Part shown: positions 1 to 64,000 of the stretch, piece by piece
Layout of the letters: each line of letters begins with the position of its first letter
Position numbering within the stretch: position 1 is the first letter of the stretch
IMG/VR virus record: IMGVR_UViG_3300037418_002332
Strand: one strand, 5' to 3'
Length of the DNA stretch: 64,000 bases
DNA from: a virus
Taxonomy: Duplodnaviria > Caudoviricetes
Program-made: the position numbers and the translations under genes
The notes under the pieces: model-generated
The model's database searches: none
What the model saw: only the letters and a program-made list of their open reading frames with translations
Told to the model about the DNA's origin: nothing

Positions 1-1
1 G

Positions 2-2377
2 CAAGCTCTTGAGGCAGTTCAAGCTGGTTCACTTTCCGAAACAAAAGAATTCATTGATCGATACAAAAATGTAGATAATTTTGAAGTTTTTGGTCAAGAA
101 AACTGGATTTCCAACTACATAGTTGACAAGTATCCAGGGAAAATTGATTACAACTATGATTTGATCAATCTTGCATTTTTCGACATTGAAACCACGTGTG
201 AAGAAGGCTTCCCAAATGTTGAGACAGCCAATGAAGAAATTTTGATCATTTCATTCTGGAACCGTGGTACATATTACATTTTCTCAACTGAACGTTATGG
301 TAAATTCGTAACGGATAAACCAAATATTGTATCAGAAACTTTTCCAACTGAAGAACTCATGCTTCATGCTGTTGTTGACTTTTGGTCAAAGATGGCATTC
401 GACATCGTATCCGGTTGGTATTCTGACTTCTTTGATATTCCATATGTTGTAAACCGTATCAACCGAATTCTTGGTAAAGACAAGACCAAGAAGCTTTCGC
501 CATGGGGCATGATTCGTGATTTGACTATCCCAACTTTGAAAGGTGACCAAAAGTCATACACAATTGTTGGTGTTAATCATATCGACTACATGGCAGCTTA
601 CAAAAAGTTCTCTGGTGTTCAACTTGAAAATATGAAACTGGATACAGTTGGTAACCATGAACTTGGTTTGAAAAAGCTTGACTATTCAGAATTTGAATCA
701 ATGCGTGAGTTGTATCAAAAGGACTTTCAAAAGTTCTGCGAATACAACTTGAGAGACAACGAAATCCTAGTTGGTGTTGAAAAGAAACGTAACATCATCA
801 AGATGATTGTCAGCCTTGCTTTGAACGCAAAGGTGAACATGGTTGACACTTTCAAGCAAACTGTGATGTGGGATAATATCTTCTACAATCACTTGCTTGA
901 GAAGAATATCATCGTCCCAAGAAAAGAAAAGCATGCAAACAGCGCTCCTATTCCTGGTGGTTTCGTTCGTGAAGTAAATCCAGGAATGTTCAAGTGGATC
1001 GTTTCACTTGACCTTGACTCACTGTATCCTCACTTGATCATGGGTACAAATATCAGTCCTGAAACTTACAAAGGCATTTTCCAAGTTGATATTGAAGATT
1101 TGGCAAAAGGCAAAGATATCGACTTGCTTCGCTATTGTAAAAAAGAGAACTATGCGTTGGCCGGAAACGGTGCAATGTTCGATAGATCAATTCGTGGGTT
1201 CATTCCTGAACTCATGGACGTCATGTATAAAGAACGTAAACAGTTCAAGTCTGAAATGTTGAAGACACGTGATTATCTTGAAACTAATCGTGCAAATTTG
1301 TCAAAGGAAGAAATCAAGAAACTGGAAGATGAAATCTCCAGACTTGACATGTTCCAAAACGTTCGTAAGATTCAGCTGAACTCAGCCTATGGTTCATTGG
1401 CTCAGATCGGATTTAGGTTCTTTCAATATGAGTTGGCTTGTGCAATTACTTTGACAGGTCAAACAACGTTGAAATGGGCAGTTCGTAAGTTGAATGAATT
1501 CATGAACAAAATCCTTTCAACTAAGGATGTTGATTATGTGTTGGCGGCTGATACCGACTCAATCCACTTGAACTTTGAGCCTATTGTGAAACAGTATCAG
1601 TCTAAAAAGCCTGATGCTACACGTGAAGATATTACCAACTTCATCGACAAAATTGTTCAAAATAAGTTTCAACCATTCCTTGATGCAATTTATGAGGAAC
1701 TGGCTGAATATTTGAATTCATATGAACAAAAGATGAAAATGAAACGCGAAAACATCGTTGATGTGGGAGTGTATTTGGCCAAAAAGAAATATATTTACAA
1801 CGTGCTCGACTCAGAAGGCACTCGATATGCTGACCCAAAGTTGAAGGTCATGGGCCTTGAACTGGTTAAGTCAAACACTCCAGCTTTCTGTAGAAAGAAA
1901 ATGAAGGAAGCTTGTAAAATCGTACTTGAAAAAAGTGAATCAGATTTAATCAAGTTCATTGAGGAAACCAAAAAGGAATTCATGAAGTTGCCATTTGAGG
2001 ATATCGCTTATCCTCAAGGTGTAAATCACATTTCCAAATACACTGATGCTTCTGGTGATTATGTCAAAGGAACTCAGATTTATGCGCGCGGCTCTATCAT
2101 TTACAACAATTTGTTGAAAAAGAAGGGACTGACTAAGAAATATGAAACCATTGGTGATGGTGATAAAATCAAGTATTGTTACTTGAAAATGCCAAATCCA
2201 ATTTTTGAGAATATCATCAGCGTTCCATTTGCACTTCCGAAGGAACTTGGTCTTCATGAATATGTTGACTATGAAACTCAATTTGAAAAAACTTTCATGA
2301 GTGCAATCGGACGTATTTGTGCAGCCGTGAACTGGCAATTGACAAAAGTTGATTCATTGGAGGATTTTTTCAATTGA
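2..2377 (+). CDS. gp43: Family B DNA polymerase (T4 gp43-like), 5' end outside window
   Basis: Frame open from nt 2; ExoI FDIET, SLDLDSLYPH, KIQLNSAYG, AADTDS, KKKY motifs. Confidence 0.97.
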   Translation, partial: QALEAVQAGSLSETKEFIDRYKNVDNFEVFGQENWISNYIVDKYPGKIDYNYDLINLAFFDIETTCEEGFPNVETANEEILIISFWNRGTYYIFSTERYGKFVTDKPNIVSETFPTEELMLHAVVDFWSKMAFDIVSGWYSDFFDIPYVVNRINRILGKDKTKKLSPWGMIRDLTIPTLKGDQKSYTIVGVNHIDYMAAYKKFSGVQLENMKLDTVGNHELGLKKLDYSEFESMRELYQKDFQKFCEYNLRDNEILVGVEKKRNIIKMIVSLALNAKVNMVDTFKQTVMWDNIFYNHLLEKNIIVPRKEKHANSAPIPGGFVREVNPGMFKWIVSLDLDSLYPHLIMGTNISPETYKGIFQVDIEDLAKGKDIDLLRYCKKENYALAGNGAMFDRSIRGFIPELMDVMYKERKQFKSEMLKTRDYLETNRANLSKEEIKKLEDEISRLDMFQNVRKIQLNSAYGSLAQIGFRFFQYELACAITLTGQTTLKWAVRKLNEFMNKILSTKDVDYVLAADTDSIHLNFEPIVKQYQSKKPDATREDITNFIDKIVQNKFQPFLDAIYEELAEYLNSYEQKMKMKRENIVDVGVYLAKKKYIYNVLDSEGTRYADPKLKVMGLELVKSNTPAFCRKKMKEACKIVLEKSESDLIKFIEETKKEFMKLPFEDIAYPQGVNHISKYTDASGDYVKGTQIYARGSIIYNNLLKKKGLTKKYETIGDGDKIKYCYLKMPNPIFENIISVPFALPKELGLHEYVDYETQFEKTFMSAIGRICAAVNWQLTKVDSLEDFFN

Positions 2378-2769
2378 CACCTTTCTCGATAGCCGATGAA
2401 CATGATTTGTTTGAACAAATACAGGATGGAGTGATGGCATTTTGTCATTCAAATGTAGTTCCACCACTCCATCCACATGAACAACGAGTTATACAGTTGG
2501 CCCATGAAATGTATCATAGATTATTGACTTTCATTGACTTGGGTATGTTGGTCAAATATGATTCAAACATCGGACTTGCCGGATATAATTCAAATGTTAC
2601 TCCACTTTGTTCATATGATAGTGAACGGGTGATGGATTTCATTCATACCGATGTATGGAGAATGCAATACAAATGTGTAATATTTGTAGAAGACTTCGAA
2701 TTTTTGATTGAACCGTCGAGAGACAAAATACAGATGAGATTGAACTATGGCTATGAGCTTATCGACTAA
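2374..2769 (+). CDS. hypothetical protein
   Basis: 131-aa ORF overlapping pol stop (TTGA); no motif recognised. Confidence 0.6.
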   Translation: MTPFSIADEHDLFEQIQDGVMAFCHSNVVPPLHPHEQRVIQLAHEMYHRLLTFIDLGMLVKYDSNIGLAGYNSNVTPLCSYDSERVMDFIHTDVWRMQYKCVIFVEDFEFLIEPSRDKIQMRLNYGYELID

Positions 2770-3283
2770 CAACGGAACTACATGGTTAGACAATTGGGTG
2801 AATGGAATGCAATATGATGACGATGAAAAACGACGGGGAGATTTAGCAAATGACTATCCGTTGCTCACTGAAGAACAAATCACCCCATATATGTCAAAAT
2901 GTATGGAACCTTTGATGGAACTAAACAAAGGTTTGTTCGCAAACGTGCAAGACGTTATGATTGATGAATTTAAATACATTCGAAGAATGGTTAATTTCAT
3001 GGCAGATATGGGAAATGTCCATATAATTGCTGATCAAAAACGACAACATACTCCATCATCAGTTACTTGGTTTAAACAAAATGGTGATAAGATTTTTGTT
3101 AACTTCATTATTCAAAAAACTGAAGTTTTAGCAGATATTTACAATGCGGTGTATGACTCAATCCTTAATCATGAATCTATAATTATAGCAAATATCAAGC
3201 CACACGTATCAGAATACAACGCCATTACTGCTAGGGCAACAAAGGTAGAGTATCTATTTGCGATGGCATCGATACCAAAATAA
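2747..3283 (+). CDS. hypothetical protein
   Basis: 178-aa ORF in operon-like packing. Confidence 0.65.
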   Translation: MAMSLSTNNGTTWLDNWVNGMQYDDDEKRRGDLANDYPLLTEEQITPYMSKCMEPLMELNKGLFANVQDVMIDEFKYIRRMVNFMADMGNVHIIADQKRQHTPSSVTWFKQNGDKIFVNFIIQKTEVLADIYNAVYDSILNHESIIIANIKPHVSEYNAITARATKVEYLFAMASIPK

Positions 3284-3297
3284 CAAAAAGGATAAAA

Positions 3298-4347
3298 ATG
3301 ACAGACGACTTTTTCTTAGATCTACTAAACGACAATGACATCGAAGTTGTAGAAGACATTCCTGAAACTGGATTTGTTGATACAGGTTCATATGCGTTGA
3401 ACGGATTGATCTCTGCATCAATTTATGGCGGCATTCCAAATAATCGTGCAATCATGTGGGCTGGTGCGCCATCAGCAGGTAAAACATACTTCACACTTTC
3501 ATGTATCAAAACATATTTGGACAAAGATCCAATGAACAATGTGATTTTCTTTGATACTGAATTCGCACTTGAAAAAGAAATGATTGCGAAACGAGGCATC
3601 GATCCTAAGCGTTTCAAAATCGTTGACGCTGAATCTCTTCAAGACTTCAGAACAAAATCAGTCAAATTCTTGGATGCTTTTGAAGCTGCAAAGAAAAAAC
3701 CAAATGTCATGTTGGCATTGGATTCACTGAGCAACTTGGCAACCAATAAAGAAATCGCCGACGCTGCGGCTGGTAATGACGTTCGCGATATGACCAAAGC
3801 ACAGGTCATTCGTGGTATTTTCAGAATCATCACCCGTAAACTCGGCAAAAATCAAATTCCACTTTTGATGACAAACCATATCTACAGTTCAATGGATATG
3901 TATTCACCAGTTGTCATTTCAGGTGGTCAAGGCGCATTGTACGCAGCGTCAACGGTCGTAACTTTGAACAAGTCTAAACTCAAAGAAGGTGCTGATGTCA
4001 TCGGTAATATCATCAGGGCAACCACTTACAAGTCTAGATATTCAAAAGAAAACCAAAAGGTTGAATTGAAGTTGGACTATGACACCGGTCTAGATCGTTA
4101 CTATGGTCTGTTACCACTTGCTGAAAAATACAATGTCATCAAGAAAGTTTCAACACGTTATGAACTTCCTGATGGCGCTAAAGTATGGGGCAAGGAAATC
4201 AATGAAAATCCTGAACAAGTTTTTACAAAGGATATTCTTGATAAGCTGGATAAGGTAGCAAAGTTGGAATTTGGACTTGGTGGTTCAACGGATGGTGAAG
4301 AATTCATCATCAATGAGGAAGTTGCCAAACAACAAGAGGCAGAATAA
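3298..4347 (+). CDS. uvsX: RecA-like recombinase UvsX
   Basis: DTGSYALN, Walker A GAPSAGKT, DTEFA, LDSLSNL, ISGG motifs; between gp43 and gp41. Confidence 0.95.
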   Translation: MTDDFFLDLLNDNDIEVVEDIPETGFVDTGSYALNGLISASIYGGIPNNRAIMWAGAPSAGKTYFTLSCIKTYLDKDPMNNVIFFDTEFALEKEMIAKRGIDPKRFKIVDAESLQDFRTKSVKFLDAFEAAKKKPNVMLALDSLSNLATNKEIADAAAGNDVRDMTKAQVIRGIFRIITRKLGKNQIPLLMTNHIYSSMDMYSPVVISGGQGALYAASTVVTLNKSKLKEGADVIGNIIRATTYKSRYSKENQKVELKLDYDTGLDRYYGLLPLAEKYNVIKKVSTRYELPDGAKVWGKEINENPEQVFTKDILDKLDKVAKLEFGLGGSTDGEEFIINEEVAKQQEAE

Positions 4348-4350
4348 TAG

Positions 4351-5739
4351 TTGAAGACTACTTCACAAACTATCATATACAATCTAATCAATAATGAGGA
4401 TTTCCATAAGAAAGTAATTCCGTTTTTAATGTCTGACTATTTCGAAAATGCTGGCGAACAAGTCATGTTCGATCACATTTACGCTTACAGTCAGAAATAT
4501 GCCAAAGTTCCAACTTTGGAAGCTTTGTTCATTGAAATTGGTAACAATAAGAAAGTTACAGAAGGCCAGGCAGCGGAAGTTGATGGTCTTCTTAAAATCT
4601 TGAAGGAACCAAGTGAACCAGTGGACTTAACTTGGCTTGTTGAAAAGACGGAAGAATTTTGTAGAGATAGAGCAATCAACAACGCGGTGATGGAGGCAAT
4701 CTCCATCATCGACGGTGAAAACAAAAAGCTTGGAAAAGGTGCAATTCCTGATCTATTGAAACAAGCACTTGCGGTTGGTTTCGATACAAGCCTTGGTCAT
4801 GATATCTTTGAAAATGCTCCAGATCGTTGGGAATATTATCATCGAGTTCAAGAAAGAATTCCATTCAATCTTGACTATTTCAACAAGATTACCAAGAACG
4901 GATTTGCTAAGAAAACGTTGAATCTTTTCCTGGCCGGAACGCACGTTGGTAAAACTGCAATAATGATTCATCAGGCAGCTTCAAATCTGGCTGATGGCAA
5001 AACTATCGTCTATTTTACATTGGAAATGGCTGAAGAAGAAATTTCCAAAAGAATAGACGCAAACTTGATGGGCTTGGATATCACAGATATCGAAACCATT
5101 TCCAAAGACCAATATTTGAAAAAGATTGGTCAATTGAAAGCCAAACATACTGGTCGTTTGATCGTTAAGGAATATCCAGTCGGTCAAGCGAATATCAATC
5201 ACTTCAGACATTTTCTGAATGAGCTCAAACTCAAGAAGAATATCGTTCCTGATGTGGTGTATGTTGACTATTTGAATTTGTGTAACTCATTCAGATTGGT
5301 AGGCAACAATTCAGCCAATTCATATACCATGATGAAGGCGGTGTCGGAAGAACTCCGTGGTTTAGCTATGGAAATGAATCTTTGTATCGTATCCGCTTCT
5401 CAGTTCAATCGTGCAGGTGCGAATAACACTGACCCAGAAATGGGTGATATCTCTGAATCATTCGGTGTCGCGTTCACTGCCGATTTTATTGCGGCTTTGA
5501 TCGTCACAGACGAATTTAAGGAGCAGGACAAGATGATGGTCAAACAGTTGAAAAATCGATACGATGATATGAACAAAATCCCATCATTTTTCATAGGATA
5601 CAAACGATCTAAGCAAAAATTCTACGATGCGGACTTGACTCAATCGGATGAATCACCTATAGTGACAAAGGAGACGCCAGTGTTTGATGCTGGCAAATTC
5701 AACACCAAAAAACCGAATTTAGGAGATTGGAAGCTGTAA
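4351..5739 (+). CDS. gp41: Replicative DnaB-like helicase gp41
   Basis: AGTHVGKT, TLEMAEE, VDYLNL, SASQFNR, SESFG, KQLKNRY motifs. Confidence 0.96.
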   Translation: MKTTSQTIIYNLINNEDFHKKVIPFLMSDYFENAGEQVMFDHIYAYSQKYAKVPTLEALFIEIGNNKKVTEGQAAEVDGLLKILKEPSEPVDLTWLVEKTEEFCRDRAINNAVMEAISIIDGENKKLGKGAIPDLLKQALAVGFDTSLGHDIFENAPDRWEYYHRVQERIPFNLDYFNKITKNGFAKKTLNLFLAGTHVGKTAIMIHQAASNLADGKTIVYFTLEMAEEEISKRIDANLMGLDITDIETISKDQYLKKIGQLKAKHTGRLIVKEYPVGQANINHFRHFLNELKLKKNIVPDVVYVDYLNLCNSFRLVGNNSANSYTMMKAVSEELRGLAMEMNLCIVSASQFNRAGANNTDPEMGDISESFGVAFTADFIAALIVTDEFKEQDKMMVKQLKNRYDDMNKIPSFFIGYKRSKQKFYDADLTQSDESPIVTKETPVFDAGKFNTKKPNLGDWKL

Positions 5740-5927
5740 TGTACAAGATCATCAAAAATTCTGCTGGAAAATTCGATTTGATTGAGCTCGCTACTGAGCA
5801 AGTGGTCGGAGTGTTTGATGACCATGGTGCTGCAAAAAAGCAGTACAATCGGTTCAAGGGTGGAGTGGCGTTCAATGGATGGACGCCATCTTTCTTTTTG
5901 ATTAATGTAATGGAGTATACAAAATGA
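5739..5927 (+). CDS. small hypothetical protein
   Basis: ATG overlaps gp41 TAA; GGVAFNGWTPSFF motif. Confidence 0.6.
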   Translation: MYKIIKNSAGKFDLIELATEQVVGVFDDHGAAKKQYNRFKGGVAFNGWTPSFFLINVMEYTK

Positions 5928-6469
5928 AAACATATGCTGGTATTGGGTCAAGGGAAACACCAGAGGATGTTTGTTTGATCATGAAGAATTTGGCCACCAA
6001 GCTTGAAGCTTTTGGTTACACGCTTCGCAGTGGTGGTGCGGAAAAAGCTGATCAGGCATTCGCATCTGGCGTGACAAAGAAATCAAATATGCAAATCTTC
6101 CTCCCTTGGCGCGGCCATAATGCGATTGATTCGATTTACACCGAACCATCCGAGGAAGCTATGGAATTGGCGGAAGCTTATCATCCTGCTTGGAACAAGA
6201 TGGGTGAACGAGGCAAATTGCTTCAAGGTCGAAACAGCCATATCATCCTGGGTGAAAATCTCGATGATCCTGTTGATTTCGTGATCTGCTGGACCCAAAA
6301 TGGTGGAGTCATGGGCGGCACAGGCCAAGGGATGCGAATTGCCAATTCAAAGAAAATTCCAATTTATAATCTGCGTAATGAAGCAGACATTCAAAAACTG
6401 AGCGCATTCCTAGCAACTCTTACTGAACAAGCAGTCAAGGAAAAGGACGCCAAGAAAATTTGGGAATAA
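5924..6469 (+). CDS. SLOG/DprA-like Rossmann-fold protein
   Basis: YAGIGSRETP, LRSGGAEKAD, GGTGQGMRIA motifs. Confidence 0.7.
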   Translation: MKTYAGIGSRETPEDVCLIMKNLATKLEAFGYTLRSGGAEKADQAFASGVTKKSNMQIFLPWRGHNAIDSIYTEPSEEAMELAEAYHPAWNKMGERGKLLQGRNSHIILGENLDDPVDFVICWTQNGGVMGGTGQGMRIANSKKIPIYNLRNEADIQKLSAFLATLTEQAVKEKDAKKIWE

Positions 6470-7161
6470 AGTACATGCCAGTTTTGGGATACATTTCAGA
6501 CCTTCATCTTGAATTTAGGAAGGATATGGTCAAGGACGGAGTTTCATTTGATGATGTTGTAATTGATTATTTCAACAGCTTCACTGGAAAAATCGACTTT
6601 TTGATCATTGCAGGTGATATTCATTCGGATCAGAAAAAGCGTGAGAAATTTCTTTCACGTCTGACTGTACCTGTGAAATATGTCATGGGCAATCACGACT
6701 TTTTCAAACTGGAAGTGTATGACGATTTCTTTGATGAGGACGGAATCACCGGAGCAGGTCTCTGGACCAACTTCAATAACAATCCGTTGAATGAAATCAT
6801 TGCACGTGAACAGATTTGGGATTATCGTTGGATACCAAAATGGACCACTGAAAAATGCAAGGCACTGCATTTTGAGCAAATGCGAAAGATTATGGCCAGT
6901 CCATCTGAAATCGTAGTGACTCACTTTCCACCTTCATTCGGTTCAATCACTGATCGTTTTAAAGGTGATCCATTGAGCACCGCATATTTCTGTAACAATC
7001 TTGATTCTCAGATTTTAGGATCAAACAAAAAGTTGTGGATTCACGGTCACGTTCATTCGGATCACGATTATATGATCGGTGATTGTCGAGTGGTTTGTAA
7101 TGCGATGGGATATCCTAATGAGTTGCACAAAAGACAAGAGATAAAAATCATAGATATTTAA
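6460..7161 (+). CDS. Calcineurin-like metallophosphoesterase
   Basis: SDLHLE, AGDIH, GNHD, THFPP, WIHGHVH motifs. Confidence 0.9.
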   Translation: MGIKYMPVLGYISDLHLEFRKDMVKDGVSFDDVVIDYFNSFTGKIDFLIIAGDIHSDQKKREKFLSRLTVPVKYVMGNHDFFKLEVYDDFFDEDGITGAGLWTNFNNNPLNEIIAREQIWDYRWIPKWTTEKCKALHFEQMRKIMASPSEIVVTHFPPSFGSITDRFKGDPLSTAYFCNNLDSQILGSNKKLWIHGHVHSDHDYMIGDCRVVCNAMGYPNELHKRQEIKIIDI

Positions 7162-7198
7162 AGATTTTACTTTTCTTTTTGAATCAATTCAGCTACAA

Positions 7199-7438
7199 GT
7201 GAATTGTAAGGTGAATTTTAACTCGAAAGCGGAGTTTTTGAATATGTCGGTTGTTAATGCTGCTAAGCGCGAAAATGCTGAAGTCCAGGACCTGGTTCGT
7301 GACTTCGTTATGAACGGTGGAAAGATTTCTGTCGGCAAGTCGAAGCGTAAGCTTCCCAAGTATCTCCGCTACAATGGTGCTACCGCCAACGGTAAGAATC
7401 ATGCTCCGACTTTCAATCCTCTGAAGCACGCTGTCTGA
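7199..7438 (+). CDS. hypothetical protein
   Basis: 79-aa ORF with GC-richer codons. Confidence 0.55.
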   Translation: MNCKVNFNSKAEFLNMSVVNAAKRENAEVQDLVRDFVMNGGKISVGKSKRKLPKYLRYNGATANGKNHAPTFNPLKHAV

Positions 7439-7459
7439 GAATTGCGAACACTATATAAA

Positions 7460-7483
7460 GGGTGTCAGCTTCGGTTGACACCC
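7460..7483 (+). terminator. Hairpin with c(UUCG)g tetraloop
   Basis: gggtgtcagc-ttcg-gttgacaccc; weak U-tract. Confidence 0.5.
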
Positions 7484-7506
7484 TAAATCTTTAGGGGAAT
7501 CGCGTT

Positions 7507-7914
7507 GTGAGTAGACATCGTCGTCATATTGACGAACTTTTCATGATAGCTCAAGATGTTGCGCCGATCTCTGGATCGAGAATCGCAGCAAAGATAACAA
7601 TTAACAACAAAGAAGTTGGTTTCGGCGTCAACAGTTATAAGACCGATCCACTTCAGAAGAAATATGGCAAGAATGACGATGCAATTTGCATCCACGCTGA
7701 AATTCTTGCCATTAAGAACTCATTCCGTAGAATTGAAAGGGATGAATTCAAAAACGCAACTCTCTATATTGCGAGAGCCAAGCGTGATAGTGACAACAAG
7801 AATTATGTTTTTGGTATGGCTCGTCCCTGTAAGGGTTGTATGCGGGCAATAGCTGCCTTTGAGTTTTCAAGGGTTGTTTATACATGTGAAAATGGAGAGA
7901 TCGATATATTTTGA
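7507..7914 (+). CDS. Zinc-dependent (CMP/dCMP/tRNA-type) deaminase
   Basis: HAE and PCKGC zinc-binding motifs. Confidence 0.8.
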   Translation: MSRHRRHIDELFMIAQDVAPISGSRIAAKITINNKEVGFGVNSYKTDPLQKKYGKNDDAICIHAEILAIKNSFRRIERDEFKNATLYIARAKRDSDNKNYVFGMARPCKGCMRAIAAFEFSRVVYTCENGEIDIF

Positions 7915-7963
7915 GTGCAGTGAAAAGTTTCTCTAAAACATAAAAACAAAGGGAGAAAACTTT

Positions 7964-9157
7964 TTGTCAACCGTAGAAGAATTACATGAAGCATTTGAAG
8001 CATACATTAGATATGGGTCCTACACAAAAGCTGCGAAAAAGCTTGGTATTGATTCAAGAACCGTAAAGCGTCGCGCTGTCAAATACGAAAACAGTCCTGA
8101 ATATTCCACTTTCCGTCAAAACTGTCTCGACACTGGAACTGATCCAAACAAGGTTGCATATTATTGGTTAAAGACCGATGATGTGTCCTTGTTAATCAAG
8201 AACAACTCAATTCCAACATATGACGAAATCCGTGACGAAATGATTGCGGAATTCAAGAACCATGCTCCAGTTTACACACCAATCGTTCGCTCAAATGATG
8301 ATGGTGAGCATTTGTTAGTTGTTGATCCTGCTGATATCCACATTGGTAAATATTCAAAGATTCATGAAACTGGTGCAGATTATAATATTGAAACAGCTGT
8401 GGAAAGAGTCCGCAAAGGCGTGACTTCATTGTTGACCAAGGCTGTTGGTTTTGGTGTAAAGAAAATTGTATTCGTCATTGGTAATGACGTTCTGCACATT
8501 GATTCACCTCATCGCAAAACGACAGCAGGAACTCCCCAAGACACTGATGGTCAATGGTGGGAAATGTTTCTCGAAGCCAAGAAATGCTACATTGCGGCCA
8601 TTGAAGAAATGACCCAGGTTGCTGATGTCCATGTTGTGTTCTGCCCATCAAACCACGATTACACATCTGGTTGGATGTTGGCTGATACAATTTCATCATG
8701 GTTCAGAAACAATCGCAATGTTTCGTTCGGATTAAACAATCGCAATGTTTCAATCTCACATCGTAAGTATGTTGAGTATGGAAACAATATCATTGGCTTC
8801 ACCCATGGTGATGGTGCCAAGGAAAAAGATCTTCCAACATTGATGCAATTCGAAGCACGTGAAGCTTGGGGACGTGCAAAACATGCTTATTGGTATGTCC
8901 ATCACACCCATCACAAGAATCGTGCAACTTTAGGCTTGAATGCACAGAAGCTTGAAAAAGACCATATTGGTATCACTGTTCTTGAAACTGGTAAATCAAT
9001 TGATCCAGTCAATAACATTTACATTGAAACTGTTCGTTCGCCTTCACCAGCTGATGGATGGCATGATCGCAATGGCTACAAAAATTCTCAAGCGATTGAA
9101 GCATTCCTGCATCATCCAACTGATGGTCAAGTTGCAAGATTCACGCATTTCTTCTAA
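7964..9157 (+). CDS. N-terminal HTH plus metallophosphoesterase-like protein
   Basis: GSYTKAAKKLGIDSRTVKRR HTH; DPADIHIGK, GNDVLH, SNHD, HGD, HHTHH motifs. Confidence 0.75.
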   Translation: MSTVEELHEAFEAYIRYGSYTKAAKKLGIDSRTVKRRAVKYENSPEYSTFRQNCLDTGTDPNKVAYYWLKTDDVSLLIKNNSIPTYDEIRDEMIAEFKNHAPVYTPIVRSNDDGEHLLVVDPADIHIGKYSKIHETGADYNIETAVERVRKGVTSLLTKAVGFGVKKIVFVIGNDVLHIDSPHRKTTAGTPQDTDGQWWEMFLEAKKCYIAAIEEMTQVADVHVVFCPSNHDYTSGWMLADTISSWFRNNRNVSFGLNNRNVSISHRKYVEYGNNIIGFTHGDGAKEKDLPTLMQFEAREAWGRAKHAYWYVHHTHHKNRATLGLNAQKLEKDHIGITVLETGKSIDPVNNIYIETVRSPSPADGWHDRNGYKNSQAIEAFLHHPTDGQVARFTHFF

Positions 9158-9218
9158 GGAATGACTTTACTTAATGCGGCGGCCAATATAATGTATCTTC
9201 GGTAAATGGAGACAAAAT

Positions 9219-10007
9219 ATGGCCGCCGCAATTTCCAATATCACAAAATATAATGAGCGCATGCGTCGAGGAATGCTCGACAAGACGTTCTTTCTCCATC
9301 AAGTCAACGCCACGTCATATTTTGATTATGGCTGTGCTGACGGCTCAACTCTCGAGTTCATTGCTCACCTTTTCCCTGAACATCATTTCTTTGGTTACGA
9401 TATCGATCCCAAGATGATCGAATTGGCCAATGCCAAAAACATTCGCAACGCATTTTTCTCAACTGACTTCAATGAATTGCTAACAAAGAGCCGGGAAGTG
9501 GGCGGTGAATGCTGCCTCATTCTCAATTCGTTGATTCATGAGATTTATTCATATCTCGATCAAAATGGAATTGATGAATTTTGGGATCGTGTTTTGAACA
9601 GTGGTTTCCAATACATCTCAATTCGTGATATGTGCACCAGTCTGACGGTTGAACAAGAAGACCCAGCGGAAGTTAATAAAATTCGTGAACATGCTGATCG
9701 ACATTTGCTTGCTGATTTCGAGGATAAATACGGAAGCATCAGCAAAGTGAAGAATTTGGTTCATTATATCCTGAAGTGTCGATATGGAGATAATTGGGAA
9801 CGTGAACTCAATGAAGATTATCTGAAATGCGACGAAACTGAATTGATGAGCCGTATTGGCGTTTTCAATCAGGACAAATACAAATTCATTCATAATGAAC
9901 GATTCATCTTGCCGTTCATCAAACAATTCGCAAAGACCGAATTCAATTACGACTTGATTGACAGAACTCACGTCAAAATCATATTGGGGAAGAAGCTTGG
10001 TAAATAA
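9219..10007 (+). CDS. Class I SAM-dependent methyltransferase
   Basis: FDYGCADG motif I, GYDID motif. Confidence 0.75.
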   Translation: MAAAISNITKYNERMRRGMLDKTFFLHQVNATSYFDYGCADGSTLEFIAHLFPEHHFFGYDIDPKMIELANAKNIRNAFFSTDFNELLTKSREVGGECCLILNSLIHEIYSYLDQNGIDEFWDRVLNSGFQYISIRDMCTSLTVEQEDPAEVNKIREHADRHLLADFEDKYGSISKVKNLVHYILKCRYGDNWERELNEDYLKCDETELMSRIGVFNQDKYKFIHNERFILPFIKQFAKTEFNYDLIDRTHVKIILGKKLGK

Positions 10008-10365
10008 GAACTCACCTTGGTACAAAGAAACCGAACCTGAAAAAGTTGAACCATTGCCGCAAGAACAGGAAGCAATTTTCACATTTGAGTTTAACAACAT
10101 TGACGATCTCACAAAATTTCTCGACTTTTCAGGGGAATTGAGATCACTTGTTGAAAACGGTGAATTGTCAAAGCTTGAACAAGAGATCAAGGAAGCTGCC
10201 AATCGACCATTGGTGTATTGGTGTTTGAACTACGATCCAAAGTTTGACAAGGTTGAAATCATTTATGATGATCTCATTGAAGATTGGGTCCGAGTTCATT
10301 CCTCAAAAAGACTCAATTTTTTGGAATTTTCTTTGAAAAGGGACTTTACTTATCCAACGGAATAG
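9997..10365 (+). CDS. hypothetical protein
   Basis: ORF with TTG start overlapping upstream stop. Confidence 0.55.
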   Translation: MVNKNSPWYKETEPEKVEPLPQEQEAIFTFEFNNIDDLTKFLDFSGELRSLVENGELSKLEQEIKEAANRPLVYWCLNYDPKFDKVEIIYDDLIEDWVRVHSSKRLNFLEFSLKRDFTYPTE

Positions 10366-10373
10366 GCTATACT
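10345..10373 (+). promoter_or_regulatory. sigma70-like early promoter
   Basis: TTTACT-N17-TATACT; motif recurs at 55577, 56325, 62250, 62975, 63696. Confidence 0.7.
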
Positions 10374-10409
10374 GTTTGTATATGATGAGCTGAAAGAGAG
10401 AAACCTAAA

Positions 10410-11942
10410 ATGTCTTCCTCCTCTAATGCGCCTGTGAAGTCTACTCCTGAGCAAGAAGCCTACATGAATTTCTTCCTCGATCCCACCGAGAAGCGTTCCG
10501 GTGTTGTGATCGCCGTTGCCGGTTCAGGCAAAACCACTACCATTCTTTCCCCTCTCGATGACAAGCGTCTCGCCGGCAAGACCGTTGCGATGATCGCATT
10601 CAACAAGTCAATCGCCGGTGAGATCAAGGAAAAGCTCGCGAAGCGCGGCATCCCTTCGAACCGTGTTGAAGCCGGTACTTGCCACTCCTTCGGTCTTCGT
10701 GCTTATTCTGACGGCAACGGTCGTCCTCAGGTTGAAGGCAACAAGGTCTTCAAAATCACCGAAGATTACTTCGCGAATCATGGTGAGCTTCCTTTCGTGA
10801 TGAAGCCGATGGTTCGTAAGTTGGTTTCGATGGGTAAGCAGAACCTTGCCGGAATCGCCTTTCAGTTCAATGATATCGCAAAGTGGTGCGATTTTATCTA
10901 TCACTACGATATCAATACTTCCGATGCGATTATGGATGAGGAAATCGCCAAGGTTGCGATCGAAGTTCTCCGTATCTCGAACAATCAGCGGAAGGTCATC
11001 GACTTCGACGATATGATCTATCTTCCTATCCTCCAGAACCTGAAGTTTCAGAAATATGACTATGTCGTGATCGATGAAGCTCAAGATACCAATCCTGCCC
11101 GTCGTGAAATGGCGAAGCGTATGTTGGACCCTGAGACTGGTCGCTTGATGGCTGTTGGTGACGACAAGCAGGCGATCTACGGTTTCACTGGTGCTGGTGC
11201 TGATTCTCTGGAGCAGATCAAGAGGGATTTCGGCGCCACCGAAATGTCGCTGACCTACTGCTTCCGTTCCGGCAAGAAGATCGTTGAGTTCGCTAAGCAG
11301 TGGAATGAGAAGATTCAGCCTGCTCCGAACGCGATCGACGGCGAAGTGTCGAACCTTGAGATGGAGAAGTTCTACGCCGAGGAACTCACGGCCGAAAAGG
11401 TTATGCTTTGCCGTAACACCAAGCCTCTGATTGAGGTTGCCTTCACTCTGATCCGTAAGGGCATCCCGGCTTATGTTGAGGGACGCGATATCGGTGAGGG
11501 CCTGAAGAAGCTGGCCACCCGCTGGAAAATCAAGCGTATCGACCAGCTGATCGACAAGCTGGAGGCTTTCAAGGCTCGTGAGCTCAAGAAGGCTCGTGAC
11601 AAGAATGATGATAGCAAGGTCCAGTTCGTTGAGGATCAGGTTGCTACGCTGATGGTTATCATCGACCGATGCCAGAATGCTAAGCGTCATCTTATCGATG
11701 ATGTGGTCGCTGAGATCAATATCCTTTTCCGGGATACGGATGAAGGTCAGCGTCCCGCTTGCTTCACCCTCTCGACGATCCATAAGTCGAAGGGTCGCGA
11801 GTGGAATACGGTTTACTGGCTGGACCGTCTTGGTACCCTTCCTTCGAAGTATGCTAAGCAGGCCTGGCAGCTTCAGCAGGAAAGCAACCTGTGCTACGTC
11901 GCGGCAACCCGCGCGAAGCAGAAGCTGATCGAGGTTGCGTAA
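10410..11942 (+). CDS. UvrD/Rep-family SF1 helicase
   Basis: AVAGSGKTTT, IDEAQD, VGDDKQAIYGF, CFRS, TIHKSKGREW, YVAATRAK. Confidence 0.93.
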   Translation: MSSSSNAPVKSTPEQEAYMNFFLDPTEKRSGVVIAVAGSGKTTTILSPLDDKRLAGKTVAMIAFNKSIAGEIKEKLAKRGIPSNRVEAGTCHSFGLRAYSDGNGRPQVEGNKVFKITEDYFANHGELPFVMKPMVRKLVSMGKQNLAGIAFQFNDIAKWCDFIYHYDINTSDAIMDEEIAKVAIEVLRISNNQRKVIDFDDMIYLPILQNLKFQKYDYVVIDEAQDTNPARREMAKRMLDPETGRLMAVGDDKQAIYGFTGAGADSLEQIKRDFGATEMSLTYCFRSGKKIVEFAKQWNEKIQPAPNAIDGEVSNLEMEKFYAEELTAEKVMLCRNTKPLIEVAFTLIRKGIPAYVEGRDIGEGLKKLATRWKIKRIDQLIDKLEAFKARELKKARDKNDDSKVQFVEDQVATLMVIIDRCQNAKRHLIDDVVAEINILFRDTDEGQRPACFTLSTIHKSKGREWNTVYWLDRLGTLPSKYAKQAWQLQQESNLCYVAATRAKQKLIEVA

Positions 11943-11964
11943 TCTTTCAGCCGAACTAAGTAGT

Positions 11965-11992
11965 GGCGCTGGGGATGAAAGTTCCTGGCGCC
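11965..11992 (+). terminator. GC-rich hairpin after helicase
   Basis: ggcgctgggga-tgaaag-ttcctggcgcc. Confidence 0.5.
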
Positions 11993-12014
11993 ATCATTTG
12001 TTGAAAGGTGTTTA

Positions 12015-12212
12015 ATGGATTTCTTCGTTTATTTTTCTATCTGGTATTTCACAACCGGCTTGATCTTCGCGGTCACTTGTCTAGTCCTAACAGAAGACAT
12101 TGGTGATAGAAAGCGAGACGCTCGATATTGGATCACCCAATTCCCGTTGTTAGTGATTATCTGGCTTTATGTGTTTTTGACTCTTATCTCAGTATGGATG
12201 CGTTCTGAATGA
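12015..12212 (+). CDS. small membrane protein
   Basis: two hydrophobic segments. Confidence 0.55.
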   Translation: MDFFVYFSIWYFTTGLIFAVTCLVLTEDIGDRKRDARYWITQFPLLVIIWLYVFLTLISVWMRSE

Positions 12213-12862
12213 CCAACTTGCCTAATCCGATTGATGAATGCTTGATCATTCCGACTTCGTACAAAACTCATATTCGCGCTTTGTATAATAATCCAAATCG
12301 AGTTTATCATAATACGGAACACATTTGTAAAATTTGGCATTATTATCTGAACAATAATCCAGGTCATCACAGTTGGCATGAAAGAATTAAGATCACAACA
12401 ATTTTCCATGATGTGATCTACAATGTTGGTTCATCAACCAATGAAATTGATTCAGCCAATTATATGCTCACCGTTCTTGGTTTGAATACAATGGCCGGAA
12501 CTCCTCGGTATCAAGCACCAGCAGGTGTATTTGCTGAAATTTATGATACAATCATAGCAACCTGTGATCATACATTGGCTGAAAATTCTGATTTGCCTGA
12601 ATGGTCCAAAATGTTTCTGGATTTGGATTTGTTCGAACTTGGTTCCAGTCAAAACGTTTACGATGAAAACACTTTGAAAATCGCAGCTGAATATATGTCT
12701 AAATACTCTAAGGTGGAGATGCTTGCTGCTCGTAAACGTTGGGTCGTTAAAATGCTTGATGCTCCAAAAATATTTTGGCACTTTACTGACCGTGAAAACC
12801 AGGCTAGGTTAAATCTCGAGCATAGTTTGAAAGCTCTAGAATCAGTTGACTCAACACTTTGA
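12209..12862 (+). CDS. HD-superfamily metal-dependent phosphohydrolase
   Basis: RVYHNTEH, FHDVIY, FLDLDL motifs. Confidence 0.8.
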   Translation: MTNLPNPIDECLIIPTSYKTHIRALYNNPNRVYHNTEHICKIWHYYLNNNPGHHSWHERIKITTIFHDVIYNVGSSTNEIDSANYMLTVLGLNTMAGTPRYQAPAGVFAEIYDTIIATCDHTLAENSDLPEWSKMFLDLDLFELGSSQNVYDENTLKIAAEYMSKYSKVEMLAARKRWVVKMLDAPKIFWHFTDRENQARLNLEHSLKALESVDSTL

Positions 12863-13935
12863 AGGATTATTCAATGAAGCATGAATACAATTATGAGTTT
12901 TCGGCAAACTCAAGCACCAGTCATATGATGATAATGAGATTGACGAATGAGGTTTTGAACGGTGAAAAGCATATCGTTATGTCAGCAGGGTCCTGGGACC
13001 TTGAAAATAACGATTTGGTGGAGTACATTGTAGGTCTTGAACCAGACCTCAAGGTGAATTATGCTTCGAGTGCTGAGGCTGTTGTGTATGGTTCGAATGA
13101 TTGGTTTGCATTAATTAGTTTCCGTATGTCTTCATATGCTGATCCTTATTACCAGCCAACGTCATGCGTAGCGAGTGTCGCATTCCACGCAAGGACTTAC
13201 CAAAAAGCCTTCGATATGGCCCATGCCTTTGATATAAAATTTGAACCGGACAAGGTGGATGAAAATACCAATACAAATTGGGCAAGTTTGAACCCAAAGG
13301 GTGAAATCTCTTATACGACTTTGAACCTTAAGAAGTTTGAAACGTTCTATCCTGAATTTTATCCATACATTCGTGGTGGTGACGTTGACGGTTATATCGA
13401 TGATTTTATCAAATCAAAGTCCAGTATCCTAATTTTGATTGGCGATCCTGGGTTGGGCAAATCAAGCCTTATCAATTATCTGCTTCAACGCGCCAAATGG
13501 TCCTCAGTGGTTGCGTACGATGAATATGTGATGTCAATGGATTCATTCTATATTGATTTCGTTTCAAGTCACCGTAAGGCTATGATTCTTGAGGACGCGG
13601 ATATCTTGTTGGCTGGTCGTGCTGAGGCTGGTAACAAAACGATGTCCAAAATTCTGAATGTGTCTGACGGCATTATTGATTCAGGTAAGAAATATATTTT
13701 CTCAGCAAACCTTCAAAACATTTCTGATATCGATGATGCGTTGCGTCGTCCCGGTCGGTGTTTTGATATTTTGAACTTCCGTCCTTTGAATAAGGATGAA
13801 GCACTAGTGGCTGCGAAAGCCATTGGAAAGGATTTGCCTTTCCAAAATACCAGATATACAATGGCAGAAATATTCAACAGCAAAAGCGACGATGATAACG
13901 TCGTATCAATAAGAAGAAAAGTAGGATTTACATGA
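12859..13935 (+). CDS. AAA+ ATPase
   Basis: GDPGLGKS, ILEDAD, DDALRRPGR arginine finger. Confidence 0.88.
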   Translation: MKDYSMKHEYNYEFSANSSTSHMMIMRLTNEVLNGEKHIVMSAGSWDLENNDLVEYIVGLEPDLKVNYASSAEAVVYGSNDWFALISFRMSSYADPYYQPTSCVASVAFHARTYQKAFDMAHAFDIKFEPDKVDENTNTNWASLNPKGEISYTTLNLKKFETFYPEFYPYIRGGDVDGYIDDFIKSKSSILILIGDPGLGKSSLINYLLQRAKWSSVVAYDEYVMSMDSFYIDFVSSHRKAMILEDADILLAGRAEAGNKTMSKILNVSDGIIDSGKKYIFSANLQNISDIDDALRRPGRCFDILNFRPLNKDEALVAAKAIGKDLPFQNTRYTMAEIFNSKSDDDNVVSIRRKVGFT

Positions 13936-14153
13936 AAAACGTTTATTGGGTTGCCGTTCTAGGCATCCTAATTCTAGCAGGAAGCATGAAAATTTTTGAC
14001 CAAGGAAATCAGATCAAGGAGCTCACTAAGCAACCATCGCTTAGTGACCCTTGTGAAAAGAACAGATGTAAGGATAAAGTCAAGATAACTTTTGAAGCTC
14101 CTTCATCTAAAATATTGAAGGATTACTTTAGGAGTTTGCAACATCATGATTAA
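13932..14153 (+). CDS. membrane-anchored protein, possible i-spanin
   Basis: N-terminal TM; overlaps a lipoprotein gene. Confidence 0.4.
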   Translation: MKNVYWVAVLGILILAGSMKIFDQGNQIKELTKQPSLSDPCEKNRCKDKVKITFEAPSSKILKDYFRSLQHHD

Positions 14154-14592
14154 ATATGCAGCATTGGCGCTGTCTGTCGTATTGGCAGGCTGCGTTACAA
14201 ACACATCAGACGATTATCAGACGGTTTATAGACAACCATCCACCAATATTGTTTTGCCAGCACCAAGAATTGTTGACAAGCAACATACGGCAACGAAAGT
14301 TGCAGAAAAACCAAAACCAAAGACAAGGGTCGTAGAGAAGATCGTAACCGTTCCAGTGCCTTCTGAAAAGCCTGTCAACCCTAATCCATTGGTAGTTGAC
14401 CCAAAGCTTTTGGATTGTCCGTTGGTGGAAACTTTCCCTAATCCTGACACCTTGACTGATACGCAGGTCAAGGCAGTTTTGCAACAATTGATTGATCTAA
14501 ACAAAACCTGTCATTACAATTCAATTCAGGTTAAGGCAAAGATTGACCAATATAACAAATATCTTGAAATGGGAGACAAATTTGATGGCTGA
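14146..14592 (+). CDS. lipoprotein, possible o-spanin
   Basis: lipobox LAGC; Pro-rich; DCP...C C-terminal region. Confidence 0.5.
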   Translation: MIKYAALALSVVLAGCVTNTSDDYQTVYRQPSTNIVLPAPRIVDKQHTATKVAEKPKPKTRVVEKIVTVPVPSEKPVNPNPLVVDPKLLDCPLVETFPNPDTLTDTQVKAVLQQLIDLNKTCHYNSIQVKAKIDQYNKYLEMGDKFDG

Positions 14593-14761
14593 TTGGAAAG
14601 GAACAAGAGTCAGTATTCAAATTATGGATATGGATTTGAAATCAGTATATTCGGAAAAAGTGTTGCTTGATACTGATACGATGAATGATTTGTTTGATCG
14701 ATTTAATCCTGGCGAACATATCTATTCTATCATTCGTTTACGCGAAAATTTGGACAAATAA
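14585..14761 (+). CDS. small hypothetical protein
   Basis: ATG at 14585 preceded by GGAGA. Confidence 0.5.
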   Translation: MADWKGTRVSIQIMDMDLKSVYSEKVLLDTDTMNDLFDRFNPGEHIYSIIRLRENLDK

Positions 14762-14787
14762 AAAGGGGAGCCATGGCTCCCCTTTTT
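14761..14787. terminator. Bidirectional rho-independent terminator
   Basis: aaaaggggagccatggctcccctttt between convergent genes. Confidence 0.85.
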
Positions 14788-14789
14788 AG

Positions 14790-15695
14790 TTACTTTATTG
14801 GGCGACGCGCATATTTTCCTGAAGAACTGTAATTTGGGAAAGCATTAGGGAAGCTCTTTTTCTGATCCACAATAATGCCTCTCTTTTCCAATCCTTCCTT
14901 ATCATCATAATAGATGCACAAAATATTATCCGGATTCTTATTGAAAGTGCTGTAATCAGTAACAACTGCTGATTCAGTTTCAGCGCCCCAACCTGTACCC
15001 AGATTGTTTTGTGGTGCAGGTGCGGCAGCAGCCATAGCAATTGGAGCGTTTGATCCAACAACAGCAGTTGAGGTATGTATAGCATTCAATTCAGATGATT
15101 GAATCGGAGCACTTGCATTGAAACTGGTTGTTTCAGTTGTCAACCAGTCACCAGTTGTTGCTACAAATGTATTATCATACTCAGTTGCACTAACTCCTGG
15201 TGAAAGAAGTGAAGTGCCTCTACCAACTGAAGTTCCAACGCCATTAGTTGAATACCAAACACCTGCCGGAGAAGTTGTAGGTACGAATGTCAAATTGCTG
15301 TAATATGTTGGTTTCACTTCTTCAGCAAATACCATGATGCCGATAACACCAATGTTCTTATTATCTTCACCCATCTTCGCATTGTAGGACTTGCCTTTGC
15401 CTGAGAAGTAGAACTTGTTGACCGCAGTGTCAGAAACTCTCCAACCTTCAATTTCAATGGTTGAATAAGGATGGATGACGTAACCTTGGCTTTCTGCGCC
15501 GGCTGGTTTACCATCCATGACTGACAGGCCGTCAACGCTCATGACAACCTTTACTTTTTGCCAGCCGCGATTTCTGACTTCGATGGTGAAATCTGACTTC
15601 TTGCGTCCTTCAACGAAAAAATTGCCTTCATGGTAATATTCCTTCAGTGGTTTACCACCGACTTTTACGATTAGATCTTGATTACCCAATTGCAT
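14790..15695 (-). CDS. conserved hypothetical protein (vWA-associated)
   Basis: MSVDGLSVMDGKPA...GYV...IEGWR...F block seen in a bacterial/phage uncharacterised family. Confidence 0.7.
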   Translation of the reverse strand: MQLGNQDLIVKVGGKPLKEYYHEGNFFVEGRKKSDFTIEVRNRGWQKVKVVMSVDGLSVMDGKPAGAESQGYVIHPYSTIEIEGWRVSDTAVNKFYFSGKGKSYNAKMGEDNKNIGVIGIMVFAEEVKPTYYSNLTFVPTTSPAGVWYSTNGVGTSVGRGTSLLSPGVSATEYDNTFVATTGDWLTTETTSFNASAPIQSSELNAIHTSTAVVGSNAPIAMAAAAPAPQNNLGTGWGAETESAVVTDYSTFNKNPDNILCIYYDDKEGLEKRGIIVDQKKSFPNAFPNYSSSGKYARRPIK

Positions 15696-15697
15696 GA

Positions 15698-16480
15698 TTA
15701 TTCTCCCATTTCAGTCTTTTCAGCGTCAGTGTAAACTGCGTTTGATTCATAGATAGCTTGACCAGTGATACCTGATGATCTCAATGATTTCATACGTGAC
15801 AAACTTGAACTCATTGATTGATAAGTGCTTGCAGTTTTTGAAGTTGAATAGTTGCTTACAGCTGCGGTATTGATACCGATGCTATGTGCTTCACTGAATG
15901 AATCAACATTTGCCCCAACGTATGAAACAATCCAATCAGCCTTTTCACATGATTGAAGCATTTCCTTGATACGTTCACGATTGAACTTACGTGATTGATT
16001 TTCTTGACCATCGGTGATGATTTGGATAAAGATTGAAGGACGATCACGCTTTCTTGACTTGGTTGCCAAAAGTGCGTTTGCCTTTTCAATTGTATATCCA
16101 ACAGCATCCAAAAGGTTGGTGCCGCCGCGTGGTGAGTAATCTCTGAATTCACCCAATGAAGTTGCTTGAACACCATCGATTGGAGTCAAGATATTTCCGC
16201 CTTCAAACTTGATGACAGTTATCTTAGTACCATCGTTGTCTTTTGCTTGACTTTTGATGAGAGTATTGACGCCACCAATTGTATCCTTTGTCAAATCGGA
16301 CATGGAACCTGATTCATCCAAAAGTAGAAAGTAATGGAACCCATTGGTGCCGGCCTTCTTAGCTTTGAATGGTTTTGATGCAACCGGAGCAGGTGCTGCC
16401 GTTACAGGTTGTACAAAAGTAATTGATTGGTGAAAATTTGGGAATGCGTTTGGAAGTGTAGTTGTGATATGTCTGACCAT
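15698..16480 (-). CDS. von Willebrand factor A domain protein
   Basis: MIDAS LLDESGSM, GGTNLLDA, IITDGQEN. Confidence 0.9.
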   Translation of the reverse strand: MVRHITTTLPNAFPNFHQSITFVQPVTAAPAPVASKPFKAKKAGTNGFHYFLLLDESGSMSDLTKDTIGGVNTLIKSQAKDNDGTKITVIKFEGGNILTPIDGVQATSLGEFRDYSPRGGTNLLDAVGYTIEKANALLATKSRKRDRPSIFIQIITDGQENQSRKFNRERIKEMLQSCEKADWIVSYVGANVDSFSEAHSIGINTAAVSNYSTSKTASTYQSMSSSLSRMKSLRSSGITGQAIYESNAVYTDAEKTEMGE

Positions 16481-16585
16481 ATATGATCTCCTTTCGGTCT
16501 TAGACGGGCCAATCTTGCCCTAACTGCCATATGTAACCCAACTTGGTTACATTGTTATATAGTGCCTGACCAAGAACCTGAAACA

Positions 16586-16593
16586 AATAAATA
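16586..16593 (+). promoter_or_regulatory. T4-type late promoter variant
   Basis: AATAAATA about 27 nt upstream of a probable virion gene. Confidence 0.55.
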
Positions 16594-16619
16594 CTAAAAA
16601 TCTTAGAAAAAGGTGTAGG

Positions 16620-17588
16620 ATGACGAACAAGACTGAAATCGATGAAGGTATGTTCACGCCATACTCACAATTTTTTAAACAAACTAAGCCTGCTACTCAT
16701 GAAGATCATACTCATGAATATCACTGCGAAGTTAGCTTGTGGCATTATCAACCACGTGGTGTAACCTGCACTATTTACAAAGGCAGCAAAGTTGTTTGGG
16801 AACACAAATCAAATAATCCAAATACATTGATGGCTGATGAAGCTAAAATGTATCAAATGATTCGTTCCTTGAATCTCAATACAAATACAATTACCATCTT
16901 GAAGAAAATCAATGGTCGTGTTGTAGATGAAGTCGGTGAAAGCGTTGTACATGAAGCGAGACGTCCTGGGAGATTCAACGCAGTTGCCCCTACAAAAAGA
17001 AAAGGATTGACTGTTGGGGATACCAACCAAGTTGGTCCAAATCAAATTGAAATAGTTTTGCCACGTGATGATTTGGATAAGCGTAAGACTCTTCTAAAAC
17101 CATTGATCGATTCAGGTCATAAAATTATTAATACAGTCAGAAACGGAAGGATGGACATTGTGACCTTGAAAACTCCGAACATCGTAAGTGAAGATGTTAA
17201 GCTTGATGAACGCGTCATTGATTACCAAGAAAGACGCAAGAGAGCTATGACTATTCGCAAATACAAAAATAAGCTAAAATTAGCAAGAGTTCGTTCAGAA
17301 AAAAGATTGGCAGATTCTAGCCATCTTGAAGCACGTGCTCGTAAAGCAGCTATCATGTTAATCCGTAGAAAGTTTGCTGGTAAGCAGGGTGCAGACTATG
17401 CCAATCTCTCACCAAGCGCGAAAATTGCGGTTGATAAAAAGATTGAACCAAAGAAGCGTTTGATCGCTAAAATTGCTGCTCGTATCTTGCCTAAGATTAG
17501 ACAAAAAGAAATTGCTCGTTTCAGAGCTAGAAACAAGAGTGCGTCTGAACAATTGGCATCAGGTACAGTTCCTAATCCATTGTCATAA
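16620..17588 (+). CDS. probable internal head/prohead-core-type protein
   Basis: very basic C-terminus; repeated (I/V/L)xE putative gp21 sites; late promoter. Confidence 0.5.
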   Translation: MTNKTEIDEGMFTPYSQFFKQTKPATHEDHTHEYHCEVSLWHYQPRGVTCTIYKGSKVVWEHKSNNPNTLMADEAKMYQMIRSLNLNTNTITILKKINGRVVDEVGESVVHEARRPGRFNAVAPTKRKGLTVGDTNQVGPNQIEIVLPRDDLDKRKTLLKPLIDSGHKIINTVRNGRMDIVTLKTPNIVSEDVKLDERVIDYQERRKRAMTIRKYKNKLKLARVRSEKRLADSSHLEARARKAAIMLIRRKFAGKQGADYANLSPSAKIAVDKKIEPKKRLIAKIAARILPKIRQKEIARFRARNKSASEQLASGTVPNPLS

Positions 17589-17598
17589 AGGTTGAATT

Positions 17599-18078
17599 AT
17601 GCTGAAGTTTTCTGAATTTAACAATGCTCCATTAGCCAAAAAATTCGTTGGCTTATTTGTGGATAAAGAAAGTCAAACAAAGCTTGATTTTTGGGCTCGT
17701 TCCATGAACTTTGATTTGACTAAAGATCATGATGGTCAAGATATTGGAATGTTTCCATTTCATGCCACTTTGTTCTATACTAATAACGAAGTGAGATACA
17801 TCAATATGGATTTTGTTTTTCCAAAAATTGAAGCCCAATTCAAGGGCATCGAACTATTCGGTGAAAACAATGATATTCCTGTTTTGACAGTACATAAATC
17901 AGACAAATTACTTGGATTGCGTGAATATTTTGAAGATCAAGGTTTTACTGATAGCAGACCATGGTCTCCTCATGTGACTTTGTCATATAACTGGAGCCCA
18001 ATCAATCCAATTAGCAACATGGTGTTGCCAAACTTTTCAATTTATTTCAACCGTCTTGTAATAGAGGATCAAGGATGA
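17599..18078 (+). CDS. 2H phosphoesterase, T4 57B/Acb1-like
   Basis: two HxT motifs (FHATLFY, PHVTLSY); N-terminus MLKFSEF similar to 57B. Confidence 0.75.
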   Translation: MLKFSEFNNAPLAKKFVGLFVDKESQTKLDFWARSMNFDLTKDHDGQDIGMFPFHATLFYTNNEVRYINMDFVFPKIEAQFKGIELFGENNDIPVLTVHKSDKLLGLREYFEDQGFTDSRPWSPHVTLSYNWSPINPISNMVLPNFSIYFNRLVIEDQG

Positions 18079-18785
18079 AAAACATAGCAGTAATGAAAGA
18101 CTCAAAAATGAGCGACATCTTCGATCCAGAAGATAAAGTTATCAATATCATGACACCAAATACATTTTCAGCTAGAAAATATGGGTTGCCTGAAAAAGGT
18201 GCGTTCTTGTACAAAGGTTATCCAATGTACTTGGATAGAACCGTCATTCACGCACGTAAGGAAGACAAAGCAAAGGTAGATGAATTGTTGAAAGAAGATA
18301 TTCAACTAATTGAAATTTCAAACAAGTTGCTTAACAACTATATGAAAAAATCTGGTGATGACATGGTTTCAGCTATGCATAAGCAAAAGGCTGGCCGTCC
18401 TGTGGATTGGAAAAAAGTGAATAAAAGATCAGCTGGTTATAACAAAGCCCATAGCAAAGTTAACACAGGTCGGTATTCAGATAAGAATTCGAAATCAAAG
18501 CTTGAAGTTGAATCAGTCCAACCAATCGATGAAATTTCAGTGAAGAAGCTTAGCAATTATATGAAAAAGGCTGATGATGAAATGCATTTGGCAAAAGATC
18601 AAATGAAGCATGCTGGAAGTAAAGAAGAACACGACAGCGGCAAAAAGTGGTTCAACAAACGTTCCAAAGGTTACAGCAAGGCTCACCAAAAGCTTGATGC
18701 GAAAGTCAATGCTCGTAGAACTGATGAAAATTTGTCACTATTCGCAAGGCTAAATAATCTTAGAAAGACGTTTGGAGACAAGTAA
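18075..18785 (+). CDS. repeat-containing basic protein, probable internal head protein
   Basis: two about 60-aa repeats EIS.K.L.NYMKK..D.M...NKRS.GY.KAH.K. Confidence 0.6.
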   Translation: MKNIAVMKDSKMSDIFDPEDKVINIMTPNTFSARKYGLPEKGAFLYKGYPMYLDRTVIHARKEDKAKVDELLKEDIQLIEISNKLLNNYMKKSGDDMVSAMHKQKAGRPVDWKKVNKRSAGYNKAHSKVNTGRYSDKNSKSKLEVESVQPIDEISVKKLSNYMKKADDEMHLAKDQMKHAGSKEEHDSGKKWFNKRSKGYSKAHQKLDAKVNARRTDENLSLFARLNNLRKTFGDK

Positions 18786-19192
18786 TGAAGATTTCAGAAT
18801 ATCCTGCATATTCAAATCTACAACCTAATGATATTCTGCTGGTTGTAGCAAACACAGACACTGATCCTGCAACTAAGTCTGTCCGTTACAAGGACATTCT
18901 AGCTCATCTATCAGCAAACACTTCAATTACTGCAAATTTTACAGTTACTGGTGATGTAACTGTAAGTGGTAACAATTACAATGTGACTTCTACTCATGTG
19001 AATTACACAAACTTGTCCATCCAAAATCTTAAAGTTTCATCAAACGGTTTCATCGTTAGCACGAAATATACACCGGCAAACTCCTCAATCAGTGAGGCAG
19101 GAAGTGCGGGCAAGTTCTCATTTGACGACGATTATATTTATGTGAAAACTGCTAACAATGTGACCAAAAGAGTAGCATTGTCAACATTCTAA
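18785..19192 (+). CDS. probable virion structural protein
   Basis: C-terminal FDDDYIYVKTANNVTKRVALSTF motif typical of phage fibre/virion proteins. Confidence 0.55.
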   Translation: MKISEYPAYSNLQPNDILLVVANTDTDPATKSVRYKDILAHLSANTSITANFTVTGDVTVSGNNYNVTSTHVNYTNLSIQNLKVSSNGFIVSTKYTPANSSISEAGSAGKFSFDDDYIYVKTANNVTKRVALSTF

Positions 19193-19596
19193 TGATTCTG
19201 ACTGAAAGTAATTTTACCCTTTTCGCTGCAAAATACTATGAAAATCATAATTGTGAGTCGCTAGAAGAGTTTGAAAAAGATATTGCAATTTTCAAATATC
19301 TGAAAAAACTGTTCTTCGTGTATGAGAATAAAAGCGACCTCCGTGAGCGTTTGATATTGAACCATCTAATAGTTCTGTACAACGTGTTTGAAGCGAAAGC
19401 TTGTACTAAAATGTTAGTGATGAAAATGAAAGAGTATCACTCGTTCCTTTTCCCGTTTTTATTGTTCCTTGGCTATTTGCCTCAGGATAAAATTACCGGA
19501 ATCTATAATGATCAATTTGTCATTAATGTGAGTGACATTCCTCTCAATGAGGAGATAATCAAAAAGCTTCGCGAAATTAAGGCCAATGTTAGATAG
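19192..19596 (+). CDS. conserved T4-like phage protein
   Basis: LTESNFTLFAAKYY...EEF...ERLILNHLIVLYNVF family. Confidence 0.75.
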   Translation: MILTESNFTLFAAKYYENHNCESLEEFEKDIAIFKYLKKLFFVYENKSDLRERLILNHLIVLYNVFEAKACTKMLVMKMKEYHSFLFPFLLFLGYLPQDKITGIYNDQFVINVSDIPLNEEIIKKLREIKANVR

Positions 19597-19834
19597 AGCT
19601 TCGCTCTTCGGTTAACCGGCCAGTAACCTTTGTTAACGAGTCAGTTGACCAAGGGAAGTAACGACTTGTTGGGAAGATTTTTCGACATTTCATGTCTCAA
19701 AACTTCTCGCGAGCGCGAGGAATAATTTTATCGCTATTTTCTTGATGTTAATCAAGGGTCTATAAAAATAAATCTAATGGTTTTCGAGAAGAATTTCTTG
19801 ATGCGTAACCGAAACAACTCTAGAATGGACGAAA

Positions 19835-20443
19835 ATGGCTTCTTTCGGAATTTGGGATACATTTTTTGTATATCAATTCGTTAAAAGACTTGTCAAACCT
19901 TTTGACAAGTGGGAAGCTTACAAAACTGGCGTCATTGATAAATCAGGGAACATAGTTGTTCCCTATGATGACAGAAATGAAGAACAACGTAAGTCATTCA
20001 GATACTTTGATTTGCTCGTATTGAATCTCAAAAAAGTTCTAGCCAAAATTCCAGGTGGTTCCACCAAAATTGCCACATACGCAGCTGCAATCTGGTTGCT
20101 CCGTGAAGACGTCAACAAATTCAATCTTGAAACCCTTGAAGAAGATTTCATAACTTTTCTTAAAGAAGACATTGCTAATACCGCAAATCCGGCGCATATT
20201 GCTGGATTGGATAATCCACCTAAGTTCATGAACCATAAGGTGTATAATGTTAAGATGAGTACATTGATGAAGATTCGTCACGGTAAAAAGCCAAAAGACA
20301 GATATGCAAAATATCTGGATGAGGAAGAAAACGCCGAAGAAATTCGTCAATATTGCCGATCCAATCCAAATGAATCAGTGATCTTGCAACATCAACCGTC
20401 AGGACAAATGATGTTTCTAAGACGAAAGCCACAAAGGAATTAA
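19835..20443 (+). CDS. conserved T4-like protein (probable virion protein)
   Basis: YQFVKRLVKPFDKWEAYKTGVIDKSGN block. Confidence 0.7.
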   Translation: MASFGIWDTFFVYQFVKRLVKPFDKWEAYKTGVIDKSGNIVVPYDDRNEEQRKSFRYFDLLVLNLKKVLAKIPGGSTKIATYAAAIWLLREDVNKFNLETLEEDFITFLKEDIANTANPAHIAGLDNPPKFMNHKVYNVKMSTLMKIRHGKKPKDRYAKYLDEEENAEEIRQYCRSNPNESVILQHQPSGQMMFLRRKPQRN

Positions 20444-20446
20444 GAT

Positions 20447-20680
20447 ATGGGTGATAATGCATATGAAGAACGTGTTGATAATGTTGTTGAAACTTTGATG
20501 AATATGAATCCAGATGGAATACCAAATAAGGAAATTGAATCAAAACTTTTATTCGTATGCGAAGGAATGTTGGAATTCAGACTTGGTGGTAAAGCATGGA
20601 AAGATTTTGCAGGTGATGTGAAAAAGAAACTTGTTCCGCTTTTAAAAGAAGCAAAAGCCGAAAAGAAGAAAGATGCCTAA
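20447..20680 (+). CDS. hypothetical protein
   Basis: 77-aa ORF. Confidence 0.55.
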   Translation: MGDNAYEERVDNVVETLMNMNPDGIPNKEIESKLLFVCEGMLEFRLGGKAWKDFAGDVKKKLVPLLKEAKAEKKKDA

Positions 20681-21089
20681 ACATATGATGACCTTGTCCG
20701 AATACATCGAACAAATGCCGATTTCAGATGCTGACTTAAAAAAGGTCGAAGCATACCTTGATGCTGTGTTTGCGAAACTTGGAATTGACGTTGAGTTCGG
20801 AAAGCATTTCAAGGACCGTCTGAATGATGCTCGTAATGGAAAACAAATTTCCAAAACCGAGTTGATTAATCTTTTCACTAAGGAATACGAAAGATACGGA
20901 AAGGTCATTGCCCAAATGGGCCCTGATAAGGAAGCGTTGCTAACTGACCTTTCGTCTGATGTTAATACACCAATTATTTTAAAATGGAATCGTGGTACTC
21001 AAAAGCTAGAAATGGCTGTTAAGACCATTATGAGAAAGAAAAATTTCAAACCTAACGACTCGAGAGAAAAACACTTTAAAGTGACCTGA
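20673..21089 (+). CDS. conserved T4-like hypothetical protein
   Basis: FGKHFKDRLNDARN...KTIMRKKNF block. Confidence 0.65.
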   Translation: MPKHMMTLSEYIEQMPISDADLKKVEAYLDAVFAKLGIDVEFGKHFKDRLNDARNGKQISKTELINLFTKEYERYGKVIAQMGPDKEALLTDLSSDVNTPIILKWNRGTQKLEMAVKTIMRKKNFKPNDSREKHFKVT

Positions 21090-21096
21090 GGCTACT

Positions 21097-21582
21097 ATGT
21101 TTACAACCACGATCCTATCCACGCTCATTGGTATTTTCGGAAGTGCGATCCCTGATGTGATCAGCATTTTCAAATCACGACAGGATACGATTAATGAAGT
21201 CAAACTCCTTGAAGCCAAAACAGAATACAACAAAATCGCCTCTCAGCTTAAGATCGATGAGCTCAATACTCAGGCTGATATTTCAGAGACCGAATCAATT
21301 CATGATTCTGATGCTGCTCTTGATGGTGGAAAGTTTGTTAACGCTTTTAGAGCAATTATCCGTCCCTTTATCACCGTGGTTTTCTTTATTACATTCATGG
21401 CAATAAAAGCATATGCTGTATATTATGGGACACATGTTCAAGGTTTGGATATAATTAATATGTTACCAATCATCTGGGATGACGAAACCTCCGCAATTTT
21501 TGGTGCCGTCATGGGCTTTTGGTTTGGTAATCGGAACATCGAAAAGTATTATGCTCGAAAAAATAATAACAAGACGAGCTAA
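21097..21582 (+). CDS. holin (GTA 3TM-type)
   Basis: AFRAIIRPFIT...WDDETSAIFGAVMGFWFGNR; multiple TMs. Confidence 0.7.
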   Translation: MFTTTILSTLIGIFGSAIPDVISIFKSRQDTINEVKLLEAKTEYNKIASQLKIDELNTQADISETESIHDSDAALDGGKFVNAFRAIIRPFITVVFFITFMAIKAYAVYYGTHVQGLDIINMLPIIWDDETSAIFGAVMGFWFGNRNIEKYYARKNNNKTS

Positions 21583-21591
21583 GGAACAGAA

Positions 21592-21918
21592 ATGCCCGAT
21601 TCAAATCAACAACAAGTATCAAATAAGGAAATTTTACAAATCCTCAAATCAATGCAGGATAAAAGTGAATCCATCATTGTGTTGACTCCAACTGAAATTC
21701 AAACATTTAGAGATATCCTTAAGACGATAACTGTTGATGATCTTCGATACATCAAAGAATACTCAGAAGACCGTAAAGCTGTTACACGTGTTCTTGGTAA
21801 AGTGAAAAACTTCATTTTGGTTACAGCTGCAATTGTTGTAGCATACTTCGCTATTATTAGAAACGTTCTACCACCATTGCGTGAACTGCTTCTTAAATTT
21901 CTGCAAGGCGGAGGATAA
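21592..21918 (+). CDS. membrane protein
   Basis: C-terminal TM segment. Confidence 0.55.
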   Translation: MPDSNQQQVSNKEILQILKSMQDKSESIIVLTPTEIQTFRDILKTITVDDLRYIKEYSEDRKAVTRVLGKVKNFILVTAAIVVAYFAIIRNVLPPLRELLLKFLQGGG

Positions 21919-21921
21919 TCA

Positions 21922-22425
21922 TTGATTAAGTTTGTTCGCACTCAAGTTCTATGGATTATAGCTGCTTGCATCACTGGCATGATGATTGCATCCGCCATAA
22001 ATTTTTTCATTGATTCATCTAATCAGCTTGATACGATTGCCGACAAAGATAAGCCTGTGCTAATAAACGTTTCAATCGTAGATTACGAAAAATCAAATGG
22101 CAAACTTTACGTCAATGTGGTTGGTGAAAAGGTCAGAGAGGATTGCGGTGCTCCTCTGAAAATTTCTGGATTTTATGGTTCTCCATTGATTCCCTTAGAC
22201 TCAGTTGAAATTGTCAAAAGCATTGAAACTAAGGAAATTGTCCATGCTCCATATGTTCAACGTCCATCAATTCCTGGTGTTCAACAAAATTTTGGATGGT
22301 GGGAAATTATTCCAATACCAAATGGGCCTTTCTATCTGTATGTAGATTACCTGTGCGGACAAAATATCCAAGGTCAAGAACCTTACATCAAAAAGAGTAT
22401 TCTAGGACCATATTCAATAGAATAA
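21922..22425 (+). CDS. membrane-anchored hypothetical protein
   Basis: N-terminal TM/signal. Confidence 0.55.
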   Translation: MIKFVRTQVLWIIAACITGMMIASAINFFIDSSNQLDTIADKDKPVLINVSIVDYEKSNGKLYVNVVGEKVREDCGAPLKISGFYGSPLIPLDSVEIVKSIETKEIVHAPYVQRPSIPGVQQNFGWWEIIPIPNGPFYLYVDYLCGQNIQGQEPYIKKSILGPYSIE

Positions 22426-22471
22426 TTTTTGTCAGTATTTTCTTTTTGGTGCCAACCTTTAGAATGAACCT

Positions 22472-23440
22472 ATGAATTGGCTTGATACAAAATACGCTTC
22501 ATTAATTACTCCATATGTACGCAATTTCAGAGTGAAAGGAACTTCACTCTGGAACTTCAGTTGTCCCATTTGTGGTGATAGTCAATCGCGCAAGCATTTG
22601 GCACGTGGTTATCTTTACGAGGATGATCATGAACTCAAGTACAAATGCCATAATTGCGGATTCAATTCCAAATTTTGGTTTTTTCTCAAGACATTGAATG
22701 CTGGTTTGTATAAGCAATACAAACTTGAGAAAATGAAAACTGAAGGCAAAATGCCAAAAAAGGCTGAAGTCAAGTATGTCAAGCCTGAGATGCCTGTTAA
22801 ATCGGACATTGAAAAACAATTTCTTCCTTTGAATGATGCAGCATTAGCATATCTGAAAAGCAGAGAAATAACTAAGATTGATGATATCAAGTATACAGAT
22901 GATTTGTTCAAACTTACTAAATTCTTTCCCGATAAATCCTTGCCTGAAGGTGAACGCATCATCTTCCCTATTCGCAATCGTCGGAAGGAACTGGTTGGGA
23001 TAAGTGCTCGATCGATCAATCCAGCAAATAAGCTGCGATATGTTCTACTAAAAATATTGAATGAACCATTGATATTTGGATTGGATAAAGTTGATATATC
23101 GAAGGATGTTTATGTTCTTGAAGGTGCAATTGATAGTCTTCATTTAGATAATGCAATTGCGGTGAATGGTTCAGATTTGATCAAAGTGTCAGAAATAATT
23201 CCAAAAGATCGTCAAATATTAGTTTTCGATAATCAGCCTCGAAATCGAGAAATCGTCAACAAAATGTTAGCAGCTTGTGATAATGGTTATCGAATAGTCA
23301 TATGGCCAAAAAATATTCCAGAAAAGGATGTTAATTTGATGGTTCGTACATATGGACTTGCTAAAGTAATTGAATGGTTGGGTAATACATACAAAGGAAT
23401 GAGTTGCAAAGTCAAGATCAACGATTGGAAAAGAATATGA
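22472..23440 (+). CDS. gp61: DNA primase gp61
   Basis: CPICGDS...CHNC zinc finger; toprim EGAIDS, FDNQPRNREI. Confidence 0.95.
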   Translation: MNWLDTKYASLITPYVRNFRVKGTSLWNFSCPICGDSQSRKHLARGYLYEDDHELKYKCHNCGFNSKFWFFLKTLNAGLYKQYKLEKMKTEGKMPKKAEVKYVKPEMPVKSDIEKQFLPLNDAALAYLKSREITKIDDIKYTDDLFKLTKFFPDKSLPEGERIIFPIRNRRKELVGISARSINPANKLRYVLLKILNEPLIFGLDKVDISKDVYVLEGAIDSLHLDNAIAVNGSDLIKVSEIIPKDRQILVFDNQPRNREIVNKMLAACDNGYRIVIWPKNIPEKDVNLMVRTYGLAKVIEWLGNTYKGMSCKVKINDWKRI

Positions 23441-23658
23441 TGTTTCAAATGAATGAAAAACTACCACCTGAAATGTGGTTGCAAATTTTAGTTGCATATG
23501 TTGAAGAGAACTATAAAGAACACTTTGATACATGGGAAATTTTCACCAGAAATTATGCCAACATGGAAATTTGGCAAGAAGCATACGACGCGGACATTGA
23601 GCCTGAAGATGCTTGGGAAGACGAAATGAGTTATTGGACAGTAGGAGAAAACAGTTGA
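23437..23658 (+). CDS. acidic hypothetical protein
   Basis: ATG overlaps primase stop. Confidence 0.55.
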   Translation: MMFQMNEKLPPEMWLQILVAYVEENYKEHFDTWEIFTRNYANMEIWQEAYDADIEPEDAWEDEMSYWTVGENS

Positions 23659-24050
23659 GCGATACAGAAATTGTAGAAGGAAATTTGGAACAAGGTAATT
23701 TTGATGTGACAGAATTCAAATCAGCATTAGCTAATGGTTCGATAAATTCAGCTTTATTTCAATTCAATTTTGATAATGAGTCAACAATGCCGAACATTCC
23801 ATATTTGGCATTCAAGTATAAATTGTCCCAATCCAAGTTGAAAATTTGGTTTTATGAAACTGAAGATGGTATTTGGATTGACGGTGAAAATACTAAACTG
23901 ATTAAATTGAGTGTTTTCAAGGCTGATGGCACCAAAGCATATACAATTTCACTTGATGTTGAATTTGCGAAAGCTTCAACCAAAGGAAGTTGGGCAACTG
24001 GAAATAAGATTAAAGAATATAAGTTTACATACAGGGTATTGTCCAATTGA
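23655..24050 (+). CDS. degenerate tail-tube (gp19/gp54-like) paralogue
   Basis: FDVTEFKSALANG..SALFQF and SWATGNKIKEYKFTY resemble gp19 N- and C-terminal motifs (recalled). Confidence 0.5.
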   Translation: MSDTEIVEGNLEQGNFDVTEFKSALANGSINSALFQFNFDNESTMPNIPYLAFKYKLSQSKLKIWFYETEDGIWIDGENTKLIKLSVFKADGTKAYTISLDVEFAKASTKGSWATGNKIKEYKFTYRVLSN

Positions 24051-24904
24051 TTAGTGCTAAAATAATTCTCGGTTCTGAGTATAACGGAAAACGCATCACA
24101 ACCTTTGAATTGACATATCCACGTTTCATTCATGCTGAATTCATGACACATCGTGTATTCAGCCGAAATGCTGCCTCATCAAGAGCAATTCCGGTTCTTA
24201 AGATGTTGAAGATGATTTGGAATGATATGGCTATGCCTATCCATTGGGGTGCTAACCAATCAGGCATGCAGGCAAAGCAAGAACTTTCTCCAATGAGAAA
24301 GTGGTTCGTTCGAAAAATTTGGCGCGGTGCAGGACGAACTGCTTTGGCTGCTGCTTGGTTAATGAATAAGTTTGGTGCGCATAAGCAAATTGTTAATCGT
24401 ATAGTTGAACCATGGTCACATATCACTGTTATCATGACTACAACTGAACTTGATAATTGGTTTGAACTTCGTGATCATCCTGATGCCCAACCTGAAATTC
24501 ATGAACTCGCAAAACAAATGCGCGAAGCAGTTCGAACATATTACTATGATAAGCTCAAGGCTGATGAATGGCATTTGCCATATGTTAAAGACTATGAAAA
24601 AGCAAAGTATTCATTGTTAAAATGTATTCAAGTGTCGGTTGCGCGTTGTGCACGTGTGTCATATCTGACTCATGATGGTCAATTGTCTTTGTTTGAAAAG
24701 GATGTTCAACTTTACGAACGTCTAGTTGGATCAGTTCCACTTCATGCATCACCAGCTGAACATCAAGCTGCTCCTGTGTTGAATGCAGGTGAGAAGAAAT
24801 ATCAAGGTAACTTTTTTGGCTGGAAACAGTTTAGAAAAATTCTTGAAGAAAAGATGGCAGGCGGTAATTCAACCCTTGTTCAAACGACGTTCGCCTATAA
24901 ATAG
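24047..24904 (+). CDS. thyX: FAD-dependent thymidylate synthase
   Basis: THRVFSRNAASSRAIP, ARCARVSY, HASPAEHQA. Confidence 0.9.
   Translation: MISAKIILGSEYNGKRITTFELTYPRFIHAEFMTHRVFSRNAASSRAIPVLKMLKMIWNDMAMPIHWGANQSGMQAKQELSPMRKWFVRKIWRGAGRTALAAAWLMNKFGAHKQIVNRIVEPWSHITVIMTTTELDNWFELRDHPDAQPEIHELAKQMREAVRTYYYDKLKADEWHLPYVKDYEKAKYSLLKCIQVSVARCARVSYLTHDGQLSLFEKDVQLYERLVGSVPLHASPAEHQAAPVLNAGEKKYQGNFFGWKQFRKILEEKMAGGNSTLVQTTFAYK
24896..24903 (+). promoter_or_regulatory. T4 late promoter
   Basis: exact TATAAATA upstream of nrdA. Confidence 0.7.
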
Positions 24905-24957
24905 TGTTCCTTACAATGAGCCTGTTCATGGCTCATTTTCCATTTCCAGGAGTTTAA

Positions 24958-27255
24958 ATGTCCATAACAATCAAGAAGCGCAGTGGCGCCGACGAAATTC
25001 TACAAATTGACAAAATCCATAAACAACTTGAATTTGCCTGCGAAGGCATTCACAATGTTTCCGTTTCAGAAATCGAGTTGAGATCGGAACTACAGTTCTA
25101 CAACAACATGACGACTGAAGAAATTCAAGAAACGTTGATTAAGACAGCTGCGGATTTGATCACTGAAGAAACACCAAATTATCAATATGTTGCTTCACGT
25201 TTGATCAACTTCGATTTGAGGAAGAAAGTTTTCGGTGATACTGAACCAAAATCAATCTACGAAATCGTAAAAGCTGGTGTTGCAGCAGGGTTCTATGAAC
25301 CTGGATTGCTAGACTGGTACACTGAATCCGAATGGGATTCTATGAATCGTATGTTGAGACATGAACGTGACTTCAACATTGTTTACGCTGGAATGGAACA
25401 ATTCAGACGAAAGTATCTCGTCAAAAATAAAATCACCGACCAATACTATGAAACACCTCAAATGGTTTACATGTTGATCGCAGCAACAGCTTTCAATATG
25501 GAAGAAAAATCAAAAAGACTAAAGCTGATCAAGGAGTTTTATAATGCAGTTAGTAATTTCGACATTGGCTTGCCTACTGCTATTTTGGCTGGAGTTAGAA
25601 CTCCTATTCGCCAGTTCTCCAATTGTACTCTTATTGACGTGGGCGATAGTCTTGATTCCATTAATGCAGCTGCATCATCTATCGTCAAATACGCTAGCAA
25701 GAGAGCTGGTATTGGTTTCAACGTTGGTCGTCTTCGTGCTATTGGGTCTCCTATTCGTAATGGAGAAGTCACCCACACCGGTGTTCTTCCCTTCATTAAG
25801 TATCTCACTGCTGCATTAAAATCATGTAATCAAGGTGGCATTCGTAATGCTTCCGCAACATGTAATTTCCCAATGTGGCACTATGAATATGAAGACTTGG
25901 TTGTTTTGAAGAATAACAAGGGTGTTGAAGAAGCACGTAATCGTTCAATTGACTATGTCATTCAAATCAATCAAGTTCTACTACAAAGATTGATTGACGG
26001 CAAAGACATTACATTGTTCTCACCATCTGATGTTCCTGATTTGTATGAAGCATTTTTCAGATCAAATGCTGAATTTGAATATCTTTACAACAAGTATGAA
26101 AAAGATAAATCAATTCGTCATCGTAAGATTTCCGCATTGGAAGCTTTCAGCCAATTGATCCTTGAGCGTAAGGAAACAGGTCGTATCTATATTCAATTTG
26201 TTGATAATACCAATGAACATGGTGCATATGATAGTTCAAAGCAAATCATTACCATGACTAACCTTTGTGTTGAAATCACTCCAATCACCAAGCCTCTTGA
26301 TGATGTGAATGATCCAAATGGTATTGTTTCACTATGTACTTTGGCTTCATACAATTTGGGTAATGTAAAGACACCATCTGACTTTGAACGTATGTCTTCA
26401 ATCTTGGTTCGCTTCCTTGATAACATTCTAACATATCAAGATTATTTGCTTCCAGCTGCGAAACATTCAACTGATCTTTACAGAAACATTGGTATTGGCT
26501 TGACCAACTTGGCATATTTCCTTGCTAAGCATAACCAAAAATATACTGATGAATCAACTACTGAGTTTCTTGCTCCGTTCTTTGAAGCATACTCATATTA
26601 CACGATCAAAGCTTCAATGGAATTGGCTAAGGAACGCGGTGCTTGCTTGGGCATCGATGATACCAAATGGAAGCAAGGGTTGACTCCGGTTGATACATAC
26701 CGCAAAACTCTTGACGAATACACCAAAAACGATTTACTTCTTGATTGGAATCAGCTAAAAAGTGATTTGAAAGAGTTTGGTGTTCGTAATGCTAATCTCA
26801 TGGCACAAATGCCTAATGAGACCAATTCTCAGGTCATTAACTCAACCAACGGCATTGAACCACCGCGTTCACTAGTTTCCGTTAAGAGTTCCAAGGATGG
26901 TGCTCTTAAGCAGGTCGTGCCTGAAATTTCAAGATTGAAGAAGCGATATGAACTTCTTTGGGATCAAAAGTCTCCCGAAGGATATCTGAAAATCTGCGGT
27001 CTTTTGACTAAGTTCATTGATCAAAGTATTTCAACAAACACTTCTTACAATCCTGAGTTCTATGAAGACAAAATCATTCCTATGTCAGTGTTGATCAAGG
27101 ATTTAATTACTGCCTATCGTATGGGTATCAAGACCTTGTACTATCACCAAGAAAATGACATGGCTGGTGAAATTGAAATCAAAGCTGAAGTTCCAATCTT
27201 TGTTGAATCAACTGATTCGTTGGAAGATGAGTTCTGCGAAAGTTGTGCCATTTAA
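24958..27255 (+). CDS. nrdA: Ribonucleotide reductase class Ia alpha
   Basis: ATP cone, FSNC, NQGGIR, TNLCVE, NSTNGIEPPR, C-terminal CESCAI. Confidence 0.97.
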   Translation: MSITIKKRSGADEILQIDKIHKQLEFACEGIHNVSVSEIELRSELQFYNNMTTEEIQETLIKTAADLITEETPNYQYVASRLINFDLRKKVFGDTEPKSIYEIVKAGVAAGFYEPGLLDWYTESEWDSMNRMLRHERDFNIVYAGMEQFRRKYLVKNKITDQYYETPQMVYMLIAATAFNMEEKSKRLKLIKEFYNAVSNFDIGLPTAILAGVRTPIRQFSNCTLIDVGDSLDSINAAASSIVKYASKRAGIGFNVGRLRAIGSPIRNGEVTHTGVLPFIKYLTAALKSCNQGGIRNASATCNFPMWHYEYEDLVVLKNNKGVEEARNRSIDYVIQINQVLLQRLIDGKDITLFSPSDVPDLYEAFFRSNAEFEYLYNKYEKDKSIRHRKISALEAFSQLILERKETGRIYIQFVDNTNEHGAYDSSKQIITMTNLCVEITPITKPLDDVNDPNGIVSLCTLASYNLGNVKTPSDFERMSSILVRFLDNILTYQDYLLPAAKHSTDLYRNIGIGLTNLAYFLAKHNQKYTDESTTEFLAPFFEAYSYYTIKASMELAKERGACLGIDDTKWKQGLTPVDTYRKTLDEYTKNDLLLDWNQLKSDLKEFGVRNANLMAQMPNETNSQVINSTNGIEPPRSLVSVKSSKDGALKQVVPEISRLKKRYELLWDQKSPEGYLKICGLLTKFIDQSISTNTSYNPEFYEDKIIPMSVLIKDLITAYRMGIKTLYYHQENDMAGEIEIKAEVPIFVESTDSLEDEFCESCAI

Positions 27256-27623
27256 TGAACAATTTCGATAAAACCCAATTGACATTGCAAATGCTCGAAA
27301 AATTTGATCGGGCAATTGCTTTGGGTGGTAAACATGTTGCCACTGAATATTTGTATTCAGGATTGGGAACCCATAATCGTGATGGCACGTTAACTAAGGA
27401 ATATGGTGGTCAAAGAACAGATGATGATCACCCTGTTCATTCTAAAAAGGTAGAACCACCTGCTGCGAAAATTTCAAATCCAATTTTCACTGTTGAAATA
27501 GAACTTGAATTGGTTCAAGATTTGAAAGCAATAAGCCATCTAAATTGGAAAGATGAATTAGCAAAGGTTCTTGGTACTGAACTGGTGGTACAATACGAAG
27601 AATGGGAAAGAAACAATCCTTAA
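27255..27623 (+). CDS. small protein ending in a major-capsid (gp23) fragment
   Basis: LELVQDLKAISHLNWKDELAKVLGTEL resembles gp23 IELAQDLRAVHGMDADAELSGILATEI (recalled). Confidence 0.65.
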   Translation: MNNFDKTQLTLQMLEKFDRAIALGGKHVATEYLYSGLGTHNRDGTLTKEYGGQRTDDDHPVHSKKVEPPAAKISNPIFTVEIELELVQDLKAISHLNWKDELAKVLGTELVVQYEEWERNNP

Positions 27624-27886
27624 GAGGTACAATTATGCCTACAATCTATTTGGGTGTTTTTGGACTGGCAATCTCAATTTTTCTCGCAGTGATGAGAAAT
27701 ACTGATGTGAATGAGGAAAATAAAGATGGACAAAAAAGCGACGGCGATAACGCTGAGAGCGATCGCAGCGATGGCGGAAAAGCTGGCTGACGATCTTACT
27801 GGCAATCGTTTGTGGGAAGGCGAATTCAATGAGGCTGCATCACAAATCAAAAAGTATGCAGCCTCATTGCCAGATGAAAAAGGAAG

Positions 27887-28441
27887 ATGGTAATGAAACT
27901 TTATACAGCACCCGATGACATTTCGGAAACAAGAAAAATCAAGGGAAACTATGATTTCAAAGTTTTTCTTGGTGGCTCGATTGAAATGGGAAAGGCTGTT
28001 GATTGGCAAAATGAAGTGGTTGATTACTTCAAGCACCAAGACCGCTTAGTGCTCTTCAATCCTCGTCGTCCTGATTGGGACTCAACTTGGAAGCAAGACC
28101 CAACTCCCGGAACTCCATTTCATGAACAGGTGAATTGGGAACTTGATGCTCTCAATGATTCAGATTATGTTTTGTTCTATTTTGATCCAAACACCGTCAG
28201 TCCTATCACTTTGTTGGAATTGGGCATCTATTCACAACACAAAGATAAAGTTATCGTGGTCGTTTGTCCTCCCGATTATTTCAGGTATGGAAATGTTAAG
28301 ATCGTTTGTAATCGTGAACGACTCATCCACTTTACGTCATTGAAGCCTGCCTTGGAATGGCTTGGCACCGATATTCATGACGTTATCGCTTTGTCTGATC
28401 CAGACTATGAAGAAAAACAATTGAAGCCTTTGGAGAAATAA
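27887..28441 (+). CDS. nucleoside 2-deoxyribosyltransferase-like protein
   Basis: VFLGGSI..DWQ, QVNWE, SPITLLELG. Confidence 0.8.
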   Translation: MVMKLYTAPDDISETRKIKGNYDFKVFLGGSIEMGKAVDWQNEVVDYFKHQDRLVLFNPRRPDWDSTWKQDPTPGTPFHEQVNWELDALNDSDYVLFYFDPNTVSPITLLELGIYSQHKDKVIVVVCPPDYFRYGNVKIVCNRERLIHFTSLKPALEWLGTDIHDVIALSDPDYEEKQLKPLEK

Positions 28442-29556
28442 TGGAAATCAATGTTGACTACACCAAGAGAAAAATGTTTCTCAATGGTGACGTTTCAATC
28501 GCTCGTTATGATCAATTGAAATATCCAATGCTTGACACATTGGTCAAGCGTCAAAGAAGCTTCTTCTGGCAACCTGAAGAAATTCAAGATATTGGTCGTG
28601 ATAAATCCGACTTCAATCTTCTTCAACCTCATGAAAAGCACATTTTCGTTTCAAACCTTTTGAGACAAACGCTTTTGGATTCAATCCAAGGTCGAGCTCC
28701 TTCTGAAGTTTTCACTCCAATCACCTCAGTTCCTGAGGCTGAAATTTGGACGCAAACTTGGGCTTTCTCTGAAACAATCCATTCATATTCATACACTTAC
28801 ATTGTCAGAAATATTTTTGCCAATCCAAGTGAAGTGTTTGACAAAATGCCGTCCATTCAAGAAGTTGTAGATTGCGGTGTTGATATTTCCAAATTTTATG
28901 ATGAATTAGCAATTTACAATAAATTGGTTGATATTTATGGCTATGATGCAGATGTTGGCCATCACGAAATAACTCTCGATCCATTGAATGAGTATGAGCA
29001 TAAGAAACGTCTTTGGAAGTGTTTGATGTCAGTTAACATTCTTGAAGGCATCCGTTTCTATGTTTCATTTGCTTGCTCATGGGCTTTTGCCGAACGTAAG
29101 ACTATGGAAGGCAATGCAAAAATCATTAAGTTGATTGCGCGTGATGAAAATCTTCATCTGGCTTCAACACAATACATGCTTCGTGAATTGAAGAAAGAAG
29201 ATGCTGACTTTGCACAAATTGCAGAAGAAACTGAATCTGAATGTATTCAAATGTTCAATGAAGCTATTCGACAAGAAAAGGAATGGGCTGATTATCTGTT
29301 CAAAGATGGATCGATGATCGGGTTGAATGCAAACATTCTCAAGCAATACGTGGACTATATAGCAAAACAAAGAATGAAGGCTGTTGACCTACCTTGTGAA
29401 CTAGAAGTGAAAACCAACCCACTTCCATGGACAAATAAATGGATCGGTGGTAAGGAAGTACAAAATGCACCACAGGAAGTTAATATCACCAGTTATCAAG
29501 TTGGTGCTATTAAATCAGATCTTGATTCTGATTCCTTGAAAGGTTTCAAACTTTAA
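28441..29556 (+). CDS. nrdB: Ribonucleotide reductase class Ia beta
   Basis: FFWQPEEI, DSIQGR, ETIHSYSY, EGIRFYVSF, RDENLH, APQE. Confidence 0.97.
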   Translation: MEINVDYTKRKMFLNGDVSIARYDQLKYPMLDTLVKRQRSFFWQPEEIQDIGRDKSDFNLLQPHEKHIFVSNLLRQTLLDSIQGRAPSEVFTPITSVPEAEIWTQTWAFSETIHSYSYTYIVRNIFANPSEVFDKMPSIQEVVDCGVDISKFYDELAIYNKLVDIYGYDADVGHHEITLDPLNEYEHKKRLWKCLMSVNILEGIRFYVSFACSWAFAERKTMEGNAKIIKLIARDENLHLASTQYMLRELKKEDADFAQIAEETESECIQMFNEAIRQEKEWADYLFKDGSMIGLNANILKQYVDYIAKQRMKAVDLPCELEVKTNPLPWTNKWIGGKEVQNAPQEVNITSYQVGAIKSDLDSDSLKGFKL

Positions 29557-29783
29557 TGCCAACTGCAAATACAGTTTTAAATATCAAGCAATATTTTGAT
29601 GTAGAAAATTATGAACCAACTGTTATCTATGACAACAAAATCCATGTGGTCGGTAGATTAAAAAGAACTTACAATGATGTTGCATTTATCTATGCGCCAT
29701 ACATTCCATTGCAAATGGTTGGAGCACCAGCAAATACTGCAATAAAAACGGTTGGATTTAAAACGAGATACGGCATTGTCTGA
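29556..29783 (+). CDS. 75-aa protein carrying gp23 C-terminal block
   Basis: AFIYAPYIPLQMVGA...VGFKTRYGIV resembles gp23 AGIYYAPYVAL...MGFKTRYGI (recalled). Confidence 0.75.
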   Translation: MPTANTVLNIKQYFDVENYEPTVIYDNKIHVVGRLKRTYNDVAFIYAPYIPLQMVGAPANTAIKTVGFKTRYGIV

Positions 29784-30030
29784 GTGGCCAAAAGATACTA
29801 TCTATGATCCACAAATACATGTTATCGGACGAATTGAACAAAATCAATATGATCCAGTTTTGCTTGGCATAGTCAGAAGAACGTGGCCAACGTTGCTTGC
29901 TAATTCAATTATTGGATCGCAAAATATGATGAATCCTTCAGGACAAGTATTTTCACTGAGATCAAAATACAGTGGAGCAACTTCAAATACCCAAACAGTT
30001 ATAATAAAGGACGAAATAGATGGCGAGTGA
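29776..30030 (+). CDS. 84-aa protein carrying gp23 Gol-region block
   Basis: PVLLGIVRRTWPTLLANSIIGSQNMMNPSGQVFSLRSKY resembles PAVMGMVRRAIPNLIAFDICGVQPMNSPTGQVFALRAVY (recalled). Confidence 0.75.
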   Translation: MSEWPKDTIYDPQIHVIGRIEQNQYDPVLLGIVRRTWPTLLANSIIGSQNMMNPSGQVFSLRSKYSGATSNTQTVIIKDEIDGE

Positions 30031-30196
30031 TTATTACAGCAGAGAACTTAGACAAAGAGCAATTGAACTTGCAGTTATGGTAACACGAGATTCAACAACT
30101 GATATTAAAATTGTGTTGAGCGCTGCAAAAGAAATTGAAAAATACATCATGGATGGTGATGAAGAAAAAGCAAAGCTAGACCTACTAGAAGAGTAA
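30020..30196 (+). CDS. 58-aa hypothetical protein (not in ORF track)
   Basis: MASDYYSRELRQRAIELAVMV...LLEE*; fills gap before topoisomerase. Confidence 0.6.
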   Translation: MASDYYSRELRQRAIELAVMVTRDSTTDIKIVLSAAKEIEKYIMDGDEEKAKLDLLEE

Positions 30197-30198
30197 GC

Positions 30199-32061
30199 AT
30201 GACAGACGGAATTAAAAAACTTTCAGACTATGAGCACGTGAGATTGAGAACTGAGATGTATCTTGGTTCTCGTTCACCGCATACTCAAGAAATCATTTCC
30301 TACAATGAAGGTGTTCCAGTTCTAAAAGAATACACTTGGACACCAGCAGCATTCACAGCTTTCCGTGAAGTGTTGGACAACTCATTGGATGAAATAATCG
30401 GTCATGGTTTCGGCTCAAGAATCGATGTAGAGTACGATGAAGCTAATAAGATTTTTTCAGTGAAAGATAATGGTCGTGGCATTCCAATCACATGGGATGA
30501 CAAGGAAGAAATGCACAAGGCAACTTTGGTGTTGACTCATACTCGTGCAGGTCGTAACTTCGGTGAACGGCAAGAAGTTGCTGGTACAAATGGTATTGGC
30601 GCGTCGGCTGTGAATTTTTGTTCAGAATTTTTTGAAGTCACAATCAATCGTGATAACACCAAGTTCGAACAAAAATTCGTTGAAGGTGAACATGAGTTGA
30701 AAATTGATCCGCCTAAGATGCGTGAAGTGAAAAGTGATGCATCAGGCACCGCAATTCGCTTTAAACTTTCATCAAAGGTGTTCAGTTCAATTCTACTTCC
30801 ACTGGAATTCATACGTGATCGCCTTTATGAAGTTGCTGTATTCAATCCTCAGTTGACTGTTTACTTCAACAAGGAAAAGATCAAGGTTGGTGCGACGATT
30901 GAACGTTCCCTTTTCAACAAGGAAAAGGTGATCAAATTTGATATCAACGAAGATGGTTTCCGTTCAACTTTCTTTGTCAAACCAAATTTCCAATTGAATT
31001 CATCTGAATATATGTTCTCGTTCGTGAACAACGTTCCAGCTTTCAATGGTGGAACTCATATGGATACATTTCGTCGTCAATTCATTTCAGGTGTTTTGGA
31101 TGCTTTGACTCGCGAAGGCAAGAAACGTAAATTGACTCCAAATCGATCTGATGTCAATGAAGGTTTGTTGATTCTAAATCACACAAAGATGAGAGCGCCG
31201 AACTTCGACAGTCAGTCCAAAACTCGTTTGATTAACGAAGAACCTGCAAAGATCATCACAGCTGCAATTGATGCTAAGGAAATCGCTAAGATGCTCCGTA
31301 AGCATGAAGATTGGGTTGAACAAATCTTTGAACGTTGCGCATTCCGTACAAACAAGCAAGACCAAAAGGATTTGGAAAAGGAATCAAAGAAGCTTTCACG
31401 TCGAAAAATTCCAAAACTTCGTGACGCAACCTCAAGTAATCGTCAAGATTGTATCTTGTTGCTAGCTGAGGGAGATTCAGCTATCTCCGGTTCAGCTGCG
31501 GTTCGCGATCCAAAAATCCATGCTGGATTGCCATTGCGCGGTAAAGTTCTAAACGTCAATGGTGAGTCACCAAAAACCGTCATTGACAATAAAGAACTGG
31601 CTGATATCATGTCTGCAATAGGCTTGGCCATCGGCAAAAAAGCAGTGAGAGATGATTTGCGATATGGTAGAATTTATTTGGCCCATGACGCTGATCCTGA
31701 CGGTGCAAACATCGGTGCTTTATTGGTGAATTTTTTCCATACATTTTGGCCTGAACTATTTACCGATGAAAAGAATCCATTTATAAGTGTATTCATGACT
31801 CCGTTCATCATTGCTCAAAAAGGCAAGGAACGTCGTTATTGGTATTCAGATAATTATGCTGAATTCAAGCCTGAAGATTATAAAGGCTGGTCAATCACCA
31901 GAGCCAAGGGTCTTGGTACTCTTGAAGAACCCGATTGGGAACATTCTCTGAAGTCACCAAAACTTTTCCATATAGTTGATGACGGTAAGATGAAAGAAGC
32001 TTTGGATTTGATTTTCAATGGTTCAAAGGCTGACGATCGGAAATTGTGGATGGGAATTTAG
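30199..32061 (+). CDS. gp39: Type II topoisomerase large subunit (gp39+60 fused)
   Basis: HVRLRTEMYLGS, DNGRGIP, GTNGIGAS, AEGDSA, PLRGKVLN, DADPDG, KGLG. Confidence 0.96.
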   Translation: MTDGIKKLSDYEHVRLRTEMYLGSRSPHTQEIISYNEGVPVLKEYTWTPAAFTAFREVLDNSLDEIIGHGFGSRIDVEYDEANKIFSVKDNGRGIPITWDDKEEMHKATLVLTHTRAGRNFGERQEVAGTNGIGASAVNFCSEFFEVTINRDNTKFEQKFVEGEHELKIDPPKMREVKSDASGTAIRFKLSSKVFSSILLPLEFIRDRLYEVAVFNPQLTVYFNKEKIKVGATIERSLFNKEKVIKFDINEDGFRSTFFVKPNFQLNSSEYMFSFVNNVPAFNGGTHMDTFRRQFISGVLDALTREGKKRKLTPNRSDVNEGLLILNHTKMRAPNFDSQSKTRLINEEPAKIITAAIDAKEIAKMLRKHEDWVEQIFERCAFRTNKQDQKDLEKESKKLSRRKIPKLRDATSSNRQDCILLLAEGDSAISGSAAVRDPKIHAGLPLRGKVLNVNGESPKTVIDNKELADIMSAIGLAIGKKAVRDDLRYGRIYLAHDADPDGANIGALLVNFFHTFWPELFTDEKNPFISVFMTPFIIAQKGKERRYWYSDNYAEFKPEDYKGWSITRAKGLGTLEEPDWEHSLKSPKLFHIVDDGKMKEALDLIFNGSKADDRKLWMGI

Positions 32062-32385
32062 TGTGACATGGCGAATTGGTAGATTATGGATTGTTTGGAT
32101 TGGTTTACGCATGCCCATAATTTGGTGGGCATGCAAGGACTATAAACTTAGACGCATACCATCGGCATTTCGCCGATATTTTTCAATGAAATGGAATGTA
32201 ATATGCAGGGAATTCTCACTTTTCAGGTTTCGATTGATATTGGCAATGATGAATTCTGGGAAGATGTCACTCGTGCCGAAACGATTGATCTTAACATGGT
32301 ATCCGAGGAAATTCAAGATGCACTTGAAAATCGAGGATTTGAAGTAAAGGTCAAGTTCTCGGAGGCAAATCTGAGGAACTAAGTA

Positions 32386-32634
32386 ATGAAGAAGATCATT
32401 CACGTTAACAGACAATTCATCGCCAACAATGCTAAAGATGGTGGTAAGCGGCCAGTTTACACAATTAAGGCATCTGGCAAAACTCGATACGGTCGTGAAG
32501 TCATTATCAATGGTCCATCAAAACTTGTATATGATGGAACTCAATTGAAGTGCGGTGCACGTGCTTGGATTGAAACGGATAGTGATATTGAAATCGTTGA
32601 TGAAATGTCATTTTCAGAAGCAAAGGTAGCATGA
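32386..32634 (+). CDS. conserved phage hypothetical protein
   Basis: IHVNRQ...GPSKLVY...LKCGARAWIET family. Confidence 0.7.
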   Translation: MKKIIHVNRQFIANNAKDGGKRPVYTIKASGKTRYGREVIINGPSKLVYDGTQLKCGARAWIETDSDIEIVDEMSFSEAKVA

Positions 32635-32909
32635 TACAACATCTAAAATCCTGGCCAAGATACTTTGATGCTATTTTGGCAGGAACCAAAAAACATGATA
32701 TCCGTAAAATGGATCGTCGATTTGAAATTGGCGATATTATCATGTTGGAAGAATTCGATCCAAAAACATCAAATTATACAGGCCGAAAGCTGAAAGCAAA
32801 AATTACATGGATTTCATCAAGTGATGAACCTTGTTCTATTGCTGAAGATGCTTTGAGTTCTGATTTCTGCGTGTTGAGTTTGGAAGTTCAATATCAAGGG
32901 ATTGTATGA
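32631..32909 (+). CDS. DUF3850/ASCH-like protein
   Basis: HLKSWPRYFDAILAGTKKHDIRKMDRRFEIGD..LEEF. Confidence 0.8.
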   Translation: MIQHLKSWPRYFDAILAGTKKHDIRKMDRRFEIGDIIMLEEFDPKTSNYTGRKLKAKITWISSSDEPCSIAEDALSSDFCVLSLEVQYQGIV

Positions 32910-33130
32910 AGGCATACATAATTTCTAATAAAGAATGGTCTGAAAAAATTTTACTTGAAATGGGATTGAAAACTCTTTCAACCACAATTGGTGAAGCTTG
33001 GCGTCGTCATGTTGGAAATAATCATAATCCAATAGATTATCCAATCATTGTTCAACGTTGGAGTGACAAAGGTTACAAACCATTTGAAGTTGAAGTCAAT
33101 TTGGTAAAGGAAAAAAATGACAAAAGATGA
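32906..33130 (+). CDS. hypothetical protein
   Basis: overlapping-start ORF. Confidence 0.55.
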   Translation: MKAYIISNKEWSEKILLEMGLKTLSTTIGEAWRRHVGNNHNPIDYPIIVQRWSDKGYKPFEVEVNLVKEKNDKR

Positions 33131-33374
33131 TATTATAGCAACGCTTGACGCAAAGTGGCATAATAAAGAAAGACCAAAAACTCCATATGCTACACGTGAC
33201 GGCATTGAAGATCAATATAAAGCTGGATTGATGACAAATAAAAAATTCATGATCTTTTATCTGGTTCCGAGAGATATTCCCCATGATAATGAACTTGGAT
33301 TTTCTATTTACAAAGCTTGCTTTAACGATTTGGGCATTCCTATAACAAACAGTGAATATAACAATAATGTTTGA
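33117..33374 (+). CDS. hypothetical protein
   Basis: overlapping-start ORF. Confidence 0.55.
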   Translation: MTKDDIIATLDAKWHNKERPKTPYATRDGIEDQYKAGLMTNKKFMIFYLVPRDIPHDNELGFSIYKACFNDLGIPITNSEYNNNV

Positions 33375-33750
33375 CGGTAAAAAAGAATTAGAGCAAGACA
33401 AACTTGCTTCTCAATGGGATGAACGAAAAACATTCGATTGGGATAGAAGTGGACTTGATTACGAAGATAAATGGACAACCCTTGAAGCTGGTCAACGTTT
33501 GAAACGAGCAGGTGTTGATGTCAATTATGTTTATTATCCCTGCAATCTAGTATTCAACGATCATGATCAAAAGGTTGCTAAAACTGTAGCATCAAGGCCA
33601 GTTCAAGATCTCGATGAAGTTGTTTCTTTTATGTTGAGAACACCATTGTTTGGTACTTCAATATTTTTGATGGCATTTCTTGATCAACGAAAACATTATG
33701 GTTGTTACAAAATCCGTTATTTCACATTTGATCCGAAAGTAAAACTTTGA
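33352..33750 (+). CDS. hypothetical protein
   Basis: 132-aa ORF before gp52. Confidence 0.55.
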   Translation: MNITIMFDGKKELEQDKLASQWDERKTFDWDRSGLDYEDKWTTLEAGQRLKRAGVDVNYVYYPCNLVFNDHDQKVAKTVASRPVQDLDEVVSFMLRTPLFGTSIFLMAFLDQRKHYGCYKIRYFTFDPKVKL

Positions 33751-35084
33751 CACAAAAAGCATCTGAATATATCCTAGATACATCAAAAGACTATTCCATT
33801 TATGTGGCTCAAAATAGAGCAATTCCATCTGTAACTGATGGATTGAAAGATGGTCAGCGTAAAGCAATGTGGCTTTTGCGCAATAAATCAAGTAAAATCA
33901 AAACAGTTTCCCTCGCCGGTGAATTGATCAGTTCAAACCTATATCTTCACGGTGATGCATCAGCATCGGGAACGATTTCCCTATTGGCTGCGCCTTTCGT
34001 CAACAATGTTCCATTGGTTCATGGTATTGGATCATTTGGAACACGTGTTGCTCCTCAATCTGGTATTGGTGCACCACGTTACACCTATGTGGAAAAATCC
34101 AAGGCAGCTGATTCAATTCTGTACAAGGACATGAATCTGCTTCCAATGAAAGAAAATTATGATGGTTCAACTCAAGAACCTGTCACTTTCCTTCCATTGA
34201 TTCCATTGGTGCTTTTGAACGGTGTATCAGGCATCGCGGTTGGTTGGTCAACAGATATTTTGCCAAGAAGCTTGACTGATTTGAAACAGGCTGTCATCGA
34301 TGTTCTGGATGGTAAGGAACCAAAGGAAATCAAACCAACTTATTCCTATCTGAACGTGACTACCAAAAAGCTTGAAGAAAATTCTTGGGAGTTCACAGGT
34401 AAGATTGAATACATCGATACATCAACTTTGAGAATTGTTGAACTTCCTCCTGAAGTGGATTTTGAAAAGTTTAAAGATAAGCTTGATAAAATGCAGGATG
34501 CAGGTACAATTGTTGATTACGAAGATAATTCAACCAAGACAATTGATATCACTATCAAGTTCAAACGTGGTTCATTGAAAGACTATGTTGAAGATGATTA
34601 TTTGAATCTGTTGAAGTTGAAAACCAAAAAGACAGAACGTATCGTTGTTCTGGATTGGAATGGTAAGTCAATTCGTCAATATGATTCAGCAACAAAGTTG
34701 ATCAAAGATTTCGTAGCTTGGCGTTTCAACTATTATGTTGAACGTTACAAAGTTCAGTTGCAAGAACGTGAAGCTGATTTGCAATATGTCTTGGCATTGA
34801 AAGACTGTTACGAGCAAGGTCTTCCAAATGAAGCTTTGAAGTTGAAAGACAAAAAGGCAATTGATCAAAAGGTTCGTGATTTCACTAAAACAAGAACTAT
34901 CACTGATAGTGATGTTGATCGAATTGTATCTCTTCCAATTTATCGTTGGACTGTTGAATATTACAACAAGCTAAAGGAAGAAGAAAAAGATTTGATCAAG
35001 GAAATCGCATACATCAAGTCTCTATTGGCAAAGCCTGCTCTGATCAAAAATATTTACAAAGATGAGGTGAAAGCTATTGGCTGA
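33747..35084 (+). CDS. gp52: Type II topoisomerase medium subunit gp52
   Basis: RAIPSVTDGLKDGQRK, YLHGDAS, APRYT catalytic Tyr, GIAVGWST. Confidence 0.96.
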   Translation: MTQKASEYILDTSKDYSIYVAQNRAIPSVTDGLKDGQRKAMWLLRNKSSKIKTVSLAGELISSNLYLHGDASASGTISLLAAPFVNNVPLVHGIGSFGTRVAPQSGIGAPRYTYVEKSKAADSILYKDMNLLPMKENYDGSTQEPVTFLPLIPLVLLNGVSGIAVGWSTDILPRSLTDLKQAVIDVLDGKEPKEIKPTYSYLNVTTKKLEENSWEFTGKIEYIDTSTLRIVELPPEVDFEKFKDKLDKMQDAGTIVDYEDNSTKTIDITIKFKRGSLKDYVEDDYLNLLKLKTKKTERIVVLDWNGKSIRQYDSATKLIKDFVAWRFNYYVERYKVQLQEREADLQYVLALKDCYEQGLPNEALKLKDKKAIDQKVRDFTKTRTITDSDVDRIVSLPIYRWTVEYYNKLKEEEKDLIKEIAYIKSLLAKPALIKNIYKDEVKAIG

Positions 35085-35751
35085 GCATTTGGGTGGTCAT
35101 AATTGGGTAACTCATGTTGACCATGGTGCAATGGAATTCATTTTCAAACAAGGTTATAAGACCATGATTGATGTTGGTTGCGGTCCTGGCGGGGCTGTAA
35201 CCGATGCTAGAGGAATTGGTTTCAAAGCAATTGGTATTGATGGTGATATAAAACTCGATCACATCAACCAAGAGAAATTCAATAAATCACCCGAATCATT
35301 ACCTTTCATTCTATTCCATGATTATACTCAAGGTGTATTGCCCGATCATTTAAGTTGGGGAAATTTGACAAATACAGATTTGACTGAGTTTGATGTTGGA
35401 TGGTGTGTTGAATTTCTTGAACATGTTGAAGAAAAATATATTCCAAATATCATGGATACGTTTAGACGTTGTAAAATTGTAGTCGCAACGCATGCACTTC
35501 CTGGTGATACAGGTGGTTGGCATCATGTCAATTTACAGTCACCTGAATATTGGATAAAAAAGTTTGAAGATGAAGGTTTCATCTATGATGAATTGAAAAC
35601 CTTAAGACTCAAAAAACATTCAACCATGGGCCGTGATTTTCTCAGAAAAACTGGCAAAGTGTTTGTTCGATTTGACGAAAAATTCAAGTGGTATGAAAGC
35701 GTTGATTCTCAAAATGACCTTGATAGAGTTCGTCGAGATAATTGGACATGA
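35077..35751 (+). CDS. Class I SAM-dependent methyltransferase (glycan-type)
   Basis: IDVGCGPG, CVEFLEHV, GGWHHVNLQ..EYW. Confidence 0.85.
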   Translation: MAEHLGGHNWVTHVDHGAMEFIFKQGYKTMIDVGCGPGGAVTDARGIGFKAIGIDGDIKLDHINQEKFNKSPESLPFILFHDYTQGVLPDHLSWGNLTNTDLTEFDVGWCVEFLEHVEEKYIPNIMDTFRRCKIVVATHALPGDTGGWHHVNLQSPEYWIKKFEDEGFIYDELKTLRLKKHSTMGRDFLRKTGKVFVRFDEKFKWYESVDSQNDLDRVRRDNWT

Positions 35752-36440
35752 AAGCATACTTCATCACTAATATAGAGAATGATGAAGCTGCCGCAGTTGG
35801 TCACAGACATGTTAATCTGGTGAACTCAAAAGGATCGTTCGAAGCTGAAATATATGAAGCTGTCAAAGGCAAAGAAGCTTATGACATTTTCAAAACTTAC
35901 AACATCAAGTTTTTGGATGAAAAATATCAAACTGGTGAATTTGTTGAACGTAATCGTCAAATGACATATGATAAGAAGGAAGGCGTGGCCGGTTGCTTCG
36001 CTTCTCATTATATGCTTTGGCAACGTTGCGTGGCTGCTGATGAATCAATTGGTATTTTTGAATACGATGCAAAACAGATTGCTGATATGCCAGCAGTTGA
36101 ATTTGACAATGTTTTGTATTTGAGTGCATGGCGAAATTGGGATGGAACTGATTCGGACAAATATTTCGAAAAACGAACTGAACAAGGTATTCATGATTAC
36201 ATTGGATACAATCGTTGGGGATATAACAATTGTATGTCAGGCACTCATGCATATTTGATTAAGCCGCATGCAGCACAAAAATTGATTGATGTTGCACATA
36301 AGAAAGGTTGGTTTCCGGTTGATAGATTTTTCTCAACTGATTTAACCAATATGTCAAAACAAACATTGAATCCTGCGGTTTTTAAGGTGGCATGTAGTTT
36401 GAATTTATCATATCAATACAGAGTGGTGAAAATAACATGA
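35742..36440 (+). CDS. Glycosyltransferase family 25-like
   Basis: GCFASHYMLW, IFEYDA, GTHAYLIKPHAAQKL. Confidence 0.8.
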   Translation: MDMKAYFITNIENDEAAAVGHRHVNLVNSKGSFEAEIYEAVKGKEAYDIFKTYNIKFLDEKYQTGEFVERNRQMTYDKKEGVAGCFASHYMLWQRCVAADESIGIFEYDAKQIADMPAVEFDNVLYLSAWRNWDGTDSDKYFEKRTEQGIHDYIGYNRWGYNNCMSGTHAYLIKPHAAQKLIDVAHKKGWFPVDRFFSTDLTNMSKQTLNPAVFKVACSLNLSYQYRVVKIT

Positions 36441-36649
36441 GAGAACGCAAAGCAATACCAGCAACTCATTGCGATTATTTGATTCGAATGCATATGAAAT
36501 CAATTGAAGCAATCAGTAAATATATGGCAGGTGGTTGTGGAACTGGCGCATTGAATGGACCTATGATGGTTTGTGTTGAATTGATCAGAATGCGTGATAT
36601 GATACAGAAATCATTGGAGGAATATAGTGACAAGCCGAAAGAAAGTTAA
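36437..36649 (+). CDS. hypothetical protein
   Basis: 70-aa ORF. Confidence 0.5.
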   Translation: MRERKAIPATHCDYLIRMHMKSIEAISKYMAGGCGTGALNGPMMVCVELIRMRDMIQKSLEEYSDKPKES

Positions 36650-37064
36650 TCGACAAAAGGTCGAAGAATCATTGGAAAAGGCCAGTGTTGAAACTCACGC
36701 TTTCCAAGATAGTGGTCATACTGACGAATTTTTGGAACAACAATATGGTATAAAGCCGAAAGATAATACTGAGTTTCTAAATGAACTTGAAAATTATTTG
36801 AAATCACCACCATTGTATGAGTTTCAAAATAGAATCAAAGATACACCAACTAAAACTTGGTTAGAACTCAATAAAACTGTAGTGGATGTGCTACATCCAA
36901 AACCAAAAGAAGAAGTTACCGCTGATCCAGCGAAACAACGCATTATTCTGACTGTTGATTTGACTGATTTTAGGGACCTGTTAATAAATATTCGTGCTAA
37001 AATCCAAGATAGCATTGTAAAACTTAACCAAATTTGGAACGAAAAAAATGAAAGAAAAGATTAA
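36627..37064 (+). CDS. hypothetical protein
   Basis: 145-aa ORF. Confidence 0.55.
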   Translation: MTSRKKVNRQKVEESLEKASVETHAFQDSGHTDEFLEQQYGIKPKDNTEFLNELENYLKSPPLYEFQNRIKDTPTKTWLELNKTVVDVLHPKPKEEVTADPAKQRIILTVDLTDFRDLLINIRAKIQDSIVKLNQIWNEKNERKD

Positions 37065-37230
37065 CCAAATCCTCCGTGAACACGCAGGTGATCCAGCAAA
37101 AGCAACCGCTGAAATCAGAAAAATCACTTCACAAAATTTCAGCCTTTACAATGAAGGCGGTTCACTGTATGTTGAATTTGATGATCCAACTGACTCTACT
37201 GACTTCGGAATTTCCCTCCTAGAGGAGTAA
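37048..37230 (+). CDS. hypothetical protein
   Basis: 60-aa ORF. Confidence 0.55.
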   Translation: MKEKINQILREHAGDPAKATAEIRKITSQNFSLYNEGGSLYVEFDDPTDSTDFGISLLEE

Positions 37231-37241
37231 TACACTCCTCA

Positions 37242-37310
37242 CTTCTTCTTAGCTAGTCAAAGATAATAAATACCAAATATAAGAAATCTTAAACACTAGC
37301 TAAGAAGAAG
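37242..37310 (+). promoter_or_regulatory. 16-bp inverted repeat enclosing late promoter AATAAATA and covering the RBS
   Basis: cttcttcttagctagt (37242-57) / actagctaagaagaag (37295-310); AATAAATA at 37265-72. Confidence 0.75.
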
Positions 37311-37313
37311 AGC

Positions 37314-38975
37314 ATGACAATCAATTTCACACAATTCCTTACTGAAGCTTCCTTCTCACCGCAAGCTGTTGAAAAGGTGTTGACCATTCTTGTTCGTTTG
37401 ATCGAAAAGAAAATCGGTCAACGTCTATACAGATATGCAGGTGCGAATGGTTTCCAAGAAGTTGAAATCAAGAACCATCCAGGCAAGGGCAAAGGTTTCT
37501 TATATTTCACCACCAAGCAAGTCGCTATCCGTTTCAATTTCGTCAAAGGTGATTTCGTATCAATGAACTTTTGGCAACATTGGGAAATTGGTAAAGCATC
37601 AGATATGTACATCGATTTCGGTGGTGCAAATATCGTTCGAATTGCAAATATCATCGTTGACAAACTGACTTCAGCCGTTCATGGCCAGATCAAAAAAGAA
37701 GTCATTCCAGCCTATCTTCCAGAACAAGCTATTCCTGAAGGTGCTGAACTCATCACTGAACAAGCAGCGAAAAGAGTTACTCCTGAAGAATTCTTTCAAA
37801 TCATGCAAAGCACTTATCCAAATGCTGACTATTCAGAAATGCATTGGAGAGATATTGCAAATGCAGGTGCTGCTGCTGGTGTAGCTGGTATTCCTGGTTT
37901 CGTTAAAGCACAAGCTGTTCCTAACAAGAAGGGTTATTACTCAGTCATCCCTCCTTCTGCTGGCTCTCCTGGTGCTACGGCAGCTGTTTCTGCAAAGCCT
38001 GATCCAATCCTTTACATCAAAGTTACTGCCCAAGACCCAGTTTCAAAGAAGTTCCTTTCAGCTGGTGAATCAAAGCAAGCACAAGACATGTATAACCAAA
38101 TTCAAAATGCTTTGAGTGACAACAGTGCTAACATGGCTAAGAAAGAAATTGAAAACCCAGATACTTTGTTCGGTGCTTTGTCCAACCTTGTTAAGTTGGT
38201 CATCAAAGGAACTAACAAAGCTTTGATGATTTACGGTGGTCCTGGTACAGGTAAATCATTCACAGTCACCAGTGCTATTGAGCAAGCTGGTTTGGTTAAG
38301 AATCGTGATTGGTATCACGTCAAAGGCAAAATCACCACCCAAGCATTGTATGAACTTCTATTCATCCACCGTGATGATAAGATCATTGTATTCGACGATG
38401 CTGACTCAGTTTTCAATAACGAAGATTCAGGTAACATCTTGAAGGCAGCACTTGATTCATACGATGAAAGAATTATCTCATGGCTTTCACCAAGAACTCA
38501 AAACATCGCTAGATTGAACGATGCGCAACGTGAAGCGTTCAATAAGGAAGTTGATAAGAGACTTGCTGAAGACCCATTGGGTGAAGATGAAGTTGAATAC
38601 GATGAAGATACAGGTAAGAGCAAGGTTGTCAAGAAAAAACCTTTGAAGTATCCTTCTGAATTCAGATATGACGGTAGAATTATCTTCATCTCAAACCTTG
38701 GTTTGAAAGATATCGATAGTGCTGTTTTGACTCGTTCATTCAAGATTAACATGGACTTGACTGATGAACAAATGTTCATGCGTATGGAATCAATTATTGA
38801 GCATCTTGGTAATCCAAATTTGACCAAGGAAGAAAAGCTTGACACTTTGAGAGTTTTGAAAGAACGTCATTTGTTGGGTCAACTGAAAAATCCACAAATG
38901 AGAACGTTCGTTGCGGCTTCTAACATCCGTGCTTCCGGTGTACCAAACTGGATTGAACTTTTGAAATATTCATAA
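37314..38975 (+). CDS. P-loop (AAA-like) ATPase with capsid-targeting-like N-terminus
   Basis: GGPGTGKS, IIVFDDAD, IIFISN; N-terminus MTINFTQFLTEA. Confidence 0.75.
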   Translation: MTINFTQFLTEASFSPQAVEKVLTILVRLIEKKIGQRLYRYAGANGFQEVEIKNHPGKGKGFLYFTTKQVAIRFNFVKGDFVSMNFWQHWEIGKASDMYIDFGGANIVRIANIIVDKLTSAVHGQIKKEVIPAYLPEQAIPEGAELITEQAAKRVTPEEFFQIMQSTYPNADYSEMHWRDIANAGAAAGVAGIPGFVKAQAVPNKKGYYSVIPPSAGSPGATAAVSAKPDPILYIKVTAQDPVSKKFLSAGESKQAQDMYNQIQNALSDNSANMAKKEIENPDTLFGALSNLVKLVIKGTNKALMIYGGPGTGKSFTVTSAIEQAGLVKNRDWYHVKGKITTQALYELLFIHRDDKIIVFDDADSVFNNEDSGNILKAALDSYDERIISWLSPRTQNIARLNDAQREAFNKEVDKRLAEDPLGEDEVEYDEDTGKSKVVKKKPLKYPSEFRYDGRIIFISNLGLKDIDSAVLTRSFKINMDLTDEQMFMRMESIIEHLGNPNLTKEEKLDTLRVLKERHLLGQLKNPQMRTFVAASNIRASGVPNWIELLKYS

Positions 38976-39002
38976 TATAATAGGTCTGAAAGGAAAACTC
39001 GT

Positions 39003-39494
39003 ATGAGCATCAGAAAGCGTATCGTCGATGGGGTCATGGAAACTTTTTCCGAAGGCACTCATTATGCCGTTCATCATGCTACCATGGGATATTACGGTCA
39101 AAAGCATCCAAGTCATGAAGCAGCTGTTTCAAAAACTTTGAATCCAAAGTTGATTCGACCAGAAGATTACACTGTTGTGAAAATCGAAAATGGTCGTAAG
39201 AAAGAAGCAACTGATTTGCATGGCAACAAGCGTGAAATTCCTAAGGGAAGACACGATAAATTGAGTGAATCAACCAATCATGAAGGACATGTGATTCAAC
39301 TTCACAGTAAGCATTACACAAAACCACACTACAAGGGTGAAAACAATATTGTGAATCACCCAAAAAGTGCAAAGAAATATGCAACACCTGAGGAAGCTGA
39401 AAAGGCGGCCAGCAAAACTCATTTCATGGGTGATTGGACGCATAAAGTTGTTTCAACCAAAGATGCATATGATGCACATAAGAGGTCATATTAA
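39003..39494 (+). CDS. probable internal head protein
   Basis: His/Lys-rich; MSIRKRI..ETFSE leader. Confidence 0.5.
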   Translation: MSIRKRIVDGVMETFSEGTHYAVHHATMGYYGQKHPSHEAAVSKTLNPKLIRPEDYTVVKIENGRKKEATDLHGNKREIPKGRHDKLSESTNHEGHVIQLHSKHYTKPHYKGENNIVNHPKSAKKYATPEEAEKAASKTHFMGDWTHKVVSTKDAYDAHKRSY

Positions 39495-39844
39495 TGTCAA
39501 TTAGAGAAAAAATTATTGAAAGTGTGAAGGAAAAATTTGTCATGACTGAATCAGTGAATTTGAAAGACTTGTCAAAAGAGCATCAACACGCTTATAAAAA
39601 TTTGAAGGCCCATCTAAATAAAATTGGATCAAAACATTCAATCAAATATGATGAACACGGCAAATCTTTGGAAGTTGCTTGGGGATATGATCATCGTAAA
39701 GACAAAAAGCTTTTGAAGAAAGAAGAAGACCTGACACAAAAGGCTTTTTATGATAAAGATTTCAAAGAAAAGAAACTGAAGAATGCCAAAGTTGGATTTC
39801 AAGCGGATATTTCCGGTCATGGAATTCATGACATAAGGGAATAA
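39494..39844 (+). CDS. probable internal head protein
   Basis: MSIREKIIE..MTE leader; basic. Confidence 0.5.
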   Translation: MSIREKIIESVKEKFVMTESVNLKDLSKEHQHAYKNLKAHLNKIGSKHSIKYDEHGKSLEVAWGYDHRKDKKLLKKEEDLTQKAFYDKDFKEKKLKNAKVGFQADISGHGIHDIRE

Positions 39845-40221
39845 TGATGATTAGAGATCGTATCCTTAAAAAGCTTGAGGAAACCCATGTAGCTATCGCC
39901 CAAATGGAAAAGGCGATGACTCGTGGACCTGAAAAATCCAAGAAAAAGCTTGATGCGATCAAGCTCAATTGGAAGCCATTGAGCGATAAGGAATATCAAA
40001 CGCTTTCAAGATTCCACGACAAAAAGGCTGAAGGTTTCACCAACGAAAAGACTCAAAAAGTCACTTACACGACAACTGATGGACATCATGTAGAAAAGAC
40101 GTCCAATAGTCTTTTGCCAACTCTCCATAAGGTTACAACCAAAGATGGTAAAGTTGAGCACTACATTGACTCAAAAGCTTACAGTGAAAAGAAAGCAAAA
40201 AATAGAAAGAATCAACAATGA
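39844..40221 (+). CDS. probable internal head protein
   Basis: MMIRDRILKKLEE leader; basic. Confidence 0.5.
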   Translation: MMIRDRILKKLEETHVAIAQMEKAMTRGPEKSKKKLDAIKLNWKPLSDKEYQTLSRFHDKKAEGFTNEKTQKVTYTTTDGHHVEKTSNSLLPTLHKVTTKDGKVEHYIDSKAYSEKKAKNRKNQQ

Positions 40222-40424
40222 AAAAATTCACAGAGTTCGTAACTGAAGGTAAAAATATGACAGTCAAACATACTGTTGTATACACTGACACCAATGGTCA
40301 AAAACGTGAAGTTGTCAAATATGGTATGTCAGATCAAAAGGCAATGGCTCATGTTCAGAAATTGCCTGATTTCAAAAGCCATCATCATGTTCGCACCACA
40401 ATGGTGCCTAAGCTTTCTAAGTGA
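40218..40424 (+). CDS. probable internal head protein (IP-like)
   Basis: MKKFTEFVTE resembles T4 CTS MKTYQEFIAE. Confidence 0.6.
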   Translation: MKKFTEFVTEGKNMTVKHTVVYTDTNGQKREVVKYGMSDQKAMAHVQKLPDFKSHHHVRTTMVPKLSK

Positions 40425-40869
40425 AGTGTTCACGTATTTCGGAAAGACTGGTGTAACGTTTTACATTGGTCTTTTTCCATTTATTGATTGATTCATTCAA
40501 CCAATCTTCGGATTCAAGAACTCCCACCAAAACTTGTGCTAGAACTTCACCAAAGTTCACTTCTCCTCTGGTCTTTCCCAAACAAACAATTTCTCGTTTG
40601 AAATTTTCTCGTCCATGGACTTCAACAAGCTTGTTGACTGTCTCTGAAGAACCATAATAATCCTTCCAGTCCGAGTCGAATTTGACTCGCTTCCCCTTCT
40701 TCTTCCGTGAATGTACAAAATATTTTCGGCCGATGTAACGCTTGCCAGTGGTGAGATCGGTGATGCAGTACACGAAGCCTGCATTCTTGCCGATCAGCTT
40801 CTCATCGAATGGAATACCCTTGTAAAGCCATGGAATATATAGAACGTCATCAGTAATCGTAGTCGTCAT
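40417..40869 (-). CDS. GIY-YIG family nuclease
   Basis: GFVYCITDLTTGKRYIGRK, YYGSS, FKREI. Confidence 0.85.
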   Translation of the reverse strand: MTTTITDDVLYIPWLYKGIPFDEKLIGKNAGFVYCITDLTTGKRYIGRKYFVHSRKKKGKRVKFDSDWKDYYGSSETVNKLVEVHGRENFKREIVCLGKTRGEVNFGEVLAQVLVGVLESEDWLNESINKWKKTNVKRYTSLSEIREHFT

Positions 40870-41017
40870 CTTCTTCATCCTCATCGAGTGGAACATCGTC
40901 GATACGAATTCCACAGAATGGGCAAAAGAATTCTTCCGCCGCTTCATCGCACTCATAACGGATGACAAAATCTACATCTGAACAGCTGCAGCTGCTTTCA
41001 AATTTATGTTTAGGCAC
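40850..41017 (-). CDS. 55-aa zinc-ribbon protein with acidic tail (not in ORF track)
   Basis: GTG start, GGAG SD; CSCS...CPFCG...DEDEEDDDYDY. Confidence 0.65.
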   Translation of the reverse strand: MPKHKFESSCSCSDVDFVIRYECDEAAEEFFCPFCGIRIDDVPLDEDEEDDDYDY

Positions 41018-41037
41018 TGTTAGTATTACTCCAAGGA

Positions 41038-41301
41038 TTGAATGAAATGTTGATATCCAGTATAATTAAAAAAGAATATTATGAGTCTATCATAGTGGTA
41101 GACTTGAACGAATTATCCCACGCTGAATATATCAATGATATTGCCGCGTTCTATCTTAAGAACAATGGCTGCATTGAACTCATTCGTAATGCCAAGGATG
41201 CTAATAACGATCTCAAGAAAATGTTTCTCGACATATATAGCTCCTGGAAAAAATACAATGAAAATATCAACATAATCACCCAAGTCATGGAGAATCAATG
41301 A
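41038..41301 (+). CDS. hypothetical protein
   Basis: 87-aa ORF. Confidence 0.45.
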   Translation: MNEMLISSIIKKEYYESIIVVDLNELSHAEYINDIAAFYLKNNGCIELIRNAKDANNDLKKMFLDIYSSWKKYNENINIITQVMENQ

Positions 41302-41858
41302 GTTACGGAAATGTAACCGTTTTCGCTGGACCAATGTTCTGCGGAAAAACATCACATTTGCTACAACAATACATCTGGAAAAATCACGCCAAAGATTACT
41401 CGCTTCTAATCAAACCTGCTTTTGATGATCGTTATTCAATGACGGAAGTCGTTACGCATCTTGGATTGAAAGCAACTGCTGCAAATATTACAGATGCGGC
41501 AAGGATCATGGATTATTTCCAAAACGATCAATATCGAAACTTGATGATCGATGAATGTCAATTTTTCACTGCACCGCACGTTCGCGGTGACATTTTTCCA
41601 TATCTGAAACTGCTTCTCAATCGCGGTGTCAATATATACGCATCGGGACTTGATATGGATTGGATGGGCGAACCATTCGAAGTTACGGCAAAGCTTTTGG
41701 CTATGGCAGATAACGTCCATAAGCTCAAATCAGTTTGTAATTATTCAGGCAAAGAAGCCTCAAAGACATATAAAAAGAGCTTATCTGGTGGATCAGTGGA
41801 ACTTGGTGAAACTGATAAATATGAAGCCAGAAATAACGAATTTTGGAGATACGAATGA
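41298..41858 (+). CDS. tk: Thymidine kinase
   Basis: GPMFCGKT, IDECQFF, GLDMDW.GEPF, KYEA. Confidence 0.93.
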   Translation: MSYGNVTVFAGPMFCGKTSHLLQQYIWKNHAKDYSLLIKPAFDDRYSMTEVVTHLGLKATAANITDAARIMDYFQNDQYRNLMIDECQFFTAPHVRGDIFPYLKLLLNRGVNIYASGLDMDWMGEPFEVTAKLLAMADNVHKLKSVCNYSGKEASKTYKKSLSGGSVELGETDKYEARNNEFWRYE

Positions 41859-42193
41859 CCAACTTTACAAAAGAAGAAACATTGGGTGCTATCAAATGGT
41901 TTCTTCTTGATTTGACAAGAGAACAATTTGCTGAATTCAATGATAAGGAAACAAGATCAAAATTCGTTGAAGTGACAAATGAGTTTTTGGAACGTATGAA
42001 GTTTCATGAAATGATTGAAAACTATATTGTTATTTGCGATGAAACAAATAACACAGAACCTCAAATTGATGCAAATGAATTTAGATCATCGACTTATTTG
42101 AAATTTTCAAACGATCCGGAATTTACATGTTTGAATACTGTGTATGCAAGAACTGGAATTGAATTGGAGCATATAAAGGGGATGATGCCTTGA
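41855..42193 (+). CDS. stand-alone tail-sheath (gp18) C-terminal domain
   Basis: EFNDKETRSKF...YIVICDETNNTEPQIDANEF...LNTVYARTG resembles gp18 C-terminus (recalled). Confidence 0.8.
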   Translation: MTNFTKEETLGAIKWFLLDLTREQFAEFNDKETRSKFVEVTNEFLERMKFHEMIENYIVICDETNNTEPQIDANEFRSSTYLKFSNDPEFTCLNTVYARTGIELEHIKGMMP

Positions 42194-42522
42194 CATATGG
42201 ACAAGCTCTTGCCATAGACGTAAAATTACATTTATCTTTGGAATGGAATAAGCTATTCTTAGCTGAAAATTCCTCAGTAAATAGGGCGATTGTAACCTCA
42301 ACAGCCTGTTCCGTCCTTGATGGAATGGTGATGACTGATGACATTTATGATTTCAAGGTTGTTTGTGATCAAACGAACAATCTGCCTGGCGAAGATAAAA
42401 TCATTGTTGATGTTTATGTGAAACCGAAAAAAGTTGTGCAGTTTGTACATATGTCATGTGTCCTACCTGCTGATGATGGGTATATAATGGGAAGAAAAGT
42501 ATGCAGCAAGAGAGACTTGTAG
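42190..42522 (+). CDS. second stand-alone tail-sheath C-terminal domain
   Basis: IYDFKVVCDQTNN...VDVYVKPKKVVQFV. Confidence 0.75.
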   Translation: MTYGQALAIDVKLHLSLEWNKLFLAENSSVNRAIVTSTACSVLDGMVMTDDIYDFKVVCDQTNNLPGEDKIIVDVYVKPKKVVQFVHMSCVLPADDGYIMGRKVCSKRDL

Positions 42523-43052
42523 AATTATTCAAACATGTAGATCAATTGGCCAGTCAAGAACTTTGGTATTCATTGGACCAAAATCTTCGTGACATGAAAA
42601 CAATGACGCATTCTAGAAATGATCATGAAAGAATTTTGGCAGTTGCGATGGCCAGAGCCTGTTTTCGTTTCAGATCAAAATTGACATATTTTGAAACGTT
42701 TGTTGCGAATGGTATTCATAATTTCCATGACGAAAAACCATGGAGGGGATTACTCACATCAAATGTTATTCATAGCACTGAAATTCCTATGAATGTGCGA
42801 AAATTTTTGAAATCTGATATTGAAAAATTGATAAGCATTCCTCAACGTGTTCTATCAGTCATGGCCGTTCCGCCGGGTGGTAACATACCTCAGATTTTCG
42901 CATTTGAATTGATGAAATCTGAATGGACAACTGGTACTGCATTGCTCAAAGATGCATGGTTTGTATCTCCAGAACGTGATTCAGATCGAATAGAAATTGA
43001 ACGTATGTCAAACCAAATGTATGAATACGAAAAGGAACAAGGAAAGAAATGA
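42501..43052 (+). CDS. hypothetical protein
   Basis: 183-aa ORF. Confidence 0.55.
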   Translation: MQQERLVELFKHVDQLASQELWYSLDQNLRDMKTMTHSRNDHERILAVAMARACFRFRSKLTYFETFVANGIHNFHDEKPWRGLLTSNVIHSTEIPMNVRKFLKSDIEKLISIPQRVLSVMAVPPGGNIPQIFAFELMKSEWTTGTALLKDAWFVSPERDSDRIEIERMSNQMYEYEKEQGKK

Positions 43053-43825
43053 TTAAAGTTTTCGTGGGGACGGATGTAAACGGTGGTTGTGCTGAATGCC
43101 AGATGGTGTTTGAGTACAGCCTTCGCAAACATTCATCTGAACCTGTTGAACTAACTTGGATGAAAATTTCAGATGATCCGGCATCATTTTGGTATGGATG
43201 GAATACAGCAAGGTGGTCAACACCATTCTCAGGTTTCCGATATGGAATTGCAGAATATTGTGGATATCAAGGCAAAGCAATTTACTGTGATGACGATCAA
43301 GTTTGGCTAGACGATCCAGCGAAACTTTGGAACACAGAAATCGCATCCGATAAAATCATGACTGGAAAACAGTTGCCAAACGGTGAAATTCGCCATTGTG
43401 TCTCATTGATTGATTGTGAAAAATGGAGAACTCTTCCACCAGCCTCCAGACGTAAGGCAAATGAAAATTTCACCGAGGCATTTAAGTCCTTGACTTTCCC
43501 TAAAACACAAATTATAAGTGATTCGTGGAATTGCTACGATGGCGAGGATATGGCTTTGTCTGATATCCAATTGCTCCATCTAACAGATATGTCGTCCAAT
43601 CCGGGTGTGCATCTGGCAATCAAGCGTCTTGGTGATCAAGCCAAACATTGGTACGATGGTCCGCTTCGCGATCACCGTCGTCCTGATGTTGTGGAGTTGT
43701 TTCAACAATATTATGATGAAGCATTGGCTGCTGGCTATTCAGTTGCTGATTATATTCCAAATGAACAATTAAATTATGTGAAACAAACGCAGCGAGGATA
43801 TGCAGCGAACAATGGTTGGGAATGA
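43049..43825 (+). CDS. GT-A glycosyltransferase (GT8-like)
   Basis: IKVFVG, STPFSGFRY, AIYCDDDQ DxD motif, LLHLTDM. Confidence 0.75.
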   Translation: MIKVFVGTDVNGGCAECQMVFEYSLRKHSSEPVELTWMKISDDPASFWYGWNTARWSTPFSGFRYGIAEYCGYQGKAIYCDDDQVWLDDPAKLWNTEIASDKIMTGKQLPNGEIRHCVSLIDCEKWRTLPPASRRKANENFTEAFKSLTFPKTQIISDSWNCYDGEDMALSDIQLLHLTDMSSNPGVHLAIKRLGDQAKHWYDGPLRDHRRPDVVELFQQYYDEALAAGYSVADYIPNEQLNYVKQTQRGYAANNGWE

Positions 43826-44231
43826 CGATACTAGTCCGCGTTATGTTACCTATGATGTTGAATTTAACAACTACGAACAACAATACTATTTTGAAAATGT
43901 GTTCAATATCCTTTCAGGACGCATCGATGTAATCTTCAATATTCACAAAATGACACTGTTTAAATGTATCTATCACTACAATAGATTGCATCAAAAAGCA
44001 TTTGATTTTTGGTGTCAAAATGAAAATGAACGCGAAGAATTGAAATCCGCATATGATTATGTTTTCAAATATAAAAATGCTGAAAACAATACGGATTTGT
44101 TCAATTGGTGGGTTGCGGATTTGTCAAAACGCAGTCCAAGACGTAATTTGATTCTCTTGAGTACAAGTAAATCTTTGCTTCAAACTATGAAACCAACACT
44201 CAATGGTTTCTCATTTGTGGTTAATATGTGA
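43800..44231 (+). CDS. paralogous family member 1
   Basis: YDVEF...LFKCIYHY..FDFW. Confidence 0.6.
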   Translation: MQRTMVGNDDTSPRYVTYDVEFNNYEQQYYFENVFNILSGRIDVIFNIHKMTLFKCIYHYNRLHQKAFDFWCQNENEREELKSAYDYVFKYKNAENNTDLFNWWVADLSKRSPRRNLILLSTSKSLLQTMKPTLNGFSFVVNM

Positions 44232-44273
44232 TGAATAAATGGTATTGGGTGAAATTATCAATTTCATATTTGG

Positions 44274-44696
44274 ATGGCGCAACTGATGTCCTACAAATCA
44301 AAATATGTGAATGATGTTGAATGTAAGGATGAGCTTGAGGCTGAAAACTTCAAGGATGTCATAGATTTTCTTGGCCGATTGCACAATCCACCAATTCATA
44401 CATATGACTTCTTCGATGCATTATTTTTCAAAGCTTGCTATCATTATCAACGATGGAGCGGAATAATATTCAATGCTCTGGTGGAAAAAACCATTTTTGT
44501 AGGCGGACCAGCTTTCGTCTGGTATGAAGACATTTATATTCAACGCAACACAGAAAATAACACCAGATTAAGAATTAAACTGCATTTAGAAAAACCATCT
44601 TTGTCAAAAATAGATTTTATTTTGGGAACAAGTGGGGAATTTTTGGATCATTTTCATGGGCATATGATAGCAAGGGTGCGTTTGCATGAGGAATGA
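44274..44696 (+). CDS. paralogous family member 2
   Basis: NDVEC...FFKACYHY. Confidence 0.6.
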   Translation: MAQLMSYKSKYVNDVECKDELEAENFKDVIDFLGRLHNPPIHTYDFFDALFFKACYHYQRWSGIIFNALVEKTIFVGGPAFVWYEDIYIQRNTENNTRLRIKLHLEKPSLSKIDFILGTSGEFLDHFHGHMIARVRLHEE

Positions 44697-45096
44697 AGTA
44701 AGATACACTTCTTATGACATTGAGTTTGAAAGTCAAGAACAAAAAATGACATTCGAAACTGTTCTTGATATGATCACAAATGATGTACCAGGATATTATG
44801 TAATTCCAAGAATGAGGCTATTCAAGTGCACTTATCACTTGAATAGAATTTTTGGTATGGAATTTGATTTTTGGCCAATGTCTGATATTGATCGAGATAG
44901 TATGATGAAAGCATATTCATACGTATATCAAAAGAAAAATGATGCTAATGGTACAACATGTTCAAACCGTTGGCCAAACGAATATGATCGAATTAATTCG
45001 CACAACTCATTGATAATTATGAGTGAGTCCAAATTGAAGATTCAAGATTACGCATCAAACGGATTACTCAAGTGTCATAGATTTTTGGTGGAATAA
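44686..45096 (+). CDS. paralogous family member 3
   Basis: YDIEF...LFKCTYHL..FDFW. Confidence 0.6.
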   Translation: MRNEVRYTSYDIEFESQEQKMTFETVLDMITNDVPGYYVIPRMRLFKCTYHLNRIFGMEFDFWPMSDIDRDSMMKAYSYVYQKKNDANGTTCSNRWPNEYDRINSHNSLIIMSESKLKIQDYASNGLLKCHRFLVE

Positions 45097-45554
45097 TGTC
45101 AGAAGATTTTTCGATACATTACAAAGATATTGAGTTCAAATCCAACTCCATGCGCGTTTGGTATGAAAAATCCGAAAATTATTTTGATGACTCACGTTTA
45201 CAGAAGATTGGCAAATTTGTTAAAGCGTCACCAGAAGTGTTTGCGAAATTTTTGTATCACTACGTTGATTGGCACCTTCAAACAGATATTTTGTTGATAA
45301 TAGCACCGACGGAACCTGATTTCATTACAATCAAAGAAAAAATAGAAAATGTTTTTTATGGCAAATGCAATGAATATGGTCAATTAGATGGTGCTAAAGT
45401 TGCATTTTTCCTTCCAAAAAAGCCAAAAGATGTTAAGTTGGTTCTTGATAGCAGAAAAGCTGGTAATAAATTGACCGTAAGTTTACGACGTGATGTCGCA
45501 ATGTTTGTTGAACAAATTGAACATAGTCATCCAAAAGTGGAGTTGACTCCTTGA
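45096..45554 (+). CDS. paralogous family member 4
   Basis: KDIEF...FAKFLYHY. Confidence 0.6.
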   Translation: MSEDFSIHYKDIEFKSNSMRVWYEKSENYFDDSRLQKIGKFVKASPEVFAKFLYHYVDWHLQTDILLIIAPTEPDFITIKEKIENVFYGKCNEYGQLDGAKVAFFLPKKPKDVKLVLDSRKAGNKLTVSLRRDVAMFVEQIEHSHPKVELTP

Positions 45555-46015
45555 GCAAATTTCATCAAACATTTAAAGATTTGTGTTTTGATGATTCAGA
45601 TCGATTCAAAAGATTCATGGACCATTGGTGGTGGTTGGAACAATCAGATTACCATGACTATCAACCAGTTAGTGATATGGTTTTCTTTGGAAGCGTATTT
45701 TTCGAATGGCTAAGAATCACAGGAAACAAACCGACTGTTTGGTGGGGCAATCACCTACTAAATCAGACTGATTATTTGAAAAGTTTTGTGATGGGATTTG
45801 AGACAAGAGAGCTATCTTGGTGTGAGGACGGCGTCAAAATGCTTGACACTTTCAATACTGGTGAATTAAAAGAATTGATGGAAAATGAACACGGATTCAC
45901 TTTCAACTCACAAAATAAAATGAGTGAGCAACATTTTATAATATATGATGGACAAGAAGTTTTGCCTGATTGGTTAATACAACAAGTTAACATAGGAATA
46001 ATAGAAACCATATGA
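45551..46015 (+). CDS. paralogous family member 5 (divergent)
   Basis: KDLCF...FFGSVFFEW. Confidence 0.5.
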   Translation: MSKFHQTFKDLCFDDSDRFKRFMDHWWWLEQSDYHDYQPVSDMVFFGSVFFEWLRITGNKPTVWWGNHLLNQTDYLKSFVMGFETRELSWCEDGVKMLDTFNTGELKELMENEHGFTFNSQNKMSEQHFIIYDGQEVLPDWLIQQVNIGIIETI

Positions 46016-46755
46016 TCGTTTACGCCGCAGCTGATACCAACTATTTTATGGAACATGGCCTTGAGTTTATCAACTCATGTGTAGCCAATGAGAATTTTTG
46101 TCACATAACTGTGTTCCTAAATTTTATGGAAGACGTAGATGATCAAGTTCGAAAAGTCCAAGCATTCATGACCGCGAATGAATCAAAGCTTCATCCTAAT
46201 GCGAAGAAATATTTGATTCCGCCGGAATTTTTCACTCAAATGTACAAATGTCAAATTGATGATAATCGTGCATACTATGCTTCTTTCAGATTCATGCATT
46301 TGCCTTATGTGATGAGTCAGTTTCCAACTGAAGATATTTTGGTTTTGGATATTGATTCTGTTGTGAAGAAAAAACTTCCTGATATCAAAGCTGATATGGG
46401 TGTGTATTTACGTTTGGACAATATTGCTGGGGCAAATTTGTATGAACAAATGGGCATGTTGGTGGCTGCTGGAATATTGTATATTCCGTGGCATAAAAGA
46501 GAGTTGGCTGAAATTTTGAAAGCTGAACTTCTTAATCAACCAATCCGTTGGTTCTGCGATCAGCATGCAATTTTGAAAGTGTATCGTGCATTAACCCAAG
46601 AAACTCAACCACCTGTGATCTATGATTTTGCAGTAACTGAATGGTTGGATTGGGAATTTGTCGAAGATTCCTACATTTGGACCGGCAAGGGCGATCGCAA
46701 ACATAGTGAAAAATATTTGAACGAGAAATCAAAGCACAATGGCATCAGTGGGTGA
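46012..46755 (+). CDS. nucleotide-diphospho-sugar transferase-like protein
   Basis: AYYASFRF, LVLDIDS DxD motif, WFCDQ. Confidence 0.7.
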   Translation: MIVYAAADTNYFMEHGLEFINSCVANENFCHITVFLNFMEDVDDQVRKVQAFMTANESKLHPNAKKYLIPPEFFTQMYKCQIDDNRAYYASFRFMHLPYVMSQFPTEDILVLDIDSVVKKKLPDIKADMGVYLRLDNIAGANLYEQMGMLVAAGILYIPWHKRELAEILKAELLNQPIRWFCDQHAILKVYRALTQETQPPVIYDFAVTEWLDWEFVEDSYIWTGKGDRKHSEKYLNEKSKHNGISG

Positions 46756-47239
46756 TCTATACGATCTTCAAATCATCAAAGATGAAATTTCATTTGACGA
46801 TACACTTGATCAAACAAATTTCAATAATTTTCTTAATGCTGCTTGGTATGGTAAGAAATCCAAATGGCATCTTGGTGGCGATGTTGTTTATGCTCGAGAC
46901 TTTCTTTGCGGAGCAATGTATCAATATTACATTTTGATGCATGAACATCCTGAATGGTTTGATGAAAAAATCAATGTTTTGATAAGATTTAGCACTGATG
47001 ATGCTTCTGATATAGTTGTAAATCAGATATGTGAATTCATAGGGAGCGTTCGACCTGTTCCTCAAGAACTTATCGAAAAACATGGTCCACGTATCATTCA
47101 CTATCATTCCCACATCCCCCATGATGCAGATGTAATTGATATGGCTTTGTATATTCAACCTGAAGGATCTAAACGAGTATTTAAACGTGCTGAATATGTT
47201 TCGCGTATTGATATGACAATGGAGTATTTCAGTCCATGA
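46739..47239 (+). CDS. paralogous family member 6
   Basis: DEISF...DFLCGAMYQY. Confidence 0.55.
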   Translation: MASVGDLYDLQIIKDEISFDDTLDQTNFNNFLNAAWYGKKSKWHLGGDVVYARDFLCGAMYQYYILMHEHPEWFDEKINVLIRFSTDDASDIVVNQICEFIGSVRPVPQELIEKHGPRIIHYHSHIPHDADVIDMALYIQPEGSKRVFKRAEYVSRIDMTMEYFSP

Positions 47240-47697
47240 CAAATGATGAAATTTGGGAAATTTTAAGCAGTATTGATTTTGAAGATTGTAAATCGTCGTA
47301 TAAATCTCATTATTTCGATTTATTTAGAACTATGACACATTGGGAAAATCGTGAAATAGTTACAAGAATGAGTCAAGATGAATGTCATGAATGGCTTGCA
47401 CGATCAATGTATCAATATTCATTATTTCTTGGTGAAATTAATCCACAACTTTATCGTAAAATTCTGTTCGTATTTCGCGAATATATTACAACGAAATCTT
47501 TCACCATAACTCTCGAAGAATTTTTCAAGTTGCGCGGATTTCCAGATGATAGTGGAAGTCACTTGTTGATATATGATGAATATGATGACAACAATCATTA
47601 CGATGTAGTGATTAACGTCATGAGTCGTACAGCCAATTTTATTCCCGAAAACTTCAAAAATGCAAAATGCATCATCGCGGTGATTCACAATGATTGA
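47236..47697 (+). CDS. paralogous family member 7
   Basis: SIDF...WLARSMYQY. Confidence 0.55.
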   Translation: MTNDEIWEILSSIDFEDCKSSYKSHYFDLFRTMTHWENREIVTRMSQDECHEWLARSMYQYSLFLGEINPQLYRKILFVFREYITTKSFTITLEEFFKLRGFPDDSGSHLLIYDEYDDNNHYDVVINVMSRTANFIPENFKNAKCIIAVIHND

Positions 47698-48169
47698 AAT
47701 GAAAGAAGAAATTAAGTGGATTATGTTTCCTGACCATGACACAAGTTCAAAATTTTTTCAATTTTCAGAATTGATGACTGGTGTCAGGCGTAACATTTCA
47801 CCTTGTAATTTGTACTTTGAATCATTGTTTGATTTGAAAGATTTTCTCGCAAGATCGTTGTATCAAATCCATTTGCTGCTTGCCGAACACAAAATAGATT
47901 CTCGACAAATAAAGATTGAGGGTGTTGATTTCGAAAACGACACAATTTCTCAACTTATAAATTTAGTAGATGATTTTATTCTTGGTAAAAACCAAGTACC
48001 GTTCAGCGAGTGTCGCATTAAATTGTGGCACAAAAATGGGATTGGGACATTGTACCAAAATGTCAAGTTTACCGATCACATTATCATAGTTCGAGAAGAA
48101 ACAGCTTTGAATGAAATACCGTTCCCTGATGCTGAACATTTCTATCATTGCATATTGCCTAAAAGATGA
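47690..48169 (+). CDS. paralogous family member 8
   Basis: WIMF...DFLARSLYQI. Confidence 0.55.
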   Translation: MIEMKEEIKWIMFPDHDTSSKFFQFSELMTGVRRNISPCNLYFESLFDLKDFLARSLYQIHLLLAEHKIDSRQIKIEGVDFENDTISQLINLVDDFILGKNQVPFSECRIKLWHKNGIGTLYQNVKFTDHIIIVREETALNEIPFPDAEHFYHCILPKR

Positions 48170-48178
48170 AGGAGACAT

Positions 48179-48802
48179 ATGACCGCCGCATTTACTGAGA
48201 TTCAGACTGCGACTGGTGAATTTTTTGATTATGCGCATTTTTCTGAAACCGATATCCATGAAGAAGATATCGCCCATGCTTTGAGTATGATTTGCAGATT
48301 CAATGGACACTGCTTGAAATTTTACTCAGTAGCAAAGCACCTTTGTTTGGTGCATGATTTGATGGAGTACGATCGTGTCGAAATGAAAAAACCATTGACA
48401 CGTGAAGATGTTTTCCACGGACTAATTCATGATGTTGGTGAAGCATATCTCACCGATATTCCAAGACCATTGAAGAATTACTTTACACAAAGCACTGAAT
48501 TCACTGCTTTCATGGATGACTACATCGATATTGAAAATAGAATCATTGAAGGCTTTGCGCGCAAATATCCATATGGTAAACATGCGCCTCATGCGGCAAC
48601 TGTGAAATACTATGACACATGGGCTTTGTTGCTTGAACAAAAATATCTGATGACCAAAACAAAGAAGGAATGGTCAATAAGTATTGCTGATTATCCTGAT
48701 GAACCTCATTTCGTTAAAGGCATGATGAATCCATTTTTGTATGAAAAAGATTGGGCACGTGAGTTCATGAATAGATTGGAATATTACAATGAAGTTGCTT
48801 GA
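48179..48802 (+). CDS. HD-domain 5'-deoxynucleotidase (YfbR-like)
   Basis: EDIAHALSMICRFNGH, YSVAKH, LIHDVGEAYLTDIPRPLK. Confidence 0.88.
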   Translation: MTAAFTEIQTATGEFFDYAHFSETDIHEEDIAHALSMICRFNGHCLKFYSVAKHLCLVHDLMEYDRVEMKKPLTREDVFHGLIHDVGEAYLTDIPRPLKNYFTQSTEFTAFMDDYIDIENRIIEGFARKYPYGKHAPHAATVKYYDTWALLLEQKYLMTKTKKEWSISIADYPDEPHFVKGMMNPFLYEKDWAREFMNRLEYYNEVA

Positions 48803-49502
48803 CAAAGTCAAGAAATTTTTCAAGAACACTTTTCCTGAGGTCAAAATCGATCCTGAAGTTCAATCAATGGTTGATTTGGGATTGATTTCACCAACACAAG
48901 CCTCGAATGTAACGCAGGTTCCGTTTCAAATTCAAAAGATTCAAGTGACTGCTAAATCAAGAACAATGGTTGCTCAATGGAACCATGAACCTGATTTATC
49001 TGATGAATGGTATTCTGAACGATACAATTTAGATTTTAGCGAATGTCCACAATGGAACAAAGAAATTTATGCAACTGTCTACGATCACTTCGCTGATACA
49101 CAAACTTCCATGTATCCTGTAACATTGACTCGTGAGCTTCCACGTGGATCAGGCAAATCAACCTTTTTCAGAAAGTTGATTGAGAATCTCTACGAAGCCA
49201 TGAGAAATGATCCGAAGTTGATGGTGAATAAAGTTGTTTACATTGGAGCAAATACGACTCAATGCAGAGAATTTTGCAAGTATTTTCTGCAAACCCAAAC
49301 TAACAACTTTCATCAAACAGGATTTTTGGTTTGGACTGCAAATTTGGCTCAAGCTTTGGATAATTCAAAGCTTTATCCGGCTGGCAAAAACATTCTCTAT
49401 ATTTTGGATGATGCTCTCGATGATCCAAATAGCTTCACCACTCAATCAATTAAAGACCGTCATGATAAAGTTATGATAGTCAAACTTTACACACCAAGAT
49501 AA
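48789..49502 (+). CDS. chimera: gp23 fragment plus terminase-like P-loop remnant
   Basis: PFQIQKIQVTAKSRTMVAQW; ELPRGSGKST; YILDD. Confidence 0.55.
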   Translation: MKLLDKVKKFFKNTFPEVKIDPEVQSMVDLGLISPTQASNVTQVPFQIQKIQVTAKSRTMVAQWNHEPDLSDEWYSERYNLDFSECPQWNKEIYATVYDHFADTQTSMYPVTLTRELPRGSGKSTFFRKLIENLYEAMRNDPKLMVNKVVYIGANTTQCREFCKYFLQTQTNNFHQTGFLVWTANLAQALDNSKLYPAGKNILYILDDALDDPNSFTTQSIKDRHDKVMIVKLYTPR

Positions 49503-49511
49503 GGAATAGGA

Positions 49512-50468
49512 ATGCACGTAACAATCGTTGAACCAAGACTTGATTTGTCATTCAAAGATCCTGGTCCGGGATTTGTTGTTCCTGACAAAATTGGCGAATT
49601 CACCCATCCAATCAGAGAACATTGGCATAAGTTCACTTTGAAATTGGCTGCAGTCCATACAGCCATGGATGATAAAGTTGTTGTTAATACAATTCCTGGT
49701 TGGGAAATAACAATGGCTGCTATGTCAGTTTTGTCTGCAACGACTGACATATTGTATTTGCCCCATCGTCAAAGATTTGAATTTCCAATTCCTAATGCAA
49801 GATTTTATATGCAAACTGTGTTTCCTGAATATTTCACTATCGATGATAATGGTTGGGGAGCATATCTTTCTTATTTGCCAATCAATGTTGATGATGTTCA
49901 ACCAAATGAAGTTTTGTGGCAAAAGCTTCAAAAGCGCATCACAAACAATGAATCCAAATTTGACCAACCAAACTCAAGTATATTATTCAAGCATAATTTG
50001 AACTCAATGGCAGGAAACTTTTTACTGTTTGTTTGCCAAATTCCACACGATCAAGTCATCATTCAAAGCTCAGCGGTTTCAGTCGCAACAGCATTGAGAG
50101 AAACTATCAATTATGCCAGATATAACGGTTACAAAGTGGTCGTAAAAGGTCATCCAGTTAATCCTGGCGCTATGAGTGAATTGAAAGCAATCACTTTTGA
50201 TAACAAGGATATAGCCACATGGGTTGATACAGGATTATCAATTCATACTCTTCTTAGTCACTGTAAAGCAGCATTCATGGTCAATTCCGGTGTAGGATTT
50301 GAAGCCATGCTTCATGGTAAACCTATCGTTACTTTTGGCAATTCTGAATATAAAGAATATGTCAATCAATGGTCAGGCTTTAGCACTCCGCTAAATATGG
50401 ACTACGATAAGTACAAAAGATTCATGACGGCATTCTTCAATAAGCTGTTCTACACCGGAGAGACTTAA
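49512..50468 (+). CDS. capsular polysaccharide export/biosynthesis (KpsS/KpsC-like) GT-B protein
   Basis: CQIPHD, VVKGHP, SIHTLL, VNSGVGFEAMLHGKPIVTFG. Confidence 0.75.
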   Translation: MHVTIVEPRLDLSFKDPGPGFVVPDKIGEFTHPIREHWHKFTLKLAAVHTAMDDKVVVNTIPGWEITMAAMSVLSATTDILYLPHRQRFEFPIPNARFYMQTVFPEYFTIDDNGWGAYLSYLPINVDDVQPNEVLWQKLQKRITNNESKFDQPNSSILFKHNLNSMAGNFLLFVCQIPHDQVIIQSSAVSVATALRETINYARYNGYKVVVKGHPVNPGAMSELKAITFDNKDIATWVDTGLSIHTLLSHCKAAFMVNSGVGFEAMLHGKPIVTFGNSEYKEYVNQWSGFSTPLNMDYDKYKRFMTAFFNKLFYTGET

Positions 50469-51907
50469 TGGCAGATTTCTCAACTATTCTTCCCATCGTA
50501 TTGGTATGGGAAGGAACAACCTACACTGACGATCCAGCTGATAATGGTGGTGCCACAAGATATGGCATCACACAAGGAACATTGTCAAACTATCTTGGTC
50601 GTCAAGCATCCAAAGACGAAGTTCGTAATCTCAAGATGGACGTTGTACAAGCGATCTATCGCAAAAAATATTGGGATGTGATCAATGGTGATAAACTCGG
50701 TAACGGATTATCATTGATGTTGCTTGATGCAGCTATCAATCACGGAACCTCAAAAGCAATTCAATTTCTTCAACAAGCATTGAAAATTACAATTGACGGT
50801 GGGTTTGGACCAAAAACACTTCAAGCTGTTAACGATGCTCCAAGCCAATACAATTTGATTTTGTCAATTTCAAATCTCAGACGTGCTCGTTATCAAAGCC
50901 TTGATGATTTCCCTAGATTTGGTAAAGGCTGGTTGAATCGTCTGAATGACATCACTAACAAAGCTTTGGCATATGAAAACAAATATGTTGTCAAAAAGCC
51001 CGAAGTTGTAATTCCGGCCGATCCAGTTCCTGCTACTGCACCTGTTCCTGCTGCGCCAGTTTCCAACTCAGTTCCAAACATTCCTGACGTTGACTCAACG
51101 TTGTCAAATGAAACAATTCAAAAGCTTTTGACGAGCCAATCACTTTACAGTGGTGCTATTGATGGTTTGATTGGTCCAAAAACCATGTCCTCAATCAATC
51201 TTTTGCTTGCACAAGAAGTTGGTGGTCAAACTGCTGCTTGGTCAAATGATCGTAAGAAAGTTGCAGTTGGTCAAGTTTTCGCTAAGAAAAACAATATTGA
51301 AGTTGGAACTGTCGATGGTCTAGTTGGACCGCAAACTCGACAAGCTTTCAAGGAACTCAACTATCTTGTATTGACTGGTAAAGAACTCCCAAAATGGCGT
51401 GACGTCATCACAAAGCCAGATGTGATCAGCAAAGAAGCAGTCAATGATTGGCCTTTGCAGAAAGACGTCGAAAAATTTTATGGCAAGGTTGGTGAAAACC
51501 AAGCAACCTTGATTACTCCATATAAGATGAAGCTTGCTTGGGATACATCAACAGTTGTATCCAAATTTTCTTGTCATGAAAAAGTCCACGATTCATTGGC
51601 CAGAATTTTCCAAAAAACTTTGGATGAATACGGTGAAGCGAAGATTGCCGACCTCAAACTTGACTATTTTGGTGGTTGCTTGAATATCCGTAAGATGCGT
51701 GGTGGTTCATCTTGGTCAATGCACTCATGGGGCATCGCGGTTGATTTGGACCCTGAACGAAACCAACTTGAAATGCATAAGGATGTAGCGACCTTTGCTA
51801 AGGCAGATTACGTTCCTTTCTGGAGAATTGTTGAAAGTGAAGGATGGGTAAGTCTTGGGCGATCTCGAGATTATGACTGGATGCATTTCCAAGCCGCTCG
51901 ACTATAA
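50468..51907 (+). CDS. modular endolysin: GH108 plus PG-binding plus M15 peptidase
   Basis: EGTTYTDDPADNGGATRYGIT; DGGFGPKT/DGLIGPKT/DGLVGPQT; RKMRGGSSWSMHSWGIAVD...DWMHFQ. Confidence 0.88.
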   Translation: MADFSTILPIVLVWEGTTYTDDPADNGGATRYGITQGTLSNYLGRQASKDEVRNLKMDVVQAIYRKKYWDVINGDKLGNGLSLMLLDAAINHGTSKAIQFLQQALKITIDGGFGPKTLQAVNDAPSQYNLILSISNLRRARYQSLDDFPRFGKGWLNRLNDITNKALAYENKYVVKKPEVVIPADPVPATAPVPAAPVSNSVPNIPDVDSTLSNETIQKLLTSQSLYSGAIDGLIGPKTMSSINLLLAQEVGGQTAAWSNDRKKVAVGQVFAKKNNIEVGTVDGLVGPQTRQAFKELNYLVLTGKELPKWRDVITKPDVISKEAVNDWPLQKDVEKFYGKVGENQATLITPYKMKLAWDTSTVVSKFSCHEKVHDSLARIFQKTLDEYGEAKIADLKLDYFGGCLNIRKMRGGSSWSMHSWGIAVDLDPERNQLEMHKDVATFAKADYVPFWRIVESEGWVSLGRSRDYDWMHFQAARL

Positions 51908-51922
51908 GGAATTAAACGTTCT

Positions 51923-52330
51923 GTGAAATTCACTGGAATATTAGAGAAATTCATAGATGATGAAATTTTGATTGAGGAATTGAATATCAGAGGATACGGA
52001 AAATCCTCTGATCCAGTGATTCAATATCTTATTACCAATCACATTATGTTTCTATCAAGCGTGAGAAGTTTGAATGAGGTTAAATTAAAGCTTGACTTTT
52101 ATCGCCTGATGGAGCATTATTCAGTACGCATGCTATTGGGAGAAGATGATCAATTTTACGAATTGGTCGATGTAATCTCCGATGGCACCTGCACATTATA
52201 TTTTCAAAATTCAAAGCAAAAATTTTGGTATGGATTAAAGAAAACCCGATCTATCACTCTTCGTTGTGACAGTAAAGTTCATTTGATTGATTTTGTTGGA
52301 TGGAAAGGCATTTTTGGGGATGGCGTATAA
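51923..52330 (+). CDS. hypothetical protein
   Basis: 135-aa ORF. Confidence 0.5.
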   Translation: MKFTGILEKFIDDEILIEELNIRGYGKSSDPVIQYLITNHIMFLSSVRSLNEVKLKLDFYRLMEHYSVRMLLGEDDQFYELVDVISDGTCTLYFQNSKQKFWYGLKKTRSITLRCDSKVHLIDFVGWKGIFGDGV

Positions 52331-52727
52331 GGTCTATCTAACTAAGCAATTTGATAGATTGATGACAATCTCAGAAATGAGAGACACCGAATTACCATTC
52401 AAATATTGGTTCAATCATAAACTTCTTGCTAGAAATATCTTTCTCGAGGGTTCACCAACATCTTATAGAACTCTTTTCAAATTTGATGCTAATTCACTGT
52501 TAAATCATTACAAAATGCGATATGGTATGACAACAGAAGATATCATGAGACTAAGATCAGTGGATCGCTTTAACCAACACGAAATGGTATTGTTTGATCC
52601 AATTCAACAGCAACAAGAACGATTCACGTATCTTAATCACGCAAAATACATATTCACATTGAGAAATACAGAGCATGGAATAATTGTTCTCGAAGATTGG
52701 AAAATATGGGTGGATTTTGATGAATGA
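52287..52727 (+). CDS. hypothetical protein
   Basis: 146-aa ORF. Confidence 0.5.
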   Translation: MILLDGKAFLGMAYKVYLTKQFDRLMTISEMRDTELPFKYWFNHKLLARNIFLEGSPTSYRTLFKFDANSLLNHYKMRYGMTTEDIMRLRSVDRFNQHEMVLFDPIQQQQERFTYLNHAKYIFTLRNTEHGIIVLEDWKIWVDFDE

Positions 52728-53070
52728 TTATGTTCTTTACAAGTCAATGGACTATGATTTATTCAAATCTTTAGTTGTTGACAGTTATGCTGGAATCCCT
52801 TTTCAATTTTGGAAAGCCAAAGGCGCTGTAACCACTTATCTTGATGGAAAATATAATTCAATTTCAATTTATCTTGACGTCTCAAAATTTGAGATGATCT
52901 ATGGATATTTCTACTATTATCCAGAGACTGTTGAAAATCGACTCCCAATATTAAATTGGGAACCAATGGTTGATGAAGACCGTTTATATAATCTATACAT
53001 AGAAGACAGTCATGATAATATCATGTTTCATGAATGGAAAGTTAGACACGCAAAGGCAAATAGCAATTGA
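52684..53070 (+). CDS. hypothetical protein
   Basis: 128-aa ORF. Confidence 0.5.
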   Translation: MFSKIGKYGWILMNDYVLYKSMDYDLFKSLVVDSYAGIPFQFWKAKGAVTTYLDGKYNSISIYLDVSKFEMIYGYFYYYPETVENRLPILNWEPMVDEDRLYNLYIEDSHDNIMFHEWKVRHAKANSN

Positions 53071-53273
53071 CAAAACAATACATGAAAGAACCATCAGACA
53101 TTGCTTTGGAACGTGCAATGTATCTGATTTCCAGAGGATACGTTCCTGCTGACACCAACGTTGAAGAATTGGCCGAACAGATTCAAACCACATTGGAAAA
53201 AAACTCGGACAACCCGCAGAAACAGGTCACAAACGATATCAATACAGTTTATATTGATCGCACAGGAAGATAA
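53067..53273 (+). CDS. hypothetical protein
   Basis: 68-aa ORF. Confidence 0.5.
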   Translation: MTKQYMKEPSDIALERAMYLISRGYVPADTNVEELAEQIQTTLEKNSDNPQKQVTNDINTVYIDRTGR

Positions 53274-53331
53274 TGCTTTACGAAGCGATTGAGTTAAGGT
53301 AAATTGTAATCCTTAACGAGGAAACTGAGGT

Positions 53332-53568
53332 TTGGGAATGCTGGAATTCACTATTGCTCAATACGCATCAAATCTTTTCTATCAGTCGCAGTCAGTTTTT
53401 TATGTCGATCTGTTGAACCGTGAATTTGAAATCATCGGAATTCGGCCATGGGGTGCTGATTATGAGCTCACCATGATGAATGAATATGATGAGGTCGTTC
53501 ATCGCGTTCTTGGCGATCATGAAATGCTATTCGTTGATCTCGAACTGGAGACCGCAGATGATCTATGA
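53332..53568 (+). CDS. hypothetical protein
   Basis: 78-aa ORF after putative promoter. Confidence 0.5.
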   Translation: MGMLEFTIAQYASNLFYQSQSVFYVDLLNREFEIIGIRPWGADYELTMMNEYDEVVHRVLGDHEMLFVDLELETADDL

Positions 53569-54796
53569 AATCTTCGAACGACTTCTCGCTGATAACGGTC
53601 GCTTGGCCAAGGAAGCAGTGCTTCGCAGTGAAGTCAACAACGAAGTTTTGAAGCGAGTTTTCACGCTTGCTTTGAATCCCTACATTCGCTTTCATGTTCG
53701 CAAAATTCCTTACACATTTCTCGGACATGGAACAATCACGTTGGAACAGGCTATGGACGAACTGTCTAAGCTTTCCGGTCGTGAAATCACCGGCAACGCT
53801 GCCGTCGCATTTTTGGAAAATTTGTTCAATGAACTGACTGAAGACGACGCAAAGGTTCTTCAGAAAATCGTAGAAAAAGATTTGAAGTGCGGTGTTTCCA
53901 CAGCAACCGTCAACAAAATTTGGCCAAAGCTGATTCCCGAGTTTGAAATTCAGCTGGCACTTCCATATGAATCCAAGAAGCGTCCGGCACGTTTTGCTCT
54001 CGAACCAAAGATCGACGGCATGCGTGTTTTTGTAATGAACGAAGGCTCAGTCTTCTCTTTCATGACTCGTGGTGGTCGCGAACTTGAAACTCTCGATCAC
54101 ATGATTCCTGAAATCAACCGGCTGATGAATGATCGTACAGATTACTTCATCGACACGGAAGTTATCGCAGGCACTGGTGTTGAAGATACAACCAGTGCTG
54201 TGAAGCGCAAAGGCAAGGCCAAAGGCAATCCAAAGTTGGTTGTGTTTGATATTGGTACGATGGAAGAATTTCATACCAAAAAATCATTTAAGACCTATGA
54301 TGAACGCCGCGCTGAATTGGTAGAGTTGTTTTCGAAACATGAAGCCAAAGATTTGGTTTTGAATGATTCCATTCCGTGGGATGGCGAAGACGATCCAGAA
54401 AAATTCATCACAGACAAGTTCAACGAATGGCGCGCGCAGAAAATTGAGGGTGCTATCGTGAAGGATCGTGACTCACTTTATGAGTTCGACCGCACTGAAG
54501 CTTGGATGAAAGTCAAGCCATTAGATCATACGGATGTCGTGATCACTGGATATTATCCCGGCAAGAAAGGCACTCGTAACGAACATCGCCTTGGCGGTTT
54601 TACGTTTGAAATTGATGGTGTTGAAAGTCGTGTTGGTGGTGGCTTTAGTGATAAGCAGCGCGATGAGTTCTGGGCTATCAAAGACGAAATGATTGGAACT
54701 ACGATCGAAATTGAATTCATGGAACCAACCGCAAAGGGCGCAACTCGTCATTGCAACTTTATCATGGTTCGGTCATATAAGGGTGAACGGACATAA
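53558..54796 (+). CDS. gp30: ATP-dependent DNA ligase gp30
   Basis: KDLKCGVS, EPKIDGMR (KxDG), EGAIVK, WMKVK, VGGGFSD. Confidence 0.95.
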   Translation: MIYEIFERLLADNGRLAKEAVLRSEVNNEVLKRVFTLALNPYIRFHVRKIPYTFLGHGTITLEQAMDELSKLSGREITGNAAVAFLENLFNELTEDDAKVLQKIVEKDLKCGVSTATVNKIWPKLIPEFEIQLALPYESKKRPARFALEPKIDGMRVFVMNEGSVFSFMTRGGRELETLDHMIPEINRLMNDRTDYFIDTEVIAGTGVEDTTSAVKRKGKAKGNPKLVVFDIGTMEEFHTKKSFKTYDERRAELVELFSKHEAKDLVLNDSIPWDGEDDPEKFITDKFNEWRAQKIEGAIVKDRDSLYEFDRTEAWMKVKPLDHTDVVITGYYPGKKGTRNEHRLGGFTFEIDGVESRVGGGFSDKQRDEFWAIKDEMIGTTIEIEFMEPTAKGATRHCNFIMVRSYKGERT

Positions 54797-55566
54797 TGGG
54801 TGACGAAATAGAAGACGAGTTCGAGGATAAACTTCTAAATGTTTTGGACATTGAAGTTGATAACTGGTGGGAACCTGCTGGACTAACCAAAGGCAAACTC
54901 AATGGTTTGTATGGTACTGCTGGAACAGGCAAATCCACTCTAGTTTATCAACATATGATACAAGCATTGAAATCTGTGGCTGCTCAAGTTTCGGCAGTTA
55001 CGACCAACGGAACAACCGTTATGTATGGATACAACGACGAAGACATTCGTGATGAACCAAACGAAATTACATATGGTGATTTCGGTATTGGACATCTTCC
55101 GAAATACCAACGAACATTGATTCGTAGAATTTTCTCAAAGCTTGGTGGAACAGCAATTCCAAAAGATTTGAAAATTTTCTTGAACACCGTTGAAGAACAT
55201 GATTTGATTATGTCAATCGTAAATAACATGGTTGACGTATTGCCACAAAAATCTCTGTTCTTCAACTACGATATTGATATGAATAAAACGCTTATCGGTA
55301 AGAGATCAACGGGTTCCAGGGAACTTAATTTTCTTCACATTCCAACTAAACATATGGTTGATCTGACTGATAAGGCTGACTTTTTTAGCGATCATAATCT
55401 ATCCTTCTCCTCAGTGGTGAAGGCTCGAACAGAACCATGTGCGGAATATCCTTTTCCGATTATTCTAACAGTGATTCATAAAGAAAAATTGAATCGTATC
55501 AAGCCTTGGCTTCGATGGCTTGTCGAACAACGTTACGATCCGATAACGATTGTTTTGACAGACTAG
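54796..55566 (+). CDS. protein with RecA/DnaB-like Walker A fragment
   Basis: GLTKGKLNGLYGTAGTGKSTL; remainder unrecognised. Confidence 0.5.
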   Translation: MGDEIEDEFEDKLLNVLDIEVDNWWEPAGLTKGKLNGLYGTAGTGKSTLVYQHMIQALKSVAAQVSAVTTNGTTVMYGYNDEDIRDEPNEITYGDFGIGHLPKYQRTLIRRIFSKLGGTAIPKDLKIFLNTVEEHDLIMSIVNNMVDVLPQKSLFFNYDIDMNKTLIGKRSTGSRELNFLHIPTKHMVDLTDKADFFSDHNLSFSSVVKARTEPCAEYPFPIILTVIHKEKLNRIKPWLRWLVEQRYDPITIVLTD

Positions 55567-55653
55567 AAGAAAATGCTTTACGACAATCAAAAAACAATAT
55601 ATAAATGAATTGTAAGTTAGATAACAATCCTGGATTTACCAAAGGAGATTAAA

Positions 55654-55809
55654 ATGCAGGGTTCTGTTGCTGTTGTGAAGACGGTGAAGACCAAAATGCG
55701 TGATTATCGCGACAACGATAAGAAGCGCGATCGTGATTCATTCAAGAAGCACCGCAAGGGTCAGCTTCGTGATAAGAGGCGTTTCGACTTTGACGATGAC
55801 AAAGACTAA
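55654..55809 (+). CDS. 51-aa highly charged protein (not in ORF track)
   Basis: AAGGAG SD; MQGSVAVVKTVKTKMRDYRD... Confidence 0.55.
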   Translation: MQGSVAVVKTVKTKMRDYRDNDKKRDRDSFKKHRKGQLRDKRRFDFDDDKD

Positions 55810-55812
55810 TTA

Positions 55813-55890
55813 GCTCTCGTATCGGCACAGTTTCCTAAACTGTCGCACCGTAATGGACCGATGCGGGTTCGATTCCCGCCGAGAGCTCCA
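55813..55890 (+). ncRNA. tRNA-Arg(CCT)-like RNA lacking a D-arm
   Basis: acceptor gctctcg/cgagagc, anticodon arm acagt-ttCCTaa-actgt, T-arm gcggg-ttcgatt-cccgc, CCA. Confidence 0.7.
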
Positions 55891-55903
55891 ACGGGAGGCA
55901 ATA

Positions 55904-56314
55904 ATGGAAAAATTGTATCGACAAAACGAAAGCATCGTCGCAAAGATTGGCGCAGCATTGTTCAATTACATCAGCGTGTCTGACAAGATTCGCGCTGATT
56001 ATGCTAAGCTTGTTCATGATAAACTTTCCAATAAAAAGAAATTTCTTTTCTTCAAGGCTCACAAGTCTCTTCCTGAGCCATCTTCAATCACCCTTGATAT
56101 GCTGTTGAAAATTGCGGACTGTCCAATGCCACCGCACATTGATCGTTTGCGTCGTATTGGCATCACATTGCACAATTTGCATATCATGGCTCAAAAATCC
56201 ACAAGACTTCCCCAATTTTTGTTTTCAATTACGCAATTAGAAACGGAATTGATTGACAAATGGTCACAAAATACAATCAACAAAGAATCATCATTTTCTC
56301 CATACAATTGGTAG
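55904..56314 (+). CDS. hypothetical protein
   Basis: GGAGG SD, ATG 55904. Confidence 0.6.
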   Translation: MEKLYRQNESIVAKIGAALFNYISVSDKIRADYAKLVHDKLSNKKKFLFFKAHKSLPEPSSITLDMLLKIADCPMPPHIDRLRRIGITLHNLHIMAQKSTRLPQFLFSITQLETELIDKWSQNTINKESSFSPYNW

Positions 56315-56324
56315 AAGAAAGTTC

Positions 56325-56353
56325 TTTACTTTCCAATTCATTTCAGCTATAAT
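56325..56353 (+). promoter_or_regulatory. sigma70-like early promoter
   Basis: TTTACT-N17-TATAAT. Confidence 0.75.
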
Positions 56354-56379
56354 GTATGTATGGTTGAAAGGGAAATAAG

Positions 56380-56595
56380 ATGAAAAAGTTTCGTTCTGAA
56401 CCTAAAGCTGAAGTTTTCGCTGACAAGTGTCGTGAAGTTTCTGAAAACGACAAGTTCGATTTTGTTGTTGTTCCACGATACTTTCATCTGAAGAACAGCC
56501 TTCGGACGAAACGGAGCTTCGTGGTTGAAATCTACAAATTCGGCCACTTCATCGCCTATGCTGATCGTATCGAAAACAACGATGTGAGATATTGA
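56380..56595 (+). CDS. early hypothetical protein
   Basis: directly after early promoter. Confidence 0.6.
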   Translation: MKKFRSEPKAEVFADKCREVSENDKFDFVVVPRYFHLKNSLRTKRSFVVEIYKFGHFIAYADRIENNDVRY

Positions 56596-56723
56596 GATGA
56601 CCGACCTTGAAGCTGAACTGCTTCGCCTTAAGACGAAGCGTGACCTCGCTCATTTTTCGCTCTCAAACTGCAAAAATTCATCCCATCGTCTGATATTGGA
56701 TAAATCCATTGAAGACCTGACTC

Positions 56724-57050
56724 GTGAAGTGGATCGTTTGGAAGCTTGGAGGGAAGCTGTTACCCATGGTTAAGATGCTCACGGACAAGAATGGTCGAAA
56801 GTTCCAGGAACGGAACTCGATTGTCGATGAGGAAAATCATCGAATTCTGACTGAGGAAGGCTGGAAGTATTGGAAGATCAACTTCTGGGGCCATCGCGTG
56901 TCACCAAATGGTGAACGGCTCCACTGGTTCAATTCTCTTCGCGATGCAGAACTTTTCGTGCTGATCACGGAATATCCTCGCAGCATTGAACGTTTCGCAT
57001 TTCCTTACAATTATACCATCTACGATGGTCAGCTGACGGAGATTTTCTAA
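56724..57050 (+). CDS. hypothetical protein
   Basis: ORF; true start likely downstream (MVKMLTDK). Confidence 0.55.
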   Translation: MKWIVWKLGGKLLPMVKMLTDKNGRKFQERNSIVDEENHRILTEEGWKYWKINFWGHRVSPNGERLHWFNSLRDAELFVLITEYPRSIERFAFPYNYTIYDGQLTEIF

Positions 57051-57451
57051 TGGCTGGGTGGACAAAGTCTAAGAACAAGTGGACGTTTCATTCAATTGTC
57101 AATGACGGAACTGAAGTTAGCGCAACGATCACCGCTGTTCCATATGGCATTGAATGGATTGTTCGTGAATTCAATGTCAAAGCAGCCGAAGGATTTATTT
57201 CTTTCGATGATTGTCCTCCAACTGATGATCATGTTGTTGATGAAAAGTGGGCTTGGAACAAGGCAAAACTGAAAGCAGAAGATGCAATTTGCTACATTCC
57301 TGGTCTCCCTCGGATTATGTGGCCTGAGCAGTATTCACTCGGCGCCATCCTCGAGAAGGCTCGTGAAAGACTGCTTGAACGTTGCCGCGAAGCAATTGCA
57401 AACTCGAATTTCGAAATTACCGAATTCAAGGTTCTGAACGGAGACAAGTGA
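57050..57451 (+). CDS. hypothetical protein
   Basis: 133-aa ORF. Confidence 0.55.
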   Translation: MAGWTKSKNKWTFHSIVNDGTEVSATITAVPYGIEWIVREFNVKAAEGFISFDDCPPTDDHVVDEKWAWNKAKLKAEDAICYIPGLPRIMWPEQYSLGAILEKARERLLERCREAIANSNFEITEFKVLNGDK

Positions 57452-57657
57452 TGACCGCTGGTGAAATTTTGAAGTATATTGTCGATAACATGGGTTGGTA
57501 TCTTCTCGCAGCGCCATTTGGTGTTTCGGGTATCTATGCCCTGCTATTGGCGTTTGAAACCGGCTTGCGTCGCGGTTATCGACCCATGGCTGATCGTGTT
57601 GGTCTGGTCTGGGTTGGCTTGTTTCTGCTGTGGATTACTTATTGTATGGTGACTTAA
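57451..57657 (+). CDS. membrane protein
   Basis: two TM segments. Confidence 0.55.
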   Translation: MTAGEILKYIVDNMGWYLLAAPFGVSGIYALLLAFETGLRRGYRPMADRVGLVWVGLFLLWITYCMVT

Positions 57658-58046
57658 TGTATACTCGTGAAGAAATCACCTTTGCAACTTATTTGTTCTG
57701 GTATCAAAACATTGATGATCCGAACATTGTGTTGACTGCTGATCAGATTGAAGTTATGTACGCTGAAGCTCGCAAGTTTATGCCAACTGTGCCTGATTTG
57801 GTTTCGAGGCTTCGCTCAACAGATGCATCAACTTCAGCCGATATCATGGTTCATTTTTATGATGTTGGCAAGCAGTATTTTGGTGAAGAGAAACAACAGC
57901 TGTTTCGTTTCTTTGCATTGTTGTATCTGGTGATTTGGGGCAAGTCAGCTGGACCAAGGTTTGGTGAGTTTGCCGTTCTTTATGGTCGTGACAACTTTGC
58001 CAATCTCATTGAAGAAAAGTTTGCAGAAGCAAAGACTTTCATTTAA
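57657..58046 (+). CDS. stand-alone class I lysyl-tRNA synthetase C-terminal (anticodon-binding) domain
   Basis: FYDVGKQYF...FFALLYLVIWGKSAGPRFGEFAVLYG resembles LysRS-I WFKALYEVLLGxSQGPRFGxFIALYG (recalled). Confidence 0.75.
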   Translation: MYTREEITFATYLFWYQNIDDPNIVLTADQIEVMYAEARKFMPTVPDLVSRLRSTDASTSADIMVHFYDVGKQYFGEEKQQLFRFFALLYLVIWGKSAGPRFGEFAVLYGRDNFANLIEEKFAEAKTFI

Positions 58047-58057
58047 GGAATTGATTG

Positions 58058-58681
58058 ATGAACGCACCAGTGAATCTTGATGAAATTCAACGTGAAACCT
58101 ATCGTGAAGATATTGCTGGACTGAATGTCCACAATCATCTCAAGGACAAGTCTGTTCCTGAGCTTCGCGACATTTCAATGTCCGATCGGTTCCCATTTGC
58201 AGTCATGGCTTTGTCTTTGACTGGTGATGGCAACGTTGGTGGCATTGTTCGTTCGGCTGTTCTTCACGGTGCTGAAAAGGTTTGGATTTACGGTCGTCGA
58301 AAGTTCGACAAGCGTCCAACCGTCGGTTCGTTGAATTACATCGATCATGAAATCATCGATGGATTTGAAGATAACAAGCCTGGAATTTTCGATGTTCAGA
58401 AGTTTATGACGATTATCGCTGAAAACGAATATTTTCCAGTATTTGTTGAACAAGGCGGAACTTCTCTTGAAGAATTCGATTGGAATGCATTGCCTGATAT
58501 GAAAATTCTATTGGTGTTGGGAAACGAAACCAACGGCATTCCAGAAGAATTTATGAAGGTGATGGAAGACCTTTCGGAGATCGTATCAATTCCTCAACGC
58601 GGAGTGATTCGTTCATTCAATGTTTCCAACGCAATGAATATTGTCACATGGGATATGAGAATGAAGAAAAAGTGGTTCTGA
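58058..58681 (+). CDS. SPOUT RNA methyltransferase (TrmH/SpoU family)
   Basis: GNVGGIVRSA, LVLGNETNGIP, SIPQRGVIRSFNVSNA. Confidence 0.92.
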   Translation: MNAPVNLDEIQRETYREDIAGLNVHNHLKDKSVPELRDISMSDRFPFAVMALSLTGDGNVGGIVRSAVLHGAEKVWIYGRRKFDKRPTVGSLNYIDHEIIDGFEDNKPGIFDVQKFMTIIAENEYFPVFVEQGGTSLEEFDWNALPDMKILLVLGNETNGIPEEFMKVMEDLSEIVSIPQRGVIRSFNVSNAMNIVTWDMRMKKKWF

Positions 58682-58714
58682 AGGCTTTACTTTAGAACCA
58701 CTTTCAATTAGGAA

Positions 58715-59131
58715 TTGTATATGGAAAAAATTGCTGAAGTTGATTATAATGATTTGGAATTTGTTTGGGTGAGTTCCCATTACGATGTCCATTTGGCTGG
58801 TCTTTGTCGATATCAAGGTCAACTGTGCAAATTTACAACCGACATGCAAGATAATCCCAATTGGGATCGTGAACGTGCAAGAAACGATGATGATTATGAA
58901 GAGGATTTGTATATCCTCACATGCACAGTTTACAAACTTTCCTTTGTTGAAAAATTAAAAGAACTGTATTCAAAGAAAAAATTTGAATGGTGCGTTGGTT
59001 ATCATTGGTCATATCCTGATCGTGGTAATTTTTACATTCGTAAACCAAAGTGGTTGTTCAGAGCACTGTTCAACTGGCATTATTATGGGTTTGATTTTTC
59101 TAAATGGAGAAATCGCTCAATATTGAGATAA
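58715..59131 (+). CDS. hypothetical protein
   Basis: 138-aa ORF. Confidence 0.55.
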   Translation: MYMEKIAEVDYNDLEFVWVSSHYDVHLAGLCRYQGQLCKFTTDMQDNPNWDRERARNDDDYEEDLYILTCTVYKLSFVEKLKELYSKKKFEWCVGYHWSYPDRGNFYIRKPKWLFRALFNWHYYGFDFSKWRNRSILR

Positions 59132-59208
59132 GCTTCCGTAGCTCAGTTGGTTAGAGCAGGGATCTCTAAAATCCTGTGTCGTGGGTTCGAGTCCCACCGG
59201 TCGCGCCA
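59132..59208 (+). tRNA. tRNA with CUA anticodon (amber suppressor-type)
   Basis: D-arm gctc-agttggtta-gagc; gggat-ctCTAaa-atcct; T-arm gtggg-ttcgagt-cccac; CCA; two acceptor mismatches. Confidence 0.8.
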
Positions 59209-59223
59209 TTTTTCATGAGGTAA

Positions 59224-59877
59224 GTGATGGATGATGAAGACAAATACGATGAAGCTCTTGAGGAAGCTGAAGATAAAAAGGCTCTGAAGCTTCTCAAACA
59301 AATTTGTAATTCGGAATTCAAATCATACAAAAAATATATTGCTGAAGACAAATATCATGACACCTTTGGTGCTGGTGATATTCTCCATTCTAAAAAGTGG
59401 ACACCTGAAGAAATGTGTAAGCAGTTCATTTGGGCTTACATGATTCGCGGTGCAATCCAAGATTGGGGATTGTTTGGTGAAGAAGCTGTTGATCAAAAGT
59501 TCGAAGACCTCTATTATCAAATTGCGGCAATGAATATTGGTACTGACGAATTCGATGATAAATATCGACCATTGATCATCGAAGTTGAAAATATCATTCG
59601 CAATCGTAACAGTGACAAACGATTAGATCGTTTATATCCTGGCGTTTTTAGGCGCAGTGAATATAATCGTCCAACATTGGTTTGGACTGTGTTGAGTTCT
59701 GACATTGGATTGAATTATGGTCCATTCTTTGTTGAAAAAGAAGAAGCCGAAACCTTTCAAAAAGAACATTTCAGTCATGAACTGTCAAAACATCCTCTAC
59801 AAAGAGTGTTGATCACGCCAGTAAAAGAAGAATGGTTAGAACAAAACCGAATTGTTGAAAACGAGGAAGATGACTAA
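59224..59877 (+). CDS. hypothetical protein
   Basis: 217-aa ORF. Confidence 0.6.
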   Translation: MMDDEDKYDEALEEAEDKKALKLLKQICNSEFKSYKKYIAEDKYHDTFGAGDILHSKKWTPEEMCKQFIWAYMIRGAIQDWGLFGEEAVDQKFEDLYYQIAAMNIGTDEFDDKYRPLIIEVENIIRNRNSDKRLDRLYPGVFRRSEYNRPTLVWTVLSSDIGLNYGPFFVEKEEAETFQKEHFSHELSKHPLQRVLITPVKEEWLEQNRIVENEEDD

Positions 59878-60598
59878 AACTGTAGCAATTTTATCGACTC
59901 TTTTATTTGTATGGATCACATTAACTGTTGGATTGGCAATAAGCAATCAACATCCTACTCTTGAAGACAATATCAATTCCACCGTTGTGATCGTTTCCGG
60001 CAACGGTAGTGGTTCCGGTGTTTTGATCAATCCCAATCAAGTGTTGACTGCGTTTCATGTGCCAATGGCTGACGCAAACAGTCCTGATTATGTTATCTTC
60101 AAAAATTCAGGTCGCGCAACAATCAAAACGAAAATCGTCGCATCAAGCTATGAACAAGATTTGATTGTGATGAATTTGGATAAACCAAACACAAAAGTGA
60201 AACCTGTCAATATCGATTGTGGATTGCCTGATGTTGGTGATGAAGTATATGCAGTTGGCGAGCCTGAAGGTTTTTGGTGGATGGTGAGATGGGGTCATGT
60301 TGTTGATCCTGAAAATTCAATCATTCGTGAAGGTGAATTCAGATTGCCTTCAGACTACATCAAGGAAGAATTTTTATTCACCATTGATTTGAACATGATG
60401 CACGGTAATTCGGGTGGTGGTATTTTCAATCAAGATACAGGTAATTTAATCGGAATTGCATCCCAAATGTGGTTGAAGCAATTTGCGGATAAGACTGGTG
60501 AAACGCAACAATTATACATGCAAATGGGCTTTCCCGTTCGCGGAAATGTGATTTGTAAATTTTTAGACGACAACAAAATTTCATATACAAAGGGTTGA
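59870..60598 (+). CDS. membrane-anchored trypsin-like serine protease
   Basis: N-terminal TM; GSG, LTAFHV, DLIV, HGNSGGG triad motifs. Confidence 0.88.
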   Translation: MTKTVAILSTLLFVWITLTVGLAISNQHPTLEDNINSTVVIVSGNGSGSGVLINPNQVLTAFHVPMADANSPDYVIFKNSGRATIKTKIVASSYEQDLIVMNLDKPNTKVKPVNIDCGLPDVGDEVYAVGEPEGFWWMVRWGHVVDPENSIIREGEFRLPSDYIKEEFLFTIDLNMMHGNSGGGIFNQDTGNLIGIASQMWLKQFADKTGETQQLYMQMGFPVRGNVICKFLDDNKISYTKG

Positions 60599-61149
60599 TA
60601 ATGAATATTGAAGCAGCAATGGAACGACTGAAAGCTGAGGGTGGATTTCATCATTGGTTCAAGAAAGATGAACGTTCTCTTGAAGAATGGAAAAATGAAG
60701 ACCCCATTGGGTTTGACGAATTTGCTGCCGTTGCTGAACGCATTGTTCGGGCCGGCACTGGTTATCTACCAACAGTCGTTTGTTGTTTGGTTTTGGAAGA
60801 ATCAGGTGGGTTGATTCTTGTGAAACGCAGTGATTGGAATAAATGGGCATTGCCAGGTGGCATTCAAGACCCAGGCGAATCATGGCAAATGACTGCTGTT
60901 CGTGAGGTTTTTGAAGAAACCGGACACCAAATCAATCAAGTCACAATCATTGACGTGGCAACTGTTCCAGAATGCAACATTATTTTTTGTTATTCTAATC
61001 ACATAAAGTACGATTCTACTTTACTTTTTGATCAAAATGAAATAGAGTTGGTGGCGTTGATGAATTCGGCCCCTGCGGAAGATAAAATTGCTTTTCCAAC
61101 TCATGCCCAAATCATCAAAAGATATTTTGATCAAATGAATGGAAATTGA
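60595..61149 (+). CDS. Nudix hydrolase
   Basis: GGIQDPGESWQMTAVREVFEETG Nudix box. Confidence 0.9.
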   Translation: MIMNIEAAMERLKAEGGFHHWFKKDERSLEEWKNEDPIGFDEFAAVAERIVRAGTGYLPTVVCCLVLEESGGLILVKRSDWNKWALPGGIQDPGESWQMTAVREVFEETGHQINQVTIIDVATVPECNIIFCYSNHIKYDSTLLFDQNEIELVALMNSAPAEDKIAFPTHAQIIKRYFDQMNGN

Positions 61150-61152
61150 TTT

Positions 61153-61575
61153 ATGACACCAGTGCTGTACATTCTGATGCGTTCCGATCTGGATTCAATG
61201 AATCCTGGTAAGGCTATGGCGCAAGCTTCACATGCTGCCAACGCTATGGTTGCCAAGTTCCATGATCTGGATAAGAAGAATGAACTGACCGACGATGAGA
61301 AGGCTTTGTTTTACACGTGGCAGAGTTCCACTCCACAAGGCTTTGGCACTGCTATCGTTCTGGATGCTCTGAATGAAGAAGGCATCAACGATATCATTTT
61401 CGACGCAACTGTGAAGCATAAAAACAACGATTTTTTCGCAGATATTATTAATGATCCTACTTATCCTGTTAGAGACGGTGCTGTAACTCACTATATATCA
61501 GTGAATACATGCGGCTATGTTTTTGCTAATACGGAAAAGTGGAAGCCGAACAAGAAATATTCACTGCACAAATAA
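61153..61575 (+). CDS. PTH2-like peptidyl-tRNA hydrolase
   Basis: YILMRSDL.SMNPGKAMAQASHA. Confidence 0.75.
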   Translation: MTPVLYILMRSDLDSMNPGKAMAQASHAANAMVAKFHDLDKKNELTDDEKALFYTWQSSTPQGFGTAIVLDALNEEGINDIIFDATVKHKNNDFFADIINDPTYPVRDGAVTHYISVNTCGYVFANTEKWKPNKKYSLHK

Positions 61576-61668
61576 TGGAGAAAGTTATGTCCTAGCTTGC
61601 ACAACCACCGTAAAGTCTCTTTTGATTTTTGGAATATCTAATCAATCAAATCTCAAAGGAGAACTACA

Positions 61669-62022
61669 ATGGAAAATATTTTTATCAAGTACAACGAAAT
61701 TTCAAAGCGCGATACTGCAAATTGGGACCATAAGTTCCTAACAGTTATCCACCAATTCTTGGCTAATGAACCAAAGGATTTGGATGAATACAGCGCTTGG
61801 GTCTATCAATGGAAGTCTTACGAAAAGGAATTGGTCAAGGCCATTCAGTATTTCCGTAAGATGAGAATTGACAGCGAAGGCGATCTCGCTCACAGTTATC
61901 AATTGTCAAAGCTTCAGCTGAGACCACTTGCTCGTCGCTTCTATGAAGCACGTGCTCGTAACAAGGAACTTTACAAGTCAAAGATTCTACCTGAAGCTTT
62001 GGCAGAAAAAGTTGCGGCCTAA
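61669..62022 (+). CDS. hypothetical protein
   Basis: AAGGAG SD; 117 aa. Confidence 0.6.
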   Translation: MENIFIKYNEISKRDTANWDHKFLTVIHQFLANEPKDLDEYSAWVYQWKSYEKELVKAIQYFRKMRIDSEGDLAHSYQLSKLQLRPLARRFYEARARNKELYKSKILPEALAEKVAA

Positions 62023-62066
62023 CGAAGAATTTCTTCAAAAAGTGTGGCATTTTCTTGTTGCTTGAT

Positions 62067-62074
62067 TATAAATA
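62067..62074 (+). promoter_or_regulatory. T4 late promoter
   Basis: exact TATAAATA upstream of tRNA region. Confidence 0.65.
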
Positions 62075-62208
62075 CAAGTGTAATTTTAAAAGGATATAGC
62101 AAGTTCAAATGTCACACTTTTATGGTTTGTCAATCGAATTAAGAAATTTTGTACGTAAAGTACAAGATAATGGACAAACATAAGCGCATTCCGGCATTAG
62201 CATCCAAC

Positions 62209-62238
62209 AAAAGCCGGGAAGAAATTCTCGGCTTTTTT
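62209..62238 (+). terminator. rho-independent terminator
   Basis: aaaagccgggaa-gaaa-ttctcggctttttt. Confidence 0.8.
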
Positions 62239-62458
62239 GTTATTAGTACTTTACTTCTTGAAATTTAAGATTTATATTGATTCTACGATTAATTTGAGGA
62301 AACGGAAAATGATTCCTTGGATTTACTGGGATAAGGAAACCAATTCGTTGAATTGGACGTTATTGTCACCGTGGGCACCAACGCAAGATGTATGGTGCGC
62401 TGTGATAATGACTGAATTGCTTCTTTTGGAAGCATTCTTCCGTCACTAAGAAATTTAT

Positions 62459-62541
62459 GTGCTCGTGGGCTTAGGGAAACGGCACACTCAGGGGACTTAA
62501 AATCCTTGCCTTTGTGGGTTCGAGTCCCACCGAGCATACCA
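62459..62541 (+). tRNA. tRNA-Leu(TAA)
   Basis: gtgctcg/cgagcat, loop ctTAAaa, T-arm, ACCA. Confidence 0.8.
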
Positions 62542-62581
62542 AATTTCCTTTGTTATGAGGAATCAAACAAAGGAGAGTAAA

Positions 62582-62749
62582 ATGCACTTGTTACCTGTAT
62601 TGATCGCCGTCTTGGTGATCGTAGCTTTGATAATTGCTGTTGATTGGGTTGGATTTCCAAATCCACTTAATTGGATTGTCAAAGCAATTCTATTCTTGAT
62701 TGGCGCAGCTTATGTGCTTCAAGCATTAGGATTTGGTGGAATATTGTAA
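62582..62749 (+). CDS. small two-TM membrane protein
   Basis: AAGGAG SD; hydrophobic. Confidence 0.6.
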   Translation: MHLLPVLIAVLVIVALIIAVDWVGFPNPLNWIVKAILFLIGAAYVLQALGFGGIL

Positions 62750-62861
62750 TCCAGATGCGCTGCTGGGCGCCATTATAGCTGTGTGAACACAGCACCAGTG
62801 AACTTGAGGTAGTGGGTTGTAGGTGACTATCCAGAACAAAAATGGAACCTTCATTAATTAT

Positions 62862-62944
62862 GGATCGGTGACCCGAGTGGCGAAGGGCGCGGGCTTTTAA
62901 TCCGCTATACAACACCGTGGGTTCGAGTCCCACCCGATTCACCA
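62862..62944 (+). tRNA. tRNA-Lys(TTT) with 11-nt variable region
   Basis: gcggg-ctTTTaa-tccgc; T-arm; ACCA. Confidence 0.8.
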
Positions 62945-62974
62945 AATTTTAAGAAGAATTTTCAAAGAAAGTTC

Positions 62975-63003
62975 TTTACTTTTTGAATCGTTGAAATTAT
63001 ACT
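62975..63003 (+). promoter_or_regulatory. sigma70-like early promoter
   Basis: TTTACT-N17-TATACT. Confidence 0.7.
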
Positions 63004-63091
63004 GAATGTCTTGAGTCGGTTGACTCCGTTCTTTGATAATTGAATACGATTTTCTCAAGCGGTCATTGACCGTTTTGGAAATTTGTATAAT

Positions 63092-63165
63092 GACCATATT
63101 GCCGTCAGGGAAGGCTGTGCGCTGTCTACGCATAAAGGCGGGTTCGAGTCCCGTTATGGTCGCCA
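63092..63165 (+). tRNA. tRNA-Asp(GTC)
   Basis: gaccata/tatggtc; loop ctGTCta; GCCA. Confidence 0.8.
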
Positions 63166-63221
63166 TATTGGATCAATCAGTAATTCGCAGTAGCAACTGT
63201 GTTTGGTCGGTCCTAATCCTT

Positions 63222-63311
63222 TGCGGGATTGAGAAGTCAGGTCTATCTCCCCGGTCTCATAAGCCGGTGCACCGAAAGTGCTCAGTGGTTCAAATCCACT
63301 TCCCGCAACCA
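63222..63311 (+). tRNA. tRNA-Met(CAT), fMet-like, with extra variable arm
   Basis: ccggt-ctCATaa-gccgg; T-loop ttcaaat; ACCA. Confidence 0.8.
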
Positions 63312-63346
63312 TTTCGATTGGAGTTATGAACCAATCAATGAAATAT

Positions 63347-63429
63347 TGGAGTGTGACTGAAAGGTAAAGTGCCCGGCTGTTAACCGGAGGCCCCATGTGG
63401 AGCAGGATCGTTACCTGCCACTCCAGCCA
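63347..63429 (+). tRNA. tRNA-Asn(GTT), atypical
   Basis: tggagtg/cactcca; loop ctGTTaa; T-loop atcgtta. Confidence 0.7.
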
Positions 63430-63441
63430 ATTCTATAATTT

Positions 63442-63499
63442 GGGCTCACGCTAGGACGCATCCCGGGAATAAGGGGTTCGAATCCCCATGAGTCCACCA
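63442..63499 (+). ncRNA. 58-nt tRNA-like RNA without anticodon loop
   Basis: gggctca/tgagtcc acceptor, gggg-ttcgaat-cccc T-arm, ACCA. Confidence 0.65.
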
Positions 63500-63515
63500 A
63501 TTTGAAGTGTTATAT

Positions 63516-63593
63516 TCCGGTGAGGCGAGCAAGGTGCACGCAGCTGACTGTTAATCAGATTTCAGGTAGGTTCGATTCCTATCTCCGGAGCCA
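63516..63593 (+). tRNA. tRNA-Asn(GTT)
   Basis: loop ctGTTaa; T-loop ttcgatt; GCCA. Confidence 0.8.
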
Positions 63594-63597
63594 ATTT

Positions 63598-63674
63598 ACT
63601 GCGATCTGCTAATGGACGAGGCGATCTGGTTCTCAGCCAGGGAAATGCGGGTTCGAGTCCCGTTCGCAGTACCA
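63598..63674 (+). tRNA. tRNA-Glu(CTC)
   Basis: actgcga/tcgcagt; tctgg-ttCTCag-ccagg; ACCA. Confidence 0.82.
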
Positions 63675-63695
63675 AAAGAATTTAGAAGAAAGTGC

Positions 63696-63724
63696 TTTAC
63701 TTATCTGTAACAATCCAATATAAT
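63696..63724 (+). promoter_or_regulatory. sigma70-like early promoter
   Basis: TTTACT-N17-TATAAT. Confidence 0.75.
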
Positions 63725-63914
63725 GATTGTAGTTGATAAGGAACGGTGAAATGAAAAACGTCGCTGCCAAATCGCTTCAGTTGAAGATTTTTGCGGGCAA
63801 GAAAATTGCTTCGAAGAAAATCTATAACCGAAAGAAGAAGAGCTTTTAATTCCTCAATGGTCATTGATAGACGGGTATGGTCTATCGAATGTTCCGAAGT
63901 TAGTTTCATAGGGA

Positions 63915-63961
63915 AATATCACTTCACTGCCTCGTTAGGAAAGAGGCAGTGAAGTGATATT
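63915..63961. repeat. perfect 19-bp inverted repeat
   Basis: aatatcacttcactgcctc / gaggcagtgaagtgatatt with 9-nt loop. Confidence 0.9.
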
Positions 63962-64000
63962 GAGACCAATGGACGACTGAGAAAAATGGTTCCCTCCATG

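Follow-up and report, generated by a model that had tools for sequence, protein, structure and literature searches.

Why would a tailed phage keep, as a gene of its own, the last part of a class I lysyl-tRNA synthetase (LysRS-I) and nothing of its catalytic core? The question is raised by a 129-aa protein, P0001, encoded in a 64,000-nucleotide stretch of DNA from a virus of the Caudoviricetes (IMG/VR record IMGVR_UViG_3300037418_002332; hereafter the window), which a preliminary description had read as a stand-alone anticodon-binding domain of LysRS-I that either shields the anticodon of tRNA-Lys or sequesters host tRNA-Lys in favour of that of the phage. ORF calling and translation confirmed the frame and its coordinates (Table 1), and both strings that had been quoted from its product, YDVGK and FFALLYLVIWGKSAGPRFGEFAVLYG, were found in the translation. 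Homologues of P0001 at 50% identity are 128-129 aa long and align with it from the N-terminus; this, together with the overlap of the ATG with the upstream stop codon, indicates that the start codon is the correct one. The upstream gene encodes a hydrophobic protein with no family match in Pfam, PHROGs or PADLOC, and the overlap suggests translational coupling of the two genes. RNA-library contigs over 56600-59200 gave no cover of the P0001 gene, and DNA contigs were fragmentary there, a result that carries no information on expression.

Table 1. Features of the window around the P0001 (cage) gene, in order of position, followed by genes neighbouring the cage gene in the related phage lineages (L numbers).
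Feature	Position	Strand	Evidence or remark
tRNA-like gene	55813..55887	+	Rfam RF00005, 34.8 bits; 1.8 kb 5' of cage gene
Hydrophobic ORF, 91 aa, 5' of cage gene	57382..57657	+	TAA stop overlaps cage ATG (TAATG)
Cage gene, P0001, 129 aa	57657..58046	+	ORF call, translation; ATG at 57657, TAA ends at 58046
P0001 residues 1-33, acidic helix and loop at the N-terminus, specific to the family	57657..57755	+	Family consensus, model
P0001 residues 34-126, homologous to last ~95 residues of LysRS-I	57756..58034	+	hhalign, 1IRX
Y68-D-V-G-K72 motif	57858..57872	+	Y68 in 97%, K72 in 98% of stand-alone proteins; both conserved in LysRS-I
Y90	57924..57926	+	99% of stand-alone proteins, 100% of LysRS-I
G99-P100-R101	57951..57959	+	100/84/99% of stand-alone proteins; 100/100/94% of LysRS-I
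SpoU-family RNA 2'-O-methyltransferase gene	58055..58681	+	PF00588, E 1.7e-19; PDB 2HA8, E 1e-7
tRNA gene, CUA (amber) anticodon, nearest tRNA gene	59132..59208	+	ARAGORN; Rfam, 58 bits; 1.1 kb 3' of cage gene
PTH2-like peptidyl-tRNA hydrolase gene	61153..61575	+	PF01981, E 3e-7; phrog_1866, E 1.6e-22
Phage tRNA-Lys(UUU) gene, 83 nt	62862..62944	+	CUUUUAA anticodon loop, 11-nt variable region, G2.U71
SpoU methylase neighbour (4 lineages)			Window, L001, L007-9, L010
PTH2 neighbour (3 lineages)			Window, L007-9, L010
RNA ligase/Nlig neighbour (5 lineages)			L010, L019, L020, L021, L028 (Rnl1-type in L028)
AAA_33 (PNK-like) kinase neighbour (2 lineages)			L015, L019; overlaps cage gene start in L015
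HAD_SAK_2 "Swiss Army Knife RNA repair" phosphatase domain neighbour (4 lineages)			L005, L020-22
Metallophos neighbour (4 lineages)			L012, L018, L019, L025
Thg1-like neighbour			L019
TilS-like neighbour			L021
YqeY neighbour			L010; 3.4 kb from cage gene

The similarity of P0001 to the C-terminus of LysRS-I, first noticed from the sequence alone, lies far above chance. The NCBIfam model of lysine--tRNA ligase (NF001968) matches residues 44-124 with its positions 447-525 of 528 at E 1.5e-13, with a score of 50 bits where the cut-off is 648, and TIGR00467 matches at E 7e-4. A family profile made from 114 small matches, compared by hhalign with one built on ten full-length LysRS-I, pairs residues 34-126 with 423-516 (99.7%, E 1.9e-26); it also matches residues 440-510 of LysRS-I from Pyrococcus horikoshii (PDB 1IRX; E 8e-9). 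The absence of a catalytic domain was likewise borne out: PF01921 (tRNA-synt_1f, the HIGH/KMSKS Rossmann fold) has no match in P0001, and tblastn with full-length LysRS-I found in the window and the related loci that it matched only the C-terminal 51-94 residues of the enzyme. Having no catalytic domain, P0001 is not a lysyl-tRNA synthetase. No family for it emerged from Pfam, from PHROGs or, at E<=0.01, from PADLOC. A single-sequence search of the PDB returned 3RWN at E 0.12, which was discarded as a chance match.

The AF2 model of P0001 (pLDDT 96.9) is a six-helix bundle, with the N-terminal helix at residues 4-17. Once its PDB matches had been re-aligned with VIA-align, the best 24 were all either domain V of glutamyl-tRNA synthetase (GluRS) or residues 438-523 of LysRS-I, with Z 6.4-8.9 over 84-97 aligned residues; the first unrelated fold comes next, at Z 5.3. 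Best among them, at Z 8.5-8.9, are bacterial GluRS domain V and the P. horikoshii LysRS-I segment, the latter having the same fold (Z 8.5, rmsd 2.6 Å over 86 residues) and the same signature residues. GluRS domain V (Thermus thermophilus 1J09/1GLN, 378-468; Thermotoga maritima 3AFH, 390-486) provides the best structural matches (Z 6.4-8.9), whereas likeness to GluRS in sequence is marginal (2O5R, E 0.066). In the class Ib synthetases the helical anticodon-binding region consists of subdomains IV and V, the latter being the conserved alpha-helix cage; it makes up the pocket for the anticodon, which in GluRS receives bases 34/35, while domain IV contributes the contact with base 36 through Arg358 (PMC12088422). 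By these definitions P0001 is subdomain V only, since its structural matches cover just that last subdomain; on the model, the proximal helical bundle equivalent to domain IV, and with it half of the anticodon-binding region, is missing. Accordingly, PF19269 (Anticodon_2, domains IV+V), which does match genuine LysRS fragments, gave no match with P0001 even at E<=1, and with no subdomain IV and no Pfam match the protein is not a complete Anticodon_2 domain. What had been described as a stand-alone anticodon-binding domain of LysRS-I therefore keeps its LysRS-I origin and its lack of catalysis, and has to be narrowed from the whole domain to the distal cage (1IRX 438-523); similarly, of the two types of profile expected to recognise it, that of LysRS-I does (NF001968) and Anticodon_2 does not. 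In contrast to LysRS-I, then, P0001 lacks the Rossmann catalytic domain, the stem-contact fold and the proximal helical bundle, and is an independent phage-encoded protein with an N-terminal helix of its own.

Gene fragments could in principle yield such a protein, and the distribution of its homologues argues against this. An exhaustive phmmer search over 1.84 billion representatives retrieved 197 proteins at E<1e-3, and the stand-alone cage is carried by proteins of 105-170 aa that form about 107 clusters at 50% identity. These score 37-72 bits against the LysRS-I HMM, align only at HMM positions ~430-514 and keep 14-80 N-terminal residues outside the alignment, whereas LysRS gene calls that are truly truncated exceed 80 bits, with alignments that begin at residue 1; since the two populations separate on this scoring, the family is a real one. 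Residues 1-33 of P0001 have no sequence match in LysRS-I and are nonetheless conserved across the stand-alone proteins. Three longer matches (P0091, P0106 and P0118) that could have been domain fusions turned out to be LysRS fragments, the other longer ones have no Pfam domain in their extension, and P0108 was rejected as low-complexity noise. In a tree of stand-alone proteins and LysRS C-termini, built on the 90-residue domain, the branch separating the two has support 0, so that the tree speaks neither for a single capture nor for several. Five diverse members (P0001, P0013, P0015, P0032 and P0006) gave no tblastn match in 50,697 GenBank phage records (INPHARED). Pattern scans retrieved two loci from metagenomes and none from GTDB genomes, results that do not demonstrate absence in either, since the method limits them and A1 and A3 are too diverse for patterns. 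Many small look-alikes in the ESM Atlas and AlphaFold DB have been labelled automatically, for instance as "anticodon binding domain-containing protein", so the family has already been seen by automatic annotation; literature searches found no characterisation of it, nor a description of any GluRS/LysRS-I-type helical anticodon cage occurring on its own.

Which ligand such a cage would hold can be approached through the residues it has kept. Both the fold and the C-terminal signature of LysRS-I (Y..GK / F...Y / GPR.G.F....G) are present in P0001, and when alignment columns were compared between 107 stand-alone proteins and 17 LysRS C-termini, Y68, K72, R83, F86, Y90, G99-P100-R101, G103, F105 and G110 proved to be common to both sets, P0001 itself having F where R83 is otherwise conserved. 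F41, F67 and F114 are conserved specifically in the stand-alone set, and the LysRS-invariant G71 and G95 are relaxed there. A conserved arginine of GluRS stacks on U35, and the same site is a tyrosine in LysRS-I (PMC12088422); in the alignment with T. maritima GluRS (2O5R) this site appears to correspond to Y90, so that P0001 would here follow LysRS-I, and Y90, F86, L82 and F102 seem to fall where the U35-stacking residue and the hydrophobic floor of the base-34 pocket are expected, the T. thermophilus numbering being deduced and not superposed. U35 and U36 serve as determinants for LysRS-1 in tRNA-Lys (PMC9976931). Because these polar and aromatic residues have been kept from a parent domain that recognises anticodons, the ligand is probably still a tRNA's anticodon loop; that this tRNA is specifically tRNA-Lys is plausible, albeit with less confidence. 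The protein is acidic (P0001 has pI 4.8 and net charge -5; the median pI of the stand-alone family is 4.76), as is the cage portion inside LysRS-I. Such acidity is unusual for an autonomous RNA binder and, like the loss of the domain IV equivalent that provides the base-36 contact in GluRS and the F in place of R83 in P0001, it counts against the reading we favour: a free-standing alpha-helix cage, captured from class I LysRS and retained in uncultured tailed phages, that would act as an in-trans recruitment factor for tRNA maintenance. We assign this a probability of about one half.

The genomic surroundings bear directly on this reading. The window comes from a T4-like phage, with family B DNA polymerase, UvsX-like RecA, gp41-type helicase, ribonucleotide reductase, type II topoisomerase and ATP-dependent ligase, and a GC content of ~39%; its polymerase shows at best 43.6% identity to T4-like cyanophage polymerases, no nucleotide match turned up among GenBank phages when 10 kb of the window was searched by megablast, and near-identical DNA is present in soil and rhizosphere metagenomes. 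Contigs from JGI, ENA, Logan and IMG/VR provided contexts from 20 lineages, and all 20 are phage-like, as judged from T4-type replication/recombination genes, homing endonucleases, lysins or contig sizes of 159-376 kb. In 12 of the 20 lineages the cage gene has a tRNA gene no more than 2 kb away, and in 8 of these no more than 0.5 kb away, the closest at 5, 10, 19 and 45 nt (L014, L021, L005 and L020, respectively). Set against a chance rate of ~0.16 per lineage, taken from the ~16% of the window that is at most 2 kb from a tRNA gene, this corresponds to a binomial P of ~1e-5, an optimistic figure because the lineages are related and phage tRNA islands gather many small accessory genes. Besides tRNAs, genes for RNA repair and tRNA metabolism recur in most of the neighbourhoods (Table 1). 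Some contexts, with NADAR/Macro (L026) and with GmrSD_N/methyltransferase (L024), show no tRNA link. In the window, the SpoU methylase gene starts 8-11 nt past the cage stop codon with its own AGGA ribosome-binding site, and the two genes are probably co-transcribed; matches of its product to RlmB, TrmL and TrmH are sub-threshold. This adjacency is not independent evidence, because it is confined to four related lineages with shared synteny, and a complex predicted for the SpoU dimer with the cage gave a median score of 0.32 against 0.41 for the control, which is evidence neither way. From its place amid genes for tRNAs and RNA repair, the cage probably serves to keep tRNAs functional during infection.

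The same data can be read without a tRNA ligand. The fold could have been re-used as an acidic protein that binds and inhibits or mimics a host factor, its conserved residues being structural; the acidity of the family, common among phage inhibitor proteins, its specific aromatics F41, F67 and F114, the new N-terminal helix and the contexts of L026 and L024 would all suit such a role. It does not explain why the polar Y68, K72, R83, Y90 and R101 are the same as in LysRS-I, in which no role other than anticodon recognition is known for the domain, nor the strong bias of the neighbourhood towards tRNA and RNA-repair genes, and we regard it as improbable, if the strongest of the alternatives.

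Barely behind it comes the first mechanism of the preliminary description, in which the cage alone binds the anticodon loop of tRNA-Lys and sterically blocks nucleases of the PrrC, RloC or AriB type. tRNA-Lys is the classic target of PrrC, and the anticodon pocket of the family is conserved as in LysRS-I. Moreover, the tRNA and RNA-repair islands in which the gene sits are, from a comparison of jumbo phages, a known answer of phages to host anticodon nucleases (PMC7824862), and the neighbourhood seen in our 20 lineages fits a counter-defence role directed at tRNA. Nevertheless, an acidic protein with only half of the binding region is unlikely to have a high autonomous affinity, and a mask present in stoichiometric amounts would stop decoding too, which leaves pure shielding an unlikely function.

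The tRNA genes of the phages provide a further line of evidence. The tRNA-Lys of the window, L007 and L011 carries the pair G2.U71, which is an identity element for LysRS-1 and an antideterminant for class II LysRS (PMC9976931); it suggests hosts that use class I LysRS, e.g. rhizosphere alphaproteobacteria. The amber tRNA is found in L007 at the matching place after SpoU; its derivation from tRNA-Lys was ruled out by the discriminator G73 and the pair C2-G71. Co-occurrence of the cage gene with a phage tRNA-Lys, which the preliminary description had suggested as a check, proved not to be specific: tRNA-Lys is found in 8 of the 13 lineages with flanking tRNAs, about as often as tRNA-Glu, tRNA-Met or tRNA-Ile. 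The G2.U71 pair would agree with the cage being a cofactor of aminoacylation that helps the host LysRS-I, or a putative phage mini-synthetase, to charge an unusual tRNA-Lys, or that modulates LysRS-I. A precedent exists in the free distal domain of GluRS, which stimulates a C-truncated GluRS in trans, according to the citation of Dubois 2009 (Biochemistry 48:6012) in PMC4393105. Yet tblastn found no LysRS-like catalytic core in the window or in the cage-bearing loci that it matched, an intact host LysRS has its own cage, and the tRNA-Lys of L020-L022 lacks G2.U71, so that this role has a small chance of being the right one. The second mechanism proposed earlier, a host shut-off in which the cage traps host tRNA-Lys and leaves the atypical phage tRNA-Lys in use, draws on the length and variable region of the latter and is very improbable, since an anticodon reader could not tell host from phage tRNA-Lys when the phage loop is the canonical CUUUUAA, the protein is an acidic half-domain, and many family members belong to phages whose examined flanks contain no tRNA-Lys. 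Shielding and sequestration thus count among the less likely mechanisms.

The acidity of the protein, the loss of the proximal subdomain and the canonical anticodon loop of the phage tRNA-Lys are the reasons for favouring the trans-acting recruitment factor. In such a scheme a phage lineage would have captured the distal anticodon-recognition subdomain of LysRS-I and kept it as an independent protein; the cage would recognise the anticodon loop as its parent domain does, most likely through U35/U36 of tRNA-Lys, and would act in trans, lending specificity to phage enzymes of tRNA maintenance or recruiting them, while those enzymes would themselves provide the affinity for the tRNA backbone. In the phage of the window the partner may be the SpoU 2'-O-methyltransferase, and in other phages Rnl-type ligases, PNK-like kinases or HAD_SAK_2 phosphatases, so that tRNA-Lys already cleaved by, or under threat from, anticodon nucleases of the host would be repaired or made resistant. 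That the cage is an adaptor for repair or modification enzymes is put forward tentatively. It is tempting to speculate further that the cage proteins are counter-defence factors, that is, portable readers of the tRNA(Lys) anticodon that guide enzymes of healing, sealing or 2'-O-methylation or block access to the anticodon; this we consider on the whole unlikely. Were it true, immunity based on cleavage of tRNA-Lys (PrrC, RloC, PARIS-type) would be neutralised by such proteins in soil and aquatic bacteria.

Several known systems come close to the one proposed here. Phage T4 repairs tRNA-Lys against PrrC with Pnkp and Rnl1, and genes of a similar kind lie beside the cage gene (the Rnl1-type ligase of L028, the AAA_33 kinase, the HAD and Metallophos phosphatases); no cage protein, however, is present in T4 or, by tblastn with five members, in GenBank phages. 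The theme of a synthetase-appended domain that binds tRNA and lives free is shared with YqeY and the GatB tail, with Trbp111/CsaA and with the KTSC domain of jumbo phages, and in phages such domains sit within translation-support modules; that comparison mentions a stand-alone LysRS KTSC domain and PTH2, not the cage family (PMC7824862). The folds and families of YqeY/GatB tail, KTSC and Trbp111/CsaA are unrelated to that of P0001, which has no Pfam match to KTSC (E<=1), YqeY or tRNA_bind. The all-helical fold of P0001 is presumably unlike that of KTSC. Glu-Q-RS (YadB) is, like P0001, a naturally truncated paralogue within the class Ib group of synthetases and at the same time its mirror image, a catalytic domain without the anticodon-binding domain of which P0001 is a part. 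The free distal domain of E. coli GluRS (Dubois 2009) is also a helical anticodon-binding region made as a separate polypeptide; as cited, that construct is artificial and comprises domains IV + V, whereas P0001 is natural, has domain V only and has no known truncated synthetase as partner.

Free pieces of synthetases such as AlaX, YbaK, YqeY, Trbp111 and Glu-Q-RS have repeatedly proved to have a biology of their own. While free-standing tRNA-binding domains derived from synthetases were thus already known, a phage-borne cage of the LysRS-I/GluRS type tied to tRNA and RNA-repair islands is, to our knowledge, new, and it belongs to a large family (~107 clusters) that is seen only in uncultured phages, in a part of the genome devoted to surviving attacks on tRNA. 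Should these proteins not bind tRNA, they would exemplify a synthetase domain recruited to another purpose. If they do read the anticodon of tRNA-Lys, they would be a new and testable component of the arms race over tRNA, a minimal natural module of anticodon recognition with possible use as a tool, and a marker that may point to the phages of hosts with class I LysRS.

By amino-acid identity, the SpoU-family protein encoded next to the cage gene is far more conserved among related phages than the neighbouring cage protein, the values being 58-68% for the former as against 33-37% for the latter. Its closest solved structure is the methyltransferase domain of human TARBP1 (2HA8, E 1e-7), and a 228-nt rhizosphere metatranscriptome contig, which may be DNA carry-over, is identical to positions 58129-58356 of the window, inside this gene. 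An amber-reading tRNA(CUA) gene occupies the same place in the window and in L007, a related phage-like locus whose cage protein is 37% identical to that of the window. Descent of this tRNA from a tRNA-Lys was ruled out because both copies carry the discriminator G73 and the pairs G1-C72/C2-G71; two acceptor-stem mismatches occur in the window tRNA, and none of these in the L007 copy. Genes for a serine protease and a NUDIX hydrolase are placed between the SpoU and PTH2 genes of the window, and a Trypsin_2 gene likewise lies near the cage gene of the related locus L022.

The tRNA-Lys(UUU) of the window combines an 11-nt variable region with a canonical anticodon loop, CUUUUAA, and contains the acceptor pair G2.U71, which in Borrelia is the identity element for LysRS-1 (PMC9976931). 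When tRNA-Lys was compared across loci, G2.U71 was also present in L007 and L011/L004 and absent from L020-L022.

Features of the cage-gene neighbourhood in the window and in related loci
Feature	Sequence	Coordinates	Remarks
SpoU-family 2'-O-methyltransferase gene	window	58055-58681	adjoins cage gene
Amber-reading tRNA(CUA)	window	59132-59208	just 3' of SpoU gene
Amber-reading tRNA(CUA)	L007	7567-7643	just 3' of SpoU gene
Trypsin/DegS-like serine protease gene	window	59852-60598	secreted or membrane-anchored
NUDIX hydrolase gene	window	60595-61149	
tRNA-Lys(UUU) gene	window	62862-62944	83 nt
Putative tRNA-repair cassette	L019	3256-6429	AAA_33 kinase, Metallophos phosphoesterase, Nlig-Ia ligase N-domain, Thg1-like 3'-5' polymerase
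NADAR, cage and Macro-domain genes	L026	5380-7186	210-kb phage contig
AAA_33 and cage genes	L015	184-1012	
AAA_33 and cage genes	L016	228-1056	

In the related loci L015 and L016 the gene of a polynucleotide-kinase-like AAA_33 protein (152 aa) overlaps the cage gene start by 8 nt, which suggests that the two form a translationally coupled pair. The compact cassette of L019 is situated immediately 5' of the cage gene, and in L026 the cage gene is flanked by genes of the NADAR and Macro-domain families, both of which belong to ADP-ribose processing; tRNA genes were not found within 6 kb of the cage gene in this phage contig.

Among the further database matches, 11 separate stretches of P0017, a 2309-aa protein retrieved by phmmer, match the N-terminal 45 residues of the cage protein P0001 (E 2e-12), a match that is probably repetitive or compositional. 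Three AlphaFold DB clusters, A0A0L6CWX1 (153 aa), A0A149TPF4 (209 aa) and A0A7X6JUQ6 (264 aa), which are unnamed UniProt entries, align with residues 1-123 or 1-129 of the P0001 model, almost all of it, at E values between 2e-3 and 5e-3. Given these near-complete matches to the predicted structure, cellular genomes or prophages may likewise encode cage proteins, either free-standing or in other fusions.

Follow-up and report, generated by a model that had tools for sequence, protein, structure and literature searches.

An anticodon-less tRNA-Ala-like gene in a phage tRNA array, probably one of a recurrent class

Why would a phage carry, among its tRNA genes, a tRNA-like gene that cannot decode? 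The question arises at positions 63442–63499 of the window, by which we mean the whole 64,000-nt stretch of phage DNA analysed here. A first-pass annotation had described this site as a 58-nt tRNA-like RNA without an anticodon loop inside a tRNA array, and had proposed that it could be a chargeable, minihelix-like mimic acting on EF-Tu or RelA or serving as a sensor decoy.

Anatomy and genomic setting of the element

Reading the sequence together with its neighbours bore out the description of a 58-nt tRNA-like element on the plus strand, lying within a tRNA array and missing its anticodon loop. The element consists of 55 nt plus an encoded CCA, and our own scan counted 7/7 acceptor pairs and 4/5 T-stem pairs. 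Its acceptor 5′ strand, GGGCUCA (GGGCTCA in the DNA, with G1, G2, G3 and C4 as its first residues; 63442–63448), pairs at all seven positions, G3:U70 included, with UGAGUCC at 63489–63495, which is followed by A73 at 63496 and CCA at 63497–63499; the sequence of this 3′ block (63489–63499) was read directly and the pairing counted. The T arm, AGGGG/UUCGAAU/CCCCA at 63472–63488, has a canonical loop and four G-C pairs, and it is here that the Rfam tmRNA and tRNA-like models align locally, through their own T arms. The acceptor stem, the TTCGAAT T arm and the terminal ACCA are thus retained as first described, with the addition of an A49.A65 mismatch in the T stem that the description had not mentioned. 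Only 23 nt (63449–63471) separate the acceptor from the T stem. They begin with a D-loop remnant, CGCUAGGACGCA (63449–63460, with GG at 63454–63455), in which a D stem is missing except perhaps for the 2-bp stub of the earlier reading; its pairs, G9-C18 and C10-G17, enclose UAGGAC. In the place of the anticodon arm stands a perfect 8-nt palindrome, UCCCGGGA (63461–63468), whose stem strands abut with no loop between them. The tcc-cg-gga that had been read as the anticodon arm is present, and it forms part of this palindrome, TCCCGGGA, so that there is no 7-nt anticodon loop; without an anticodon, the RNA cannot decode.

The window phage is T4-like, encoding a family B DNA polymerase, a UvsX-type recombinase, a gp41-type helicase, topoisomerase II and ribonucleotide reductase, and its tRNA island is adjoined by genes for a SpoU methylase, a Nudix enzyme, the peptidyl-tRNA hydrolase PTH2 (61153–61575, 1.9 kb upstream of the element) and DNA ligase. 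The immediate neighbours, both on the plus strand, are a tRNA-Asn(GUU) with a long variable arm (63347–63429), which ends 12 nt before the element, and a second tRNA-Asn(GUU) (63516–63593), which starts 16 nt after it and has an orthologue at 8148–8222 of the relative L175. A promoter-like site, TTTACT-17-TATACT (62975–63003, plus strand), heads a run comprising Asp, Met-like and long Asn tRNAs, the element, and Asn and Glu(CUC) tRNAs. Promoter-like motifs of the TTTACT-N17-TATAAT type also occur at 62250 and at 63696, the latter being the next one after the run, and no terminator-like site was found within the run (63092–63674). From this context, transcription of the element together with the tRNA run is very likely. 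By eye, L175 has a similar promoter-like motif near 8258–8290.

Alanine identity, ancestry and local distribution

We compared the element with established RNA families. ARAGORN called the six surrounding tRNAs of the window region and left 63442–63499 uncalled, and the Rfam tRNA model (RF00005) gave no match to the element at E≤10, either within 5.5 kb or within an 83-nt slice. Taking a canonical tRNA to have a four-arm cloverleaf, a 7-nt anticodon loop and a score above the RF00005 gathering threshold of 29 bits, the element is not one. The best Rfam match to the element alone, over its whole length, was to mascRNA (RF01684; 14.3 bits, E 0.84) and was not significant. ARAGORN found no tmRNA here either, and the tmRNA models matched only locally in the T arm (8.1 bits for RF00023 and 7.9 bits for the permuted RF04321). 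A tmRNA combines a tRNA-like domain with an mRNA-like domain bearing a tag reading frame and pseudoknots, and should score at least 47 bits; membership of that family was ruled out, the match being confined to the acceptor and T arm.

The proposal that the element has a chargeable end gains from a feature that the first-pass annotation had overlooked, namely that the acceptor bears the full alanine identity set (G1-C72, G2-C71, G3:U70, A73 and a 3′ CCA), as read from the sequence of the element. This makes anticodon-independent charging by alanyl-tRNA synthetase (AlaRS) a concrete prediction. The GGGCUCA/UGAGUCC acceptor is identical in more than 120 real tRNA-Ala genes among the metagenome matches listed, which are normal tRNA-Ala genes of 70–74 nt, and the same acceptor occurs with the same GGGGUUCGAAUCCCC T arm in bona fide tRNA-Ala(UGC) genes of other phages. 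One of these (L051:4959–5029) has the same acceptor with G3:U70, A73 and the GGGGUUCGAAUCCCC T arm, and the element keeps a D-loop-type GG; it differs in having neither anticodon loop nor D stem and in measuring 55 nt instead of 71–76. Global alignment with two phage tRNA-Ala genes (L170 and L071) assigns the interior to the D loop, the 3′ strand of the D stem, position 26 and the start of the anticodon stem, while the 5′ strand of the D stem (about 8 nt) and the anticodon loop are missing. These comparisons indicate that the element is derived from tRNA-Ala. Bringing the two strands of an anticodon stem together creates a palindrome, and an anticodon stem with its loop removed would be the simplest origin for the one seen here. 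In the alignment, at least two deletions separate the element from any full-length tRNA-Ala (71–73 nt). Origin by a single deletion was ruled out, at least two separate deletions being required relative to any tRNA-Ala.

The phage was also assembled a second time from a JGI soil sample, as L053, which matches the window at 99.92% identity across 6.25 kb and carries an identical copy of the element at 5692–5749. Gene spacing equal to that of the window is seen in three Logan contigs too. The tRNA island of L053 runs past the end of the window and holds 24 ARAGORN tRNAs, none of them tRNA-Ala. Homologues of the upstream 117-aa open reading frame were found only in near-identical copies of the window phage. 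The nearest distinct relatives, L174–L176, with about 55% amino-acid identity in PTH2, share the gene order lysin, ligase, SpoU, PTH2 and tRNA island, and within the island a CUA tRNA, an odd 80-nt tRNA-like gene, the Lys and Asp tRNAs and the pair of long and ordinary Asn tRNAs. In these three relatives the two tRNA-Asn genes stand 7 nt apart with nothing between them (the long one at 8056–8140 in L175). An intact tRNA at this site in relatives, which the first-pass annotation had named as the sign of a recent deletion, is therefore not found in L174–L176, so that the element would be either a gain specific to its lineage or a gene lost in the relatives; on this comparison it is not what a recent deletion would have left of a tRNA conserved here. 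The long tRNA-Asn of L174 lacks 4 nt of the anticodon stem present in L175 and L176, indicating that tRNA genes of this phage group decay by small deletions.

Exact and degenerate searches of viral contigs with the window sequence returned either no matches or only full-length tRNA-Ala, and no short element of this kind, which we refer to below as a mini. A search for the CCCGGG type found only the mini of L240/L420 in addition to ordinary tRNAs. We also scanned the first 24 of 49 IMG/VR loci for minis near PTH2, most of which had no tRNAs nearby, and found none in more distant PTH2 relatives. This exact sequence exists only in near-identical copies, so selection within the lineage is unmeasurable. 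The window mini is 76% identical to that of L240/L420 (63% in the interior), compared with 53–67% (38–57% in the interior) for unrelated minis. L240/L420, its only possible close kin, has a bulged acceptor. Two further phages with minis, L294 and L282, are distant T4-like relatives whose polymerase and helicase genes share 47–54% amino-acid identity with those of the window phage. The members may share descent beyond their tRNA-Ala ancestry, or may stem from independent origins out of tRNA-Ala.

A recurrent class of alanine-type minis

We defined the class here as elements of 53–62 nt with a perfect 7-bp acceptor containing G3:U70, A73, an encoded CCA, a 5-bp T stem and a canonical T loop, together with a GG-bearing D-loop remnant, a perfect palindrome of at least 6 nt ending 0–4 nt before the T stem, and a location in a phage tRNA array. 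Viral contigs were searched with a pattern comprising a GGGC...GTCCACCA acceptor, a T loop and a short spacer. This produced 121 matches, mostly ordinary tRNAs with an internal GGGC. Restriction to 53–62 nt with a 7/7 acceptor left 16 loci with at least 13 distinct sequences, none of which was called by ARAGORN (0/16), and a stricter filter left 12 loci. A control pattern with only position 70 changed (G3:C70) produced 120 matches, of which 2 were short-only and a single one (L333) was judged a real mini on inspection; G3:U70, A73 and CCA are built into the search pattern, and the enrichment rests on this one control. By eye, the uncalled matches to the control were almost all 3′ halves of tRNAs of the att-site type. 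In prokaryote genomes sampled at one per species, the alanine pattern gave 7 short-only elements in 119 matches, about 1–3 of which read as real minis, the others resembling tRNA fragments of the att type. As a check on chance, 1.4 Mb of other loci held 409 normal-length tRNA-like elements and only three other short-only ones, none ending in CCA (0/3); at this rarity, the window mini exceeds chance expectation.

The window mini fits the class in its 58-nt length, its GG at element positions 13–14, its UCCCGGGA palindrome ending 3 nt before the T stem, its CCA and its place in a tRNA array (both in the window and in L053), the exception being its T stem of 4 bp plus A.A; L282 similarly has a U.U (U49.U65). 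GG falls at positions 11–19 in all members (15/15), and in one set of related minis (family B: L209/L278, L190, DSS3P8 and V10) it sits in a AGCUGGGA-type D loop typical of tRNA-Ala, with the D stem absent or short. Minis lie 1–7 nt from at least one adjacent tRNA in arrays of up to 33 ARAGORN-called tRNAs, and at least 7 of 12 families also have a canonical tRNA-Ala(UGC) in the array, as seen in L190, L213, L216, L259, L274, L282 and L294, indicating that minis come in addition to an alanine tRNA and do not represent its only, decayed copy. Damaged members occur as well: the T arm of V10 contains 11 duplicated nt, the acceptor of L240 is bulged and that of L194 pairs at 6/7. Phage arrays also hold short tRNA-like elements of non-alanine type.

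One member belongs to a cultured phage. DSS3P8, a Roseobacter phage, carries an unannotated 62-nt mini (KT870145.1:11362–11423) 5 nt upstream of an 84-nt gene annotated as tRNA-Ala, and Ruegeria phage V10 has the same mini with its 11 nt duplicated in tandem. Four other cultured relatives of DSS3P8 have full-length tRNA-Ala only and no mini, and BLAST of the minis of two families (A and C) against GenBank phages returned only T-arm matches to ordinary tRNAs. The class is patchy and accessory, like phage tRNAs generally. Our literature search found no paper describing such anticodon-less elements. Taken from its sequence, the window mini is probably one of a recurrent class of non-decoding tRNA-like genes in phage tRNA arrays.

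Conservation could be followed within the families. Family A (L213, L274 and L294) is 89–97% identical overall and 81–100% in the interior, a comparison to be read knowing that the pattern fixes about 20 positions and that unrelated minis share 53–75% overall and 31–61% in the interior. The tRNAs common to pairs of family A phages have median identities of 72–84% and are less conserved than the mini in 6/11, 13/14 and 7/8 cases; from one of these phages to another, the genes flanking the mini differ in arrangement and the spacers cannot be aligned. The sole acceptor difference in family A is compensatory (A5:U68 for U5:A68). Family B varies between G5:C68 and C5:G68 and between G7:C66 and G7:U66, and pair 5:68 takes four Watson-Crick types across 15 members. 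These pairs were counted by position in a script and not with a covariance model, and the 7/7 acceptor requirement biases the set toward compensation, although imperfect members exist (L194, L240 and V10).

The palindrome also recurs. In 7 sequence families a perfect palindrome of 6–16 nt ends 0–4 nt upstream of the T stem, namely CCCGGG (window and L240, extending to 16 nt in L240), CGCGCG, GTGCAC or TGTACA, TCTAGA, AGCGCT, AACGTT and ACTAGT. A single palindrome is unremarkable (shuffle P 0.2–0.45 for a hexamer anywhere in the interior), but at a fixed position (roughly 5/64 per family) the set is very unlikely to arise by chance. An RNA hairpin cannot close on a loopless palindrome, and the dimerisation gain predicted by cofolding rose above interior shuffles in four cases only (L240, L274/L294, L220 and L259), to which the window copy does not belong.

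The tRNA-like fold is less favoured by prediction in the window copy than in most other members. For the window mini ViennaRNA prefers a rod-like fold (−22.0 kcal/mol) that pairs AUCCC with the T stem's 5′ strand over the best tRNA-like fold (−18.6 kcal/mol), and the probability of the T stem is about 0.01. Nine of the 11 other members tested favour the tRNA-like fold, with T-stem probabilities of 0.63–1.0.

Known tRNA-like RNAs, possible function and rival readings

Several known RNAs resemble the mini. The tRNA-like domain of tmRNA (RF00023) has the same G3:U70 alanine acceptor, a T arm, a stemless D loop and no anticodon, and it is charged by AlaRS without anticodon reading; the mini differs in being a single 58-nt piece with no mRNA-like domain, tag frame, pseudoknots or helix 2. 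Francklyn and Schimmel are said to have found in 1989, with minihelix-Ala and microhelix-Ala, that alanylation needs no more than an acceptor bearing G3:U70 stacked on a T arm, from which the mini is predicted to be chargeable. Those constructs were laboratory RNAs of about 35 nt, whereas the mini occurs naturally as a gene and has, in addition, a 23-nt linker containing the D-loop remnant and palindrome. Within the tRNA cluster of T4 itself, the stable RNAs C and D (species 1 and 2) are non-decoding, tRNA-like and CCA-ended; they are much longer than the mini, at about 120–140 nt, are not known to be related to it in sequence and have no reported alanine identity. The mascRNA (RF01684) and the tRNA-like domain of YrlA (PMC4201824) are likewise small, tRNA-shaped and non-decoding and use tRNA processing enzymes. 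Unlike the mini, the first is eukaryotic and the second Ro60-bound, and both are without alanine identity and lie outside tRNA arrays. The mini probably belongs among the non-decoding tRNA-like RNAs.

We consider it about an even call, on sequence grounds, that the window mini is a functional, non-decoding, alanine-chargeable tRNA mimic. It would be transcribed with five tRNAs from the phage promoter-like site near 62975, and RNase P, for which an acceptor/T-arm minihelix is the minimal substrate, would cut at G1, with 3′ trimming halting at the encoded CCA. Acceptor and T arm would then stack as a minihelix, on whose T loop the GG of the D remnant could dock. AlaRS reads G3:U70 and A73 in the acceptor helix and not the anticodon, as is established for minihelices, and by analogy the host AlaRS would charge the mini with alanine through these residues. 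Minihelices are described as aminoacylation substrates (PMC4695843, PMC11392972). The likeliest role for such an RNA would be mimicry of the acceptor end and elbow, with the abundant RNA competing as a substrate for, or acting as a sink of, host enzymes or defence toxins directed at tRNA 3′ ends or tRNA-Ala. This would be the most economical role given the current picture of tRNA-targeting immunity (PMC11555353, PMC12851939); alternatively, it may carry alanine outside normal decoding. The minihelix-like mimic proposed at the outset thus holds as a tRNA-derived, minihelix-type RNA gene without an anticodon in a tRNA operon, plausibly with a chargeable end; its suggested targets, EF-Tu, RelA or a sensor decoy, find no support. 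RelA is unlikely from established knowledge, since its activation requires a cognate anticodon in the A site.

Decay is the rival that weighs most on the window copy, which may, plausibly though less probably, be the remnant of a redundant tRNA-Ala or of a once-functional mini, stripped of D stem and anticodon loop by small deletions and now carried along, perhaps transcribed, without function. The two or more deletions separating it from a 71–73 nt tRNA-Ala, the A49.A65 mismatch, a minimum-free-energy fold that destroys the T arm and the absence of a mini from the syntenic site of L174–L176 are all consistent with this, as are the small changes elsewhere (4 nt lost from the long tRNA-Asn of L174, 11 nt duplicated in the V10 mini) and the Rfam scores of the tRNAs in the window island, 34–45 bits compared with 56–66 bits for their orthologues in relatives. 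Decay would, however, have had to spare the 7/7 acceptor, T loop, discriminator and CCA while several events reshaped the interior; the same architecture recurs in phages that keep a normal tRNA-Ala, family A is conserved above its neighbouring tRNAs, and random decay would not be expected to place a palindrome beside the T stem in 7 families. An improbable proposal is that the mini persists purely as an RNase P site or a structural spacer releasing its neighbours from a polycistronic transcript, which would suit its position 12 and 16 nt from two tRNAs of one operon and yet leaves G3:U70, A73, CCA, GG and the palindrome across the class unexplained. Both neighbours are RNase P substrates in their own right, and a spacer of 7 nt suffices in the relatives.

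Two other readings take up particular features of the class. An alanylated mini might act as a tmRNA-like domain without a message, binding SmpB and EF-Tu, entering stalled ribosomes and accepting the nascent chain, and so poison trans-translation or, with the phage PTH (61153–61575), free ribosomes without tagging. We regard this as unlikely, even with the G3:U70, stemless GG-bearing D loop, T arm and missing anticodon that the two RNAs have in common, the PTH2 gene 1.9 kb upstream and an end-to-end match of RF00023 to the family A mini at 16.8–25.3 bits (gathering threshold 47); that match comes from the acceptor and T arm only and leaves the tmRNA D-loop motif unaligned, the window copy matches by its T arm only (8.1 bits), and no equivalent of helix 2a can close within one molecule. 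It is very improbable that the element acts at the level of DNA, with its 6–16 bp palindrome a site for protein binding or cleavage (for example by a homing or restriction-type endonuclease) in a tRNA-derived scaffold. Palindromes that vary in sequence between families while keeping symmetry and position, and that cannot close as an RNA hairpin without a loop, would fit such a site, but the compensatory changes in the acceptor indicate RNA structure, and no associated endonuclease gene was identified. Extending the preferred reading, that of a functional alanine-chargeable mimic, to the class as a whole is more speculative: it is conceivable, at less than even likelihood, that phages with large tRNA arrays encode, in the minis, an undescribed family of natural alanine-chargeable minihelix RNAs, selected as non-decoding decoys for defences directed at tRNA 3′ ends or tRNA-Ala or as message-less tmRNA-like rescuers or poisons, maybe dimerising through their palindromes, with the window element as a functional member.

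Minihelix-Ala has served in the laboratory for over 30 years as a model of how tRNAs are recognised independently of the anticodon, and in thinking about the origin of tRNA. If the reading of the minis as functional RNAs is true, a natural and recurrent phage minihelix-Ala would mean that this minimal substrate is put to use in nature. The phage tRNAs known so far to rescue or evade are all full-length (e.g. PMC11555353), and bacterial immunity also includes cleavage of tRNA tails by Cas12a3 (PMC12851939); minis would then be a new type of player where phages and bacterial defences contend over tRNA. Standard tRNA finders skip them, leaving them invisible in current annotations, as with the unannotated copy in DSS3P8. 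That phage infects the model bacterium Ruegeria pomeroyi DSS-3, which makes the idea directly testable.

Genes adjoining the minis of DSS3P8 and V10

Directly after the mini of Roseobacter phage DSS3P8 lies an 84-nt gene annotated as tRNA-Ala (L564:1130-1213, corresponding to KT870145.1:11429-11512), with the anticodon CGC but a C3:G70 pair, a G73 discriminator and a long variable arm. The body of the gene is of the serine type, and its anticodon is one for alanine. In this phage, it adjoins an anticodon-less RNA of alanine identity. The counterpart of the 84-nt gene is deleted in Ruegeria phage vB_RpoS-V10, whose mini (L565:301-373, corresponding to about 11489-11561 of MH015255.1) bears an 11-nt tandem duplication in the T arm, TCGATTCCCGT. 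A palindromic hexamer in the mini is kept despite substitution between the two phages, reading TGTGCACA in V10 versus TGTACA in DSS3P8, with its register moved by one base.

Other short or non-canonical tRNA-like elements in viral contigs

Two contigs with family A minis, L213 and L294, also hold a second conserved short tRNA-like element (on the minus strand of L213, at reverse-complement position 2169; L294:12863-12923), which is 58-59 nt long with the acceptor strands GTACCAT/ATGGTAC and an A3:U70 pair. Inside it, a 4-bp stem has undergone a compensatory change, reading UCCC/GGGA in one version and UCCU/AGGA in the other. Further non-alanine mini tRNA-likes occur in viral contigs L271, L334, L361 and L413 and in L183, L232 and L272 (for example, L334:349-404 and 484-539). 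One type consists of 53-nt elements (GCGGGTG...CGCCCGC, without CCA) arranged as a tandem pair 135 nt apart; another is 60 nt long (GGGCGAT...ATTGCCC) and has a full D arm without an anticodon arm. A stand-alone 70-nt element on a 1-kb contig of high GC content (L164:832-901) is identical to the window mini in its acceptor stem and T-arm core (GGGGTTCGAATCCCC), and its irregular interior has no recognisable anticodon arm.

Two families of full-length tRNA-Ala(UGC), one in five loci (L186, L198, L217, L230 and L288) and the other in four (L212, L219, L242 and L243), have non-canonical D regions; their anticodon arm is normal, and the acceptor carries G3:U70. ARAGORN called neither family.

An inverted repeat differing between two assemblies

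A 19-bp inverted repeat at about 63915-63961 of the window encloses a 9-nt loop (63934-63942; L053:6184-6192 in the second assembly of the same phage). Only five differences separate the two assemblies over 6.25 kb, and all fall in this loop, which reads GTTAGGAAA in the window and its reverse complement, TTTCCTAAC, in L053. The hairpin is flipped between the assemblies, reflecting either a real invertible segment or assembly ambiguity.

Irregular tRNA genes in the window phage and its relatives

Several tRNAs of the window island are oddly shaped (62862-62944, 63222-63311, 63347-63429 and 63516-63593). Lys(UUU) has a variable region of ~10 nt. The variable arm is long both in Met(CAU), which spans 87-90 nt and weakly matches tRNA-Sec (24.6 bits), and in one Asn(GUU); the other Asn(GUU) is mismatched at U6.U67. 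Against the Rfam tRNA model, the odd-shaped tRNAs score 34-45 bits, whereas the orthologues in L175, one of the nearest distinct relatives, reach 56-66 bits.

An 80-nt tRNA-like gene (window 62459-62541; L174:11557-11639; L175:6281-6363; L176:11558-11640) is kept in all three of these relatives, which stand at about 55% amino-acid identity. Its acceptor pairs 7/7, its CUUAAAA loop holds the anticodon UAA and its D region is irregular; ARAGORN made no call, and Rfam scores of 25-27 bits fall under the gathering score. Both strands of its T stem have changed between the window and the relatives with pairing kept.

In L174, the long-arm tRNA-Asn (13575-13656) is missing 4 nt, CCGG, from the 3' strand of the anticodon stem relative to L175:8056-8140 and L176:13435-13519, and is no longer called by ARAGORN. 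This gene is a strain-level case of tRNA gene decay via small deletion in the window phage group.
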